From assembly GCF_002854065.1 (NCBI RefSeq), contig NZ_CP024147.1: a DNA stretch of 64,000 nucleotides; one strand, given 5' to 3'. A model generated the notes under the pieces. The model saw nothing but the letters and a program-made list of their open reading frames with translations, ran no database searches and had not been told where the DNA came from. The first letter of the stretch is position 1. Each line of letters opens with the position of its first letter. This document shows positions 1 to 64,000 of this stretch, piece by piece. The DNA is from Escherichia coli. GTDB taxonomy: Bacteria > Pseudomonadota > Gammaproteobacteria > Enterobacterales > Enterobacteriaceae. The position numbers and the translations under genes are program-made.

Positions 1-234
1 TCACCCTTTGACGTGGTGATATGGATGACGGATGGCTGGCCGCTGTATGAATCCCGCCTGAAGGGAAAGCTGCACGTAATCAGCAAGCGATATACGCAGC
101 GAATTGAGCGGCATAACCTGAATCTGAGGCAGCACCTGGCACGGCTGGGACGGAAGTCGCTGTCGTTCTCAAAATCGGTGGAGCTGCATGACAAAGTCAT
201 CGGGCATTATCTGAACATAAAACACTATCAATAA
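1..234 (+). CDS. insB: IS1 transposase InsB, C-terminal fragment (5' end outside window)
   Basis: ORF frame open from position 1; protein matches InsB C-terminus. Confidence 0.85.
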
Positions 235-249
235 GTTGGAGTCATTACC
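1..249 (+). mobile_element. IS1 right-end fragment (3' part of insB plus right terminal inverted repeat); the element continues upstream of the window
   Basis: Translation ends ...[29 protein letters not shown], the recognised InsB C-terminus; DNA ends ...aacactatcaataagttggagtcattacc at 249, matching the IS1 terminus. Confidence 0.85.
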
Positions 250-1713
250 GAAAAAGGTTACTGGTTTCACGCTTATCAACCCGAAGATCTTTGTACCATC
301 CACAATCCAATGGGAGATTTGCAGGATTTTATCGCATTGGTTAAAGATGCTAAAAAATTTGGTATCGATATCATTCCTGATTATACCTTTAACTTTATGG
401 GAATCGGGGGTAGTAGTAAAAATGACCTGGATTATCCCTCTGCTGATATACGAGCGAAGATCAGTAAAGATATAGAAGGTGGTATCCCTGGCTATTGGCA
501 AGGTCAGGTTTTGATTCCATTTATTATCGATCCAGTAACAAAAGAACGTAAACAAATCCATCCAGAAGATATACATCTCACTGCAAAAGACTTCGAAGCT
601 AGTAAAGATAATATTTCTAAGGATGAATGGGAAAACCTCCATGCATTAAAAGAAAAGCGTTTAAACGGAATGCCTAAAACAACCCCAAAAAGTGACCAGG
701 TTATTATGCTGCAAAATCAATACGTTCGTGAAATGCGAAAATATGGCGTACGAGGTTTACGTTATGATGCGGCAAAACACTCAAAACATGAACAAATAGA
801 AAGATCAATAACCCCACCGCTTAAAAATTATAATGAGCGATTACACAATACTAACTTATTTAACCCAAAATATCATGAAAAAGTCGTTATGAATTACATG
901 GAATATCTGGTAACTTGCCAGTTGGATGAACAACAAATGTCATCGCTACTTTATGAAAGAGATGATTTAAGCGCCATTGATTTTTCATTGCTCATGAAGA
1001 CGATAAAAGCCTTTTCATTTGGTGGCGATCTCCAAACCCTTGCATCAAAACCGGGTTCCACAATCTCAAGCATCCCATCAGAAAGACGGATATTGATTAA
1101 CATTAACCACGATTTTCCTAACAATGGCAATCTTTTCAATGACTTTCTATTTAACCATCAACAAGATGAACAATTAGCAATGGCATATATGGCCGCTCTC
1201 CCGTTCAGCAGGCCTTTAGTTTACTGGGATGGCCAAGTATTAAAATCAACGACTGAAATTAAAAATGATGATGGGTCGACGCGTGTCGGCGGTGAGGCGT
1301 GGCTTAATAAAGGTTGCTCTACCTATCAGCAGCTCTACAATGAATTCCACGCATTATATATAGATAAAGCAGGAATATGGAGCGCATTTGAGGGTGTATT
1401 TGCAACTAAAAACGTTCTGGCCTTTAGTCGTGGGGATTCTGTGAATATTAATCACTCTCCTCATGACGGACTAGTTATAATAAATAAAGGAAACGAAGAA
1501 GTTGAAGGTACCTGGCCTAACAAATTGCAACCTGGAAAATATAAAAACATGGGGAGTAATAGCGTTAACATTATTATTAATAATACCCGAAAATTTATCC
1601 CCCCTGGTAAAGTATTTACGCTTAGAGGCGGAACTCTAAATATCAATATTCCTGGGCGTAGCGCTCTTCTTTTAGGGAAAACAGGAGAACTGCCGAACTA
1701 TCTCTATTTGTAA
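250..1713 (+). pseudogene. Alpha-amylase family (GH13-like) gene, 3' fragment interrupted by IS1
   Basis: Reading frame is open from the first base after the IS1 end (EKGYWFHAYQPEDL...); contains GH13-like regions (DYTFNFMG, GLRYDAAKH); N-terminal part of the barrel missing; AT-rich codon usage; hairpin terminator follows. Confidence 0.6.
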
Positions 1714-1726
1714 TTTAATGTTATAT

Positions 1727-1748
1727 CTGCCCCGCTAAAACGGGGCAG
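1727..1748 (+). terminator. Hairpin downstream of amylase-like gene (ctgccccg-ctaaaa-cggggcag)
   Basis: Perfect 8-bp inverted repeat directly after stop codon; no strong T-run. Confidence 0.45.
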
Positions 1749-2006
1749 ATAATATGTTTAGTTTACTGACGGTCATTTTGCAGTGAAGCCATTTACTGTT
1801 TTTTATCGACCAGATAATCTGTTCTCTGATGGTAATTCCCCCCTAACCTGTTGCTTTAGTTATTCATTTCCTGTCTCACTTTGCCTTAATACCCTACGTT
1901 AAATGTTACTAATTTGTTGTTTTTGATCACAATAAGTAAACAATATGTCGCTTTTGTGCGCATTTTTCAGAAATGTAGATATTTTTAGATTATGGCTACG
2001 AAATGA

Positions 2007-3026
<1,020 letters not shown>

Positions 3027-3045
3027 GCGCAAAGGAATTGAGCGG

Positions 3046-4314
3046 ATGTATGATTTTGTGATTATTGGCGGCGGCATCATCGGCATGTCGACCGCCATGC
3101 AACTGATTGATGTCTACCCGGACGCCCGCATTGCGTTGCTGGAAAAAGAGTCCGGCCCGGCCTGTCACCAGACGGGCCACAACAGCGGCGTGATCCATGC
3201 CGGGGTTTATTACACGCCCGGCAGTCTGAAGGCGCAGTTTTGCCTGGCGGGAAACCGCGCCACCAAAGCCTTTTGCGATCAAAACGGCATTCGCTACGAC
3301 AACTGCGGCAAGATGCTGGTCGCCACGTCTGAACTCGAAATGGAACGGATGCGCGCCTTATGGGAACGCACGGCGGCGAACGGCATCGAGCGCGAGTGGT
3401 TAAACGCCGATGAACTGCGCGAGCGCGAACCGAATATCACCGGGCTTGGCGGTATTTTTGTGCCGTCCAGCGGCATTGTCAGCTACCGCGAAGTCACGGC
3501 GGCGATGGCAAAAATCTTCCAGGCCAGAGGCGGCGAGATTATCTATAACGCCGAAGTCAGCGCCCTCAGTGAGCATAAAAACGGCGTGGTGATACGTACC
3601 CGTCAGGGCGGTGAATATGAAGCATCGACGCTGATTAGCTGCTCCGGGCTGATGGCTGACCGGCTGGTGAAAATGCTCGGCCTCGAACCGGGCTTTATTA
3701 TCTGCCCGTTCCGTGGCGAGTATTTCCGCCTGGCGCCGGAGCATAACCAGATTGTTAACCATCTGATTTACCCCATTCCCGATCCGGCAATGCCGTTTTT
3801 GGGCGTTCATCTCACCCGCATGATCGACGGTAGCGTCACCGTTGGGCCAAACGCAGTGCTGGCGTTCAAACGCGAAGGCTATCGCAAGCGCGACTTCTCA
3901 TTTAGCGACACGCTGGAGATTTTAGGCTCGTCGGGGATTCGCCGGGTGCTGCAAAACCATCTACGCTCAGGACTGGGCGAGATGAAAAACTCGCTGTGCA
4001 AAAGCGGCTATCTGCGGCTGGTGCAAAAGTATTGTCCCCGGCTTTCGTTAAGCGATCTCCAGCCCTGGCCCGCCGGTGTGCGGGCGCAGGCGGTATCGCC
4101 GGACGGCAAGCTGATTGACGATTTTCTGTTTGTCACCACCCCGCGCACGATCCACACCTGCAATGCGCCCTCCCCGGCAGCGACATCAGCAATTCCTATT
4201 GGTGCGCATATTGTCAGCAAGGTACAAACGCTGTTGGCAAGCCAGAGTAACCCCGGACGCACGCTGCGAGCGGCACGTAGTGTGGATGCCTTACACGCCG
4301 CATTTAATCAATAA
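3046..4314 (+). CDS. lhgO: L-2-hydroxyglutarate oxidase/dehydrogenase (YgaF)
   Basis: Starts MYDFVIIGGGIIGMSTAMQL (FAD-binding GxGxxG); ORF track start at 2980 is an upstream extension overlapping csiD. Confidence 0.93.
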   Translation: MYDFVIIGGGIIGMSTAMQLIDVYPDARIALLEKESGPACHQTGHNSGVIHAGVYYTPGSLKAQFCLAGNRATKAFCDQNGIRYDNCGKMLVATSELEMERMRALWERTAANGIEREWLNADELREREPNITGLGGIFVPSSGIVSYREVTAAMAKIFQARGGEIIYNAEVSALSEHKNGVVIRTRQGGEYEASTLISCSGLMADRLVKMLGLEPGFIICPFRGEYFRLAPEHNQIVNHLIYPIPDPAMPFLGVHLTRMIDGSVTVGPNAVLAFKREGYRKRDFSFSDTLEILGSSGIRRVLQNHLRSGLGEMKNSLCKSGYLRLVQKYCPRLSLSDLQPWPAGVRAQAVSPDGKLIDDFLFVTTPRTIHTCNAPSPAATSAIPIGAHIVSKVQTLLASQSNPGRTLRAARSVDALHAAFNQ

Positions 4315-4336
4315 CCTTTGAAAACAGGATGTAGCG

Positions 4337-5785
4337 ATGAAACTGAACGACAGTAACTTATTCCGCCAGCAGGCGTTGATTAACGGGGAATGGCTGGACG
4401 CCAACAATGGTGAAGTCATCGACGTCACCAATCCGACGAACGGCGACAAGCTGGGTAGCGTGCCGAAAATGGGCGCTGATGAAACCCGCGCCGCTATCGA
4501 CGCCGCCAACCGCGCCCTGCCCGCCTGGCATGCGCTCACCGCCAAAGAACGCGCCAACATTCTGCGCAACTGGTTCAATTTGATGATGGAGCATCAGGAC
4601 GATTTAGCGCGCCTGATGACCCTCGAACAGGGCAAACCACTGGCTGAAGCGAAAGGTGAAATCAGCTACGCCGCCTCCTTTATTGAGTGGTTTGCCGAAG
4701 AAGGCAAACGCATTTATGGCGACACCATTCCCGGTCATCAGGCCGATAAACGCCTGATTGTTATCAAGCAGCCGATTGGCGTCACCGCGGCTATCACGCC
4801 GTGGAACTTCCCGGCGGCGATGATTACCCGTAAAGCCGGCCCGGCGCTGGCGGCTGGCTGCACGATGGTGCTGAAGCCCGCCAGTCAGACGCCGTTCTCT
4901 GCGTTGGCGCTGGCAGAGCTGGCGATCCGCGCGGGCATTCCGGCTGGCGTGTTTAACGTGGTCACCGGTTCGGCGGGCGCGGTGGGTAATGAACTGACCA
5001 GCAACCCGCTGGTACGCAAACTGTCGTTTACCGGCTCGACCGAAATTGGCCGCCAGTTAATGGAACAGTGCGCGAAAGACATCAAAAAAGTGTCGCTGGA
5101 GCTGGGCGGCAACGCGCCGTTTATCGTCTTTGACGATGCCGATCTCGATAAAGCCGTGGAAGGCGCACTGGCCTCGAAATTCCGCAACGCCGGGCAAACC
5201 TGCGTCTGCGCCAACCGTTTATACGTGCAGGACGGCGTGTATGACCGCTTTGCCGAAAAATTGCAGCAGGCGGTGAGCAAACTGCACATCGGTGACGGGC
5301 TGGAGAAAGGCGTCACTATCGGGCCGCTGATTGATGAAAAAGCAGTAGCAAAAGTAGAAGAGCATATTGCCGATGCGCTGGAGAAAGGCGCACGCGTGGT
5401 TTGCGGTGGTAAAGCACACGAACGCGGCGGTAACTTCTTCCAGCCGACCATTCTGGTGGACGTTCCAGCCAACGCCAAAGTGTCGAAAGAAGAGACGTTC
5501 GGCCCCCTCGCCCCGCTGTTCCGTTTTAAAGATGAAGCCGATGTGATCGCGCAAGCCAATGACACCGAGTTTGGTCTTGCCGCCTATTTCTACGCCCGTG
5601 ATTTAAGCCGCGTCTTCCGCGTGGGCGAAGCGCTGGAGTACGGCATCGTCGGCATCAATACCGGGATTATTTCCAATGAAGTGGCCCCGTTCGGCGGCAT
5701 TAAAGCCTCGGGGCTGGGTCGTGAAGGTTCGAAGTATGGCATCGAAGATTACTTAGAAATCAAATATATGTGCATCGGTCTTTAA
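4337..5785 (+). CDS. gabD: Succinate-semialdehyde dehydrogenase (NADP+)
   Basis: 482-aa ORF MKLNDSNLFRQQALINGEWLDANNG..., aldehyde dehydrogenase family. Confidence 0.96.
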   Translation: MKLNDSNLFRQQALINGEWLDANNGEVIDVTNPTNGDKLGSVPKMGADETRAAIDAANRALPAWHALTAKERANILRNWFNLMMEHQDDLARLMTLEQGKPLAEAKGEISYAASFIEWFAEEGKRIYGDTIPGHQADKRLIVIKQPIGVTAAITPWNFPAAMITRKAGPALAAGCTMVLKPASQTPFSALALAELAIRAGIPAGVFNVVTGSAGAVGNELTSNPLVRKLSFTGSTEIGRQLMEQCAKDIKKVSLELGGNAPFIVFDDADLDKAVEGALASKFRNAGQTCVCANRLYVQDGVYDRFAEKLQQAVSKLHIGDGLEKGVTIGPLIDEKAVAKVEEHIADALEKGARVVCGGKAHERGGNFFQPTILVDVPANAKVSKEETFGPLAPLFRFKDEADVIAQANDTEFGLAAYFYARDLSRVFRVGEALEYGIVGINTGIISNEVAPFGGIKASGLGREGSKYGIEDYLEIKYMCIGL

Positions 5786-5798
5786 CTGGAGAATGCGA

Positions 5799-7079
5799 AT
5801 GAGCAGCAATAAAGAGTTAATGCAGCGCCGCAGTCAGGCGATTCCCCGTGGCGTTGGGCAAATTCACCCCATTTTCGCTGATCGCGCGGAAAACTGCCGG
5901 GTGTGGGACGTTGAAGGCCGTGAGTATCTTGATTTCGCGGGCGGCATTGCGGTGCTCAATACCGGGCACCTGCATCCGAAAGTGGTTGCGGCAGTGGAAG
6001 CGCAGTTGAAAAAACTGTCGCACACCTGCTTCCAGGTGCTGGCCTACGAGCCGTATCTGGAGCTGTGCGAGATTATGAATCAGAAGGTGCCAGGCGATTT
6101 CGCCAAGAAAACGCTGCTGGTTACGACCGGTTCCGAAGCGGTGGAAAACGCGGTGAAAATCGCCCGCGCCGCCACCAAACGTAGCGGCACCATCGCTTTT
6201 AGCGGCGCGTATCACGGGCGCACGCATTACACGCTGGCGCTGACCGGCAAGGTGAATCCGTACTCTGCGGGCATGGGCCTGATGCCAGGGCACGTTTATC
6301 GCGCGCTTTATCCTTGCCCACTGCACGGCATCAGTGAAGATGATGCTATCGCCAGTATCCACCGAATTTTTAAAAATGATGCGGCGCCGGAAGATATTGC
6401 CGCCATCGTGATTGAGCCGGTTCAGGGCGAAGGCGGTTTCTACGCCGCTACGCCAGCTTTTATGCAGCGTTTACGCGCGCTGTGTGACGAGCACGGGATC
6501 ATGCTGATTGCCGATGAAGTGCAGAGCGGCGCGGGGCGTACCGGCACGCTGTTTGCGATGGAGCAAATGGGCGTGGCACCAGATCTCACCACCTTTGCGA
6601 AATCGATCGCAGGCGGTTTCCCGCTGGCGGGCGTCACCGGGCGCGCCGAAGTGATGGATGCCGTCGCACCGGGCGGGCTGGGCGGCACCTATGCCGGTAA
6701 CCCGATTGCCTGCGTGGCGGCGCTGGAAGTGTTGAAGGTGTTCGAGCAGGAAAATCTGCTGCAAAAAGCTAACGTTCTGGGGCAGAAGTTGAAAGACGGA
6801 TTGTTGGCGATCGCCGAAAAACACACTGAGATCGGCGACGTACGCGGCCTGGGGGCGATGATCGCCATCGAGCTGTTTGAAGATGGCGATCACAACAAGC
6901 CGGACGCCAAACTCACCGCCGAGATCGTGGCGCGCGCCCGCGATAAAGGTCTGATTCTTCTCTCGTGCGGCCCGTATTACAACGTGCTGCGCATCCTTGT
7001 ACCGCTCACCATTGAAGATGCTCAGATTCGTCAGGGTCTGGAGATCATCAGCCAGTGTTTTGCTGAGGCGAAGCAGTAG
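5799..7079 (+). CDS. gabT: 4-aminobutyrate aminotransferase
   Basis: Recognised GabT sequence from M(S)SNKELMQRRSQAIPRGVGQ; start chosen at second ATG with better spacing to GGAG. Confidence 0.95.
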   Translation: MSSNKELMQRRSQAIPRGVGQIHPIFADRAENCRVWDVEGREYLDFAGGIAVLNTGHLHPKVVAAVEAQLKKLSHTCFQVLAYEPYLELCEIMNQKVPGDFAKKTLLVTTGSEAVENAVKIARAATKRSGTIAFSGAYHGRTHYTLALTGKVNPYSAGMGLMPGHVYRALYPCPLHGISEDDAIASIHRIFKNDAAPEDIAAIVIEPVQGEGGFYAATPAFMQRLRALCDEHGIMLIADEVQSGAGRTGTLFAMEQMGVAPDLTTFAKSIAGGFPLAGVTGRAEVMDAVAPGGLGGTYAGNPIACVAALEVLKVFEQENLLQKANVLGQKLKDGLLAIAEKHTEIGDVRGLGAMIAIELFEDGDHNKPDAKLTAEIVARARDKGLILLSCGPYYNVLRILVPLTIEDAQIRQGLEIISQCFAEAKQ

Positions 7080-7091
7080 CACCGCCCCCAT

Positions 7092-7350
7092 GCCGGAGGC
7101 GACGCTGCGCGTCTTGTCCGGCCTACGAGAGTGTAGGTCGGATAAGGCGTTTACGCCGCATCCGACAATCGGCGCACCCTGCCGGAGGCGATGCTTACGC
7201 GTCTTGTCCGGCCTACGGAAATGTAGATCGGATAAGGCGTTTACGCCGCATCCGACATTCGGCGCATCCATGCCGGAGGCGACGCTGCGCGTCTTGTCCG
7301 GCCTACGAGAGTGTAGGTCGGATAAGGCGTTTACGCCGCATCCTACAATC
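7092..7350. repeat. Three tandem ~90-bp REP/BIME units in gabT-gabP spacer
   Basis: Unit gccggaggcgacgctgcgcgtcttgtccggcctacg...cggataaggcgtttacgccgcatccg repeated three times with few substitutions; classical REP palindromes. Confidence 0.9.
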
Positions 7351-7496
7351 TGTACGTGAACAGGAAGAAATCTATGTTGGCCGGGTAAGGCGGAGCCGCT
7401 CTCCGGCAAAAAGAATCAATAACAATTATACGCGTGACCCGACGCGGGAAATGTCGGGGCGCTCTCCCAAGTGACACACTTTCGAGAGGATTCAGG

Positions 7497-8897
7497 ATGG
7501 GGCAATCATCGCAACCACATGAGTTAGGCGGCGGGCTGAAGTCACGCCATGTCACCATGTTGTCTATTGCCGGTGTTATCGGCGCAAGTCTGTTTGTCGG
7601 TTCCAGCGTCGCCATCGCCGAAGCGGGCCCGGCGGTATTACTGGCCTATCTGTTCGCCGGGCTACTGGTGGTTATGATTATGCGGATGTTGGCGGAAATG
7701 GCGGTTGCCACGCCCGATACCGGTTCGTTTTCCACCTATGCCGATAAAGCTATTGGTCGTTGGGCGGGTTATACCATCGGCTGGTTGTACTGGTGGTTTT
7801 GGGTACTGGTTATCCCGCTGGAAGCCAACATCGCCGCCATGATCCTGCACTCGTGGGTTCCAGGCATTCCCATCTGGTTATTTTCCCTCGTCATTACCCT
7901 CGCCTTAACTGGCAGTAATTTATTAAGCGTTAAAAACTACGGCGAATTTGAGTTCTGGCTGGCGCTGTGCAAAGTCATCGCTATCCTGGCCTTTATTTTC
8001 CTTGGTGCAGTCGCAATTAGCGGTTTTTACCCGTATGCCGACGTGAGCGGTATTTCAAGATTGTGGGATAGCGGCGGCTTTATGCCCAACGGCTTCGGCG
8101 CGGTATTAAGCGCGATGTTGATCACCATGTTCTCGTTTATGGGCGCAGAAATTGTCACCATTGCCGCCGCGGAATCCGACACGCCGGAAAAACATATTGT
8201 CCGCGCCACCAACTCGGTTATCTGGCGTATTTCTATCTTCTATTTATGCTCTATTTTTGTCGTCGTGGCGTTAATACCGTGGAATATGCCGGGGCTGAAA
8301 GCCGTTGGTTCTTATCGCTCGGTTCTGGAATTGCTCAATATTCCCCATGCGAAATTAATCATGGACTGCGTGATATTACTTTCCGTAACCAGTTGCCTGA
8401 ACTCGGCGCTGTATACCGCTTCCAGGATGCTCTACTCCTTAAGCCGTCGCGGTGATGCGCCCGCGGTAATGGGTAAAATCAACCGCAGTAAAACCCCGTA
8501 CGTGGCGGTGTTACTCTCCACCGGCGCGGCATTTTTAACGGTGGTGGTGAACTATTACGCACCTGCGAAAGTGTTTAAATTCCTGATAGACAGCTCCGGC
8601 GCTATCGCCCTGCTGGTTTATCTGGTAATTGCCGTTTCACAGTTGCGGATGCGTAAAATCTTGCTCGCGGAAGGAAGCGAAATCCGCCTGCGGATGTGGC
8701 TTTATCCCTGGCTCACCTGGCTGGTGATTGGCTTTATTACCTTTGTGTTGGTGGTCATGCTATTCCGCCCGGCGCAACAGTTAGAAGTGATTTCCACCGG
8801 CTTATTAGCAATAGGGATAATCTGTACCGTGCCGATTATGGCGCGCTGGAAAAAACTGGTATTGTGGCAAAAAACACCCGTTCATAATACGCGCTGA
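7497..8897 (+). CDS. gabP: GABA permease (APC family)
   Basis: Recognised sequence MGQSSQPHELGGGLKSRHVTMLSIAG...; ORF track start 7434 is an upstream extension into the REP region. Confidence 0.95.
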   Translation: MGQSSQPHELGGGLKSRHVTMLSIAGVIGASLFVGSSVAIAEAGPAVLLAYLFAGLLVVMIMRMLAEMAVATPDTGSFSTYADKAIGRWAGYTIGWLYWWFWVLVIPLEANIAAMILHSWVPGIPIWLFSLVITLALTGSNLLSVKNYGEFEFWLALCKVIAILAFIFLGAVAISGFYPYADVSGISRLWDSGGFMPNGFGAVLSAMLITMFSFMGAEIVTIAAAESDTPEKHIVRATNSVIWRISIFYLCSIFVVVALIPWNMPGLKAVGSYRSVLELLNIPHAKLIMDCVILLSVTSCLNSALYTASRMLYSLSRRGDAPAVMGKINRSKTPYVAVLLSTGAAFLTVVVNYYAPAKVFKFLIDSSGAIALLVYLVIAVSQLRMRKILLAEGSEIRLRMWLYPWLTWLVIGFITFVLVVMLFRPAQQLEVISTGLLAIGIICTVPIMARWKKLVLWQKTPVHNTR

Positions 8898-8917
8898 TAA
8901 TGATCAGGAGTCACACC

Positions 8918-9580
8918 ATGACCATTACGTCTCTGGATGGCTATCGCTGGCTGAAGAACGATATTATTCGCGGTAATTTTCAACCGGATGAAAAATTACG
9001 AATGAGTTTGCTGACATCGCGTTATGCACTTGGCGTTGGGCCGTTACGGGAAGCTCTTTCGCAACTGGTGGCGGAACGGCTGGTCACGGTGGTGAATCAA
9101 AAAGGGTATCGGGTGGCGTCTATGTCAGAGCAGGAGCTGCTCGATATTTTCGATGCCCGCGCCAATATGGAAGCGATGTTAGTGAGTCTGGCGATTGCCC
9201 GCGGTGGCGATGAGTGGGAGGCAGACGTTCTCGCAAAAGCGCATCTGTTGAGTAAGCTTGAGGCCCGTGACGCCAGCGAGAAAATGCTTGATGAGTGGGA
9301 TCTGCGTCATCAGGCGTTTCATACGGCAATTGTGGCGGGCTGTGGTTCTCACTATTTGCTGCAAATGCGTGAACGGTTGTTTGATCTGGCGGCGCGCTAT
9401 CGATTTATCTGGCTGCGACAAACAGTGCTTTCGGTGGAAATGCTGGAGGATAAACACGATCAGCACCAGACCCTGACTGCGGCGGTACTGGCGCGAGATA
9501 CCGCGCGCGCCAGTGAGTTAATGCGCCAGCATTTACTGACGCCAATTCCCATTATCCAGCAGGCGATGGCTGGCAATTAA
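8918..9580 (+). CDS. csiR: GntR-family repressor CsiR
   Basis: Sequence MTITSLDGYRWLKNDIIRGNF...; GGAG RBS 7 nt upstream of this ATG. Confidence 0.93.
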   Translation: MTITSLDGYRWLKNDIIRGNFQPDEKLRMSLLTSRYALGVGPLREALSQLVAERLVTVVNQKGYRVASMSEQELLDIFDARANMEAMLVSLAIARGGDEWEADVLAKAHLLSKLEARDASEKMLDEWDLRHQAFHTAIVAGCGSHYLLQMRERLFDLAARYRFIWLRQTVLSVEMLEDKHDQHQTLTAAVLARDTARASELMRQHLLTPIPIIQQAMAGN

Positions 9581-10030
9581 CTACTCTTCAGGAATACGCA
9601 ACACTTGCCCCGGGTAAATTTTATCCGGGCTTTTTAGCATCGGTTTATTCGCTTCGAAGATTTTATTGTACAGATTGGCGTTACCGTAGACCTGTTTGGA
9701 AATGGCACTCAGAGTGTCGCCAGACTTAACGGTATAAAACTGGCTGGCAGTGGCTGGTGTCGCCGTTTTCACCTGATCATCAACACTGGCAATGCCGGAA
9801 ATATTCCCCACCGCAACAAGGATTTTCTCTTTCGCCTCCTGACTCAGGCCGTCACCAGTGACCGTCGCTTTGCCATCGGCAATTTGAATGTTCACTTTAT
9901 CGGCATCCGGTATACCGGTTTTGTTCAGATGCTCCTGCACCTTCTTCGCCTGATCGTCTTTATCGTGCTGACCTGTAACCGCGTCCCAGAGTTTTTCTCC
10001 GGCATCTTTCACAAAATTGAACAGACCCAT
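9581..10030 (-). CDS. kbp: K+-binding protein Kbp/YgaU (BON + LysM domains)
   Basis: Sequence [21 protein letters not shown]...; stop codon directly abuts csiR stop. Confidence 0.93.
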
Positions 10031-10113
10031 AGCTACCTCATTCGTTAACGGAAACACTCAGAAAGTGTAGCAGAGGAACGCGGCGCGTTAACGCCGCGGG
10101 GATGAGCACAGGT

Positions 10114-10272
10114 TTAATCGCGGGTTTGCACCCAGAACGCGTGAATCAAACCGGGGATATACCCAAGCAGTGTCAGCAGAATATTAATAATGAACGCCCA
10201 ACCGAACCCTTTACCGAGCAGCACGCTGAGCGGCGGCAGAATGATGGTGATGACGATTCTCCAGAAACCCAT
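10114..10272 (-). CDS. yqaE: Small membrane protein YqaE (PMP3/UPF0057 family)
   Basis: Reverse strand encodes 52-aa MGFWRIVITIILPPL...; not in the ORF track because it is under 60 aa. Confidence 0.88.
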   Translation of the reverse strand: MGFWRIVITIILPPLSVLLGKGFGWAFIINILLTLLGYIPGLIHAFWVQTRD

Positions 10273-10454
10273 ATGTACTCCCTATAAGAAAATTACTCAT
10301 TGTTTAAAAAGAGATTTTATCTCTTAAGCGTAGTAATTTTAGCGGAGCCTGCCAGTTTCAGCTTACGCTTTTACTCTCATTTACGCTGCTGAGGCTGGTA
10401 TATGTTGCATTTTTAGTTTAGAGTTTACTTAATTTAGAAAATACTTAAATAAAT

Positions 10455-10754
10455 ATGACTGAACTCGCGCAATTACAGGCCAGTGCCGAACAGGCAGCGG
10501 CCTTATTGAAAGCAATGAGCCACCCTAAACGGTTGCTGATTCTGTGCATGCTTAGCGGTTCCCCCGGCACCAGCGCGGGAGAGCTGACGCGCATTACCGG
10601 ACTGAGCGCCTCTGCGACATCACAGCATCTCGCTCGTATGCGGGACGAAGGACTTATCAACAGCCAACGGGATGCCCAACGCATTCTATATTCCATTAAA
10701 AATGAGGCGGTAAATGCCATTATCGCCACCCTGAAAAATGTCTATTGTCCGTAA
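10455..10754 (+). CDS. ygaV: ArsR-family transcriptional regulator YgaV
   Basis: 99-aa ORF MTELAQLQASAEQAAALLKAMSHPKRLLILCML... Confidence 0.93.
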   Translation: MTELAQLQASAEQAAALLKAMSHPKRLLILCMLSGSPGTSAGELTRITGLSASATSQHLARMRDEGLINSQRDAQRILYSIKNEAVNAIIATLKNVYCP

Positions 10755-10763
10755 GGAGTCACT

Positions 10764-11282
10764 ATGGCTTTGACAACCATTTCGCCGCATGATGCACAAG
10801 AATTAATCGCACGCGGCGCAAAGTTAATCGATATTCGTGACGCTGATGAATATCTTCGTGAACATATTCCTGAAGCAGATCTGGCTCCATTATCCGTGCT
10901 GGAACAGTCAGGTCTCCCGGCTAAATTACATCGCGAGCAAATTATATTCCACTGCCAGGCAGGTAAACGCACCAGTAATAACGCCGATAAATTAGCAGCG
11001 ATTGCCGCCCCCGCAGAAATCTTTTTACTCGAAGATGGGATTGATGGCTGGAAAAAAGCAGGATTGCCAGTAGCGGTAAATAAATCTCAACCCTTGCCGT
11101 TAATGCGCCAGGTGCAGATCGCTGCGGGTGGTTTAATATTAATCGGCGTTATACTGGGTTATACCGTAAATAGCGGTTTCTTCTTATTAAGCGGCTTTGT
11201 TGGTGCCGGGTTACTGTTTGCAGGAATTAGCGGTTTTTGTGGGATGGCAAGGTTGTTAGATAAGATGCCGTGGAACCAATGA
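10764..11282 (+). CDS. ygaP: Membrane-anchored rhodanese (thiosulfate sulfurtransferase) YgaP
   Basis: Rhodanese domain with active-site Cys (HCQAGKRTS) and C-terminal hydrophobic segments. Confidence 0.93.
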
Positions 11283-11334
11283 GCTTGAGAAGCGACGCCG
11301 GACGCGCCATAGCAGTGACATCCGGCCTCAGTAA

Positions 11335-11739
11335 TTAGATCAGGAAATCGTCGAGAGATTTACCTTCTGCCAGCGCCTGAGCGATTGGCTTCGGTGTACG
11401 GCCCTGACCGGTCCAGGTTTTAGTTTCACCGTTAACATCGGTGAATTTATATTTCGCCGGACGCGGCTGGCGTTTTTTACCAGCGCGTGGTGCAGCAGCA
11501 GAGCTATTACCCAATAACTCTTCCGGGTTAATTCCGTCAGCCTTCATCAGCTCCAGCCAGGTGCTAATTTTTTCCTGACGCTCAGCCAGTTCACGCTGCT
11601 GCTGTTCTTCTTCTTCACGTCTTTCTTTAGTGACAACCCTGAATTTTTCGAGCATTTCTTCAAGAACGTCAATGGAGAATTCGCGAGCCATCGCACGGAG
11701 GGTGCGAATGTTATTTAAACTTTGTAACATTACGGACAT
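11335..11739 (-). CDS. stpA: H-NS paralogue, DNA-binding protein StpA
   Basis: 134-aa [36 protein letters not shown]... Confidence 0.96.
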
Positions 11740-12406
11740 AATAAAGAAAACCTTTTAACGCCAAAACAAAAAAGTATTTCGTCGCGTAGTGTAAGCGATC
11801 ACTTATTATATTTCCACAAAATTTAATCTATTTACAGTCCTGCGCGAGATTATTTCAGCTGTTATTTTCTGAAACTCTCAGAATAATTTCAAGATTATAT
11901 ATTAGCCATTTTGATGAGTAATTTAGGTTATTGGTGAACAGAGTGGCGCTCTCTGCTCGCTAATTCCGCAAGCCTGACAAAACCGAAGTGAATAAAAATG
12001 CAATATAAAAGAATAAAAGAAAACACCCCTCACTGGTGCTTTCTGCTGTTAATGTACATTTTCTGGCATAAAAAATGCTGTAAATGACCCGGTCACGACA
12101 TACACCGAATTCTCTACGCTTATAGCGTTACCTCACCCCCAAACTTTCATTAGTGAAATTAAAGACAAGGCCATATCTAATTGATTTAATTGAAAATAAA
12201 TCATATCGGCATGTAAAAATCCACAATGTACAAAAAACGAGCCGTTACGGAATATTTTATCTACAAAAACTGACTAAATAAAAATTTTTCACTAATTGAT
12301 TAGTCATAGCCAGCGATATACGCTATGCGAAAATGCAGATGGCAATGAGATCCACTGCTTTCATCTCCATTAACATCCCATTACGCCTTTATTAAGGAGC
12401 ATTAGC

Positions 12407-12856
12407 ATGTTCTCACCGCAGTCACGCTTGCGTCATGCAGTTGCAGATACGTTCGCGATGGTTGTTTACTGTTCTGTCGTGAACATGTGTATTGAAGTTT
12501 TCCTCTCCGGAATGAGCTTCGAACAGTCTTTTTATTCCAGATTGGTAGCGATTCCGGTGAACATCTTAATTGCATGGCCATACGGTATGTACCGCGATCT
12601 GTTTATGCGCGCGGCACGCAAAGTTAGCCCGTCGGGCTGGATAAAAAATCTGGCGGATATCCTGGCTTATGTGACGTTCCAGTCACCGGTGTATGTGGCG
12701 ATCTTGTTAGTGGTGGGCGCAGACTGGCATCAGATTATGGCGGCGGTCAGTTCAAACATCGTTGTTTCGATGTTGATGGGGGCGGTTTATGGCTACTTCC
12801 TCGATTATTGCCGCCGACTGTTTAAAGTCAGCCGTTACCAGCAGGTAAAAGCCTGA
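12407..12856 (+). CDS. alaE: L-alanine exporter AlaE (YgaW)
   Basis: 149-aa membrane protein [27 protein letters not shown]... Confidence 0.93.
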
Positions 12857-12866
12857 CTCTTCTTTT

Positions 12867-12889
12867 CGCGACTGGCATCGCCAGTCGCG
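12867..12889. terminator. Bidirectional hairpin between convergent alaE and ygaC
   Basis: cgcgactgg-catcg-ccagtcgcg inverted repeat flanked by T-rich runs on both strands. Confidence 0.5.
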
Positions 12890-12892
12890 TCT

Positions 12893-13237
12893 TTAACTGG
12901 CTTCGCCAAATAAACCATTCAAATAACGTTCAAGCGCAACACGCGAACTAAAGCCATGCGGGATACCGTAATGCTCGTGTCGCTCGCCTGCTAAATAGAG
13001 CGGAAATTGCTGGTAATGATCGCAAGTTTTAATATCGGAAGCGGGTTCAGCCAGTGTCGAACTGCGTTCTTTTAATGTTGGATGAATTACCAGAGCGGTA
13101 CGTCCCATTCGCGCTTCGCGATTAACATAGACATAATTTTCCCCACGGCGGTAACCATACGCTTTCTGGGTTACCACATCGACAGTAAAACCGACTTTTT
13201 CAAGTACGCGCGCCACCTCGTCTGGTCGTAAATACAT
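12893..13237 (-). CDS. ygaC: Uncharacterised protein YgaC
   Basis: 114-aa [32 protein letters not shown]... Confidence 0.9.
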
Positions 13238-13388
13238 ATTTGATCCTCGTTATTATCAACCGCGGGCCTACCTTACCTGATTGCGCATTCACAACGCTTT
13301 CAGAAAAGTCCATAAAGCCGCGATGAACCTCAGTTAAGAAAATTATGGTCTACACTGAAAATTACATCGAATTCTAATGGGGGATCAT

Positions 13389-13718
13389 ATGTTTAACCGA
13401 CCGAACCGCAACGACGTTGATGATGGCGTGCAGGATATCCAGAATGATGTCAATCAATTAGCTGACAGCCTCGAATCTGTATTGAAGTCCTGGGGCAGCA
13501 ACGCCAAAGGGGAAGCTGAAGCCGCACGCAGTAAAGCTCAGGCTTTGCTGAAAGAAACCAGGGCGCGAATGCATGGTCGTACTCGCGTTCAGCAAGCCGC
13601 ACGCGATGCCGTTGGCTGCGCGGATTCTTTTGTTCGTGAAAGACCCTGGTGTAGCGTGGGAACTGCTGCTGCGGTAGGTATTTTTATCGGTGCGTTGTTG
13701 AGCATGCGTAAATCGTAG
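13389..13718 (+). CDS. ygaM: ElaB/YqjD/YgaM family membrane-anchored protein
   Basis: Sequence MFNRPNRNDVDDGVQDIQNDV... with C-terminal TM anchor; start at second ATG with RBS. Confidence 0.9.
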   Translation: MFNRPNRNDVDDGVQDIQNDVNQLADSLESVLKSWGSNAKGEAEAARSKAQALLKETRARMHGRTRVQQAARDAVGCADSFVRERPWCSVGTAAAVGIFIGALLSMRKS

Positions 13719-13845
13719 TGAGACGATGACAAGCAGTAGTCTGACTTCTGAAAAGTACTCAGTGCGTCAACGCCTTGTCCGCCTACAGGCCTGAAAAACA
13801 TAGCGCATCAGGGGATTTTGCCCTGGTCACCAGTCTTATAGGACC

Positions 13846-13862
13846 CCGAAGCCTGGCTTCGG
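13846..13862. terminator. Perfect palindrome ccgaagcc-t-ggcttcgg between convergent ygaM and MocR-type gene
   Basis: 8-bp perfect inverted repeat; flanking U-runs weak. Confidence 0.4.
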
Positions 13863-13867
13863 AGTTA

Positions 13868-15202
13868 TTAATTTAAAGCACTGCGCAATTGCTGTGCTAC
13901 CTGTCGCGCCATACTTTCGCTAACGATATTCGTAAACGAGAGCAATAATCCTCCGTCCTCGCTTGAGCGGATACGCCAGTCGCTAAGTGCCTGTACGGCA
14001 AGACCAGCAGCATTGGCTTTATGCACGAATGTCACGTCATTACCTGCTAGTTTGATCACCATCTGGATACCGCCTTTTTGCGGCACAACCTGAAATCCCT
14101 GCTGCGTAAGTGCCTGCTCAATCCACTGCCGTCGCTGGGCATAATGCTGGCGCATTTTCTTCAGATGCCGCCAGAAATGCCCCTCACGGATGAAATCTGC
14201 CAGTGTGTTCTGCCACAGTACGGGTACAGCACATGGTTCCAGTGACGCCTGCTGCCGGAATTGCGAAATCTGCTCCACCGGCACCACCAGCCACGCACAG
14301 CGCAATGCAGGAAATAGCGCTTTGCTGAATGTTCCGGCATAAATCACCCGCTGCGGCGCGTCGAGACTTTTTAGTGCCGGTAACGGCTTACCGTGATAGC
14401 GAAACTCACTGTCGTAATCATCTTCAATAATCCATGCCTGACTACGCTCTGCCCATTCCAGTATCTGATACCTACGCGCTAAAGAGAGTGCCACACCCAG
14501 CGGGCTTTGGTGTGCCGGAGTAATCAGGGCAAAACGCGCATCAGGATAATTTTGTATTCCGCTTGTGACATCCAGTCCGTTGTCATCAACCGGCACAGGT
14601 AAAATTTCCAGACCGTGGCGAGTGACAATCGGGCGAATCAGCGGAAAGCCGGGATCTTCCATCCACATCCCGTCTCCCGGTTGCGCCAGAGCGTGCAGAA
14701 TTAAAGCCATTGAGGCCGCATAACCGTGAGTGATAAAGACCTGCTCTGGCTGACAATCAATCCCACGTGAAACGCGTAAATAATCAACAATAGCCTCGCG
14801 CAAGGCCGCCTCGCCGCAGACATCACCTAATGCCAAATCAAAACGCGTCTGGGTACGCAGACGGCGGCCCATCACCCGCGCCCACAATTCACGCGGAAAA
14901 AGATCAAGTGCAGGTAGCCCCATCTGAAAAGGCAGCGGCTGCTGACTTTCACCAGCAAAAGCCACGACATCCACAGCAGACTGTTGCGGATGTATCTGCT
15001 CACTGACAAAGGTACCCGCCTGTCCCCGCCTGACCAGCCATCCCTGCGCCACCAGCTCAGCATAAGCATTTTCGACAGTGGATCGAGAGACACCCAGCTC
15101 CTGCGACCAGGTACGGCTCGAGGGTAGCCTTGCGCCAGGTTTCAGTTCTCCTTGCTCGATAGCCGTTTTTAACTGACGGGCGATATCCTGATAACGTGGC
15201 AT
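13868..15202 (-). CDS. MocR/GabR-type transcriptional regulator (N-terminal GntR HTH fused to a large C-terminal domain of aminotransferase size)
   Basis: 444-aa ORF; N-terminus MPRYQDIARQLKTAIEQGELKPGARLPSSRTWSQELGVSRSTVENAYAELVAQGW is a GntR HTH followed by a ~350-aa domain; divergent from next gene. Confidence 0.8.
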   Translation of the reverse strand: MPRYQDIARQLKTAIEQGELKPGARLPSSRTWSQELGVSRSTVENAYAELVAQGWLVRRGQAGTFVSEQIHPQQSAVDVVAFAGESQQPLPFQMGLPALDLFPRELWARVMGRRLRTQTRFDLALGDVCGEAALREAIVDYLRVSRGIDCQPEQVFITHGYAASMALILHALAQPGDGMWMEDPGFPLIRPIVTRHGLEILPVPVDDNGLDVTSGIQNYPDARFALITPAHQSPLGVALSLARRYQILEWAERSQAWIIEDDYDSEFRYHGKPLPALKSLDAPQRVIYAGTFSKALFPALRCAWLVVPVEQISQFRQQASLEPCAVPVLWQNTLADFIREGHFWRHLKKMRQHYAQRRQWIEQALTQQGFQVVPQKGGIQMVIKLAGNDVTFVHKANAAGLAVQALSDWRIRSSEDGGLLLSFTNIVSESMARQVAQQLRSALN

Positions 15203-15289
15203 ATGGTCTGCTTTTTTAGGTAATTTATGGCTCTCTTTAGCAGTCCATTATAGTGCTACATTGCGGGCGTTAATAAGAGGAGAAACTGT

Positions 15290-15721
15290 ATGACTACATT
15301 ACGTCAGCCTTACTACGAACTTAGCCCGGCAGTGTATAACGCACTGGTGCAGGCCAAAACGGCACTGGAAAATAGCACGCTGGATACCACGTTGATGGAG
15401 TTAATTTATTTGCGCGTCTCGCAAATCAACGGCTGCGCATTTTGTCTGGAGATGCACAGCAAAGCATTGCGCAAATCCGGTGTGCCACAACACAAACTGG
15501 ACGCCCTGGCAGGCTGGCGCGTAAGCCATCATTTTGATGAACGCGAGCGAGCGGCGCTGGCATGGGCGGAATCAGTGACCGATATTGCCAGAACCCATGC
15601 GGAAGACGAGGTTTATCAGCCTTTGCTTGAGCATTTCAGCGCAGCAGAAATCAGCGATTTAACGTTTGCCATCGGGCTGATGAATTGTTTTAACCGTCTG
15701 GCCGTTTCCATGCGGATGTAA
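15290..15721 (+). CDS. Carboxymuconolactone decarboxylase / AhpD-like family protein
   Basis: 143-aa ORF with CxxCxxxH-type motif (GCAFCLEMH) typical of AhpD-core proteins; divergent from the MocR-type regulator. Confidence 0.75.
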   Translation: MTTLRQPYYELSPAVYNALVQAKTALENSTLDTTLMELIYLRVSQINGCAFCLEMHSKALRKSGVPQHKLDALAGWRVSHHFDERERAALAWAESVTDIARTHAEDEVYQPLLEHFSAAEISDLTFAIGLMNCFNRLAVSMRM

Positions 15722-15929
15722 TTTGCTGTTGCCGGGTATGCGCCCGGCAAAAAAACACAAAATCCCCTACCCCGTTGAGCCATTCACCGGTGGCGTAATC
15801 AATCTAAAATTCCCATATCTTGTGTGGTTGAATCTTTTTTCAACTACATCTAGTATCTCTGTATCAACAGAGAGACAACCCGACGCGTATCATCGCGCCG
15901 TATCTTCATTTTAAACGGAAATACGAATC

Positions 15930-16175
15930 ATGCGCATTACTATTTACACTCGTAACGATTGCGTTCAGTGCCACGCCACCAAACGGGCGATGGAAAACCA
16001 GGGCTTTGATTTTGAAATGATTAATGTCGATCGCGTTCCTGAAGCGGCAGAAGCGTTGCGTGCTCAGGGCTTTCGTCAGTTGCCGGTAGTGATTGCTGGC
16101 GATCTTAGCTGGTCTGGTTTCCGTCCGGACATGATTAACCGTCTGCATCCAGCGCCACACGCGGCCAGTGCATGA
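15930..16175 (+). CDS. nrdH: Glutaredoxin-like protein NrdH
   Basis: 81-aa [29 protein letters not shown]... (CVQC redox motif). Confidence 0.96.
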
Positions 16176-16582
16176 GCCAGCTCGTCTACTTCTCCAGCAG
16201 CTCCGAAAACACGCAGCGTTTTATCGAACGTTTAGGTCTGCCCGCGGTGCGCATCCCGCTCAATGAGCGGGAACGGATTCAGGTAGACGAGCCTTACATC
16301 CTGATCGTGCCCTCTTACGGCGGCGGCGGTACGGCTGGCGCGGTGCCACGACAGGTAATTCGCTTTTTAAACGACGAGCACAACCGGGCGTTGCTTCGCG
16401 GCGTTATTGCTTCGGGTAATCGCAACTTTGGTGAGGCGTATGGCCGCGCTGGAGATGTGATTGCCCGGAAATGCGGCGTGCCGTGGCTGTACCGCTTTGA
16501 ACTCATGGGTACGCAAAGCGATATCGAAAACGTTCGTAAAGGAGTAACCGAATTTTGGCAACGACAACCGCAGAATGCCTGA
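16172..16582 (+). CDS. nrdI: Flavodoxin-like ribonucleotide reductase stimulatory protein NrdI
   Basis: 136-aa [24 protein letters not shown]...; 4-bp overlap with nrdH. Confidence 0.96.
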
Positions 16583-18699
16583 CGCAGGAAACGATGGATT
16601 ACCACGCGCTGAATGCGATGCTTAACCTCTACGATAGCGCAGGTCGCATTCAGTTCGATAAAGACCGCCAGGCCGTTGACGCCTTTATTGCGACGCATGT
16701 GCGTCCGAACAGTGTGACCTTCAGTAGCCAGCAGCAGCGCCTGAACTGGCTGGTCAACGAAGGTTACTATGATGAAAGCGTTCTTAATCGCTACCCTCGC
16801 GACTTTGTCATTACGCTGTTTGCCCACGCACACACCAGCGGTTTTCGTTTCCAGACATTCCTCGGGGCATGGAAGTTTTACACCAGCTATACGTTGAAGA
16901 CATTCGACGGTAAACGTTATCTGGAAGATTTTGCCGATCGAGTCACGATGGTGGCGCTGACGCTGGCACAAGGCGATGAAACACTGGCGACGCAGCTCAC
17001 TGATGAGATGCTGTCAGGACGCTTTCAGCCAGCCACGCCGACATTCCTCAACTGCGGTAAGCAGCAGCGCGGCGAACTGGTTTCCTGTTTTCTGCTGCGT
17101 ATTGAAGACAATATGGAGTCGATTGGCCGGGCGGTAAATTCCGCACTACAACTGTCGAAACGCGGCGGCGGCGTGGCATTTTTGCTGTCGAATCTGCGAG
17201 AAGCGGGCGCGCCAATTAAACGTATTGAAAATCAATCTTCTGGCGTAATTCTGGTGATGAAAATGCTGGAAGACGCATTTTCCTATGCCAACCAACTCGG
17301 CGCTCGTCAGGGGGCTGGTGCAGTCTATTTACATGCTCATCATCCCGATATTCTGCGTTTTCTCGACACGAAACGGGAAAATGCCGACGAAAAAATCCGC
17401 ATTAAAACACTGTCGCTGGGCGTGGTGATCCCGGATATCACTTTCCATCTGGCAAAAGAGAATGCGCAGATGGCGCTGTTTTCGCCTTATGACGTAGAGC
17501 GAGTTTATGGCAAGCCGTTTGCCGATGTGGCCATCAGCCAACACTATGACGAACTGGTTGCCGATGAACGCATTCGCAAAAAATACCTCAACGCCCGTGA
17601 TTTCTTCCAGCGACTGGCAGAAATCCAGTTTGAGTCTGGCTATCCGTACATCATGTATGAAGACACGGTAAACCGTGCTAACCCTATCGCCGGGCGCATA
17701 AATATGAGTAATCTCTGCTCAGAAATTTTGCAGGTTAACAGCGCCTCAGAGTATGACGAGAATCTCGACTATACCCGCACAGGCCATGATATTTCCTGCA
17801 ATTTAGGTTCGTTGAATATTGCGCACACCATGGATTCCCCCGATTTTGCCCGCACGGTAGAGACTGCCGTGCGCGGTTTAACGGCAGTATCAGATATGAG
17901 TCATATCCGCAGCGTGCCGTCCATCGAAGCCGGAAATGCCGCCTCGCACGCCATCGGACTGGGGCAGATGAATTTACACGGCTATCTGGCGCGAGAAGGC
18001 ATCGCTTATGGTTCGCCGGAAGCACTGGATTTCACCAATCTCTATTTCTATGCCATCACCTGGCACGCACTGCGTACCTCGATGTTGCTGGCGCGCGAAC
18101 GCGGTCAAACCTTCGCCGGGTTCAAACAGTCACGCTATGCCAGTGGTGAATATTTTAGCCAATATCTGCAAGGGAACTGGCAGCCGAAAACGGCGAAAGT
18201 TGGCGAACTGTTTACCCGTAGCGGTATTACGTTACCTACCCGTGAGATGTGGGCGCAGCTGCGCGATGACGTGATGCGCTACGGCATTTACAACCAGAAT
18301 CTTCAGGCGGTGCCGCCAACCGGTTCTATCTCTTATATCAACCATGCTACGTCGAGTATTCATCCGATTGTGGCGAAAGTAGAGATACGCAAAGAGGGCA
18401 AAACAGGACGCGTTTACTACCCTGCCCCGTTTATGACTAACGAGAATCTGGCGCTGTATCAGGACGCTTACGAAATTGGCGCAGAAAAGATCATCGACAC
18501 CTACGCGGAAGCGACTCGCCATGTCGATCAGGGGCTGTCGCTGACGCTGTTTTTCCCCGATACCGCCACCACTCGCGATATCAACAAAGCGCAGATTTAC
18601 GCCTGGCGCAAAGGTATCAAAACGCTCTATTACATCCGGCTGCGTCAGATGGCGCTGGAAGGCACTGAAATTGAAGGCTGCGTCTCCTGTGCACTTTAA
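16555..18699 (+). CDS. nrdE: Class Ib ribonucleotide reductase alpha subunit
   Basis: 714-aa [34 protein letters not shown]... Confidence 0.96.
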
Positions 18700-19668
<969 letters not shown>

Positions 19669-20023
19669 GGGTGTTATTTTCAAAAATATCACTACCCGCG
19701 ACAGGGAAATAATTCCCGCCAAATAGCTTTTTATCACGCAAATATTTTGTGGTGATCTACACTGATACTCTGTTGCATTATTCGCCTGAAACCACAATAT
19801 TCAGGCGTTTTTTCGCTATCTTTGACAAAAAATATCAACTTTTCTCGATTTGCTCTCAGCCCTTATATCACGGGAAATTCCGGCGATTTGCTCGCATCAA
19901 TATTCATGCCACATTTGCCATCAGGGGTTGCCTCAGATTCTCAGTATGTTAGGGTAGAAAAAAGTGACTATTTCCATTGGGTAATATATCAACATAAACA
20001 AATAACAGGAATCTTTCTATTGC

Positions 20024-21226
20024 ATGGCAATTAAATTAGAAATTAAAAATCTTTATAAAATATTTGGTGAGCATCCACAGCGAGCGTTCAAATATATCGA
20101 ACAAGGACTTTCAAAAGAACAAATTCTGGAAAAAACTGGGCTATCGCTTGGCGTAAAAGACGCCAGTCTGGCCATTGAAGAAGGCGAGATATTTGTCATC
20201 ATGGGATTATCCGGCTCGGGTAAATCCACAATGGTACGCCTTCTCAATCGCCTGATTGAACCCACCCGCGGGCAAGTACTGATTGATGGTGTGGATATTG
20301 CCAAAATATCCGACGCCGAACTCCGTGAGGTGCGCAGAAAAAAGATTGCGATGGTCTTCCAGTCCTTTGCCTTAATGCCGCATATGACCGTGCTGGACAA
20401 TACTGCGTTTGGTATGGAATTGGCCGGAATTAATGCCGAAGAACGCCGGGAAAAAGCCATTGATGCACTGCGTCAGGTCGGGCTGGAAAATTATGCCCAC
20501 AGCTACCCGGATGAACTCTCTGGCGGGATGCGTCAACGTGTGGGATTAGCCCGCGCGTTAGCGATTAATCCGGATATTTTATTAATGGATGAAGCCTTCT
20601 CGGCGCTCGATCCATTAATTCGCACCGAGATGCAGGATGAGCTGGTAAAATTACAGGCGAAACATCAGCGCACCATTGTCTTTATTTCCCACGATCTCGA
20701 TGAAGCCATGCGTATTGGCGACCGAATTGCCATTATGCAAAATGGTGAAGTGGTACAGGTCGGCACACCGGATGAAATTCTCAATAATCCGGCGAATGAT
20801 TATGTCCGTACCTTCTTCCGTGGCGTTGATATTAGTCAGGTATTCAGTGCGAAAGATATTGCCCGCCGGACACCGAATGGCTTAATTCGTAAAACCCCTG
20901 GCTTCGGCCCACGTTCGGCACTGAAATTATTGCAGGATGAAGATCGCGAATATGGCTACGTTATCGAACGCGGTAATAAGTTTGTCGGCGCAGTCTCCAT
21001 CGATTCGCTTAAAACCGCGTTAACGCAGCAGCAAGGTCTTGATGCGGCGCTGATTGATGCGCCGTTAGCAGTCGATGCACAAACGCCTCTTAGCGAGTTG
21101 CTCTCTCATGTCGGACAGGCACCCTGTGCGGTGCCCGTGGTCGACGAGGACCAACAGTATGTCGGCATCATTTCGAAAGGAATGCTGCTGCGCGCTTTAG
21201 ATCGTGAGGGGGTAAATAATGGCTGA
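20024..21226 (+). CDS. proV: Glycine betaine/proline ABC transporter ATPase
   Basis: 400-aa ORF with Walker [10 protein letters not shown], signature LSGGMRQR and C-terminal CBS domains. Confidence 0.96.
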
Positions 21227-22283
21227 TCAAAATAATCCGTGGGATGCCACGCCAGCGGCGGACAGTGCCGCGCAATCCGCAGACGCCTGGGGTACACCGA
21301 CGACTGCACCGACTGACGGCGGTGGCGCTGACTGGCTGACCAGTACGCCTGCGCCAAACGTCGAGCATTTTAATATTCTCGATCCGTTCCATAAAACGCT
21401 GATCCCGCTCGACAGTTGGGTCACTGAAGGGATCGACTGGGTCGTTACCCATTTCCGTCCCGTCTTCCAGGGCGTGCGCGTTCCGGTTGATTATATCCTC
21501 AACGGTTTCCAGCAATTGCTGCTGGGTATGCCCGCGCCGGTGGCGATTATCGTTTTCGCTCTCATCGCCTGGCAGATTTCCGGGGTCGGAATGGGCGTGG
21601 CGACGCTGGTTTCGCTGATTGCCATCGGCGCAATCGGTGCCTGGTCGCAGGCAATGGTTACTCTGGCGCTGGTGTTAACCGCCCTGCTGTTCTGTATCGT
21701 CATCGGTTTGCCGTTGGGGATCTGGCTGGCGAGAAGTCCGCGAGCGGCGAAAATTATTCGTCCACTGCTTGATGCCATGCAGACCACGCCAGCGTTTGTT
21801 TATCTGGTGCCAATCGTCATGCTATTTGGTATCGGTAACGTGCCGGGCGTGGTGGTGACGATCATCTTTGCTCTGCCGCCGATTATCCGTCTGACCATTC
21901 TGGGGATTAACCAGGTTCCGGCGGATCTGATTGAAGCCTCGCGCTCATTCGGTGCCAGCCCGCGCCAGATGCTGTTCAAAGTTCAGTTACCGCTGGCGAT
22001 GCCGACCATTATGGCGGGCGTTAACCAGACGCTGATGCTGGCCCTTTCTATGGTGGTCATCGCCTCGATGATTGCCGTCGGCGGGCTGGGTCAGATGGTA
22101 CTTCGCGGTATCGGTCGTCTGGATATGGGGCTTGCCACCGTTGGCGGCGTCGGGATTGTGATCCTCGCCATTATCCTCGATCGTCTGACGCAGGCCGTTG
22201 GGCGCGACTCACGCAGTCGCGGCAACCGTCGCTGGTACACCACTGGCCCTGTCGGTCTGCTGACCCGCCCATTCATTAAGTAA
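21219..22283 (+). CDS. proW: Glycine betaine/proline ABC transporter permease
   Basis: 354-aa polytopic membrane ORF overlapping proV stop. Confidence 0.95.
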
Positions 22284-22339
22284 CTCTGCACTTGCCCGGT
22301 GACGCCGGGCATATCACCCTGCCAAAAAAAGGAATAACA

Positions 22340-23332
22340 ATGCGACATAGCGTACTTTTTGCGACAGCGTTTGCCACGCTTATCTCTACACAAACTTTTG
22401 CTGCCGATCTGCCGGGCAAAGGCATTACTGTTAATCCAGTTCAAAGCACCATCACCGAAGAAACCTTCCAGACACTGCTGGTCAGTCGTGCGCTGGAGAA
22501 ATTAGGTTATACCGTCAATAAACCCAGCGAAGTGGATTACAACGTTGGCTACACCTCGCTTGCTTCCGGCGATGCAACCTTCACCGCCGTGAACTGGACG
22601 CCACTGCATGACAACATGTACGAAGCTGCCGGTGGCGATAAGAAATTTTATCGTGAAGGGGTATTTGTTAACGGCGCGGCACAGGGTTACCTGATCGATA
22701 AGAAAACCGCCGACCAGTACAAAATCACCAACATCGCACAACTAAAAGATCCGAAGATCGCCAAACTGTTCGATACCAACGGCGACGGTAAAGCGGATTT
22801 GACTGGCTGTAACCCTGGCTGGGGCTGCGAAGGTGCGATCAACCACCAGCTTGCCGCGTATGAACTGACCAATACCGTGACGCATAATCAGGGGAACTAC
22901 GCGGCGATGATGGCTGACACCATCAGTCGTTACAAAGAGGGCAAACCGGTGTTTTACTACACCTGGACGCCGTACTGGGTGAGTAATGAGCTGAAGCCAG
23001 GGAAAGATGTGGTCTGGTTGCAGGTGCCGTTCTCTGCACTGCCGGGCGATAAAAATGCCGATACCAAACTGCCGAATGGCGCGAATTACGGCTTCCCGGT
23101 CAGCACCATGCATATCGTTGCCAATAAAGCCTGGGCCGAGAAAAACCCGGCAGCAGCGAAACTGTTTGCCATTATGCAGTTGCCAGTGGCAGATATTAAC
23201 GCCCAGAACGCCATTATGCATGACGGCAAAGCCTCAGAAGGCGATATTCAGGGCCACGTTGATGGCTGGATCAAAGCCCACCAGCAACAGTTCGATGGCT
23301 GGGTGAATGAGGCGTTGGCAGCGCAGAAGTAA
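22340..23332 (+). CDS. proX: Glycine betaine-binding periplasmic protein
   Basis: Starts [21 protein letters not shown] (signal peptide); ORF track start 22292 is an upstream extension. Confidence 0.94.
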
Positions 23333-23339
23333 TTTTTAT

Positions 23340-23425
<86 letters not shown>

Positions 23426-23523
23426 CCACACCGCACATTTCAACAATCTATCTTTCATCCCATATTCATCAACATCCGCTATTATTGATTTCCAGCTTAA
23501 TCATCACCTGATGAACAAAAATA

Positions 23524-24708
23524 ATGACTAAACCTAATCATGAGCTTAGCCCGGCGCTGATCGTGCTGATGTCTATCGCCACCGGTCTGGCGGTAGCCAG
23601 TAACTATTACGCCCAGCCATTGCTCGACACCATCGCGCGTAACTTTTCCCTTTCCGCCAGTTCGGCAGGCTTTATTGTTACCGCCGCGCAGTTGGGCTAT
23701 GCCGCAGGTCTACTGTTTCTTGTTCCCCTCGGTGATATGTTTGAACGCCGCCGCCTGATTGTCTCGATGACCTTACTGGCAGCGGGCGGTATGTTAATCA
23801 CTGCCAGCAGTCAGTCACTGGCGATGATGATCCTCGGTACGGCATTAACCGGTTTATTCTCAGTCGTGGCACAAATTCTGGTTCCGCTGGCAGCGACGCT
23901 GGCTTCACCGGATAAACGCGGCAAAGTGGTTGGCACCATTATGAGCGGTCTGCTGTTGGGGATATTGCTGGCACGAACCGTTGCCGGGTTACTGGCAAAC
24001 CTCGGCGGCTGGCGCACCGTCTTTTGGGTTGCCTCGGTGTTAATGGCTCTGATGGCGCTGGCATTATGGCGTGGTCTGCCACAAATGAAATCAGAAACCC
24101 ACCTCAACTACCCACAGTTGTTGGGTTCCGTTTTCAGCATGTTTATCAACGATAAGATCCTGCGCACCCGCGCGTTGCTGGGCTGCCTGACCTTTGCCAA
24201 CTTCAGCATTCTCTGGACCTCAATGGCCTTTTTGCTTGCCGCCCCACCTTTTAACTACAGCGATGGTGTCATTGGTCTGTTTGGGCTTGCGGGAGCTGCC
24301 GGAGCGTTGGGCGCTCGTCCGGCGGGCGGTTTTGCCGACAAGGGCAAATCGCACCACACAACAACTTTCGGTCTGCTTCTGCTGTTACTTTCATGGCTGG
24401 CAATCTGGTTTGGTCACACTTCCGTACTGGCGCTGATTATCGGCATCCTGGTGCTGGACCTCACCGTGCAGGGCGTGCATATCACTAACCAGACGGTAAT
24501 TTATCGAATACATCCTGATGCGCGTAATCGCCTGACCGCAGGTTACATGACCAGCTACTTTATTGGCGGTGCCGCCGGATCGCTAATTTCAGCCTCAGCC
24601 TGGCAACATGGCGGTTGGGCTGGCGTTTGTCTGGCTGGCGCGACGATTGCCCTGGTTAACTTACTGGTCTGGTGGCGAGGTTTTCATCGTCAGGAAGCCG
24701 CAAATTAA
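23524..24708 (+). CDS. ygaY: MFS transporter YgaY (intact here)
   Basis: 394-aa uninterrupted ORF with 12-TM-like hydrophobic pattern. Confidence 0.85.
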   Translation: MTKPNHELSPALIVLMSIATGLAVASNYYAQPLLDTIARNFSLSASSAGFIVTAAQLGYAAGLLFLVPLGDMFERRRLIVSMTLLAAGGMLITASSQSLAMMILGTALTGLFSVVAQILVPLAATLASPDKRGKVVGTIMSGLLLGILLARTVAGLLANLGGWRTVFWVASVLMALMALALWRGLPQMKSETHLNYPQLLGSVFSMFINDKILRTRALLGCLTFANFSILWTSMAFLLAAPPFNYSDGVIGLFGLAGAAGALGARPAGGFADKGKSHHTTTFGLLLLLLSWLAIWFGHTSVLALIIGILVLDLTVQGVHITNQTVIYRIHPDARNRLTAGYMTSYFIGGAAGSLISASAWQHGGWAGVCLAGATIALVNLLVWWRGFHRQEAAN

Positions 24709-24831
24709 GCAATCAGCAACCGTTTTCGTGGCTTTACACTTATAAGGGTGTTAAGAAGCCCATCAGTCTGATAAGGTTAAGATATTCATTCAGTCTATTT
24801 ATAATATTAACAATCGTTAAGCGTACACTCT

Positions 24832-25569
24832 ATGGAAAGCCCTACTCCACAGCCTGCTCCTGGTTCGGCGACCTTCATGGAAGGATGCAAAGACAGTTTA
24901 CCGATTGTTATTAGTTATATTCCGGTGGCCTTTGCGTTCGGTCTGAATGCGACCCGTCTGGGATTCTCTCCTCTCGAAAGCGTTTTTTTCTCCTGCATCA
25001 TTTATGCAGGCGCGAGCCAGTTCGTCATTACCGCGATGCTGGCAGCAGGGAGTAGTTTGTGGGTTGCTGCACTGACCGTCATGGCAATGGATGTTCGCCA
25101 TGTTTTGTATGGCCCGTCACTGCGTAGCCGTATTATTCAGCGTCTGCAAAAATCGAAAACCGCCCTATGGGCGTTTGGCCTGACGGATGAGGTTTTTGCC
25201 GCCGCCACCGCAAAACTGGTACGCAATAATCGCCGCTGGAGCGAGAACTGGATGATCGGCATTGCCTTCAGTTCATGGTCATCGTGGGTCTTTGGTACGG
25301 TAATAGGGGCATTCTCCGGCAGCGGCTTGCTGCAAGGTTATCCCGCCGTTGAAGCAGCATTAGGTTTTATGCTTCCGGCACTCTTTATGAGTTTCCTGCT
25401 CGCCTCTTTCCAGCGCAAACAATCTCTTTGCGTTACCGCAGCGTTAGTTGGTGCCCTTGCAGGCGTAACGCTATTTTCTATTCCCGTCGCCATTCTGGCA
25501 GGCATTGTCTGTGGCTGCCTCACTGCGTTAATCCAGGCATTCTGGCAAGGAGCGCCCGATGAGCTATGA
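24832..25569 (+). CDS. ygaZ: Branched-chain amino acid (valine) exporter subunit, AzlC family
   Basis: 245-aa membrane [34 protein letters not shown]... Confidence 0.93.
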
Positions 25570-25894
25570 GGTTCTGCTGCTTGGGTTACTGGTTGGCGCG
25601 GCGAATTATTGCTTCCGCTATTTGCCGCTGCGCCTGCGTGTGGGTAATGCCCGCCCAACCAAACGTGGCGCGGTAGGTATTTTGCTCGACACCATTGGCA
25701 TCGCCTCGATATGCGCTCTGCTGGTTGTCTCTACCGCACCAGAAGTGATGCACGATACACGCCGTTTCGTGCCCACGCTGGTCGGCTTCGCGGTACTGGG
25801 TGCCAGTTTCTATAAAACACGCAGCATTATCATCCCAACACTGCTTAGTGCGCTGGCCTATGGGCTCGCCTGGAAAGTGATGGCGATTATATAA
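25559..25894 (+). CDS. ygaH: Valine exporter small subunit, AzlD family
   Basis: 111-aa membrane ORF overlapping ygaZ end. Confidence 0.92.
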
Positions 25895-25984
25895 CCCACA
25901 AGAATCATTTTTCTAAAACAATACATTTACTTTATTTGTCACTGTCGTTACTATATCGGCTGAAATTAATGAGGTCATACCCAA

Positions 25985-26515
25985 ATGGATAGTTCGTTTA
26001 CGCCCATTGAACAAATGCTAAAATTTCGCGCCAGCCGCCACGAAGATTTTCCTTATCAGGAGATCCTTCTGACTCGTCTTTGCATGCACATGCAAAGCAA
26101 GCTGCTGGAGAACCGCAATAAAATGCTGAAGGCTCAGGGGATTAACGAGACGTTGTTTATGGCGTTGATTACGCTGGAGTCTCAGGAAAACCACAGTATT
26201 CAGCCTTCTGAATTAAGTTGTGCTCTTGGATCATCCCGTACCAACGCGACGCGTATTGCCGATGAACTGGAAAAACGCGGTTGGATCGAACGTCGTGAAA
26301 GCGATAACGATCGCCGCTGCCTGCATCTGCAATTAACGGAAAAAGGTCACGAGTTTTTGCGCGAGGTTTTACCACCGCAGCATAACTGCCTGCATCAACT
26401 CTGGTCCGCGCTCAGCACAACAGAAAAAGATCAGCTCGAGCAAATCACCCGCAAATTGCTCTCCCGTCTCGACCAGATGGAACAAGACGGTGTGGTTCTC
26501 GAAGCGATGAGCTAA
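25985..26515 (+). CDS. mprA: MarR-family repressor MprA (EmrR)
   Basis: 176-aa [35 protein letters not shown]... Confidence 0.96.
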
Positions 26516-26641
26516 CGCGTCATCTCGCTCAAAAATCCAGATTTATAAAAGAAAAAATGACTGGCCAGCATCGCAACATGCTGGCCTTTTTGGCAAGCAG
26601 GTCGGCTCAGCCGATGAGTTAAGAAGATCGTGGAGAACAAT

Positions 26642-27814
26642 ATGAGCGCAAATGCGGAGACTCAAACCCCGCAGCAACCGGTAAAGAAGAGCGGCAAACG
26701 TAAGCGTCTGCTCCTCCTTCTCACCTTGCTCTTTATAATTATTGCCGTAGCGATAGGGATTTATTGGTTTTTGGTACTGCGTCATTTCGAAGAAACCGAT
26801 GACGCATACGTGGCAGGGAATCAGATTCAAATTATGTCTCAGGTGTCTGGCAGCGTGACGAAAGTCTGGGCCGATAACACCGATTTTGTAAAAGAAGGCG
26901 ACGTGCTGGTCACTCTCGACCCGACAGATGCTCGCCAGGCGTTTGAAAAAGCCAAAACTGCACTGGCTTCCAGCGTTCGCCAAACCCACCAGCTGATGAT
27001 TAACAGCAAACAGTTGCAGGCGAATATTGAGGTGCAAAAAATCGCCCTCGCGAAAGCACAAAGCGACTACAACCGCCGTGTGCCGCTGGGCAATGCCAAC
27101 CTGATTGGTCGCGAAGAGCTGCAACACGCCCGCGACGCCGTTACCAGTGCCCAGGCGCAACTGGACGTCGCGATTCAACAATACAATGCCAATCAGGCGA
27201 TGATTCTGGGGACTAAACTGGAAGATCAGCCTGCCGTGCAACAGGCTGCCACCGAAGTACGTAACGCCTGGCTGGCGCTGGAGCGTACTCGTATTGTCAG
27301 TCCGATGACCGGTTATGTCTCCCGCCGCGCGGTACAGCCTGGGGCGCAAATTAGCCCAACGACGCCGCTCATGGCGGTCGTTCCAGCCACCAATATGTGG
27401 GTGGATGCCAACTTTAAAGAGACGCAGATTGCCAATATGCGTATCGGTCAGCCGGTCACTATCACCACCGATATTTACGGCGATGATGTGAAATACACCG
27501 GTAAAGTGGTTGGTCTGGATATGGGCACAGGTAGCGCGTTCTCACTGCTTCCGGCGCAAAATGCGACCGGTAACTGGATCAAAGTTGTTCAGCGTCTGCC
27601 TGTGCGTATCGAACTGGACCAGAAACAGCTGGAGCAATACCCGCTGCGTATCGGTTTATCCACGCTGGTGAGCGTCAATACCACTAACCGTGACGGTCAG
27701 GTACTGGCAAATAAAGTACGTTCCACTCCGGTAGCGGTAAGCACCGCGCGTGAAATCAGCCTGGCACCTGTCAATAAACTGATCGACGATATCGTAAAAG
27801 CTAACGCTGGCTAA
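26642..27814 (+). CDS. emrA: Multidrug efflux pump membrane fusion protein EmrA
   Basis: Sequence MSANAETQTPQQPVKKSGKRKRLL...; GGAG RBS upstream of this ATG. Confidence 0.95.
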   Translation: MSANAETQTPQQPVKKSGKRKRLLLLLTLLFIIIAVAIGIYWFLVLRHFEETDDAYVAGNQIQIMSQVSGSVTKVWADNTDFVKEGDVLVTLDPTDARQAFEKAKTALASSVRQTHQLMINSKQLQANIEVQKIALAKAQSDYNRRVPLGNANLIGREELQHARDAVTSAQAQLDVAIQQYNANQAMILGTKLEDQPAVQQAATEVRNAWLALERTRIVSPMTGYVSRRAVQPGAQISPTTPLMAVVPATNMWVDANFKETQIANMRIGQPVTITTDIYGDDVKYTGKVVGLDMGTGSAFSLLPAQNATGNWIKVVQRLPVRIELDQKQLEQYPLRIGLSTLVSVNTTNRDGQVLANKVRSTPVAVSTAREISLAPVNKLIDDIVKANAG

Positions 27815-27830
27815 TCCAGAGGTGCGTGTG

Positions 27831-29369
27831 ATGCAACAGCAAAAACCGCTGGAAGGCGCGCAACTGGTCATTATGACGATTGCGCTGTCACTAGCGACAT
27901 TCATGCAGGTGCTGGACTCCACCATTGCTAACGTGGCGATCCCCACTATCGCCGGGAATCTGGGCTCATCGCTCAGCCAGGGAACGTGGGTAATCACTTC
28001 TTTCGGGGTGGCGAATGCCATCTCGATCCCGCTTACCGGCTGGCTGGCAAAGCGCGTCGGGGAAGTGAAACTGTTCCTCTGGTCCACCATCGCCTTTGCT
28101 ATTGCGTCGTGGGCGTGTGGTGTCTCCAGCAGCCTAAATATGCTGATCTTCTTCCGCGTGATTCAGGGGATTGTCGCCGGGCCGTTGATCCCGCTTTCGC
28201 AAAGTCTATTGCTGAATAACTACCCGCCAGCCAAACGCTCAATCGCGCTGGCGTTGTGGTCGATGACGGTGATTGTCGCGCCAATTTGCGGCCCGATCCT
28301 CGGCGGCTATATCAGTGATAATTATCACTGGGGCTGGATATTCTTCATCAACGTGCCGATTGGCGTGGCGGTGGTGTTGATGACATTGCAGACGCTGCGC
28401 GGACGCGAAACCCGCACCGAACGGCGGCGGATTGATGCCGTGGGGCTGGCACTGCTGGTTATTGGTATCGGCAGCCTGCAGATTATGCTCGACCGCGGTA
28501 AAGAGCTGGACTGGTTTTCATCACAGGAAATTATCATCCTTACCGTGGTGGCGGTGGTGGCTATCTGCTTCCTGATTGTCTGGGAGCTGACCGACGATAA
28601 CCCGATAGTCGATCTGTCGTTGTTTAAGTCGCGCAACTTCACCATCGGCTGCTTGTGTATCAGCCTCGCGTATATGCTCTACTTCGGCGCTATTGTTCTG
28701 CTGCCGCAGTTGTTGCAGGAGGTCTACGGTTACACGGCAACGTGGGCAGGTCTGGCCTCTGCGCCGGTAGGGATTATTCCGGTGATCCTGTCGCCGATTA
28801 TCGGCCGCTTCGCGCATAAACTGGATATGCGGCGGCTGGTAACCTTCAGCTTTATTATGTATGCCGTCTGCTTCTACTGGCGTGCCTATACCTTTGAACC
28901 GGGCATGGATTTTGGCGCGTCGGCCTGGCCGCAGTTTATCCAGGGCTTCGCTGTGGCCTGCTTCTTTATGCCGCTGACCACCATTACGCTGTCTGGTTTG
29001 CCACCGGAACGACTGGCGGCGGCATCGAGTCTCTCCAACTTTACGCGTACGCTGGCGGGGTCTATCGGCACGTCGATAACCACAACCATGTGGACCAACC
29101 GCGAGTCGATGCACCATGCGCAGTTAACCGAGTCGGTAAACCCGTTCAACCCGAATGCCCAGGCGATGTACAGTCAACTGGAAGGGCTTGGGATGACGCA
29201 ACAGCAGGCCTCCGGCTGGATTGCCCAGCAGATCACTAACCAGGGGCTGATTATTTCCGCCAATGAGATCTTCTGGATGTCAGCCGGGATATTCCTCGTC
29301 CTGCTGGGGCTGGTGTGGTTTGCTAAACCGCCATTTGGCGCAGGTGGCGGCGGAGGCGGTGCGCACTAA
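27831..29369 (+). CDS. emrB: Multidrug efflux MFS transporter EmrB
   Basis: Sequence MQQQKPLEGAQLVIMTIALSLATFMQV...; the ORF track start at 27822 is an in-frame GTG. Confidence 0.95.
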   Translation: MQQQKPLEGAQLVIMTIALSLATFMQVLDSTIANVAIPTIAGNLGSSLSQGTWVITSFGVANAISIPLTGWLAKRVGEVKLFLWSTIAFAIASWACGVSSSLNMLIFFRVIQGIVAGPLIPLSQSLLLNNYPPAKRSIALALWSMTVIVAPICGPILGGYISDNYHWGWIFFINVPIGVAVVLMTLQTLRGRETRTERRRIDAVGLALLVIGIGSLQIMLDRGKELDWFSSQEIIILTVVAVVAICFLIVWELTDDNPIVDLSLFKSRNFTIGCLCISLAYMLYFGAIVLLPQLLQEVYGYTATWAGLASAPVGIIPVILSPIIGRFAHKLDMRRLVTFSFIMYAVCFYWRAYTFEPGMDFGASAWPQFIQGFAVACFFMPLTTITLSGLPPERLAAASSLSNFTRTLAGSIGTSITTTMWTNRESMHHAQLTESVNPFNPNAQAMYSQLEGLGMTQQQASGWIAQQITNQGLIISANEIFWMSAGIFLVLLGLVWFAKPPFGAGGGGGGAH

Positions 29370-29376
29370 GGTTGTC

Positions 29377-29401
29377 AAAGGGAGCTTCGGCTCCCTTTTT
29401 A
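29377..29401 (+). terminator. Rho-independent terminator after emrB
   Basis: aaagggagc-ttcg-gctccc followed by TTTTT. Confidence 0.8.
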
Positions 29402-29626
29402 TTTGCTCATTGTGCAAACGGTTGTTTTATCCACTCATTCGGTGTATCTTTTCGCCGCCCCAAACTCTTCCATTCACTATTAACCGGTTCTGAGCATTCG
29501 CTCAGGTTGTTAATTCTCTTTTTCCTTCGCCCTCGCTTTCGCGGGTGATACTCACATTTTCCGTTTAACCCCATAACTCGCACCCTCGCGGGCGTACGTT
29601 TATTACACACAAAATAATGGATTATT

Positions 29627-30334
29627 ATGAATACCCAACTTAAATACGGGAGAACCTGGCATTATCCTTTCTCCCCCGGCACCACCAGCGATGACCGCAT
29701 TAACGCCGATTACTGGCAGGATTTACAGGCCATCGCGCAACTGGTGCATACAGAAAAACTCGACGGCGAAAATAACTGCCTTAACCGCTACGGTGTGTTT
29801 GCCCGTTCCCATGCCGCGCCTACGCAGTCGGCATGGACCTATAAAATTCGCCAGCGTTGGCAACTGCTGAAAAACGATCTCGGCGACCTGGAGTTGTTTG
29901 GCGAAAATCTCTACGCCGTTCATTCCATTGAATACCGCGCGCTGGAACAGGACTTTTACCTGTTTGCCGTTCGCTGCCAGGATATGTGGCTGAGCTGGGA
30001 AGAGGTGCAGTTTTACGCCGCCCTGTTTGATTTCCCCTGCGTTCCCGAAATCTCCGGCCCGCAGCCGGGGAATGATGAAAAAAGCTGGCAACGTGATTTT
30101 CTGGCACTGACCAATGCGCGCGGCGCGTTCGATCCCTGGGATACACAAACCGGGCAACCCTGTACTCTGGAAGGCATTGTCAGCCGGAATCGTGATGCGT
30201 TTTCCGTCGCTGACTTTTCGCATAACGTCTTCAAGTATGTGCGCAAAAATCATGTCAAAACCACTGTGCACTGGAAACGACACTGGCAACGGGCGCGGAT
30301 GGCCCATGAGTTCGCTTATGGAGAACAGTCATGA
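29627..30334 (+). CDS. ATP-dependent RNA ligase-like nucleotidyltransferase (Rnl2-type catalytic domain only)
   Basis: 235-aa ORF with covalent nucleotidyltransferase motifs in canonical order and spacing: motif I EKLDGEN, motif [12 protein letters not shown], motif IV LEGIVSR, motif V FKYVRK. Confidence 0.75.
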
Positions 30335-31443
30335 TTTGGCAGCTTACCGACGATAAACGCTGGTCGACACTACGCCAGCGTTTCAGTTGGGTTGAGGAGA
30401 TGCATCACACGCCACAAGACCCGGAGCATCATGGTGAAGGTGACGTCGGCGTGCATACCGAAATGGTGCTTAACGCCCTTGTTACTCAGCCAGAATTCCA
30501 GCAACTCCCCGCTCAACAGCAGGAAGTTTTATGGGCGGCGGCGTTATTACATGATGTTGAAAAGCGCAGCACTACCGTGCAGGAAAACGGACGTATTCAG
30601 TCGCCGGGCCATGCTCGTCGGGGCGAACTGACGGCCCGGCTGATTTTGTGGCGCGATATCCCAACGCCGTTCGTGCTGCGCGAGCAAATCGTTGCGCTGG
30701 TGCGTCTGCATGGGTTACCGCTATGGTTACTGGAACGTCCGGAACCGGAGCGTTTGTTGCTCACGGCTGCAATGCGCATCGACACGCGTCTGCTCACTTT
30801 GCTTGCTCGTGCCGATCTGCTTGGTCGCCAAAGCCCGGATCAGCAATCAATGCTGGAACGCATCGATCTGTTCGAGCTGTTTTGCCAGGAGCAACAGTGT
30901 TGGGGAAAAGTGCGCTCGTTCGTGTCTGATTCCGCACGCTGGCATTACCTGACCCATGAGCAAAGTTCTCCTGATTTTGTTCCCTGGGAGGCTGAACCTT
31001 TTGAGGGCATTTTGCTGTGTGGCTTACCGGGTATGGGCAAAGATCGCTATATCAATGAACAGTGCCAGGGAATGGACGTTATCAGCCTTGATGATATGCG
31101 GCGGCGAATCAATGCCAATCCGGACGACAAAACCGCCACCGGGCGTATTGTGCAACAGGCAAAAGAAGAGGCACGCGTTTTTTTACGCCAGAAAAAGCCG
31201 TTCATCTGGAATGCAACGAACTTTACCCGCCAGCTTCGTAGCCAGCTCATCAGCCTGTTTACGGCTTACGGCGCACGAGTAAAAATAGTTTATCTTGAAG
31301 TGCCATGGGCGCAATGGAAGCAGCAAAATGCCAGACGCGAGTATGCAGTTCCTGAAGCGGTCGTGATGCGGATGGCCTCAAGGCTGGAAGTTCCTCAACC
31401 TGATGAAGCACATAGCGTGGAGTATCGGGTGATTGAAAGGTAA
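30331..31443 (+). CDS. Bifunctional HD-domain phosphoesterase / 5'-OH polynucleotide kinase (HD-Pnk architecture)
   Basis: 370-aa ORF; N-terminal HD metal-ligand pattern ([18 protein letters not shown], further His and Asp); C-terminal P-loop GLPGMGKD followed by [17 protein letters not shown] and [16 protein letters not shown], resembling the T4 Pnk kinase domain; start overlaps upstream stop (ATGA). Confidence 0.75.
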
Positions 31444-31448
31444 AAAAA

Positions 31449-31474
31449 CCGGGCGGTGGTGTCACCTGCCCGGC
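31449..31474. terminator. Bidirectional hairpin terminator between HD-Pnk gene and convergent luxS
   Basis: ccgggc-loop-gcccgg stem flanked by A-run upstream and T-rich run downstream. Confidence 0.6.
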
Positions 31475-31491
31475 TTCTTTTGTTCCACTGA

Positions 31492-32007
31492 CTAAATGTG
31501 CAGTTCCTGCAACTTCTCTTTCGGCAGCGCCAGTTCTTCGTTGCTGTTGATGCGCACGTCACGTTCCAGAATGCTACGCGCAATATCCTGCGCTTCCTGC
31601 AACGAGTGCATCTGGTAAGTGCCACACTGGTAGACGTTCAGTTCCGGGATCTGATTCTGATCCTGCACTTTCAGCACGTCTTCCATTGCCGCTTTCCAGG
31701 CATCAGCAACACGCTGCTCATCTGGCGTACCAATCAGACTCATATAAAAACCGGTGCGGCAGCCCATTGGCGAGATATCGATAATCTCTACACCATTACC
31801 GTTAAGATGGTTACGCATAAAACCAGCAAACAGGTGCTCCAGGGTATGGATCCCTCTTTCTGGCATCACTTCTTTGTTCGGCACGCAGAAGCGCAGATCG
31901 AACACGGTGATTGCGTCGCCATGCGGGGTGTTCATTGTTTTCGCCACCCGAACTGCAGGCGCTTCCATCCGGGTATGATCGACTGTGAAGCTATCTAACA
32001 ACGGCAT
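31492..32007 (-). CDS. luxS: S-ribosylhomocysteine lyase (autoinducer-2 synthase)
   Basis: 171-aa [34 protein letters not shown]... Confidence 0.97.
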
Positions 32008-32041
32008 TTAGCCACCTCCGGTAATTTTTTTAAAAATTTTC

Positions 32042-32070
32042 TGAACTCTTTCTTCCCAGGCGAGTCTGAG
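32042..32070 (+). promoter_or_regulatory. Sigma-E type promoter of micA
   Basis: -35-like tgaactc and -10-like tctga with ~16-nt spacer ending a few nt before the MicA 5' end. Confidence 0.6.
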
Positions 32071-32075
32071 TATAT

Positions 32076-32148
32076 GAAAGACGCGCATTTGTTATCATCA
32101 TCCCTGAATTCAGAGATGAAATTTTGGCCACTCACGAGTGGCCTTTTT
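32076..32148 (+). ncRNA. micA: MicA (SraD) small regulatory RNA
   Basis: Sequence gaaagacgcgcatttgttatcatcatccctgaattcagagatgaaattttggccactcacgagtggccttttt recognised as MicA, including the terminator hairpin and U-tail. Confidence 0.9.
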
Positions 32149-32156
32149 CTTTTCTG

Positions 32157-33740
<1,584 letters not shown>

Positions 33741-33785
33741 TTAATTAGCATAACTGTAATGGTGACCATATGTGCAGGCCTACAA

Positions 33786-34214
33786 TTAGTGCCACCACAT
33801 CATGCCCTGAACGGTCGCTGCTGCAACTGCAACATAGCGTAACGCTTTACCAAGGCACAAAAAAAAGATTACCGGCCCCCAGGAGATGCGCATCCATCCC
33901 GCTAACAGACACAGTAAATCGCCAACCACGGGCATCCAGCTTAATAATAGCGTGACTGCACCATAGCGTTTCAGCCAGCCGGTAGCTTTCTCTTGCCAGC
34001 GCGATGTTTTACGCAATGGAAAGAAACGCCCAAGGATAACGTTAGTTAACCCTCCAAGGCTATTACCCATTGTTGCTGTTAAAACTAAAACCCAGGGATG
34101 ACTGATCCCGGAAAGCAACATTGCCACCAGCACGACTTCGGAGTTGCCGGGTAATAGTGTAGCGCTGAGAAAACTACTGGCAAACAACGAGAAAAGCGAT
34201 AACGCTTCACTCAC
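33786..34214 (-). CDS. yqaA: DedA-family inner membrane protein YqaA
   Basis: 142-aa membrane ORF MSEALSLFSLFASSFLSATLLPGNSEVVL... Confidence 0.92.
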   Translation of the reverse strand: MSEALSLFSLFASSFLSATLLPGNSEVVLVAMLLSGISHPWVLVLTATMGNSLGGLTNVILGRFFPLRKTSRWQEKATGWLKRYGAVTLLLSWMPVVGDLLCLLAGWMRISWGPVIFFLCLGKALRYVAVAAATVQGMMWWH

Positions 34215-34777
34215 AGCAAGCGAACATCCACAGCGTCCATGCCTGCTGCACGGGCCGCCTGAATACCGAAATCGGCATCTTCAAAGACCACACACTGCGT
34301 CGGTTGCACGCCCATACGCTGCGCGCACAACAAAAATGTGTCTGGCGCGGGTTTATGGTGTTTGACGTGATCGGCAGCGACGACGGCGTCAAAATAACGG
34401 CGTAATCCCAGGTGCGCCAGCAATGCCTCAGCGATGGCGCTTTCACTCCCCGTTCCTACAGCCATTGGGCGACGACCATGCCAACTTTTCACCACATCAA
34501 CAAGAGGAAGCGGTTCGACGCTATCCAGCAGCATACTTCTGACTGCTTCTGTTTTTTCACGCGCTAACGCATGCGGGTCGAGATCGGCCTGATTCAGCTC
34601 AATAATTGCCTGAGCAATACGCCAGGTGGGCGAGCCATTAAGCGCAATCATTGCCTGAACATCGTACTGAAGACCGTAGTGCCCTAATACTTCGCGCCAC
34701 GCTTTACGGTGCGTAGGCTCCGTATCCAGGATTGTGCCATCCATATCAAAAATTAAACCTGCATAACGCTCGTACAT
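34211..34777 (-). CDS. yqaB: HAD-superfamily sugar phosphatase YqaB
   Basis: 188-aa ORF with HAD motif I FDMDGTILDT; 4-bp overlap with yqaA. Confidence 0.93.
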   Translation of the reverse strand: MYERYAGLIFDMDGTILDTEPTHRKAWREVLGHYGLQYDVQAMIALNGSPTWRIAQAIIELNQADLDPHALAREKTEAVRSMLLDSVEPLPLVDVVKSWHGRRPMAVGTGSESAIAEALLAHLGLRRYFDAVVAADHVKHHKPAPDTFLLCAQRMGVQPTQCVVFEDADFGIQAARAAGMDAVDVRLL

Positions 34778-34924
34778 GGTCTTCTCGCAAGTCGAAAAAT
34801 ATGACGCTACTTTAGCGTAATTGCTTGATTTTGTCGCTGATGGCGAAGGAGAAGAAAATTCAGGAAATGGATAAAGTAGTTATTTAGAAATGAGATATTT
34901 TTGAAGGAAATTTTTTGGAGAAGA

Positions 34925-35057
34925 TGGTGCATCCGGGAGGATGACTCACTGGCGTTCGCCCTTCGGGCCGTTGCTAAAGCAACGTTATCCTTCCTGGTGC
35001 CTGCGGTTAATTCCGCTACCTCTTCGATATCTTCATTGCTGAAGATTTCGGAGAATA
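34925..35057 (-). repeat. Spacer element A beginning with a 17-nt tRNA-Arg 3'-end fragment (copy 1 of 2)
   Basis: tggtgcatccgggagga duplicates the tRNA-Arg 3' end, followed by ~115 bp containing palindrome cgttgctaaagcaacg; ~85% identical to element B. Confidence 0.7.
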
Positions 35058-35134
35058 TGGTGCATCCGGGAGGATTCGAACCTCCGACCGCTCGGTTCGT
35101 AGCCGAGTACTCTATCCAGCTGAGCTACGGATGC
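35058..35134 (-). tRNA. argQ: tRNA-Arg (anticodon ACG)
   Basis: Reverse complement gives GCATCCGTAGCTCAGCTGGATAGAGTACTCGGCTACGAACCGAGCGGTCGGAGGTTCGAATCCTCCCGGATGCACCA; gene name assigned by position in the array. Confidence 0.95.
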
Positions 35135-35236
35135 ATCGGGAAAATTTATTTTACTGCTGATATTGATATCGCTACTAAAGCCATATCAAATAAGAAAATC
35201 CATCTTAACCATCATCACTGATGATTACGGAGAATA

Positions 35237-35313
35237 TGGTGCATCCGGGAGGATTCGAACCTCCGACCGCTCGGTTCGTAGCCGAGTACTCTATCCAGCT
35301 GAGCTACGGATGC
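35237..35313 (-). tRNA. argZ: tRNA-Arg (anticodon ACG)
   Basis: Identical 77-nt tRNA-Arg copy. Confidence 0.95.
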
Positions 35314-35375
35314 ATCGGGAAATTTATTTTACTGCTGATATTGATACCGCTACTAAAGCCATATCAAGTAAGAGA

Positions 35376-35452
35376 TGGTGCATCCGGGAGGATTCGAACC
35401 TCCGACCGCTCGGTTCGTAGCCGAGTACTCTATCCAGCTGAGCTACGGATGC
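35376..35452 (-). tRNA. argY: tRNA-Arg (anticodon ACG)
   Basis: Identical 77-nt tRNA-Arg copy. Confidence 0.95.
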
Positions 35453-35516
35453 ATCGGGAAACTTACTTTACTGCAGATTTTTTGATACCGCTACTAAAGC
35501 CGTATCAAGTAAGAGA

Positions 35517-35651
35517 TGGTGCATCCGGGAGGATTACTCGCCTTGCGGCTCGCCCTTCGGGCCGTTGCTAAAGCAACGTTATCCTCCCTGGTGCCTGCGG
35601 TTAGTACCGCCACCTCTTCCATACCTTCATCGCTGAAGGTTACGGAGAATA
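35517..35651 (-). repeat. Spacer element B beginning with a tRNA-Arg 3'-end fragment (copy 2 of 2)
   Basis: tggtgcatccgggaggatt then a diverged copy of element A with the same internal palindromes. Confidence 0.7.
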
Positions 35652-35728
35652 TGGTGCATCCGGGAGGATTCGAACCTCCGACCGCTCGGTTCGTAGCCGA
35701 GTACTCTATCCAGCTGAGCTACGGATGC
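35652..35728 (-). tRNA. argV: tRNA-Arg (anticodon ACG)
   Basis: Identical 77-nt tRNA-Arg copy. Confidence 0.95.
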
Positions 35729-35731
35729 AAA

Positions 35732-35824
35732 TGGCGGTGAGGCGGGGATTCGAACCCCGGATGCAGCTTTTGACCGCATACTCCCTTAGCAGGGGAGCGC
35801 CTTCAGCCTCTCGGCCACCTCACC
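35732..35824 (-). tRNA. serV: tRNA-Ser (anticodon GCU), long variable arm
   Basis: Reverse complement gives GGTGAGGTGGCCGAGAGGCTGAAGGCGCTCCCCTGCTAAGGGAGTATGCGGTCAAAAGCTGCATCCGGGGTTCGAATCCCCGCCTCACCGCCA. Confidence 0.95.
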
Positions 35825-36107
35825 ACACGCCTCTTACGAGTGCTTCGAAGAACTTGTTTATCGCTCATCGTCGCTGCGTGGCGCACATATTACTTTCTGA
35901 GACTTATAAGTCAAACAATTTTTCCCACACTTTTATCGTTTGCACACTTCACGCTCAATTAGTCTGTAAAAACGTCAAAAAGAGTGTTTTATCAACAGAA
36001 AAAACGGAAGTCTGACAGATAGCAGTAATGTAAAAAAATGGAGACTTAAGTTGAATGAACGGGAGTAAAGCGAAAAGACTATAGAGTGAAGGAGAAATTT
36101 TGAGGGT

Positions 36108-36133
36108 GCGTCTCACCGATAAAGATGAGACGC
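36108..36133 (-). terminator. Hairpin downstream of csrA
   Basis: gcgtctca-loop-tgagacgc inverted repeat 8 nt after the csrA stop. Confidence 0.45.
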
Positions 36134-36140
36134 GGAAAGA

Positions 36141-36326
36141 TTAGTAACTGGACTGCTGGGATTTTTCAGCCTGGATACGCTGGTAGATCTCTTCACGGTG
36201 AACAGAAACTTCCTTCGGGGCATTTACGCCAATACGTACCTGGTTGCCCTTTACCCCTAAAACTGTCACGGTGACCTCATCCCCAATCATGAGGGTCTCA
36301 CCAACTCGACGAGTCAGAATCAGCAT
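36141..36326 (-). CDS. csrA: Carbon storage regulator, RNA-binding protein CsrA
   Basis: 61-aa [51 protein letters not shown]... Confidence 0.97.
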
Positions 36327-36560
36327 TCTTTGCTCCTTGAAAGATTAAAAGAGTCGGGTCTCTCTGTATCCCGGCATTATCCATCATATAACGCCAAAAA
36401 GTAAGCAATGACAAACACATTACATCTAAGCAGTCATGGCATTACATTCTGTTAAACCTAAGTTTAGCCGATATACACAACTTCAACCTGACTTTATCGT
36501 TGTCGATAGCGTTAATGCGAATGCCGTGAAGCGAGTCCACGGCATTGCCTGACGCTTATA

Positions 36561-39191
36561 TTATTGCAATTTCGCGCTGACCCAGCCTTTCACACTGGCT
36601 AACGCTGCAGGTAAGGCCGCAGCATCCGTACCACCGGCTTGCGCCATGTCAGGACGTCCACCCCCCTTGCCGCCCACCTGCTGAGCGACCATACCAATCA
36701 GTTCCCCTGCTTTCACACGATCTGTGACGTCCTTAGATACGCCTGCAATCAGAGAAACCTTACCTTCGGCTACCGTTGCCAGCACGATAATTGTCGACCC
36801 CAGCTGATTTTTTAAATCGTCAACCATGGTACGCAACATTTTCGGCTCAACACCGCTAAGCTCGCTAACCAACAGCTTAACACCATTAACATCAATTGCC
36901 TTACTGGAAAGATTTGCGCTCTCCTGTGCGGCAGCTTGTTCTTTAAGCTGTTGTAGTTCTTTTTCTAACTGACGCGTACGTTCCAGTACTGAGCGCACTT
37001 TATCAGCCAGATTATTGCTATCGCCTTTCAGCAGATGCGCGACTTCGCTTAAGCGATCGCTGTCTGCATGAACGGTGGCGATAGCGCCTTCTCCGGTTAC
37101 CGCTTCGATACGACGAACGCCTGCAGCAGTACCCGATTCAGAGATGATGCGGAACAGACCAATATCACCAGTGCGGCTGGCGTGAGTACCGCCACACAGC
37201 TCGGTGGAGAAATCGCCCATGCTCAGCACGCGTACGCGCTCATCATACTTCTCGCCGAACAGCGCCATCGCACCTTTCGCTTTCGCCGCTTCGAGATCCA
37301 TGATGTTGGTTTCGATCGGCAAATTGCGACGAATCTGTGCGTTCACCAGGTCTTCGACCGCACGAATCTCTTCTGGTTTCATCGCTTCGTTGTGTGAGAA
37401 GTCGAAGCGCAGCACCTTGTCGTTAACCAGTGAACCTTTCTGCGATACATGAGTACCCAGAACCTGGCGCAGCGCAGCGTGCATCAGGTGCGTTGCGGAG
37501 TGATTCAGACGAATACGGGCGCGACGAGCCTCATCAACATCAGCCTGCACCGCGTCGCCCACTTTCAGAGAACCCGCAGCAAGTTTACCGATGTGACCAA
37601 TCGCCTGGCCGTATTTCTGCGTATCTTCCACCGCAAAGGAGAAGTTAGCGCCTTTCAGTTCGCCTTTATCGCCAACCTGACCGCCGGATTCCGCATAGAA
37701 TGGCGTTTGATCCAGCACGACCACAGCTTCCTGGCCTGCATTGATGGCATCAACCGCTTTACCATCAACAAACAGCGCAGTCACTTTGCCGTTCAGTTCC
37801 AGATGGTCATAACCTTTAAATTCAGATGCACTGTCAACACGGATCATTGCGTTGTAATCGGCACCAAAGCCGCTGGCTTCGCGCGCGCGACGACGCTGCT
37901 CTTCCATTGCAGCTTCAAAACCAGCTTCGTCAACTTTGATGTTGCGCTCACGACAAACATCAGCCGTCAGGTCAACCGGGAAGCCATAGGTGTCGTACAG
38001 ACGGAAAGCAGTTTCACCATCCAGCGTATCACCAGAAAGTTTTGCCAGCTCTTCATCCAGCAACGCCAGACCGCGCTCCAGAGTACGAGCAAACTGCTCT
38101 TCTTCAGTCTTCAGCACCTGCTCAACCTGCGCCTGCTGGCGTTTCAGGTCTTCACCCGCAGAGCCCATAACGTCGATCAGCGGACCAACCAGTTTGTAGA
38201 AGAAGGTTTCTTTCGCGCCGAGCATATTACCGTGACGCACTGCGCGACGAATGATACGACGCAGTACATAACCACGGTTTTCATTGGACGGCATTACGCC
38301 ATCCGCGATCAGGAACGCACAAGAACGAATGTGGTCAGCGATTACGCGCAGCGATTTATTGCTCAGATCGGTTGCGCCAGTAACTTTCGCTACCGCCTGG
38401 ATCAACGTGCGGAACAGGTCGATGTCATAGTTAGAGTTAACGTGTTGCAGCACCGCAGCAATACGCTCCAGACCCATACCGGTATCTACAGACGGCTTCG
38501 GCAGCGGTTCCATCGTGCCATCGGCCTGGCGGTTGAACTGCATGAAGACGATGTTCCAGATCTCAATGTAGCGGTCGCCGTCTTCTTCCGGACTTCCCGG
38601 AGGGCCACCCCAAATGTGGTCGCCGTGATCGTAGAAGATTTCGGTGCACGGGCCGCACGGACCAGTGTCACCCATCTGCCAGAAGTTGTCAGATGCGTAT
38701 GGCGCACCTTTGTTATCGCCGATGCGAATAATACGTTCGCGCGGGATCCCGACTTCTTTTTCCCAGATTTCGTAGGCTTCGTCGTCGCTTTCATAGACGG
38801 TAACCCACAGACGCTCTTTCGGCAGGGCAAACCATTTTTCGCTGGTCAGCAGTTCCCATGCAAACTGAATGGCATCGTGTTTGAAATAGTCGCCGAAGCT
38901 GAAGTTGCCCAGCATTTCGAAGAAGGTATGGTGACGCGCGGTGTAACCGACGTTTTCCAGGTCGTTGTGTTTACCACCCGCACGCACGCAGCGTTGGGAA
39001 GTGGTAGCGCGGGAATAATTACGCTTGTCGAGCCCAAGGAACACATCCTTGAACTGGTTCATCCCGGCGTTGGTAAACAACAAAGTTGGGTCGTTATGGG
39101 GTACCAGGGAGCTGCTGGCAACTACCTGATGTCCCTTACTATGGAAAAAGTCGAGAAACGCCTGACGGATCTCAGCGGTGCTCTTGCTCAT
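36561..39191 (-). CDS. alaS: Alanine--tRNA ligase
   Basis: 876-aa [34 protein letters not shown]... Confidence 0.97.
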
Positions 39192-39318
39192 AATTATCCT
39201 GAAATCAAGCTAACGAAATATCGCCACCAGCTCCAGCGTGTCTTAACCGCCGGGCTGGTAACTGAAAAGTGGGAATAAGATAAGTTTTCTTGACTGGGAA
39301 GTAAAATACCGTATGCGT

Positions 39319-39819
39319 TCAGTCGGCAAAATTTCGCCAAATATCCTGGATATCTTCCATCAGATAGCCACGATAGAGCAGAAAACGCTGGATCTTAACT
39401 TTTTCTGAAAAGACAGTTGGCAAAGGTTCACCATATTTTCGCGTCGCCTGATCGCGCGCCAGTGCGCACCAGTCGATGTCACATTCACGCATCGCTTTTT
39501 CTGTCGCTTCGCGGGAAATACCTTTCTGATTCAGTTCCTGGCGAATACGCGCAGGTCCATAACCTTTGCGGCTACGGCTGGCGATAAAGCGCGCAACAAA
39601 TCGGCTGTCATCGAGATAGCCATGTTCATGGCACCAGGCAATAACGCGCTCGTAATCTTCTGCCGTAGCATCAATCTCTTCTGGGCCATTTTTGCCCATA
39701 ATCGGTGCCGCGAGTTTACGTCGCAGTTCTTGCTCACTGTGATCGCGCACCGCCAGAATGCGTACCGCACGATCCAACAGGCGAGCATATGCCGGGCGAC
39801 GGGACGTTGATTCTGTCAT
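39319..39819 (-). CDS. recX: RecA regulator RecX
   Basis: 166-aa [39 protein letters not shown]... Confidence 0.95.
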
Positions 39820-39980
39820 GGCATATCCTTACAACTTAAAAAAGCAAAAGGGCCGCAGATGCGACCCAAGTTTTGCTGATAAACAGATTTAATAGTCAAT
39901 GAGTGTGCAGAATGTTCCCGCAGGCCCAATTCGTTAGAGGATCGAGGTGAGAGTAATTTTTCACGCCAGTGCTGGCCTGT

Positions 39981-40030
39981 ACCCCTCCCCCTCCCCCTCA
40001 CCCTAACCCTCTCCCCAAAGGGGCGAGGGG
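39981..40030 (-). repeat. G-tract-rich structured element in recA-recX spacer (G-rich on the transcribed strand)
   Basis: Plus strand cccctccccctccccctcaccctaaccctctcccc followed by partner aaaggggcgagggga; mRNA sense carries six or more G3-G5 runs. Confidence 0.6.
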
Positions 40031-40073
40031 ACCGTCCGTGCACACATTATCTATTATCATCAATAACGAACGA

Positions 40074-41214
<1,141 letters not shown>

Positions 41215-41712
41215 TCAAGTGTTTTGTAGAAATTGTTGCCACAAGGTCTGCAATGCATACGCAGTAGCCTGACGACGCACCGCATCACGGTCGCCGCTGA
41301 AGCATTCCCTCCGGGTAATGCCTTCACCGCGGGCAGTGGCAAAAGCAAACCAGACGGTGCCGACAGGCTTCTCTTCACTGCCGCCATCCGGCCCGGCGAT
41401 ACCACTAATAGACACGGCATAATCAGCACGAGCCGCTTTCAGTGCACCTATCGCCATTTCCACCACGACGGGTTCGCTCACCGCGCCATGCTGCGCCAGC
41501 GTCTCTTCGCGTACGCCGATCATTTGCGCTTTGGCTTCGTTACTGTAGGTGACAAATCCGCGTTCAAACCAGGCGGAACTGCCGGCAATATCGGTAATCA
41601 CTTTCGCTACCCAACCGCCGGTACAAGACTCAGCAGTTGTTACGGTTGCGCCACGGGCTTTCAGCGCCTGCCCAACCTGTTCGCTTAACTGCATCAGTTC
41701 ACTGTCAGTCAT
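41215..41712 (-). CDS. pncC: NMN amidohydrolase PncC (YgaD, CinA-like)
   Basis: Sequence MTDSELMQLSEQVGQALKARGAT... Confidence 0.94.
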   Translation of the reverse strand: MTDSELMQLSEQVGQALKARGATVTTAESCTGGWVAKVITDIAGSSAWFERGFVTYSNEAKAQMIGVREETLAQHGAVSEPVVVEMAIGALKAARADYAVSISGIAGPDGGSEEKPVGTVWFAFATARGEGITRRECFSGDRDAVRRQATAYALQTLWQQFLQNT

Positions 41713-41856
41713 CACAACCTCTGTCAGTCAAAAATTTATGCCGGACAAGATAGCACTTTCGTCAGGAAGATGGTGTTGGCGTTGCAATTTTACGAGGAGG
41801 ATTCAGAAAAAAGCTGATTAGCCAGAGGGAAGCTCACGCCCCCCTCTTGCAAATAG

Positions 41857-42942
41857 TTACTGCACGCGCGCCAGCGCCACGGCTTGTCCTAACTGCCAGA
41901 CCGCCATTGCGTAATGGGTGCTGTGGTTATAACGGGTAATGGTGTAGAAGTTCGGCAGACCGTACCAGTACTGGTAACCGGTACCGACATCCAGACGCAG
42001 CAGGCTGGCTTGTTGATGGTTGCCCAGCGGCTGCTGTGGCGTTAAACCTGCCGCGGCAAGCTGCGAAATGCTGTACCTGGTTTTGAAGCCATTTGGCAAG
42101 CCTGGAGCCTGACCGTTTGCCATTACCGCGACCTGATCGCCTTTCACCCAGCCGTGCGCTTTGAAATAGTTCGCCACGCTACCGATCGCATCAACCGGAT
42201 CCCACAGGTTGATATGCCCGTCGCCGCTGAAATCCACTGCATATTGTTTGTAAGACGACGGCATAAACTGTCCGTAGCCCATCGCCCCGGCAAAGGAACC
42301 TTTCAGATTGAGCGGATCGTCCTGCTCGTCGCGCGCCATCAGCAGGAAGGTTTCCAGCTCGCCAGAGAAATACTCCGCGCGGCGTGGGTAGTTAAATGAC
42401 AGCGTTGCCAGCGCATCGAGGATGCGAGTTTTCCCCATCACGCGCCCCCAGCGGGTTTCAACGCCGATAATCCCGACGATAATTTCCGGCGGTACGCCAT
42501 ACACCTGCCATGCGCGATTCAACGCATCTTCATACTGATTCCAGAAAACCACACCGTTCTGCACATTGTCCGGCGTAATAAATTTTTTGCGATAACGCAG
42601 CCATGCGCCGTTCGGACCTGATGGCGGTTTCACCGATGTGGTTGGTGCCTGGTTATCCATCAGCCGCAGTACCGAATCCAGACGTTTCGCCTGGGAGAGA
42701 ATTTCCTGCAACTGCTGACGATCGAAACCGTGTTTGTTCACCATTCTGTCGATGAACTGCTGGGCATTCGGGTTATTAGCGAAATCGCCGCCCATCTGCA
42801 TCACATTGTGCTGCGGCTCAAGCAGGAAGCCGCCAGACGGCGTTCCGGTGGTCGTTTCAGTCTCAGTAGGTTTTGGCTTGCTGCTACAGGCGGCAAGCAA
42901 CACAAAAAGGGGAAGCAATGTTACATAACGACGCTTGAACAT
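41857..42942 (-). CDS. mltB: Membrane-bound lytic murein transglycosylase B
   Basis: Starts MFKRRYVTLLPLFVLLAACSSKP (lipoprotein signal, lipobox LAAC); ORF track start is an upstream extension. Confidence 0.95.
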   Translation of the reverse strand: MFKRRYVTLLPLFVLLAACSSKPKPTETETTTGTPSGGFLLEPQHNVMQMGGDFANNPNAQQFIDRMVNKHGFDRQQLQEILSQAKRLDSVLRLMDNQAPTTSVKPPSGPNGAWLRYRKKFITPDNVQNGVVFWNQYEDALNRAWQVYGVPPEIIVGIIGVETRWGRVMGKTRILDALATLSFNYPRRAEYFSGELETFLLMARDEQDDPLNLKGSFAGAMGYGQFMPSSYKQYAVDFSGDGHINLWDPVDAIGSVANYFKAHGWVKGDQVAVMANGQAPGLPNGFKTRYSISQLAAAGLTPQQPLGNHQQASLLRLDVGTGYQYWYGLPNFYTITRYNHSTHYAMAVWQLGQAVALARVQ

Positions 42943-43179
42943 GAGGGGTCCATTTAACAGATTCAACCAGGGGCAAGTATGGTAAAGCATCACGCCCCGC
43001 ACAAGGAAGCGGTAGTCACTGCCCGATACGGACTTTACATAACTCAACTCATTCTCCTCGCTATCCTTTTACTCAAACTTTCAAATTAAAATATTTATCT
43101 TTCATTTTGCGATCAAAATAACACTTTTAAATCTTTCAATCTGATTATATTAGGTTGCCGTTTGGTAATAAAACAATAA

Positions 43180-44717
<1,538 letters not shown>

Positions 44718-44727
44718 AGGCTGAAAC

Positions 44728-45882
<1,155 letters not shown>

Positions 45883-45889
45883 TCAACAG

Positions 45890-45912
45890 CGGAGATCCGT
45901 TAAGGATCTCCG
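45890..45912 (+). terminator. Hairpin after srlD
   Basis: cggagatcc-gttaa-ggatctccg perfect 9-bp stem; no clear U-tail. Confidence 0.45.
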
Positions 45913-45987
45913 TGAGACTAATAGAATGCCTGATGCGCTACGCTCATCAGGCATACAGGACTTCCGCCACTACATTAAGGAAAAGTT

Positions 45988-46347
45988 ATGGTATCCGCAC
46001 TCATCACTGTCGCCGTTATCGCCTGGTGTGCGCAACTGGCCTTAGGCGGCTGGCAAATTTCTCGTTTTAACCGTGCCTTCGACACACTATGCCAGCAAGG
46101 GCGGGTTGGCGTGGGCCGTTCCAGCGGGCGCTTTAAACCGCGGGTCGTGGTCGCCATCGCCCTGGACGATCAGCAGCGCATCGCCGACACCTTGTTTATG
46201 AAAGGACTGACCGTCTTCGCCCGACCGCAAAAAATTCCCGCAATTACCGGTATGCATGCGGGTGATTTACAGCCCGATGTGATCTTTCCCCATGATCCAC
46301 TATCACAGAATGCTCTATCATTGGCGCTTAAACTGAAACGTGGATAA
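45988..46347 (+). CDS. gutM: Glucitol operon activator GutM
   Basis: 119-aa ORF MVSALITVAVIAWCAQLALGGWQISRFNRAF... Confidence 0.94.
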   Translation: MVSALITVAVIAWCAQLALGGWQISRFNRAFDTLCQQGRVGVGRSSGRFKPRVVVAIALDDQQRIADTLFMKGLTVFARPQKIPAITGMHAGDLQPDVIFPHDPLSQNALSLALKLKRG

Positions 46348-46413
46348 TTTCGTTGTGAATGTTACTTGCTTGCGAAGTTATCATTTTGAAACCTAAATCA
46401 GGTAATCACGCCC

Positions 46414-47187
46414 ATGAAACCTCGTCAGCGTCAAGCCGCCATTCTGGAGTATCTGCAAAAGCAGGGTAAATGCTCGGTTGAAGAATTGGCGCAATACTTT
46501 GACACCACAGGCACAACCATTCGCAAAGATCTGGTCATTCTGGAACATGCCGGAACCGTCATTCGTACTTATGGCGGAGTGGTGTTGAATAAAGAGGAAG
46601 CCGATCCGCCTATCGATCATAAAACACTCATCAACACCCACAAGAAAGAGCTGATAGCAGAAGCTGCCGTTGGTTTTATTCATGATGGCGATTCGATCAT
46701 TCTTGATGCTGGCAGCACCGTTTTGCAGATGGTGCCTCTGCTCTCGCGCTTTAATAACATCACGGTGATGACCAACAGTCTGCATATCGTCAATGCGTTA
46801 TCTGAACTGGATAATGAACAAACTATCCTGATGCCAGGCGGAACGTTTCGTAAAAAATCGGCCTCATTTCACGGGCAGCTGGCAGAGAATGCCTTCGAGC
46901 ATTTCACCTTCGACAAATTATTCATGGGTACTGACGGCATCGATCTCAATGCGGGCGTAACCACCTTCAACGAGGTCTATACCGTCAGTAAGGCAATGTG
47001 CAATGCCGCGCGCGAAGTGATTTTGATGGCGGACTCATCAAAGTTTGGCCGTAAAAGCCCCAACGTAGTTTGCAGTCTTGAAAGCGTCGATAAGCTGATT
47101 ACCGACGCAGATATCGATCCGGCGTTTCGTCAGGCGCTGGAAGAGAAAGGGATCGATGTGATCATAACCGGAGAGAGCAATGAGTGA
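46414..47187 (+). CDS. srlR: DeoR-family glucitol operon repressor
   Basis: 257-aa [32 protein letters not shown]... Confidence 0.95.
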
Positions 47188-48145
47188 AGCACTACTGAAC
47201 GCGGGACGTCAGACGTTAATGCTGGAGTTGCAGGAAGCAAGCCGCTTACCGGAACGTCTGGGCGATGATTTTGTTCGCGCCGCCAATATCATCCTGCACT
47301 GCGAAGGCAAAGTGGTGATTTCGGGAATTGGCAAATCGGGCCACATTGGTAAGAAAATCGCCGCAACGCTTGCCAGTACTGGCACACCGGCTTTTTTTGT
47401 CCATCCGGCAGAAGCACTGCACGGCGATCTGGGGATGATCGAAAGCCGCGATGTGATGCTGTTTATTTCTTACTCCGGTGGCGCGAAGGAACTGGATCTG
47501 ATTATTCCGCGTCTGGAAGATAAATCTATCGCGCTGCTGGCGATGACCGGCAAACCGACGTCACCGCTGGGCCTGGCGGCGAAAGCGGTGCTGGATATCT
47601 CCGTAGAACGCGAAGCCTGCCCGATGCACCTTGCGCCGACCTCCAGCACCGTCAATACCCTGATGATGGGTGACGCGCTGGCGATGGCGGTCATGCAGGC
47701 GCGCGGATTTAATGAAGAAGATTTTGCCCGCTCCCACCCAGCCGGGGCACTGGGCGCTCGCTTGCTGAATAAAGTGCATCATCTGATGCGCCGTGATGAC
47801 GCTATCCCGCAGGTAGCGTTAACCGCCAGCGTGATGGATGCGATGCTGGAACTCAGCCGCACCGGTCTGGGGCTGGTGGCGGTATGTGACGCTCAACAAC
47901 AGGTACAAGGCGTCTTTACCGACGGCGATTTACGTCGCTGGCTGGTTGGCGGCGGCGCACTCACCACGCCAGTTAATGAAGCGATGACGACAGGCGGTAC
48001 CACATTACAGGCACAAAGCCGCGCCATCGACGCCAAAGAGATCCTGATGAAGCACAAAATCACTGCCGCACCGGTGGTAGATGAAAACGGCAAACTCGTC
48101 GGCGCAATTAACCTGCAGGATTTCTATCAGGCCGGGATTATTTAA
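47180..48145 (+). CDS. gutQ: D-arabinose 5-phosphate isomerase GutQ (SIS + CBS domains)
   Basis: 321-aa ORF; stop codon overlaps norR stop on the opposite strand. Confidence 0.95.
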
Positions 48146-49656
48146 TCCTTCAATCCCAGACGTTTCGCCAGCCGATGCAGGTTGGCGACGTCGGTTTCCA
48201 GCATTCGCGCGCAGGCTGCCCAGTTGTGATGATTTTGTGCCAGTGCCTGACGAATAGTTTCACGCTGGAACGCTTCTGTCGCTTCACGCAGGTTTTGCTT
48301 AACAACGGGCACCGCCGCCGCTTCTGGCGGCGGTAACGTCACCTCAGGAAAAGCAAAATGTTGCGCCTCAAGAATCACTTCATCGCCGTTGCGGGTGGCT
48401 CTCGCCAGAACTACCGCCCGATGAATAGCATGTTCCAGTTCGCGCACGTTTCCCGGAAAACTGTAGTGTTGCAGTAAATTTCGCGCTCCGGCACTTAATA
48501 CCACGCGGGAGAGCCCCTGCCGCAAACGACACTGCTCGCAGAAATACCCCGCCAGCAGAATGACATCATCGCCCCGCTCACGCAGCGGCGGCACCGAAAG
48601 TGGAAACACGCTCAGGCGGTGGAACAAGTCAGCGCGAAATCGCCCTGCCAGCACCTCTTCGCGTAAGTCGCGGTTAGTCGCCGCCAGCACGCGCACATCG
48701 ACCCGCAAACTACGGTCATCGCCAACGCGCTGAATATCGCCATACTGCAACACCCTCAGCAGCTTGGCCTGCAATGCCAACGACAACTCGCCGATCTCAT
48801 CCAGAAACAGCGTGCCGTTATCCGCCATTTCAAACTTCCCACTGCGGTTACTGATAGCGCCAGTAAACGCTCCTTTCACATGCCCGAACAACTCACTTTC
48901 CGCCACACTTTCCGGCAGTGCGGCACAGTTGAGATAGACCAGCGGATTCACCGCCCGTGGCGAGGCCTCATGAATCGCTTTCGCCACCAGCTCCTTACCG
49001 GTTCCCGTCTCACCGCTGATCAGGACGTTGAGATCGGACGCCGCCACAATCTCAATCTCTTTTTTCAGTTGCGTCATGCCAGGGGACAAGCCAATCATCT
49101 GCGTCTGTTTCACCGCTTCAAATGGAGCGGCATCGCCCGGCAACATATTCTGGCTTTCCAGTTGCTCAATCAGCAACGCATTGCTTAACGCTCCCGCCGC
49201 CAGCGCGGCAATCAGGCGTAACTCTTCGTCGCTGAAAACATCGAACTGATCGGGCTGCATCCCGTCGAGCGTCAATGCGCCGATCAGGTTTTGCCCGGCA
49301 AACAGCGGCAGACCAACGCAGGCGTGAACCTTCAGACTCTCCTGCCCTGGAATCAAACCGTCATAGGGATCGGGCAATTCGCTGTCTGCGGGAAAGCGCA
49401 CCACATCACCCGCGCGGGCAATCGCTTCCAGCCGTGGATGACCTTCCAGCGCAAAGCGTCTACCGAGTACATCCTTCGCCAGCCCGTCGATGGCAAGCGG
49501 AATAAACTGCCGCGAGTCGTAACGTAGCAACGCAGACGCATCGCACTCCAGCACCTGACGCAGCGTGGTGATCAGGCGCTGAAAACGATCCTGATGACCA
49601 ATCCCACGCTGCAATTCGATGGCGATATTCGCCAGCACATCAACGGAAAAACTCAT
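48142..49656 (-). CDS. norR: Sigma-54-dependent NO-responsive activator NorR
   Basis: Sequence [28 protein letters not shown]... with AAA+ sigma-54 activator motifs ([14 protein letters not shown]); ORF track start is an upstream extension. Confidence 0.95.
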
Positions 49657-49668
49657 CTTTGCCTCACT

Positions 49669-49724
49669 GTCAATTTGACTATAGATATTGTCATATCGAC
49701 CATTTGATTGATAGTCATTTTGAC
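49669..49724. promoter_or_regulatory. Three NorR enhancer sites (GT-N7-AC inverted repeats)
   Basis: gtcaatttgac (49669-49679), gtcatatcgac (49690-49700), gtcattttgac (49714-49724). Confidence 0.85.
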
Positions 49725-49779
49725 TACTCACTAATGAGCATAATTTTATTTATAGAGTAAAAACAATTAGATAAAAAAC

Positions 49780-49795
49780 TGGCACGCAATCTGCA
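49780..49795 (+). promoter_or_regulatory. Sigma-54 promoter of norVW (-24 GG / -12 GC)
   Basis: tggcacgcaatctgca matches TGGCAC-N5-TTGCA about 45 nt upstream of norV ATG. Confidence 0.85.
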
Positions 49796-49842
49796 ATTAG
49801 CAAGACATCTTTTTAGAACACGCTGAATAAATTGAGGTTGCT

Positions 49843-51282
49843 ATGTCTATTGTGGTGAAAAATAACATTCATTGGGTGGGTCAACGTGACTGGGAAGTGC
49901 GTGATTTTCACGGCACGGAATATAAAACGCTGCGCGGCAGCAGCTACAACAGCTACCTCATCCGCGAAGAAAAAAACGTGCTGATCGACACCGTCGACCA
50001 TAAATTCAGCCGCGAATTTGTGCAGAACCTGCGTAATGAAATCGATCTGGCGGATATCGATTACATCGTGATTAACCATGCGGAAGAGGACCACGCCGGG
50101 GCGCTGACCGAACTGATGGCACAAATTCCCGATACGCCGATCTACTGTACTGCCAACGCTATCGACTCGATAAATGGTCATCACCATCATCCGGAGTGGA
50201 ATTTTAATGTGGTGAAAACTGGCGACACGCTGGATATCGGCAACGGCAAACAGCTCATTTTTGTCGAAACACCAATGCTGCACTGGCCGGACAGCATGAT
50301 GACTTACCTGACAGGCGACGCGGTGCTGTTCAGTAACGATGCTTTCGGTCAGCACTACTGTGACGAGCATCTGTTCAACGATGAAGTGGATCAGACGGAG
50401 CTTTTCGAGCAGTGCCAGCGTTACTACGCCAATATCCTGACGCCGTTCAGCCGCCTGGTAACGCCGAAAATTACCGAGATCCTAGGCTTTAACTTACCAG
50501 TCGATATGATAGCCACTTCCCACGGCGTGGTATGGCGCGATAACCCGACGCAAATTGTCGAGCTGTACCTGAAATGGGCGGCTGATTATCAGGAAGACAG
50601 AATCACCATTTTCTACGACACCATGTCGAATAACACCCGCATGATGGCTGACGCTATCGCCCAGGGGATTGCGGAAACCGACCCACGCGTGGCGGTGAAA
50701 ATTTTCAACGTCGCCCGAAGCGATAAAAACGAAATCCTGACCAATGTCTTCCGCTCAAAAGGCGTACTGGTCGGCACTTCGACGATGAATAACGTGATGA
50801 TGCCGAAAATCGCCGGGCTGGTGGAGGAGATGACCGGATTACGCTTCCGTAACAAACGCGCCAGTGCTTTCGGCTCTCACGGCTGGAGCGGCGGTGCGGT
50901 GGATCGTCTTTCCACGCGCCTGCAGGATGCGGGTTTCGAAATGTCGCTTAGCCTGAAAGCGAAATGGCGACCAGACCAGGACGCTCTGGAGTTATGCCGT
51001 GAACACGGTCGCGAAATCGCCCGTCAGTGGGCGCTCGCGCCGCTGCCGCAGAGCACGGTGAATGCGGTAGTTAAAGAAGAAACCTCTGCCACCACGACGG
51101 CTGACCTCGGCCCACGGATGCAGTGCAGCGTCTGCCAGTGGATTTACGATCCGGCAAAAGGCGAGCCAATGCAGGACGTTGCGCCAGGAACGCCGTGGAG
51201 TGAAGTCCCGGATAACTTCCTGTGCCCGGAATGCTCCCTCGGCAAAGACGTCTTTGACGAACTGGCATCGGAGGCAAAATGA
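49843..51282 (+). CDS. norV: Anaerobic nitric oxide reductase flavorubredoxin
   Basis: 479-aa [35 protein letters not shown]... with C-terminal rubredoxin CxxC pairs. Confidence 0.96.
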
Positions 51283-52412
51283 GCAACGGCATTGTGATCA
51301 TTGGTTCGGGCTTCGCCGCCCGCCAACTGGTGAAAAATATTCGCAAACAGGACGCCAGTATTCCATTAACCCTGATTGCCGCCGACAGCATGGATGAGTA
51401 CAACAAACCTGACCTCAGCCATGTTATCAGTCAGGGGCAACGTGCCGACGACCTTACCCGCCAGACGGCGGGTGAATTTGCCGAGCAGTTTAATCTGCAC
51501 CTGTTTCCGCAAACCTGGGTGACGGATATCGATGCCGAAGCCCGTGTGGTGAAAAGCCAGAATAATCAGTGGCGATACGACAAGCTAGTGCTGGCAACCG
51601 GTGCCAGCGCCTTTGTCCCGCCAGTGCCTGGGCGTGAGTTAATGCTGACGTTAAATAGTCAGCAAGAGTATCGCGCCTGTGAAACGCAACTGCGGGATGC
51701 CCGACGCGTGTTGATTGTTGGCGGTGGTTTGATTGGTAGCGAACTGGCGATGGATTTTTGTCGTGCAGGCAAAGCGGTCACGCTAATCGACAACGCTACC
51801 AGTATTCTGGCGTCGTTAATGCCACCGGAAGTAAGCAGCCGCTTGCAGCATCGGTTGACGGAGATGGGCGTTCATCTGCTGTTGAAATCTCAGTTGCAGG
51901 GGCTGGAAAAAACGGATTCTGGCATTGTGGCAACGCTGGACCGCCAGCGTAGTATCGAAGTGGATGCGGTAATTGCCGCCACCGGACTGCGCCCGGAAAC
52001 CGCCCTGGCACGACGCGCTGGGCTGACGATTAATCGCGGCGTTTGCGTCGATAGTTATCTGCAAACCAGTAATGCCGATATTTACGCGCTGGGCGATTGC
52101 GCGGAAATTAACGGTCAGGTACTGCCGTTCCTGCAGCCGATTCAACTTAGCGCGATGGTGCTGGCAAAAAATCTTCTCGGCAATAACACGCCGCTTAAAC
52201 TACCGGCGATGCTGGTGAAAATCAAAACGCCGGAATTACCGCTGCATCTGGCAGGCGAAACCCAGCGTCAGGATTTACGCTGGCAAATTAATACCGAACG
52301 CCAGGGAATGGTGGCGCGCGGCGTTGACGATGCTGACCTGCTTCGCGCCTTTGTGGTCAGTGAGGATCGGATGAAAGAGGCATTTGGATTGTTGAAAACG
52401 TTGCCGATGTAG
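51279..52412 (+). CDS. norW: NADH:flavorubredoxin reductase
   Basis: 377-aa [28 protein letters not shown]... (FAD/NAD binding). Confidence 0.96.
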
Positions 52413-52424
52413 GTGGGCTACTGT

Positions 52425-52525
<101 letters not shown>

Positions 52526-52539
52526 AAATGCAACACGTT

Positions 52540-54792
52540 TTATCCGTTCTGGACTTCACCCGCTAACCAACGCGCCGCAGCAATAACCCCCTGCCCCAGA
52601 GACAAACCGCCATCACCCGCCGGTAAACTCTGTGGAAAGAGCAATGTGAAATCAGCGAGATAATGCGCCAGACGTGCACGCAGCAAACGGTTATGAATAA
52701 CCCCGCCGCTAAATACCAGCGTAGTGATACCACGCATCGTGGCCTGCTCACGCATCAACGCGGCAAAACCCTGCGCCAGCGCATCATGAAACGCCCACGC
52801 GCGTTGATTAACCGGTGCCTGCCAGTTCAGCCACTGCTGCCAGAAAGTGGCGAGATCCAGTTGATTGTCCACCCGCGGCATTGTCACCGGATGCGTCACT
52901 CCGTGGCATGAGGCTGCGAGCGCCTCCAGAGCACAAGCCGCTTCACCTTCATAACTTAACGTGGCTGGCGCACAGCCCAGTGCCGCCGCCACTGCATCGA
53001 ACACCCGCCCACACGATGACGCCAGCGGCGCGTTAATTCCACGCTCAATGGCCCGCGCCAGTACGCTCCAGTTTTGCTGTTGCACACTTGCCGTTTCAGG
53101 GTAATTCTGCCACTCCGGCACAAAGCGCAGGCACTGCGCCAGCAGGTTACGCCACGGCTGCTTCGCCGCCAAATCGCCACCCGGAAGCGCCACTGCAGGC
53201 AAGCCGCCCAGGTGCTCACATTCGCGATAGTTCACCCGCAGGCACTCGCCGCCCCACAAAGCGCCGTTCTCCCCCATACCGATACCGTCGAGCGTCAAAG
53301 CAATGACATCACCGCCCTCCAGTGGCCACTGATGCTCTGCCAGACACGCCGCTGCATGGGCATGATGATGCAGTACCGTTTGCGTCGGCAGATTCATTTC
53401 GCTCGCCCACTGGCTGGAGACATAGCCCGGATGCACGTCATGCACAACGTATTGCGGGGTGAAATCGTAGATGTTTTGCATCAGGCGTAACGCTTCGCGC
53501 CACTGCATCTGGATGCCATCGTCACTTAAATCGCCCAGATGCTGGCTCAACACCGCTTGTTCACCGCGCACCAGGCAGAAGGTATTTTTCAGATCCGCGC
53601 CGAGACACAGCACAGGCGGAACATTTTTAAAGCCCGGAGGCAAAGCCAGCGCATCCGGCACATACCCCCGCGAACGGCGCATCATTTCGCCGCTTTCGCG
53701 CACCACTGAATCATCCATCCGCTGCACGATGTCGCGGTTATGTATTAAGAATCCGTCGGCAATGCCCTGCAAATCCTCCAGCGCCTGTTCGTTGCTGATA
53801 GCCGGTGGTTTACCGCTCAGGTTGCCAGAGGTCATCACCAGCGGGCATTGCAGTTCCTGTAACAGCAAATGCTGAAGCGGATTCGCAGGCAACATTACCC
53901 CGACTTCGTTAAGGCCAGGGGCGATATCATCACAAATCTCAGGTACGTATTTTTTATCCACCAGCACAATCGGCGCAGCGGGCGTGGTAAGCAACTGGCG
54001 CGCAGCGTCTGGTAAACCGTCAGCCACTGGCAACATGACTGCCAGCGGTTTCGCCGGGCGATGTTTGCGCGCCCGAAGTGTCGCCACCGCGTTACTGTTA
54101 CGTGCATCGCAGGCAAGATGAAATCCGCCAATCCCTTTGATGGCGACAATGTTGCCCATTTTTAACTGTGCGATAGCCGCCTGTAATGCCGCCTCTTGTT
54201 CTGCATGTTCACCATGACTTACCCATTCAAGATGCGGGCCACACTCCGGGCAGGCCACCGGCTGGGCGTGGAAGCGACGATCGAGCGGGTCGCGGTACTC
54301 TTTATCACAGGCTGGACACAGCGGAAACGCCGCCATCACGGTAAACGGGCGGTCGTAAGGCATCGCGCGAATAATGGTGAAACGCGGGCCGCAGTGGGTA
54401 CAGTTGATAAACGGATAACGATAACGCCGTTCGCCTGGGGTATTCATTTCGGCAAGGCAAGCAGGGCAAGTAGCGGCATCGGGAACAATTTGCGTATTCA
54501 TGGCGCCGCCCGCGCTCTGGCGGATGGTGAACTCAGTGGGCAGTTGTGACCAGATAAACGGTTCACGCTCAACGCTATCAATACGCGCCAGCGGCGGGCA
54601 GTGCTGATGCAATTGAACAAGAAACGTTTCCGGGTCTTCCAGCAGCCGGACTTCTACGCCATCGCCGTCATTACAGACATCGCCGTGAAGATTTAATTGC
54701 TGTGCCAGTTGCCAGACAAACGGACGAAAACCGACGCCCTGCACTTTGCCACGAATACGCAGTTGGACACCGCAAGATGTGTTTTTTGCCAT
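52540..54792 (-). CDS. hypF: Hydrogenase maturation carbamoyltransferase HypF
   Basis: Sequence [33 protein letters not shown]... (acylphosphatase, Zn-finger CxxC pairs, YrdC and Kae1-like regions). Confidence 0.95.
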
Positions 54793-54944
54793 TGAGTTAT
54801 TCCCGCCATCATGAATTGCGTAACCCGTCCAGCCGGACACGACAGCGTCGCATCCGGCAGTCACAGGTCGGCGATACCGCCCGCTCGGTATTCTACGAAT
54901 ATTTCCGGGAATTCCTTTGATGCCAGAACAGTTCTGTAAGATTT

Positions 54945-55472
54945 TTAGAACATCAGCGCCGTACGGCGGCGTTTTTCTGCGCTCAGTTGTTCAAGTTTAT
55001 TACGATCGACACAAATTAGCGCATGAGTCGGGCAAGCCGCCATACACGCCGGGCCGTCTTCACGATGGTTGCACAGGTCGCATTTATTGGCTTCGGCTTT
55101 GTCAGCCCGTACATTCAGACCCGCGCCGCTGTTGCGGATCACCGGACGTACCACCACTTCCATCGCGCCATACGGGCAAGCCACAACGCAGGTTTTGCAA
55201 CCAATGCAACGTTCCTGCATCACATGAACAAACCCTTTATCACGGCTGATAGCACCATTCGGGCAGACGTTAGCGCACGGTGCATCTTCACACTGACGGC
55301 AAACTGTCGCCGTGGAAATGTTCACACCTTTAATGACATGGATACGCGGTAAAAATGTTTCCGGGGTCAGCGATGCACAGTCCTGATTTTCCTGATGAGA
55401 AACCACGCACGCCACTTCACAGGTACGGCAACCAATACATTTACTCGCGTCAGCAATGATGAAACGGTTCAT
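54945..55472 (-). CDS. hydN: Electron transport protein HydN (4Fe-4S ferredoxin-type)
   Basis: Sequence [27 protein letters not shown]... with four CxxCxxCxxxCP clusters. Confidence 0.95.
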
Positions 55473-55621
55473 CAAATTCTCCAGCTATGACAGTTAATGC
55501 GCCGATACATTCACAAATTATGCCAGTTTTTAATTAACTGTTATTTAAGGAAATTAATTTCTGTAATGCAGGAAAAAAAGATGTCATCGACACTAGTGAC
55601 GATGACATGTGATGACAATGT

Positions 55622-56635
55622 TTATCGCGAAAGAGCAATGAGTGAGTCGCGGCAGATCAGTTTTCCGCTGAAGGTTTTCGGCGGTGAGAAATCCCCGCCA
55701 TCGAGCATAAAAATCAGCCGTCCAATAATTTCCTGAATCATCTCAGTCACCGGAATTTTTACGCTGGAGAGCGCCGGAACGATATAGGGGGCAATTGCGA
55801 TATCATCGAATCCGATAACTGACACCTGCTCTGGCACCGCTACGCCGCGCTCGTGTAACGCTTTCATCGCACCTATCGCCATATCGTCGTTACTGGCAAC
55901 TAACGCGCTAAATTTAGCCCCACGTTCGAGCAACGTTTCTACCCCTTCGGCCCCGCTGGCGGGCGTCCATTTACCGTTAGCGATAAGTTTTTCATTGAGC
56001 GCAATACCATGCTGCGCCAGCGCGTCTTTATATCCGGCAAGACGTTCAACGCTGGTGGGGGAATCCATCGAGCCGGTAAGAAAAGCAATCTCCTGATGCC
56101 CGGCGTTTATCAACTCTGCCACGGCGTTAAAGCTGGTCTGTTTATGATCGCACCAGACGCTATGGCTGCTATTTTTGCGCAGGCGGCGATTAAGCACCAT
56201 TATCGGCTGACTGTGCGCGTCAATGATGTCATCGATCTCATCCACACTTAAAAAACGCGGGTAAATCATAATGGCGTCGCAGCGCAAATCCAGCAGATAC
56301 TGAATCGCCTGGCGCTCTTCTTCGGCGCTGTGTTTACCATCTGCCAATAGCAACTGCCGCCCTTTCTCTTCCGCCATTCGCGCGGCATGAAACAGTAATT
56401 CACTAAAATAAATGCCGTGGTAAAGCGTGTTAGTCACTACCAGCCCCAGCGTCTGGGTACTTTTCGCCGACAGATTGCGCGCCAGCAAGTTTGGACGGTA
56501 ACCGCTCTCTTCTACCGCCTGAAACACGCGATCTTTAGTCTCCTGGCTGACGTAGCCATTACCTGAAAGCACGCGGGAAACGGTCGCTTTTGAAACCCCG
56601 GCGCGCTTCGCCACTTCCAGCATCGTCGTCATCAT
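55622..56635 (-). CDS. ascG: LacI/GalR-family repressor of asc operon
   Basis: Sequence M(M)TTMLEVAKRAGVSKATVSRVLSGNGYVS...; exact start (56632 vs 56635) uncertain. Confidence 0.92.
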   Translation of the reverse strand: MMTTMLEVAKRAGVSKATVSRVLSGNGYVSQETKDRVFQAVEESGYRPNLLARNLSAKSTQTLGLVVTNTLYHGIYFSELLFHAARMAEEKGRQLLLADGKHSAEEERQAIQYLLDLRCDAIMIYPRFLSVDEIDDIIDAHSQPIMVLNRRLRKNSSHSVWCDHKQTSFNAVAELINAGHQEIAFLTGSMDSPTSVERLAGYKDALAQHGIALNEKLIANGKWTPASGAEGVETLLERGAKFSALVASNDDMAIGAMKALHERGVAVPEQVSVIGFDDIAIAPYIVPALSSVKIPVTEMIQEIIGRLIFMLDGGDFSPPKTFSGKLICRDSLIALSR

Positions 56636-56718
56636 TTTCATCCCTTTACACGCAATCAACGCAGTGTACTGCACCGTTTACCGATTGTCCTTGCGCAATC
56701 GGCGGGAAAAATATTCAG

Positions 56719-56732
56719 GTGACCGGTTTCAC
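56719..56732. promoter_or_regulatory. Putative AscG operator palindrome 1
   Basis: gtgaccggtttcac, palindromic around ccgg, in the ascG-ascF divergent region. Confidence 0.55.
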
Positions 56733-56792
56733 AAATATAAAAAATGAACAATTAACTCTCTTGCTTATTTGGTTACAACTATTCATGATTTT

Positions 56793-56806
56793 GTGAAACC
56801 GGTTTC
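56793..56806. promoter_or_regulatory. Putative AscG operator palindrome 2
   Basis: gtgaaaccggtttc, second copy of the same palindromic motif 74 bp downstream. Confidence 0.55.
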
Positions 56807-56891
56807 TTAATTCCGTTTCAGCATCGGCATTTTTCCGTCACGTCGACTGATAACAACTACATCTTCCCTACTGATAACAGGATAAAATCCG

Positions 56892-59782
<2,891 letters not shown>

Positions 59783-59789
59783 GCAACCG

Positions 59790-59875
59790 TGCCGGATGCG
59801 GCGTGAACGCCTTATCCGGCCTACATAGTTCGTGCGACATGTAGGCCCGATAAGCGCAGCGCATCGGGCAATCTG
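59790..59875. repeat. REP elements downstream of ascB
   Basis: gccggatgcggcgtgaacgccttatccggcctac and gtaggcccgataagcgcagcgcatcgggca. Confidence 0.85.
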
Positions 59876-59896
59876 TGGATTGGCATCAGTCAAAAA

Positions 59897-60314
59897 TCAA
59901 AGAAACCATTCAGGCTTAACGCCAAATCGGGCTGAAAGTGCCTTAATGTGGGATATCGTCAGGGATCGTTGTCCAGACAAGATCTGGCTGACCAGGGATT
60001 TAGAACCGATTTCGTTCTTCAAATCCGCATAGTCAGATTATGTTGATCAATCAGCGTACGAAGTAACGCTACGCCAACCGGCATTGCCGCAACGGCTTTG
60101 TCGAACTCTGCAAACTTTTCGTTGTTGTTTTCATATTCTGCAATGCGGCTCGCCAGAAAGTCGATAAGTGGATTGGTGTCATCTTCTTCAATCAATATTC
60201 GACCAGTTCCAGTGCTTCACGATAATCATCTTCTGAGTCACTGCCTCCCAGAAAGGGGACTGCATTGACCAGTTCTCTTGTTGCTTTAACAGCGCGTGCA
60301 GCATTAGCAGTCAT
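59897..60314 (-). pseudogene. HigA-like (HTH-XRE) antitoxin gene remnant with two frameshifts
   Basis: Three reading-frame segments together resemble E. coli HigA: MTANAARAVKATRELVNAVPFLGGSDSEDDYREALELVEY / LIEEDDTNPLIDFLASRIAEYENNNEKFAEFDKAVAAMPVGVALLRTLIDQHNLT / YADLKNEIGSKSLVSQILSGQRSLTISHIKALSARFGVKPEWFL. Confidence 0.6.
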
Positions 60315-60549
60315 TCTTTGTTCTCTCTGTAGTATCGTATCAGACGCCCACTTTTCTAAAATGCCAGGTTTGCTCGGCATCATAAGGCATGGTCAGGAGA
60401 GGTTTCAGCGCCCGCTTTTGCGCATATTCGCTGTCACTCATTGGCAGATATTCGGTAAAGCTGGTGGCCTGTGCAGGCAGCACTAAGCTCAATAAAAAAG
60501 CGCACATCCCTGTTCTGATGTTCAATTCCCTGAATTCCCTAATGAAGAA

Positions 60550-61017
60550 TTATTCTTCCACCGCTAACTGCGCGAAGCCGCCGTTCCCTTCCCAGCCTTC
60601 CAGTCGTTGATAAACGGTTTCTACCGCATCTTTAATCGGCTGTGTCATCGGGTAGTAAAAGCCGACGATATCCGGCTGGATGCCGAGGAAAATCACTTCG
60701 CCAATATCTTCTTTCAACTGATCGATAAGGTAGTTCAACGGCATGTTATGGGTAGTCATCATAAACATCTCGGCGATATCATCCGGGTCGATGATGCGGA
60801 TTTCGCCGGGGTTTAGCCCCATATCCGTGGCGTCGACAATCAGCAGTCGTGTCGGGCGCAGTTCACGGATAGCGACGATGTCGTTTTCCGGTGCGCTACC
60901 GCCGTCAATCACCACCCAGTTACCTTTCGGCGCGGCAGCGCACTTTTCCGCCAGCAGCGGGCCTGCGCCATCATCGCCCATCATGCTATTGCCAACACAG
61001 AGTAAAACGTCAGTCAC
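60550..61017 (-). CDS. hycI: Hydrogenase 3 maturation endopeptidase
   Basis: 155-aa [34 protein letters not shown]... Confidence 0.95.
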   Translation of the reverse strand: MTDVLLCVGNSMMGDDGAGPLLAEKCAAAPKGNWVVIDGGSAPENDIVAIRELRPTRLLIVDATDMGLNPGEIRIIDPDDIAEMFMMTTHNMPLNYLIDQLKEDIGEVIFLGIQPDIVGFYYPMTQPIKDAVETVYQRLEGWEGNGGFAQLAVEE

Positions 61018-61420
61018 GCAGTCTCCTCACCATCAAATAGATGGCGTTTTCCTGATGAATATCATGCAGCATACTTAACAGCATTGTACTCCATTCCTTC
61101 TGCTGCGAAGTTTGCGCTGCCCGGGCTTTATCGAATGCATTAGCCAGCATCGGCACATGGTTAATGTCGATGACGATCTCACCATATTTCGGCACGCCTT
61201 CCATTTTGCGGCGGGCTTCGCTGCCCGCCTCCAGAGTGGCAATCCATGCCAGATAGTCATCCCACGGGCAGGTGAGCGCCGCTTCCAGGCAATCGATAAC
61301 CCCAAGGTGGTGACCAATCGCCAGGCTGTAATAGACCACCTGCTGCGCCTCGGCGGGCGTGGCATCGTTCTCATCAATAAATTTACGGCTCAGTTGACTG
61401 AACACCACCTTTTCACTCAT
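61010..61420 (-). CDS. hycH: Formate hydrogenlyase maturation protein HycH
   Basis: 136-aa [43 protein letters not shown]... Confidence 0.95.
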
Positions 61421-62184
61421 CGGATACGCGCCTCTTCAACAACATGATTCAGATGGCTGACAATCTCGTTCAGACGCGGATCGTTTTCCGCTTCCAGCCA
61501 GCGTGCAACCTGTTCTTCGCCCTGCCCTAACTGTGTCAGGAAGTCATCGGCAATCTGACGACCGTAACGATAACCCGCCAGTCGACGTGCTTCGCGATCC
61601 ACTTTCACACGCAGCGGCTGCACCATATCGCCATGCAGAATTTCTGCCGGTTGTTCATCCTGCTCACCCGGGCCACGGGCGTGAATTTTCTGCTCCAGCA
61701 GGCCGAGCGCCATTGCAAAGCCGTACAGCGTGGCCGCTGGCGTTGGCGGGCAGCCAGGGATATAAACATCCACCGGGACGATTTTATCCGTACCGCCCCA
61801 CACGCAGTAGAGATCGTGGAAGATCCCGCCACTGTTACCGCAGGCACCGTAGGAGATACAGATTTTCGGGTCCGGCGCGGACTGCCACGCACGCAGCGCA
61901 GGGGATCGCATTGCACGGGTGACCGCGCCGGTAAACAGTAAAATATCCGCATGACGCGGTGAAGGAACGACTTTAATGCCGAAGCGTTCTGCATCAAACA
62001 GCGGCGAAAGCGTGGCGAAAATTTCGATTTCGCAGCCGTTGCAGCCGCCGCAGTCCACGCGGTAAACGTAGGCAGAGCGTTTGATTTTTTTCAGTAACGA
62101 CGCCTTCATACTGGCGATGGATTCATCCACCGTCATCGGGACCGGAATGCCGTTGGCGTCACGGGGGCCTAATAAATTGCTCAT
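61417..62184 (-). CDS. hycG: Hydrogenase 3 small subunit (NuoB-like)
   Basis: 255-aa ORF with CGGCNGC and GCPP cluster-binding motifs. Confidence 0.95.
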
Positions 62185-62726
62185 CAGATGGCCTCTTTCA
62201 TATGGCGAGTCAGTTCAATACGGTCGGACGGCACTAGGCATTTCTGGCGCTTACATTCCGGGCAAGTCTCAAAGCTTTCGCGGTGGTTTTCCGCGCGGCT
62301 GTCGCCGTTGTGCTTAAGCAGCGCAATGGCGTAGTCGATCTCTTTCTGAACGGCGAAAGGACGATTGCAGACGCGGCAGTTACACAGCGCGAAGCGGGAC
62401 TGTTGCAGGAAGTCTTCTTTCTTCCACACCGCCAGTTCGTACTCTTGCGACAGTTTGATCGCCGCCGTCGGGCAAACTTCTTCGCAGCGTCCACAGAAGA
62501 TGCAACGCCCGAGATTAAACTCCCACGCAAGCTCTCCTGTGGCGAGATCAGTTTCAACCGTTAAGGCGTTTGACGGGCAGGCATTGACGCAGGCCGCGCA
62601 GCCGATGCACTGCTGCGGGTTCTGCTCTGGCTTACCACGGAAGTTTTTATCAACCGCAATCGGCTCCAGCGGATAAGACGAGGTCGCCGTGCCGGTTTTG
62701 ATGACTTTTTTGATAAAGGTAAACAT
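62184..62726 (-). CDS. hycF: Formate hydrogenlyase iron-sulfur subunit HycF
   Basis: 180-aa ORF with two CxxCxxCxxxCP ferredoxin motifs. Confidence 0.95.
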
Positions 62727-62735
62727 GGCGATTCC

Positions 62736-64000
62736 TTATTTCAGCGGCGAGTTTTTACGCTCAATGCTGTAACGCTCGAGTTCTTTGTACGGCACCACTT
62801 TGCTCTTCTTCTTACGCACATCGACCACGGTCATGCGGTCGGTACAGGAGTAGCAAGGGTCGAGGCTACCGATAATCAGCGGCGCATCGGAAACGGTATT
62901 GCCACGCAGCATGTAGCGCAGGGTCGGCCAGTTCGCGTAAGTCGCGGCACGGCAGCGCCAGCGGTACAGCTTCTGGTTGTCGCCGGTCATGCTCCAGTGG
63001 ATATCGTCGCCGCGCGGCGCTTCGGCAAAGCCCAGCGCAAAGCGGTGCGGAATGTAGGTAAAGCCTTCCACCATCAGCGGGCCACCCGGCAGGTTATCCA
63101 GACCGTAGTCGATCATGTTCAGCGCGGTATAGACTTCGTTGATACGCACTTTCAGACGGGAAATAACGTCGCAGCCCTGCTCGCTGTGGACTTCCATTGG
63201 CAGCAAGCCATAACCAACAAACGGGTGATCGGCGCGAGTATCGCGGGCGTGACCGCTGGCGCGGACCATCGGGCCAACGTTACTGAAGTCGCGAGCGATT
63301 TCCGGGTCCAGACGACCAATGCCGACAGTGCGCTGTTCCATGTTCGGCGTACTCAGCAGCACATCCACCAGCTCCTGCACTTCACGACGCATCTGTTGCG
63401 CCAGTTGACGGGTCTGGATCATGTCATCTTTCAGCAGATCGCGACGAATCCCGCCGATCAGGTTCAGGCCGTAGGTTTTACGCGCACCGGTAAGGATCTC
63501 TGCCATTTTCATGGAGGTTTCACGCACGCGGAAGAACTGCATAAAGCCGGAGTCGAAGCCGGTAAAGTGGCAGGCGAGGCCGAGGTTGAGCAGATGCGAG
63601 TGCAGGCGTTCCACCTCCAGCAGAATGGCGCGGATCATCTGCGCACGTTCTGGCACCTGAATACCCATCGCGTTTTCCACCGACGTGGTGTAGGCGGTGC
63701 TGTGAGCAAAGCCGCAGATCCCGCACACACGGTCAGAGAGGAAGGTCACTTCGTTATAACCCATGCGGGTTTCCGCCAGTTTTTCCATGCCGCGATGGAC
63801 GTAGAACAGACGGTAGTCGGCGTCGATAATGTTTTCGCCATCGACGAACAGACGGAAGTGACCCGGTTCGTCAGAAGTGACGTGCAGCGGACCAATCGGC
63901 ACGACGTTGTTTTTCTTGTCGCCCAGTTCGTTGATGAACTCGTAGGTTTCAGCATCGGTGGTCGGTGCCGGACGTTGACGATAATCCATGCTGTCTTTAC
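62736..64000 (-). CDS. hycE: Hydrogenase 3 large subunit HycE, C-terminal part (5' end beyond window)
   Basis: Open frame to the window edge; sequence ...MDYRQRPAPTTDAETYEFINELGDKKNNVVPIGPLHV... ending DPCYSCTDR (NiFe-binding). Confidence 0.93.
   Translation of the reverse strand, partial: KDSMDYRQRPAPTTDAETYEFINELGDKKNNVVPIGPLHVTSDEPGHFRLFVDGENIIDADYRLFYVHRGMEKLAETRMGYNEVTFLSDRVCGICGFAHSTAYTTSVENAMGIQVPERAQMIRAILLEVERLHSHLLNLGLACHFTGFDSGFMQFFRVRETSMKMAEILTGARKTYGLNLIGGIRRDLLKDDMIQTRQLAQQMRREVQELVDVLLSTPNMEQRTVGIGRLDPEIARDFSNVGPMVRASGHARDTRADHPFVGYGLLPMEVHSEQGCDVISRLKVRINEVYTALNMIDYGLDNLPGGPLMVEGFTYIPHRFALGFAEAPRGDDIHWSMTGDNQKLYRWRCRAATYANWPTLRYMLRGNTVSDAPLIIGSLDPCYSCTDRMTVVDVRKKKSKVVPYKELERYSIERKNSPLK

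Follow-up and report, generated by a model that had tools for sequence, protein, structure and literature searches.

The closest described system to the locus considered here is the HigB-HigA pair of Escherichia coli K-12 (YgjN/YgjM; PDB 5IFG, 6KML and 5YCL), in which the genes stand in inverted order, toxin first. HigA of E. coli binds its operator as a dimer, whether HigB is present or not (PMC10135005). Orphan antitoxins are remnants of degraded type II modules with a possible anti-addiction role (review PMC7354431), and section 4.2 of that review summarises a survey of them in Klebsiella pneumoniae. Degraded toxin-antitoxin loci with orphan antitoxins are a well-described class. Searches of the literature turned up no publication describing higBA between hycI and ascB.

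We have analysed such a locus in one stretch of E. coli DNA, hereafter the window, which is 64,000 nucleotides long. We consider that positions 59897-60549 are very probably the non-functional remnant of a chromosomal type II HigB/HigA module, a paralogue of K-12 higBA (ygjN/ygjM), that decayed by a deletion and then by frameshifts. Roughly half of E. coli genomes have the module, placed between hycI and ascB.

Methods

Frequencies in the population were obtained by megablast against 5,426 complete E. coli genomes. The query for each lesion was 52-54 nt long and centred on the lesion, and with a 28-nt megablast word such a query matches only genomes that share it.

Results

Neighbourhood of the locus

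The spacer between ascB and hycI is 767 bp long and holds the higA remnant and a 61-aa reading frame (Table 1). The window also carries hycH, hycG and hycF on the minus strand. The part of the spacer query that covers the REP-type palindromes was matched in 5,425 of the 5,426 genomes. An Rfam scan of 59500-60800 found no small RNA and returned only a sub-threshold match to naRNA4, a REP-derived nucleoid-associated RNA, at 59777-59821 (41.9 bits, below the gathering score of 59.5), which reflects the REP palindromes beside ascB.

Table 1. Features of the hycI-ascB region in the window
Feature	Position	Strand	Remarks
ascF	56892-58349	plus	
ascB	ends 59782	plus	
REP-type palindromic spacer	59783-59896		between higA stop and ascB end; aligns to the K-12 spacer
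higA pseudogene	59897-60314	minus	418 nt, the intact 420 nt less two bases
higA start and original stop codons	ATG 60314-60312; TGA 59899-59897	minus	
higA segment 1	60314-60195, stop 60194-60192	minus	MTANAARAVKATRELVNAVPFLGGSDSEDDYREALELVEY, then stop
higA segment 2	60194-60032	minus	(L)IEEDDTNPLIDFLASRIAEYENNNEKFAEFDKAVAAMPVGVALLRTLIDQHNLT, i.e. (L)IEEDDTNPLID...LIDQHNLT
higA segment 3	60031-59897	minus	YADLKNEIGSKSLVSQILSGQRSLTISHIKALSARFGVKPEWFL, then stop
Frameshift 1	60194-60195	minus	TTT in intact alleles, TT here; gene nt ~120-122, codon 41
Frameshift 2	60032	minus	CC (codon 95, ACC) in all other alleles, single C here
higB remnant, last 33 nt	60311-60343	minus	LIRYYRENKE and stop; aligns to L002 1501-1533
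Deletion junction	60344/60343	minus	GGCGT/CTGA
61-codon reading frame	60340-60525	minus	5' stump of the 253-aa exported hypothetical gene
hycI	60550-61017	minus	hydrogenase 3 maturation protease, last hyc operon gene; ends 24 nt before the stump reading frame

At some distance from the locus, between emrB and luxS, the block at 29627-31443 on the plus strand holds two genes, which are named "RNA ligase family protein" and "ATP-binding protein" in the annotation of strain 100416. This block looks like an accessory insert, and it had no match in PADLOC. Just after the reading frame that ends at 31443, the window and strain 100416 differ in a run of T (T7 against T8, near 31449).

Structure and family of the higA pseudogene

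A three-frame translation of the minus strand gives three consecutive higA segments in three different frames. When they are joined, the repaired protein has exactly the sequence of WP_000126294.1, the intact 139-aa HigA that other E. coli encode. Aligned as DNA with the intact allele of strain 20KM2222 (L002), the window higA differs by two 1-nt gaps and eight synonymous changes, with no non-synonymous change. The earlier note had described a HigA-like antitoxin of the HTH-XRE kind interrupted by at least two frameshifts. Its identification holds, and so do the interruptions; the alignment to intact alleles refines their number to exactly two 1-nt deletions.

The resemblance to HTH-XRE antitoxins is far above chance. 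The repaired and intact HigA matched Pfam HTH_3 (PF01381) with E=7.9e-9 over residues 85-138, and phmmer against the PDB aligned residues 9-138 of intact HigA with HigA of E. coli K-12 (5IFG_B) with E=2.5e-35. NCBIfam gave no meaningful match for HigA, HigB, the 253-aa protein or the fragments in the window, so that the naming of HigA and HigB rests on Pfam and the PDB. In the window, an uninterrupted frame for the whole protein is absent, and a stop follows codon 40. Judged on its reading frames, the window higA is a predicted pseudogene of the HigA family and would not be a functional member of it.

Loss of the toxin gene

In other E. coli, the order at the intact site is hycI, a 253-aa exported hypothetical gene, higB, higA and ascB. 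Strain 20KM2222 and Nissle 1917 show hycI, the hypothetical gene (251-253 aa), a HigB family toxin gene of 312 nt and a higA of 420 nt. In intact alleles higB lies immediately upstream of higA, its stop overlapping the higA start as ATGA. The HigB of these alleles matched Pfam HigB_toxin (PF09907) with 4.5e-23 and K-12 HigB (5IFG_A) with 4.5e-22 over residues 1-100.

BLAST of the window against the 20KM2222 locus revealed that the window lacks L002 469-1500, a deletion of 1,032 bp. Lost with it were codons 61-253 of the 253-aa gene, the 173 nt that separate this gene from higB, and higB itself save for its last 33 nt; no microhomology is evident at the breakpoints. Accordingly, where a HigB_toxin gene would stand immediately upstream of higA, the window keeps a 33-nt remnant, the stop of which still overlaps the higA start as ATGA. 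These comparisons with intact genomes bear out the earlier suggestion of a decaying toxin-antitoxin locus with an orphan antitoxin.

The intergenic region upstream of higB (L002 1049-1221) lies wholly inside the deleted interval, and the higB promoter is presumed to lie there. A sigma-70-like match at L002 1122-1150 was at chance level only, as were the promoter and terminator scans of both the window and the intact locus. Upstream of higB, the intact locus showed no palindrome, inverted repeat or operator.

The 61-codon reading frame beside higA

The earlier note had pointed to a 61-aa reading frame at the position of the toxin, with a signal-peptide-like N-terminus and without toxin similarity. 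This reading frame exists, and its N-terminus looks signal-peptide-like by eye (MNIRTGMCAFLLSLVLPAQA/TS), but it is no substitute for the toxin: it is a stump that the 1,032-bp deletion brought beside higA. All 61 residues are the same as residues 1-61 in the 253-aa protein of 20KM2222. The 253-aa gene supplies the first 60 codons. The junction runs through codon 61, which as GTC still encodes Val, and sequence on the higB side provides the stop TGA (60342-60340).

Considering that the 61-aa product is identical to the N-terminus of the 253-aa protein, it would not be a toxin, and the reading frame appears to be a by-product of the deletion rather than a gene in its own right. The full-length 253-aa protein, which is named "putative periplasmic/exported protein" in some source records, belongs to no NCBIfam, Pfam, PHROG or PADLOC family. 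It could be proposed that the stump now acts as a small secreted protein, or as a novel toxin that partners higA: the frame is open, it keeps the signal-peptide-like N-terminus, it lies 24 nt downstream of hycI and could be co-transcribed with the hyc operon, and many genomes have it annotated as a hypothetical protein. We regard such a function as extremely improbable, however, because the codons and the stop have the origins given above, the 61-aa reading frame has no match in NCBIfam, and the protein varies among carriers of the deletion (R4K, G60D, E51D/T53N) where HigA is invariant.

The two frameshifts

Frameshift 1 brings a TGA (60194-60192) into frame right after codon 40, which gives a 40-aa product. 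The 52-mer across the site matched 2 of the 5,426 complete genomes, strains 100416 and CUWW06, and in both PGAP labels higA as "frameshifted". The 40-aa product specific to this frameshift has been called on 326 contigs of public assemblies, and in the places shown it is followed, save in one contig-end fragment, by a 99-aa second piece with HTH_3. Since independent assemblies carry the 40-aa product, frameshift 1 is a real and rare lineage marker.

Frameshift 2 splits the HTH_3 domain at codon 95. The corresponding 53-mer had no match in the 5,426 complete genomes, no match was found in metagenome contigs, and the reading-frame products specific to it are absent from a collection of 15 billion proteins. 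Because it was found nowhere else, it represents either a mutation private to this sequence or an error in the sequencing. If it were an error of sequencing or assembly, the strain would really carry the allele with frameshift 1 only, as strain 100416 and others do, and would encode the 40-aa N-terminal piece and the 99-aa piece with the HTH. Besides its absence from all these collections, the CC that the near-identical relatives all carry at the site speaks for an error. However, over 49.7 kb the window shares 99.952% identity with its nearest relative, strain 100416, and differs from it by 22 SNPs and only two indels, so that the assembly is not prone to indel errors; frameshift 2 is the one of these two indels that lies in a coding region, the other being the T7/T8 difference near 31449. 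Moreover, CC is no long homopolymer, and a private neutral mutation is to be expected in a higA that was already dead. We therefore consider an error somewhat unlikely and frameshift 2 probably genuine. The caution of the earlier note, that the frameshifts might be assembly errors, bears on this second frameshift alone.

Lineages that diverge by about 1.7% over 2.5 kb (GCA_974495845.1 versus L001/L008) share both frameshift 1 and the 1,032-bp deletion. Between these lineages higA shows six synonymous and no non-synonymous differences; within a 277-nt tract around frameshift 1 there are no differences, and the flanks have diverged. This pattern suggests that frameshift 1 may have moved between lineages by recombination.

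On the one hand, the same observations invite the reading that the frameshift-1 allele is alive. Coupled re-initiation at TTGA (60195-60192), in which a TTG overlaps the new TGA stop, would then yield a 40-aa and a 99-aa product, the latter serving with its HTH as a DNA-binding regulator. Gene callers predict the 99-aa frame with HTH_3 directly after the 40-aa frame, and frameshift 1 occurs in the divergent lineages without further disruption and with synonymous differences only. On the other hand, the six differences are all confined to the 3' half of higA, and a difference-free tract amid diverged flanks fits the recombinational spread of the frameshift onto old polymorphism rather than continued selection. 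The inference of selection on a split HigA from the six synonymous and zero non-synonymous differences was rejected as unsupported, for the differences cluster outside the identical tract. There is also no evidence of a ribosome-binding site for the 99-aa piece. Accordingly, a living split HigA seems very unlikely, and it would concern sister lineages only, because the second piece in the window is itself broken by frameshift 2. We retain the reading of frameshift 1 as an inactivating change.

Distribution of the locus in E. coli

The spacer megablast showed that the hycI-ascB site is polymorphic among the 5,426 complete genomes. higA is present in 2,508 of them and higB in 1,092, which leaves about 1,416 genomes with higA and no higB, so that the orphan is commoner than the pair. 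The deletion junction of the window (54-mer) occurs once each in 644 genomes, including O25b:H4-ST131; in the ST131 carrier higA is intact and encodes WP_000126294.1. The loss of the toxin is thus old and shared.

An independent higB deletion of 412 bp, first seen in O39:NM (L004), is found in 503 of the 5,426 genomes and leaves both the 253-aa gene and higA intact. We rejected a derivation of the window deletion from this allele, since the window keeps the intact-type CTGA at its right breakpoint and the 412-bp allele lacks it. The right-hand ends of the two deletions (L004 2321-2335 and window 60343/60344) are separated by only about 6 nt and fall just 5' of the ribosome-binding region of higA; in front of the higA start, both deletions keep about 30-36 nt. 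These near-coincident ends could be due to chance, to a hotspot, or to selection that keeps higA translatable.

K-12 MG1655 has an "empty" site, a hycI-ascB spacer of 158 bp (L005 3416-3573, corresponding to window 59890-60528). In it the two ends of the 253-aa gene, 5' (ATCAGGACAGGGATG) and 3' (TTCTTGATGGGGTGAACCAG), are joined at a direct repeat, GGGATGTGC, which is found at both gene ends in intact alleles; the site lacks higBA between ACTGA(C/T) repeats or microhomologies. Because both ends of this gene have left scars in the spacer, the K-12 state is derived by deletion and not ancestral, that is, another deleted state. In the B2 strains Nissle 1917 and ST131 the asc operon is absent, and higA is followed by a small hypothetical gene or a DUF4259 gene and then by hydN. 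The ascB side of the locus is therefore variable as well.

Discussion

The alleles described above can be arranged into a history of decay. A single illegitimate 1,032-bp deletion, a step documented in the population, left an intact orphan higA that is now found in hundreds of genomes, including ST131. The loss of a T from the TTT run in a minor lineage, likewise documented, then truncated HigA after residue 40. Finally, a C would have been lost in codon 95, a step seen in the window only, with the helix-turn-helix domain split as a result. We infer that higA, with no toxin left to neutralise, became dispensable and has been decaying neutrally in the lineage of the window, and that positions 59897-60549 would yield no functional antitoxin, repressor or toxin.

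Among six higA alleles, 21 of 22 segregating sites are synonymous, which points to strong purifying selection in the past, and since the window shows no non-synonymous change, its disruptions are recent by comparison with that long history. Orphan alleles encode a HigA identical to that of intact pairs despite synonymous DNA divergence of up to 3.6%. To treat orphan antitoxins as dispensable may not be right in general, because the orphan higA stays intact and unchanged in protein in lineages without higB.

It could be, then, that orphan higA is kept by selection elsewhere, either to neutralise incoming plasmid HigB (anti-addiction) or as a regulator in its own right, transcribed by read-through from the hyc operon. 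In its favour, higB has been lost at least twice independently, the two deletions end within about 6 nt of each other, the orphan is commoner than the pair, and its protein is unchanged. An anti-addiction role in other lineages is conceivable, because enterobacterial plasmids carry relatives of HigB of up to 78.6% amino-acid identity. In tblastn, 1,046 plasmid records matched HigB at E<=1e-5; a near-identical HigB was found on no true plasmid, the single 96% match being a 4.9-Mb chromosome filed in the plasmid collection. We consider retention of the orphan for a job of its own unlikely. If it were true, the lineage of the window would be a natural knock-out of that function.

The feature in the window is an ordinary pseudogene of a kind already known, flagged as "frameshifted" in near-identical genomes, and by itself it matters little. 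Its value lies partly in annotation: the 61-aa (or 55-aa) "hypothetical protein" of hundreds of E. coli is the deletion stump of the 253-aa gene, and the adjoining "helix-turn-helix domain-containing protein" is an orphan HigA. In addition, a single species here displays toxin-antitoxin decay at several stages, and the locus could be used to test whether selection maintains orphan antitoxins. Recurrent loss of the toxin, an orphan commoner than the pair and an unchanged orphan protein make this a modest lead at the population level.

In comparison with known systems, the intact allele resembles K-12 HigB-HigA in having the same two families in the same inverted order, and the likeness of the two HigA proteins includes the C-terminal HTH. 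K-12 HigBA is nevertheless a paralogue at another site, and the alignments show many substitutions; unlike it, the window has lost its toxin by deletion and carries an antitoxin frameshifted twice. The HigBA modules on plasmids of Enterobacter, Leclercia and Klebsiella have HigB homologues that are each followed by an HTH protein, whereas the locus of the window is chromosomal and toxin-less. Like the orphan antitoxins of review PMC7354431, as its section 4.2 presents them, the window higA was left without a toxin after a canonical module had degraded. Unlike that class as summarised there, the intermediates can be read in the E. coli population, from the intact pair through two independent higB deletions to the frameshifts, and the orphan in the window is itself dead.
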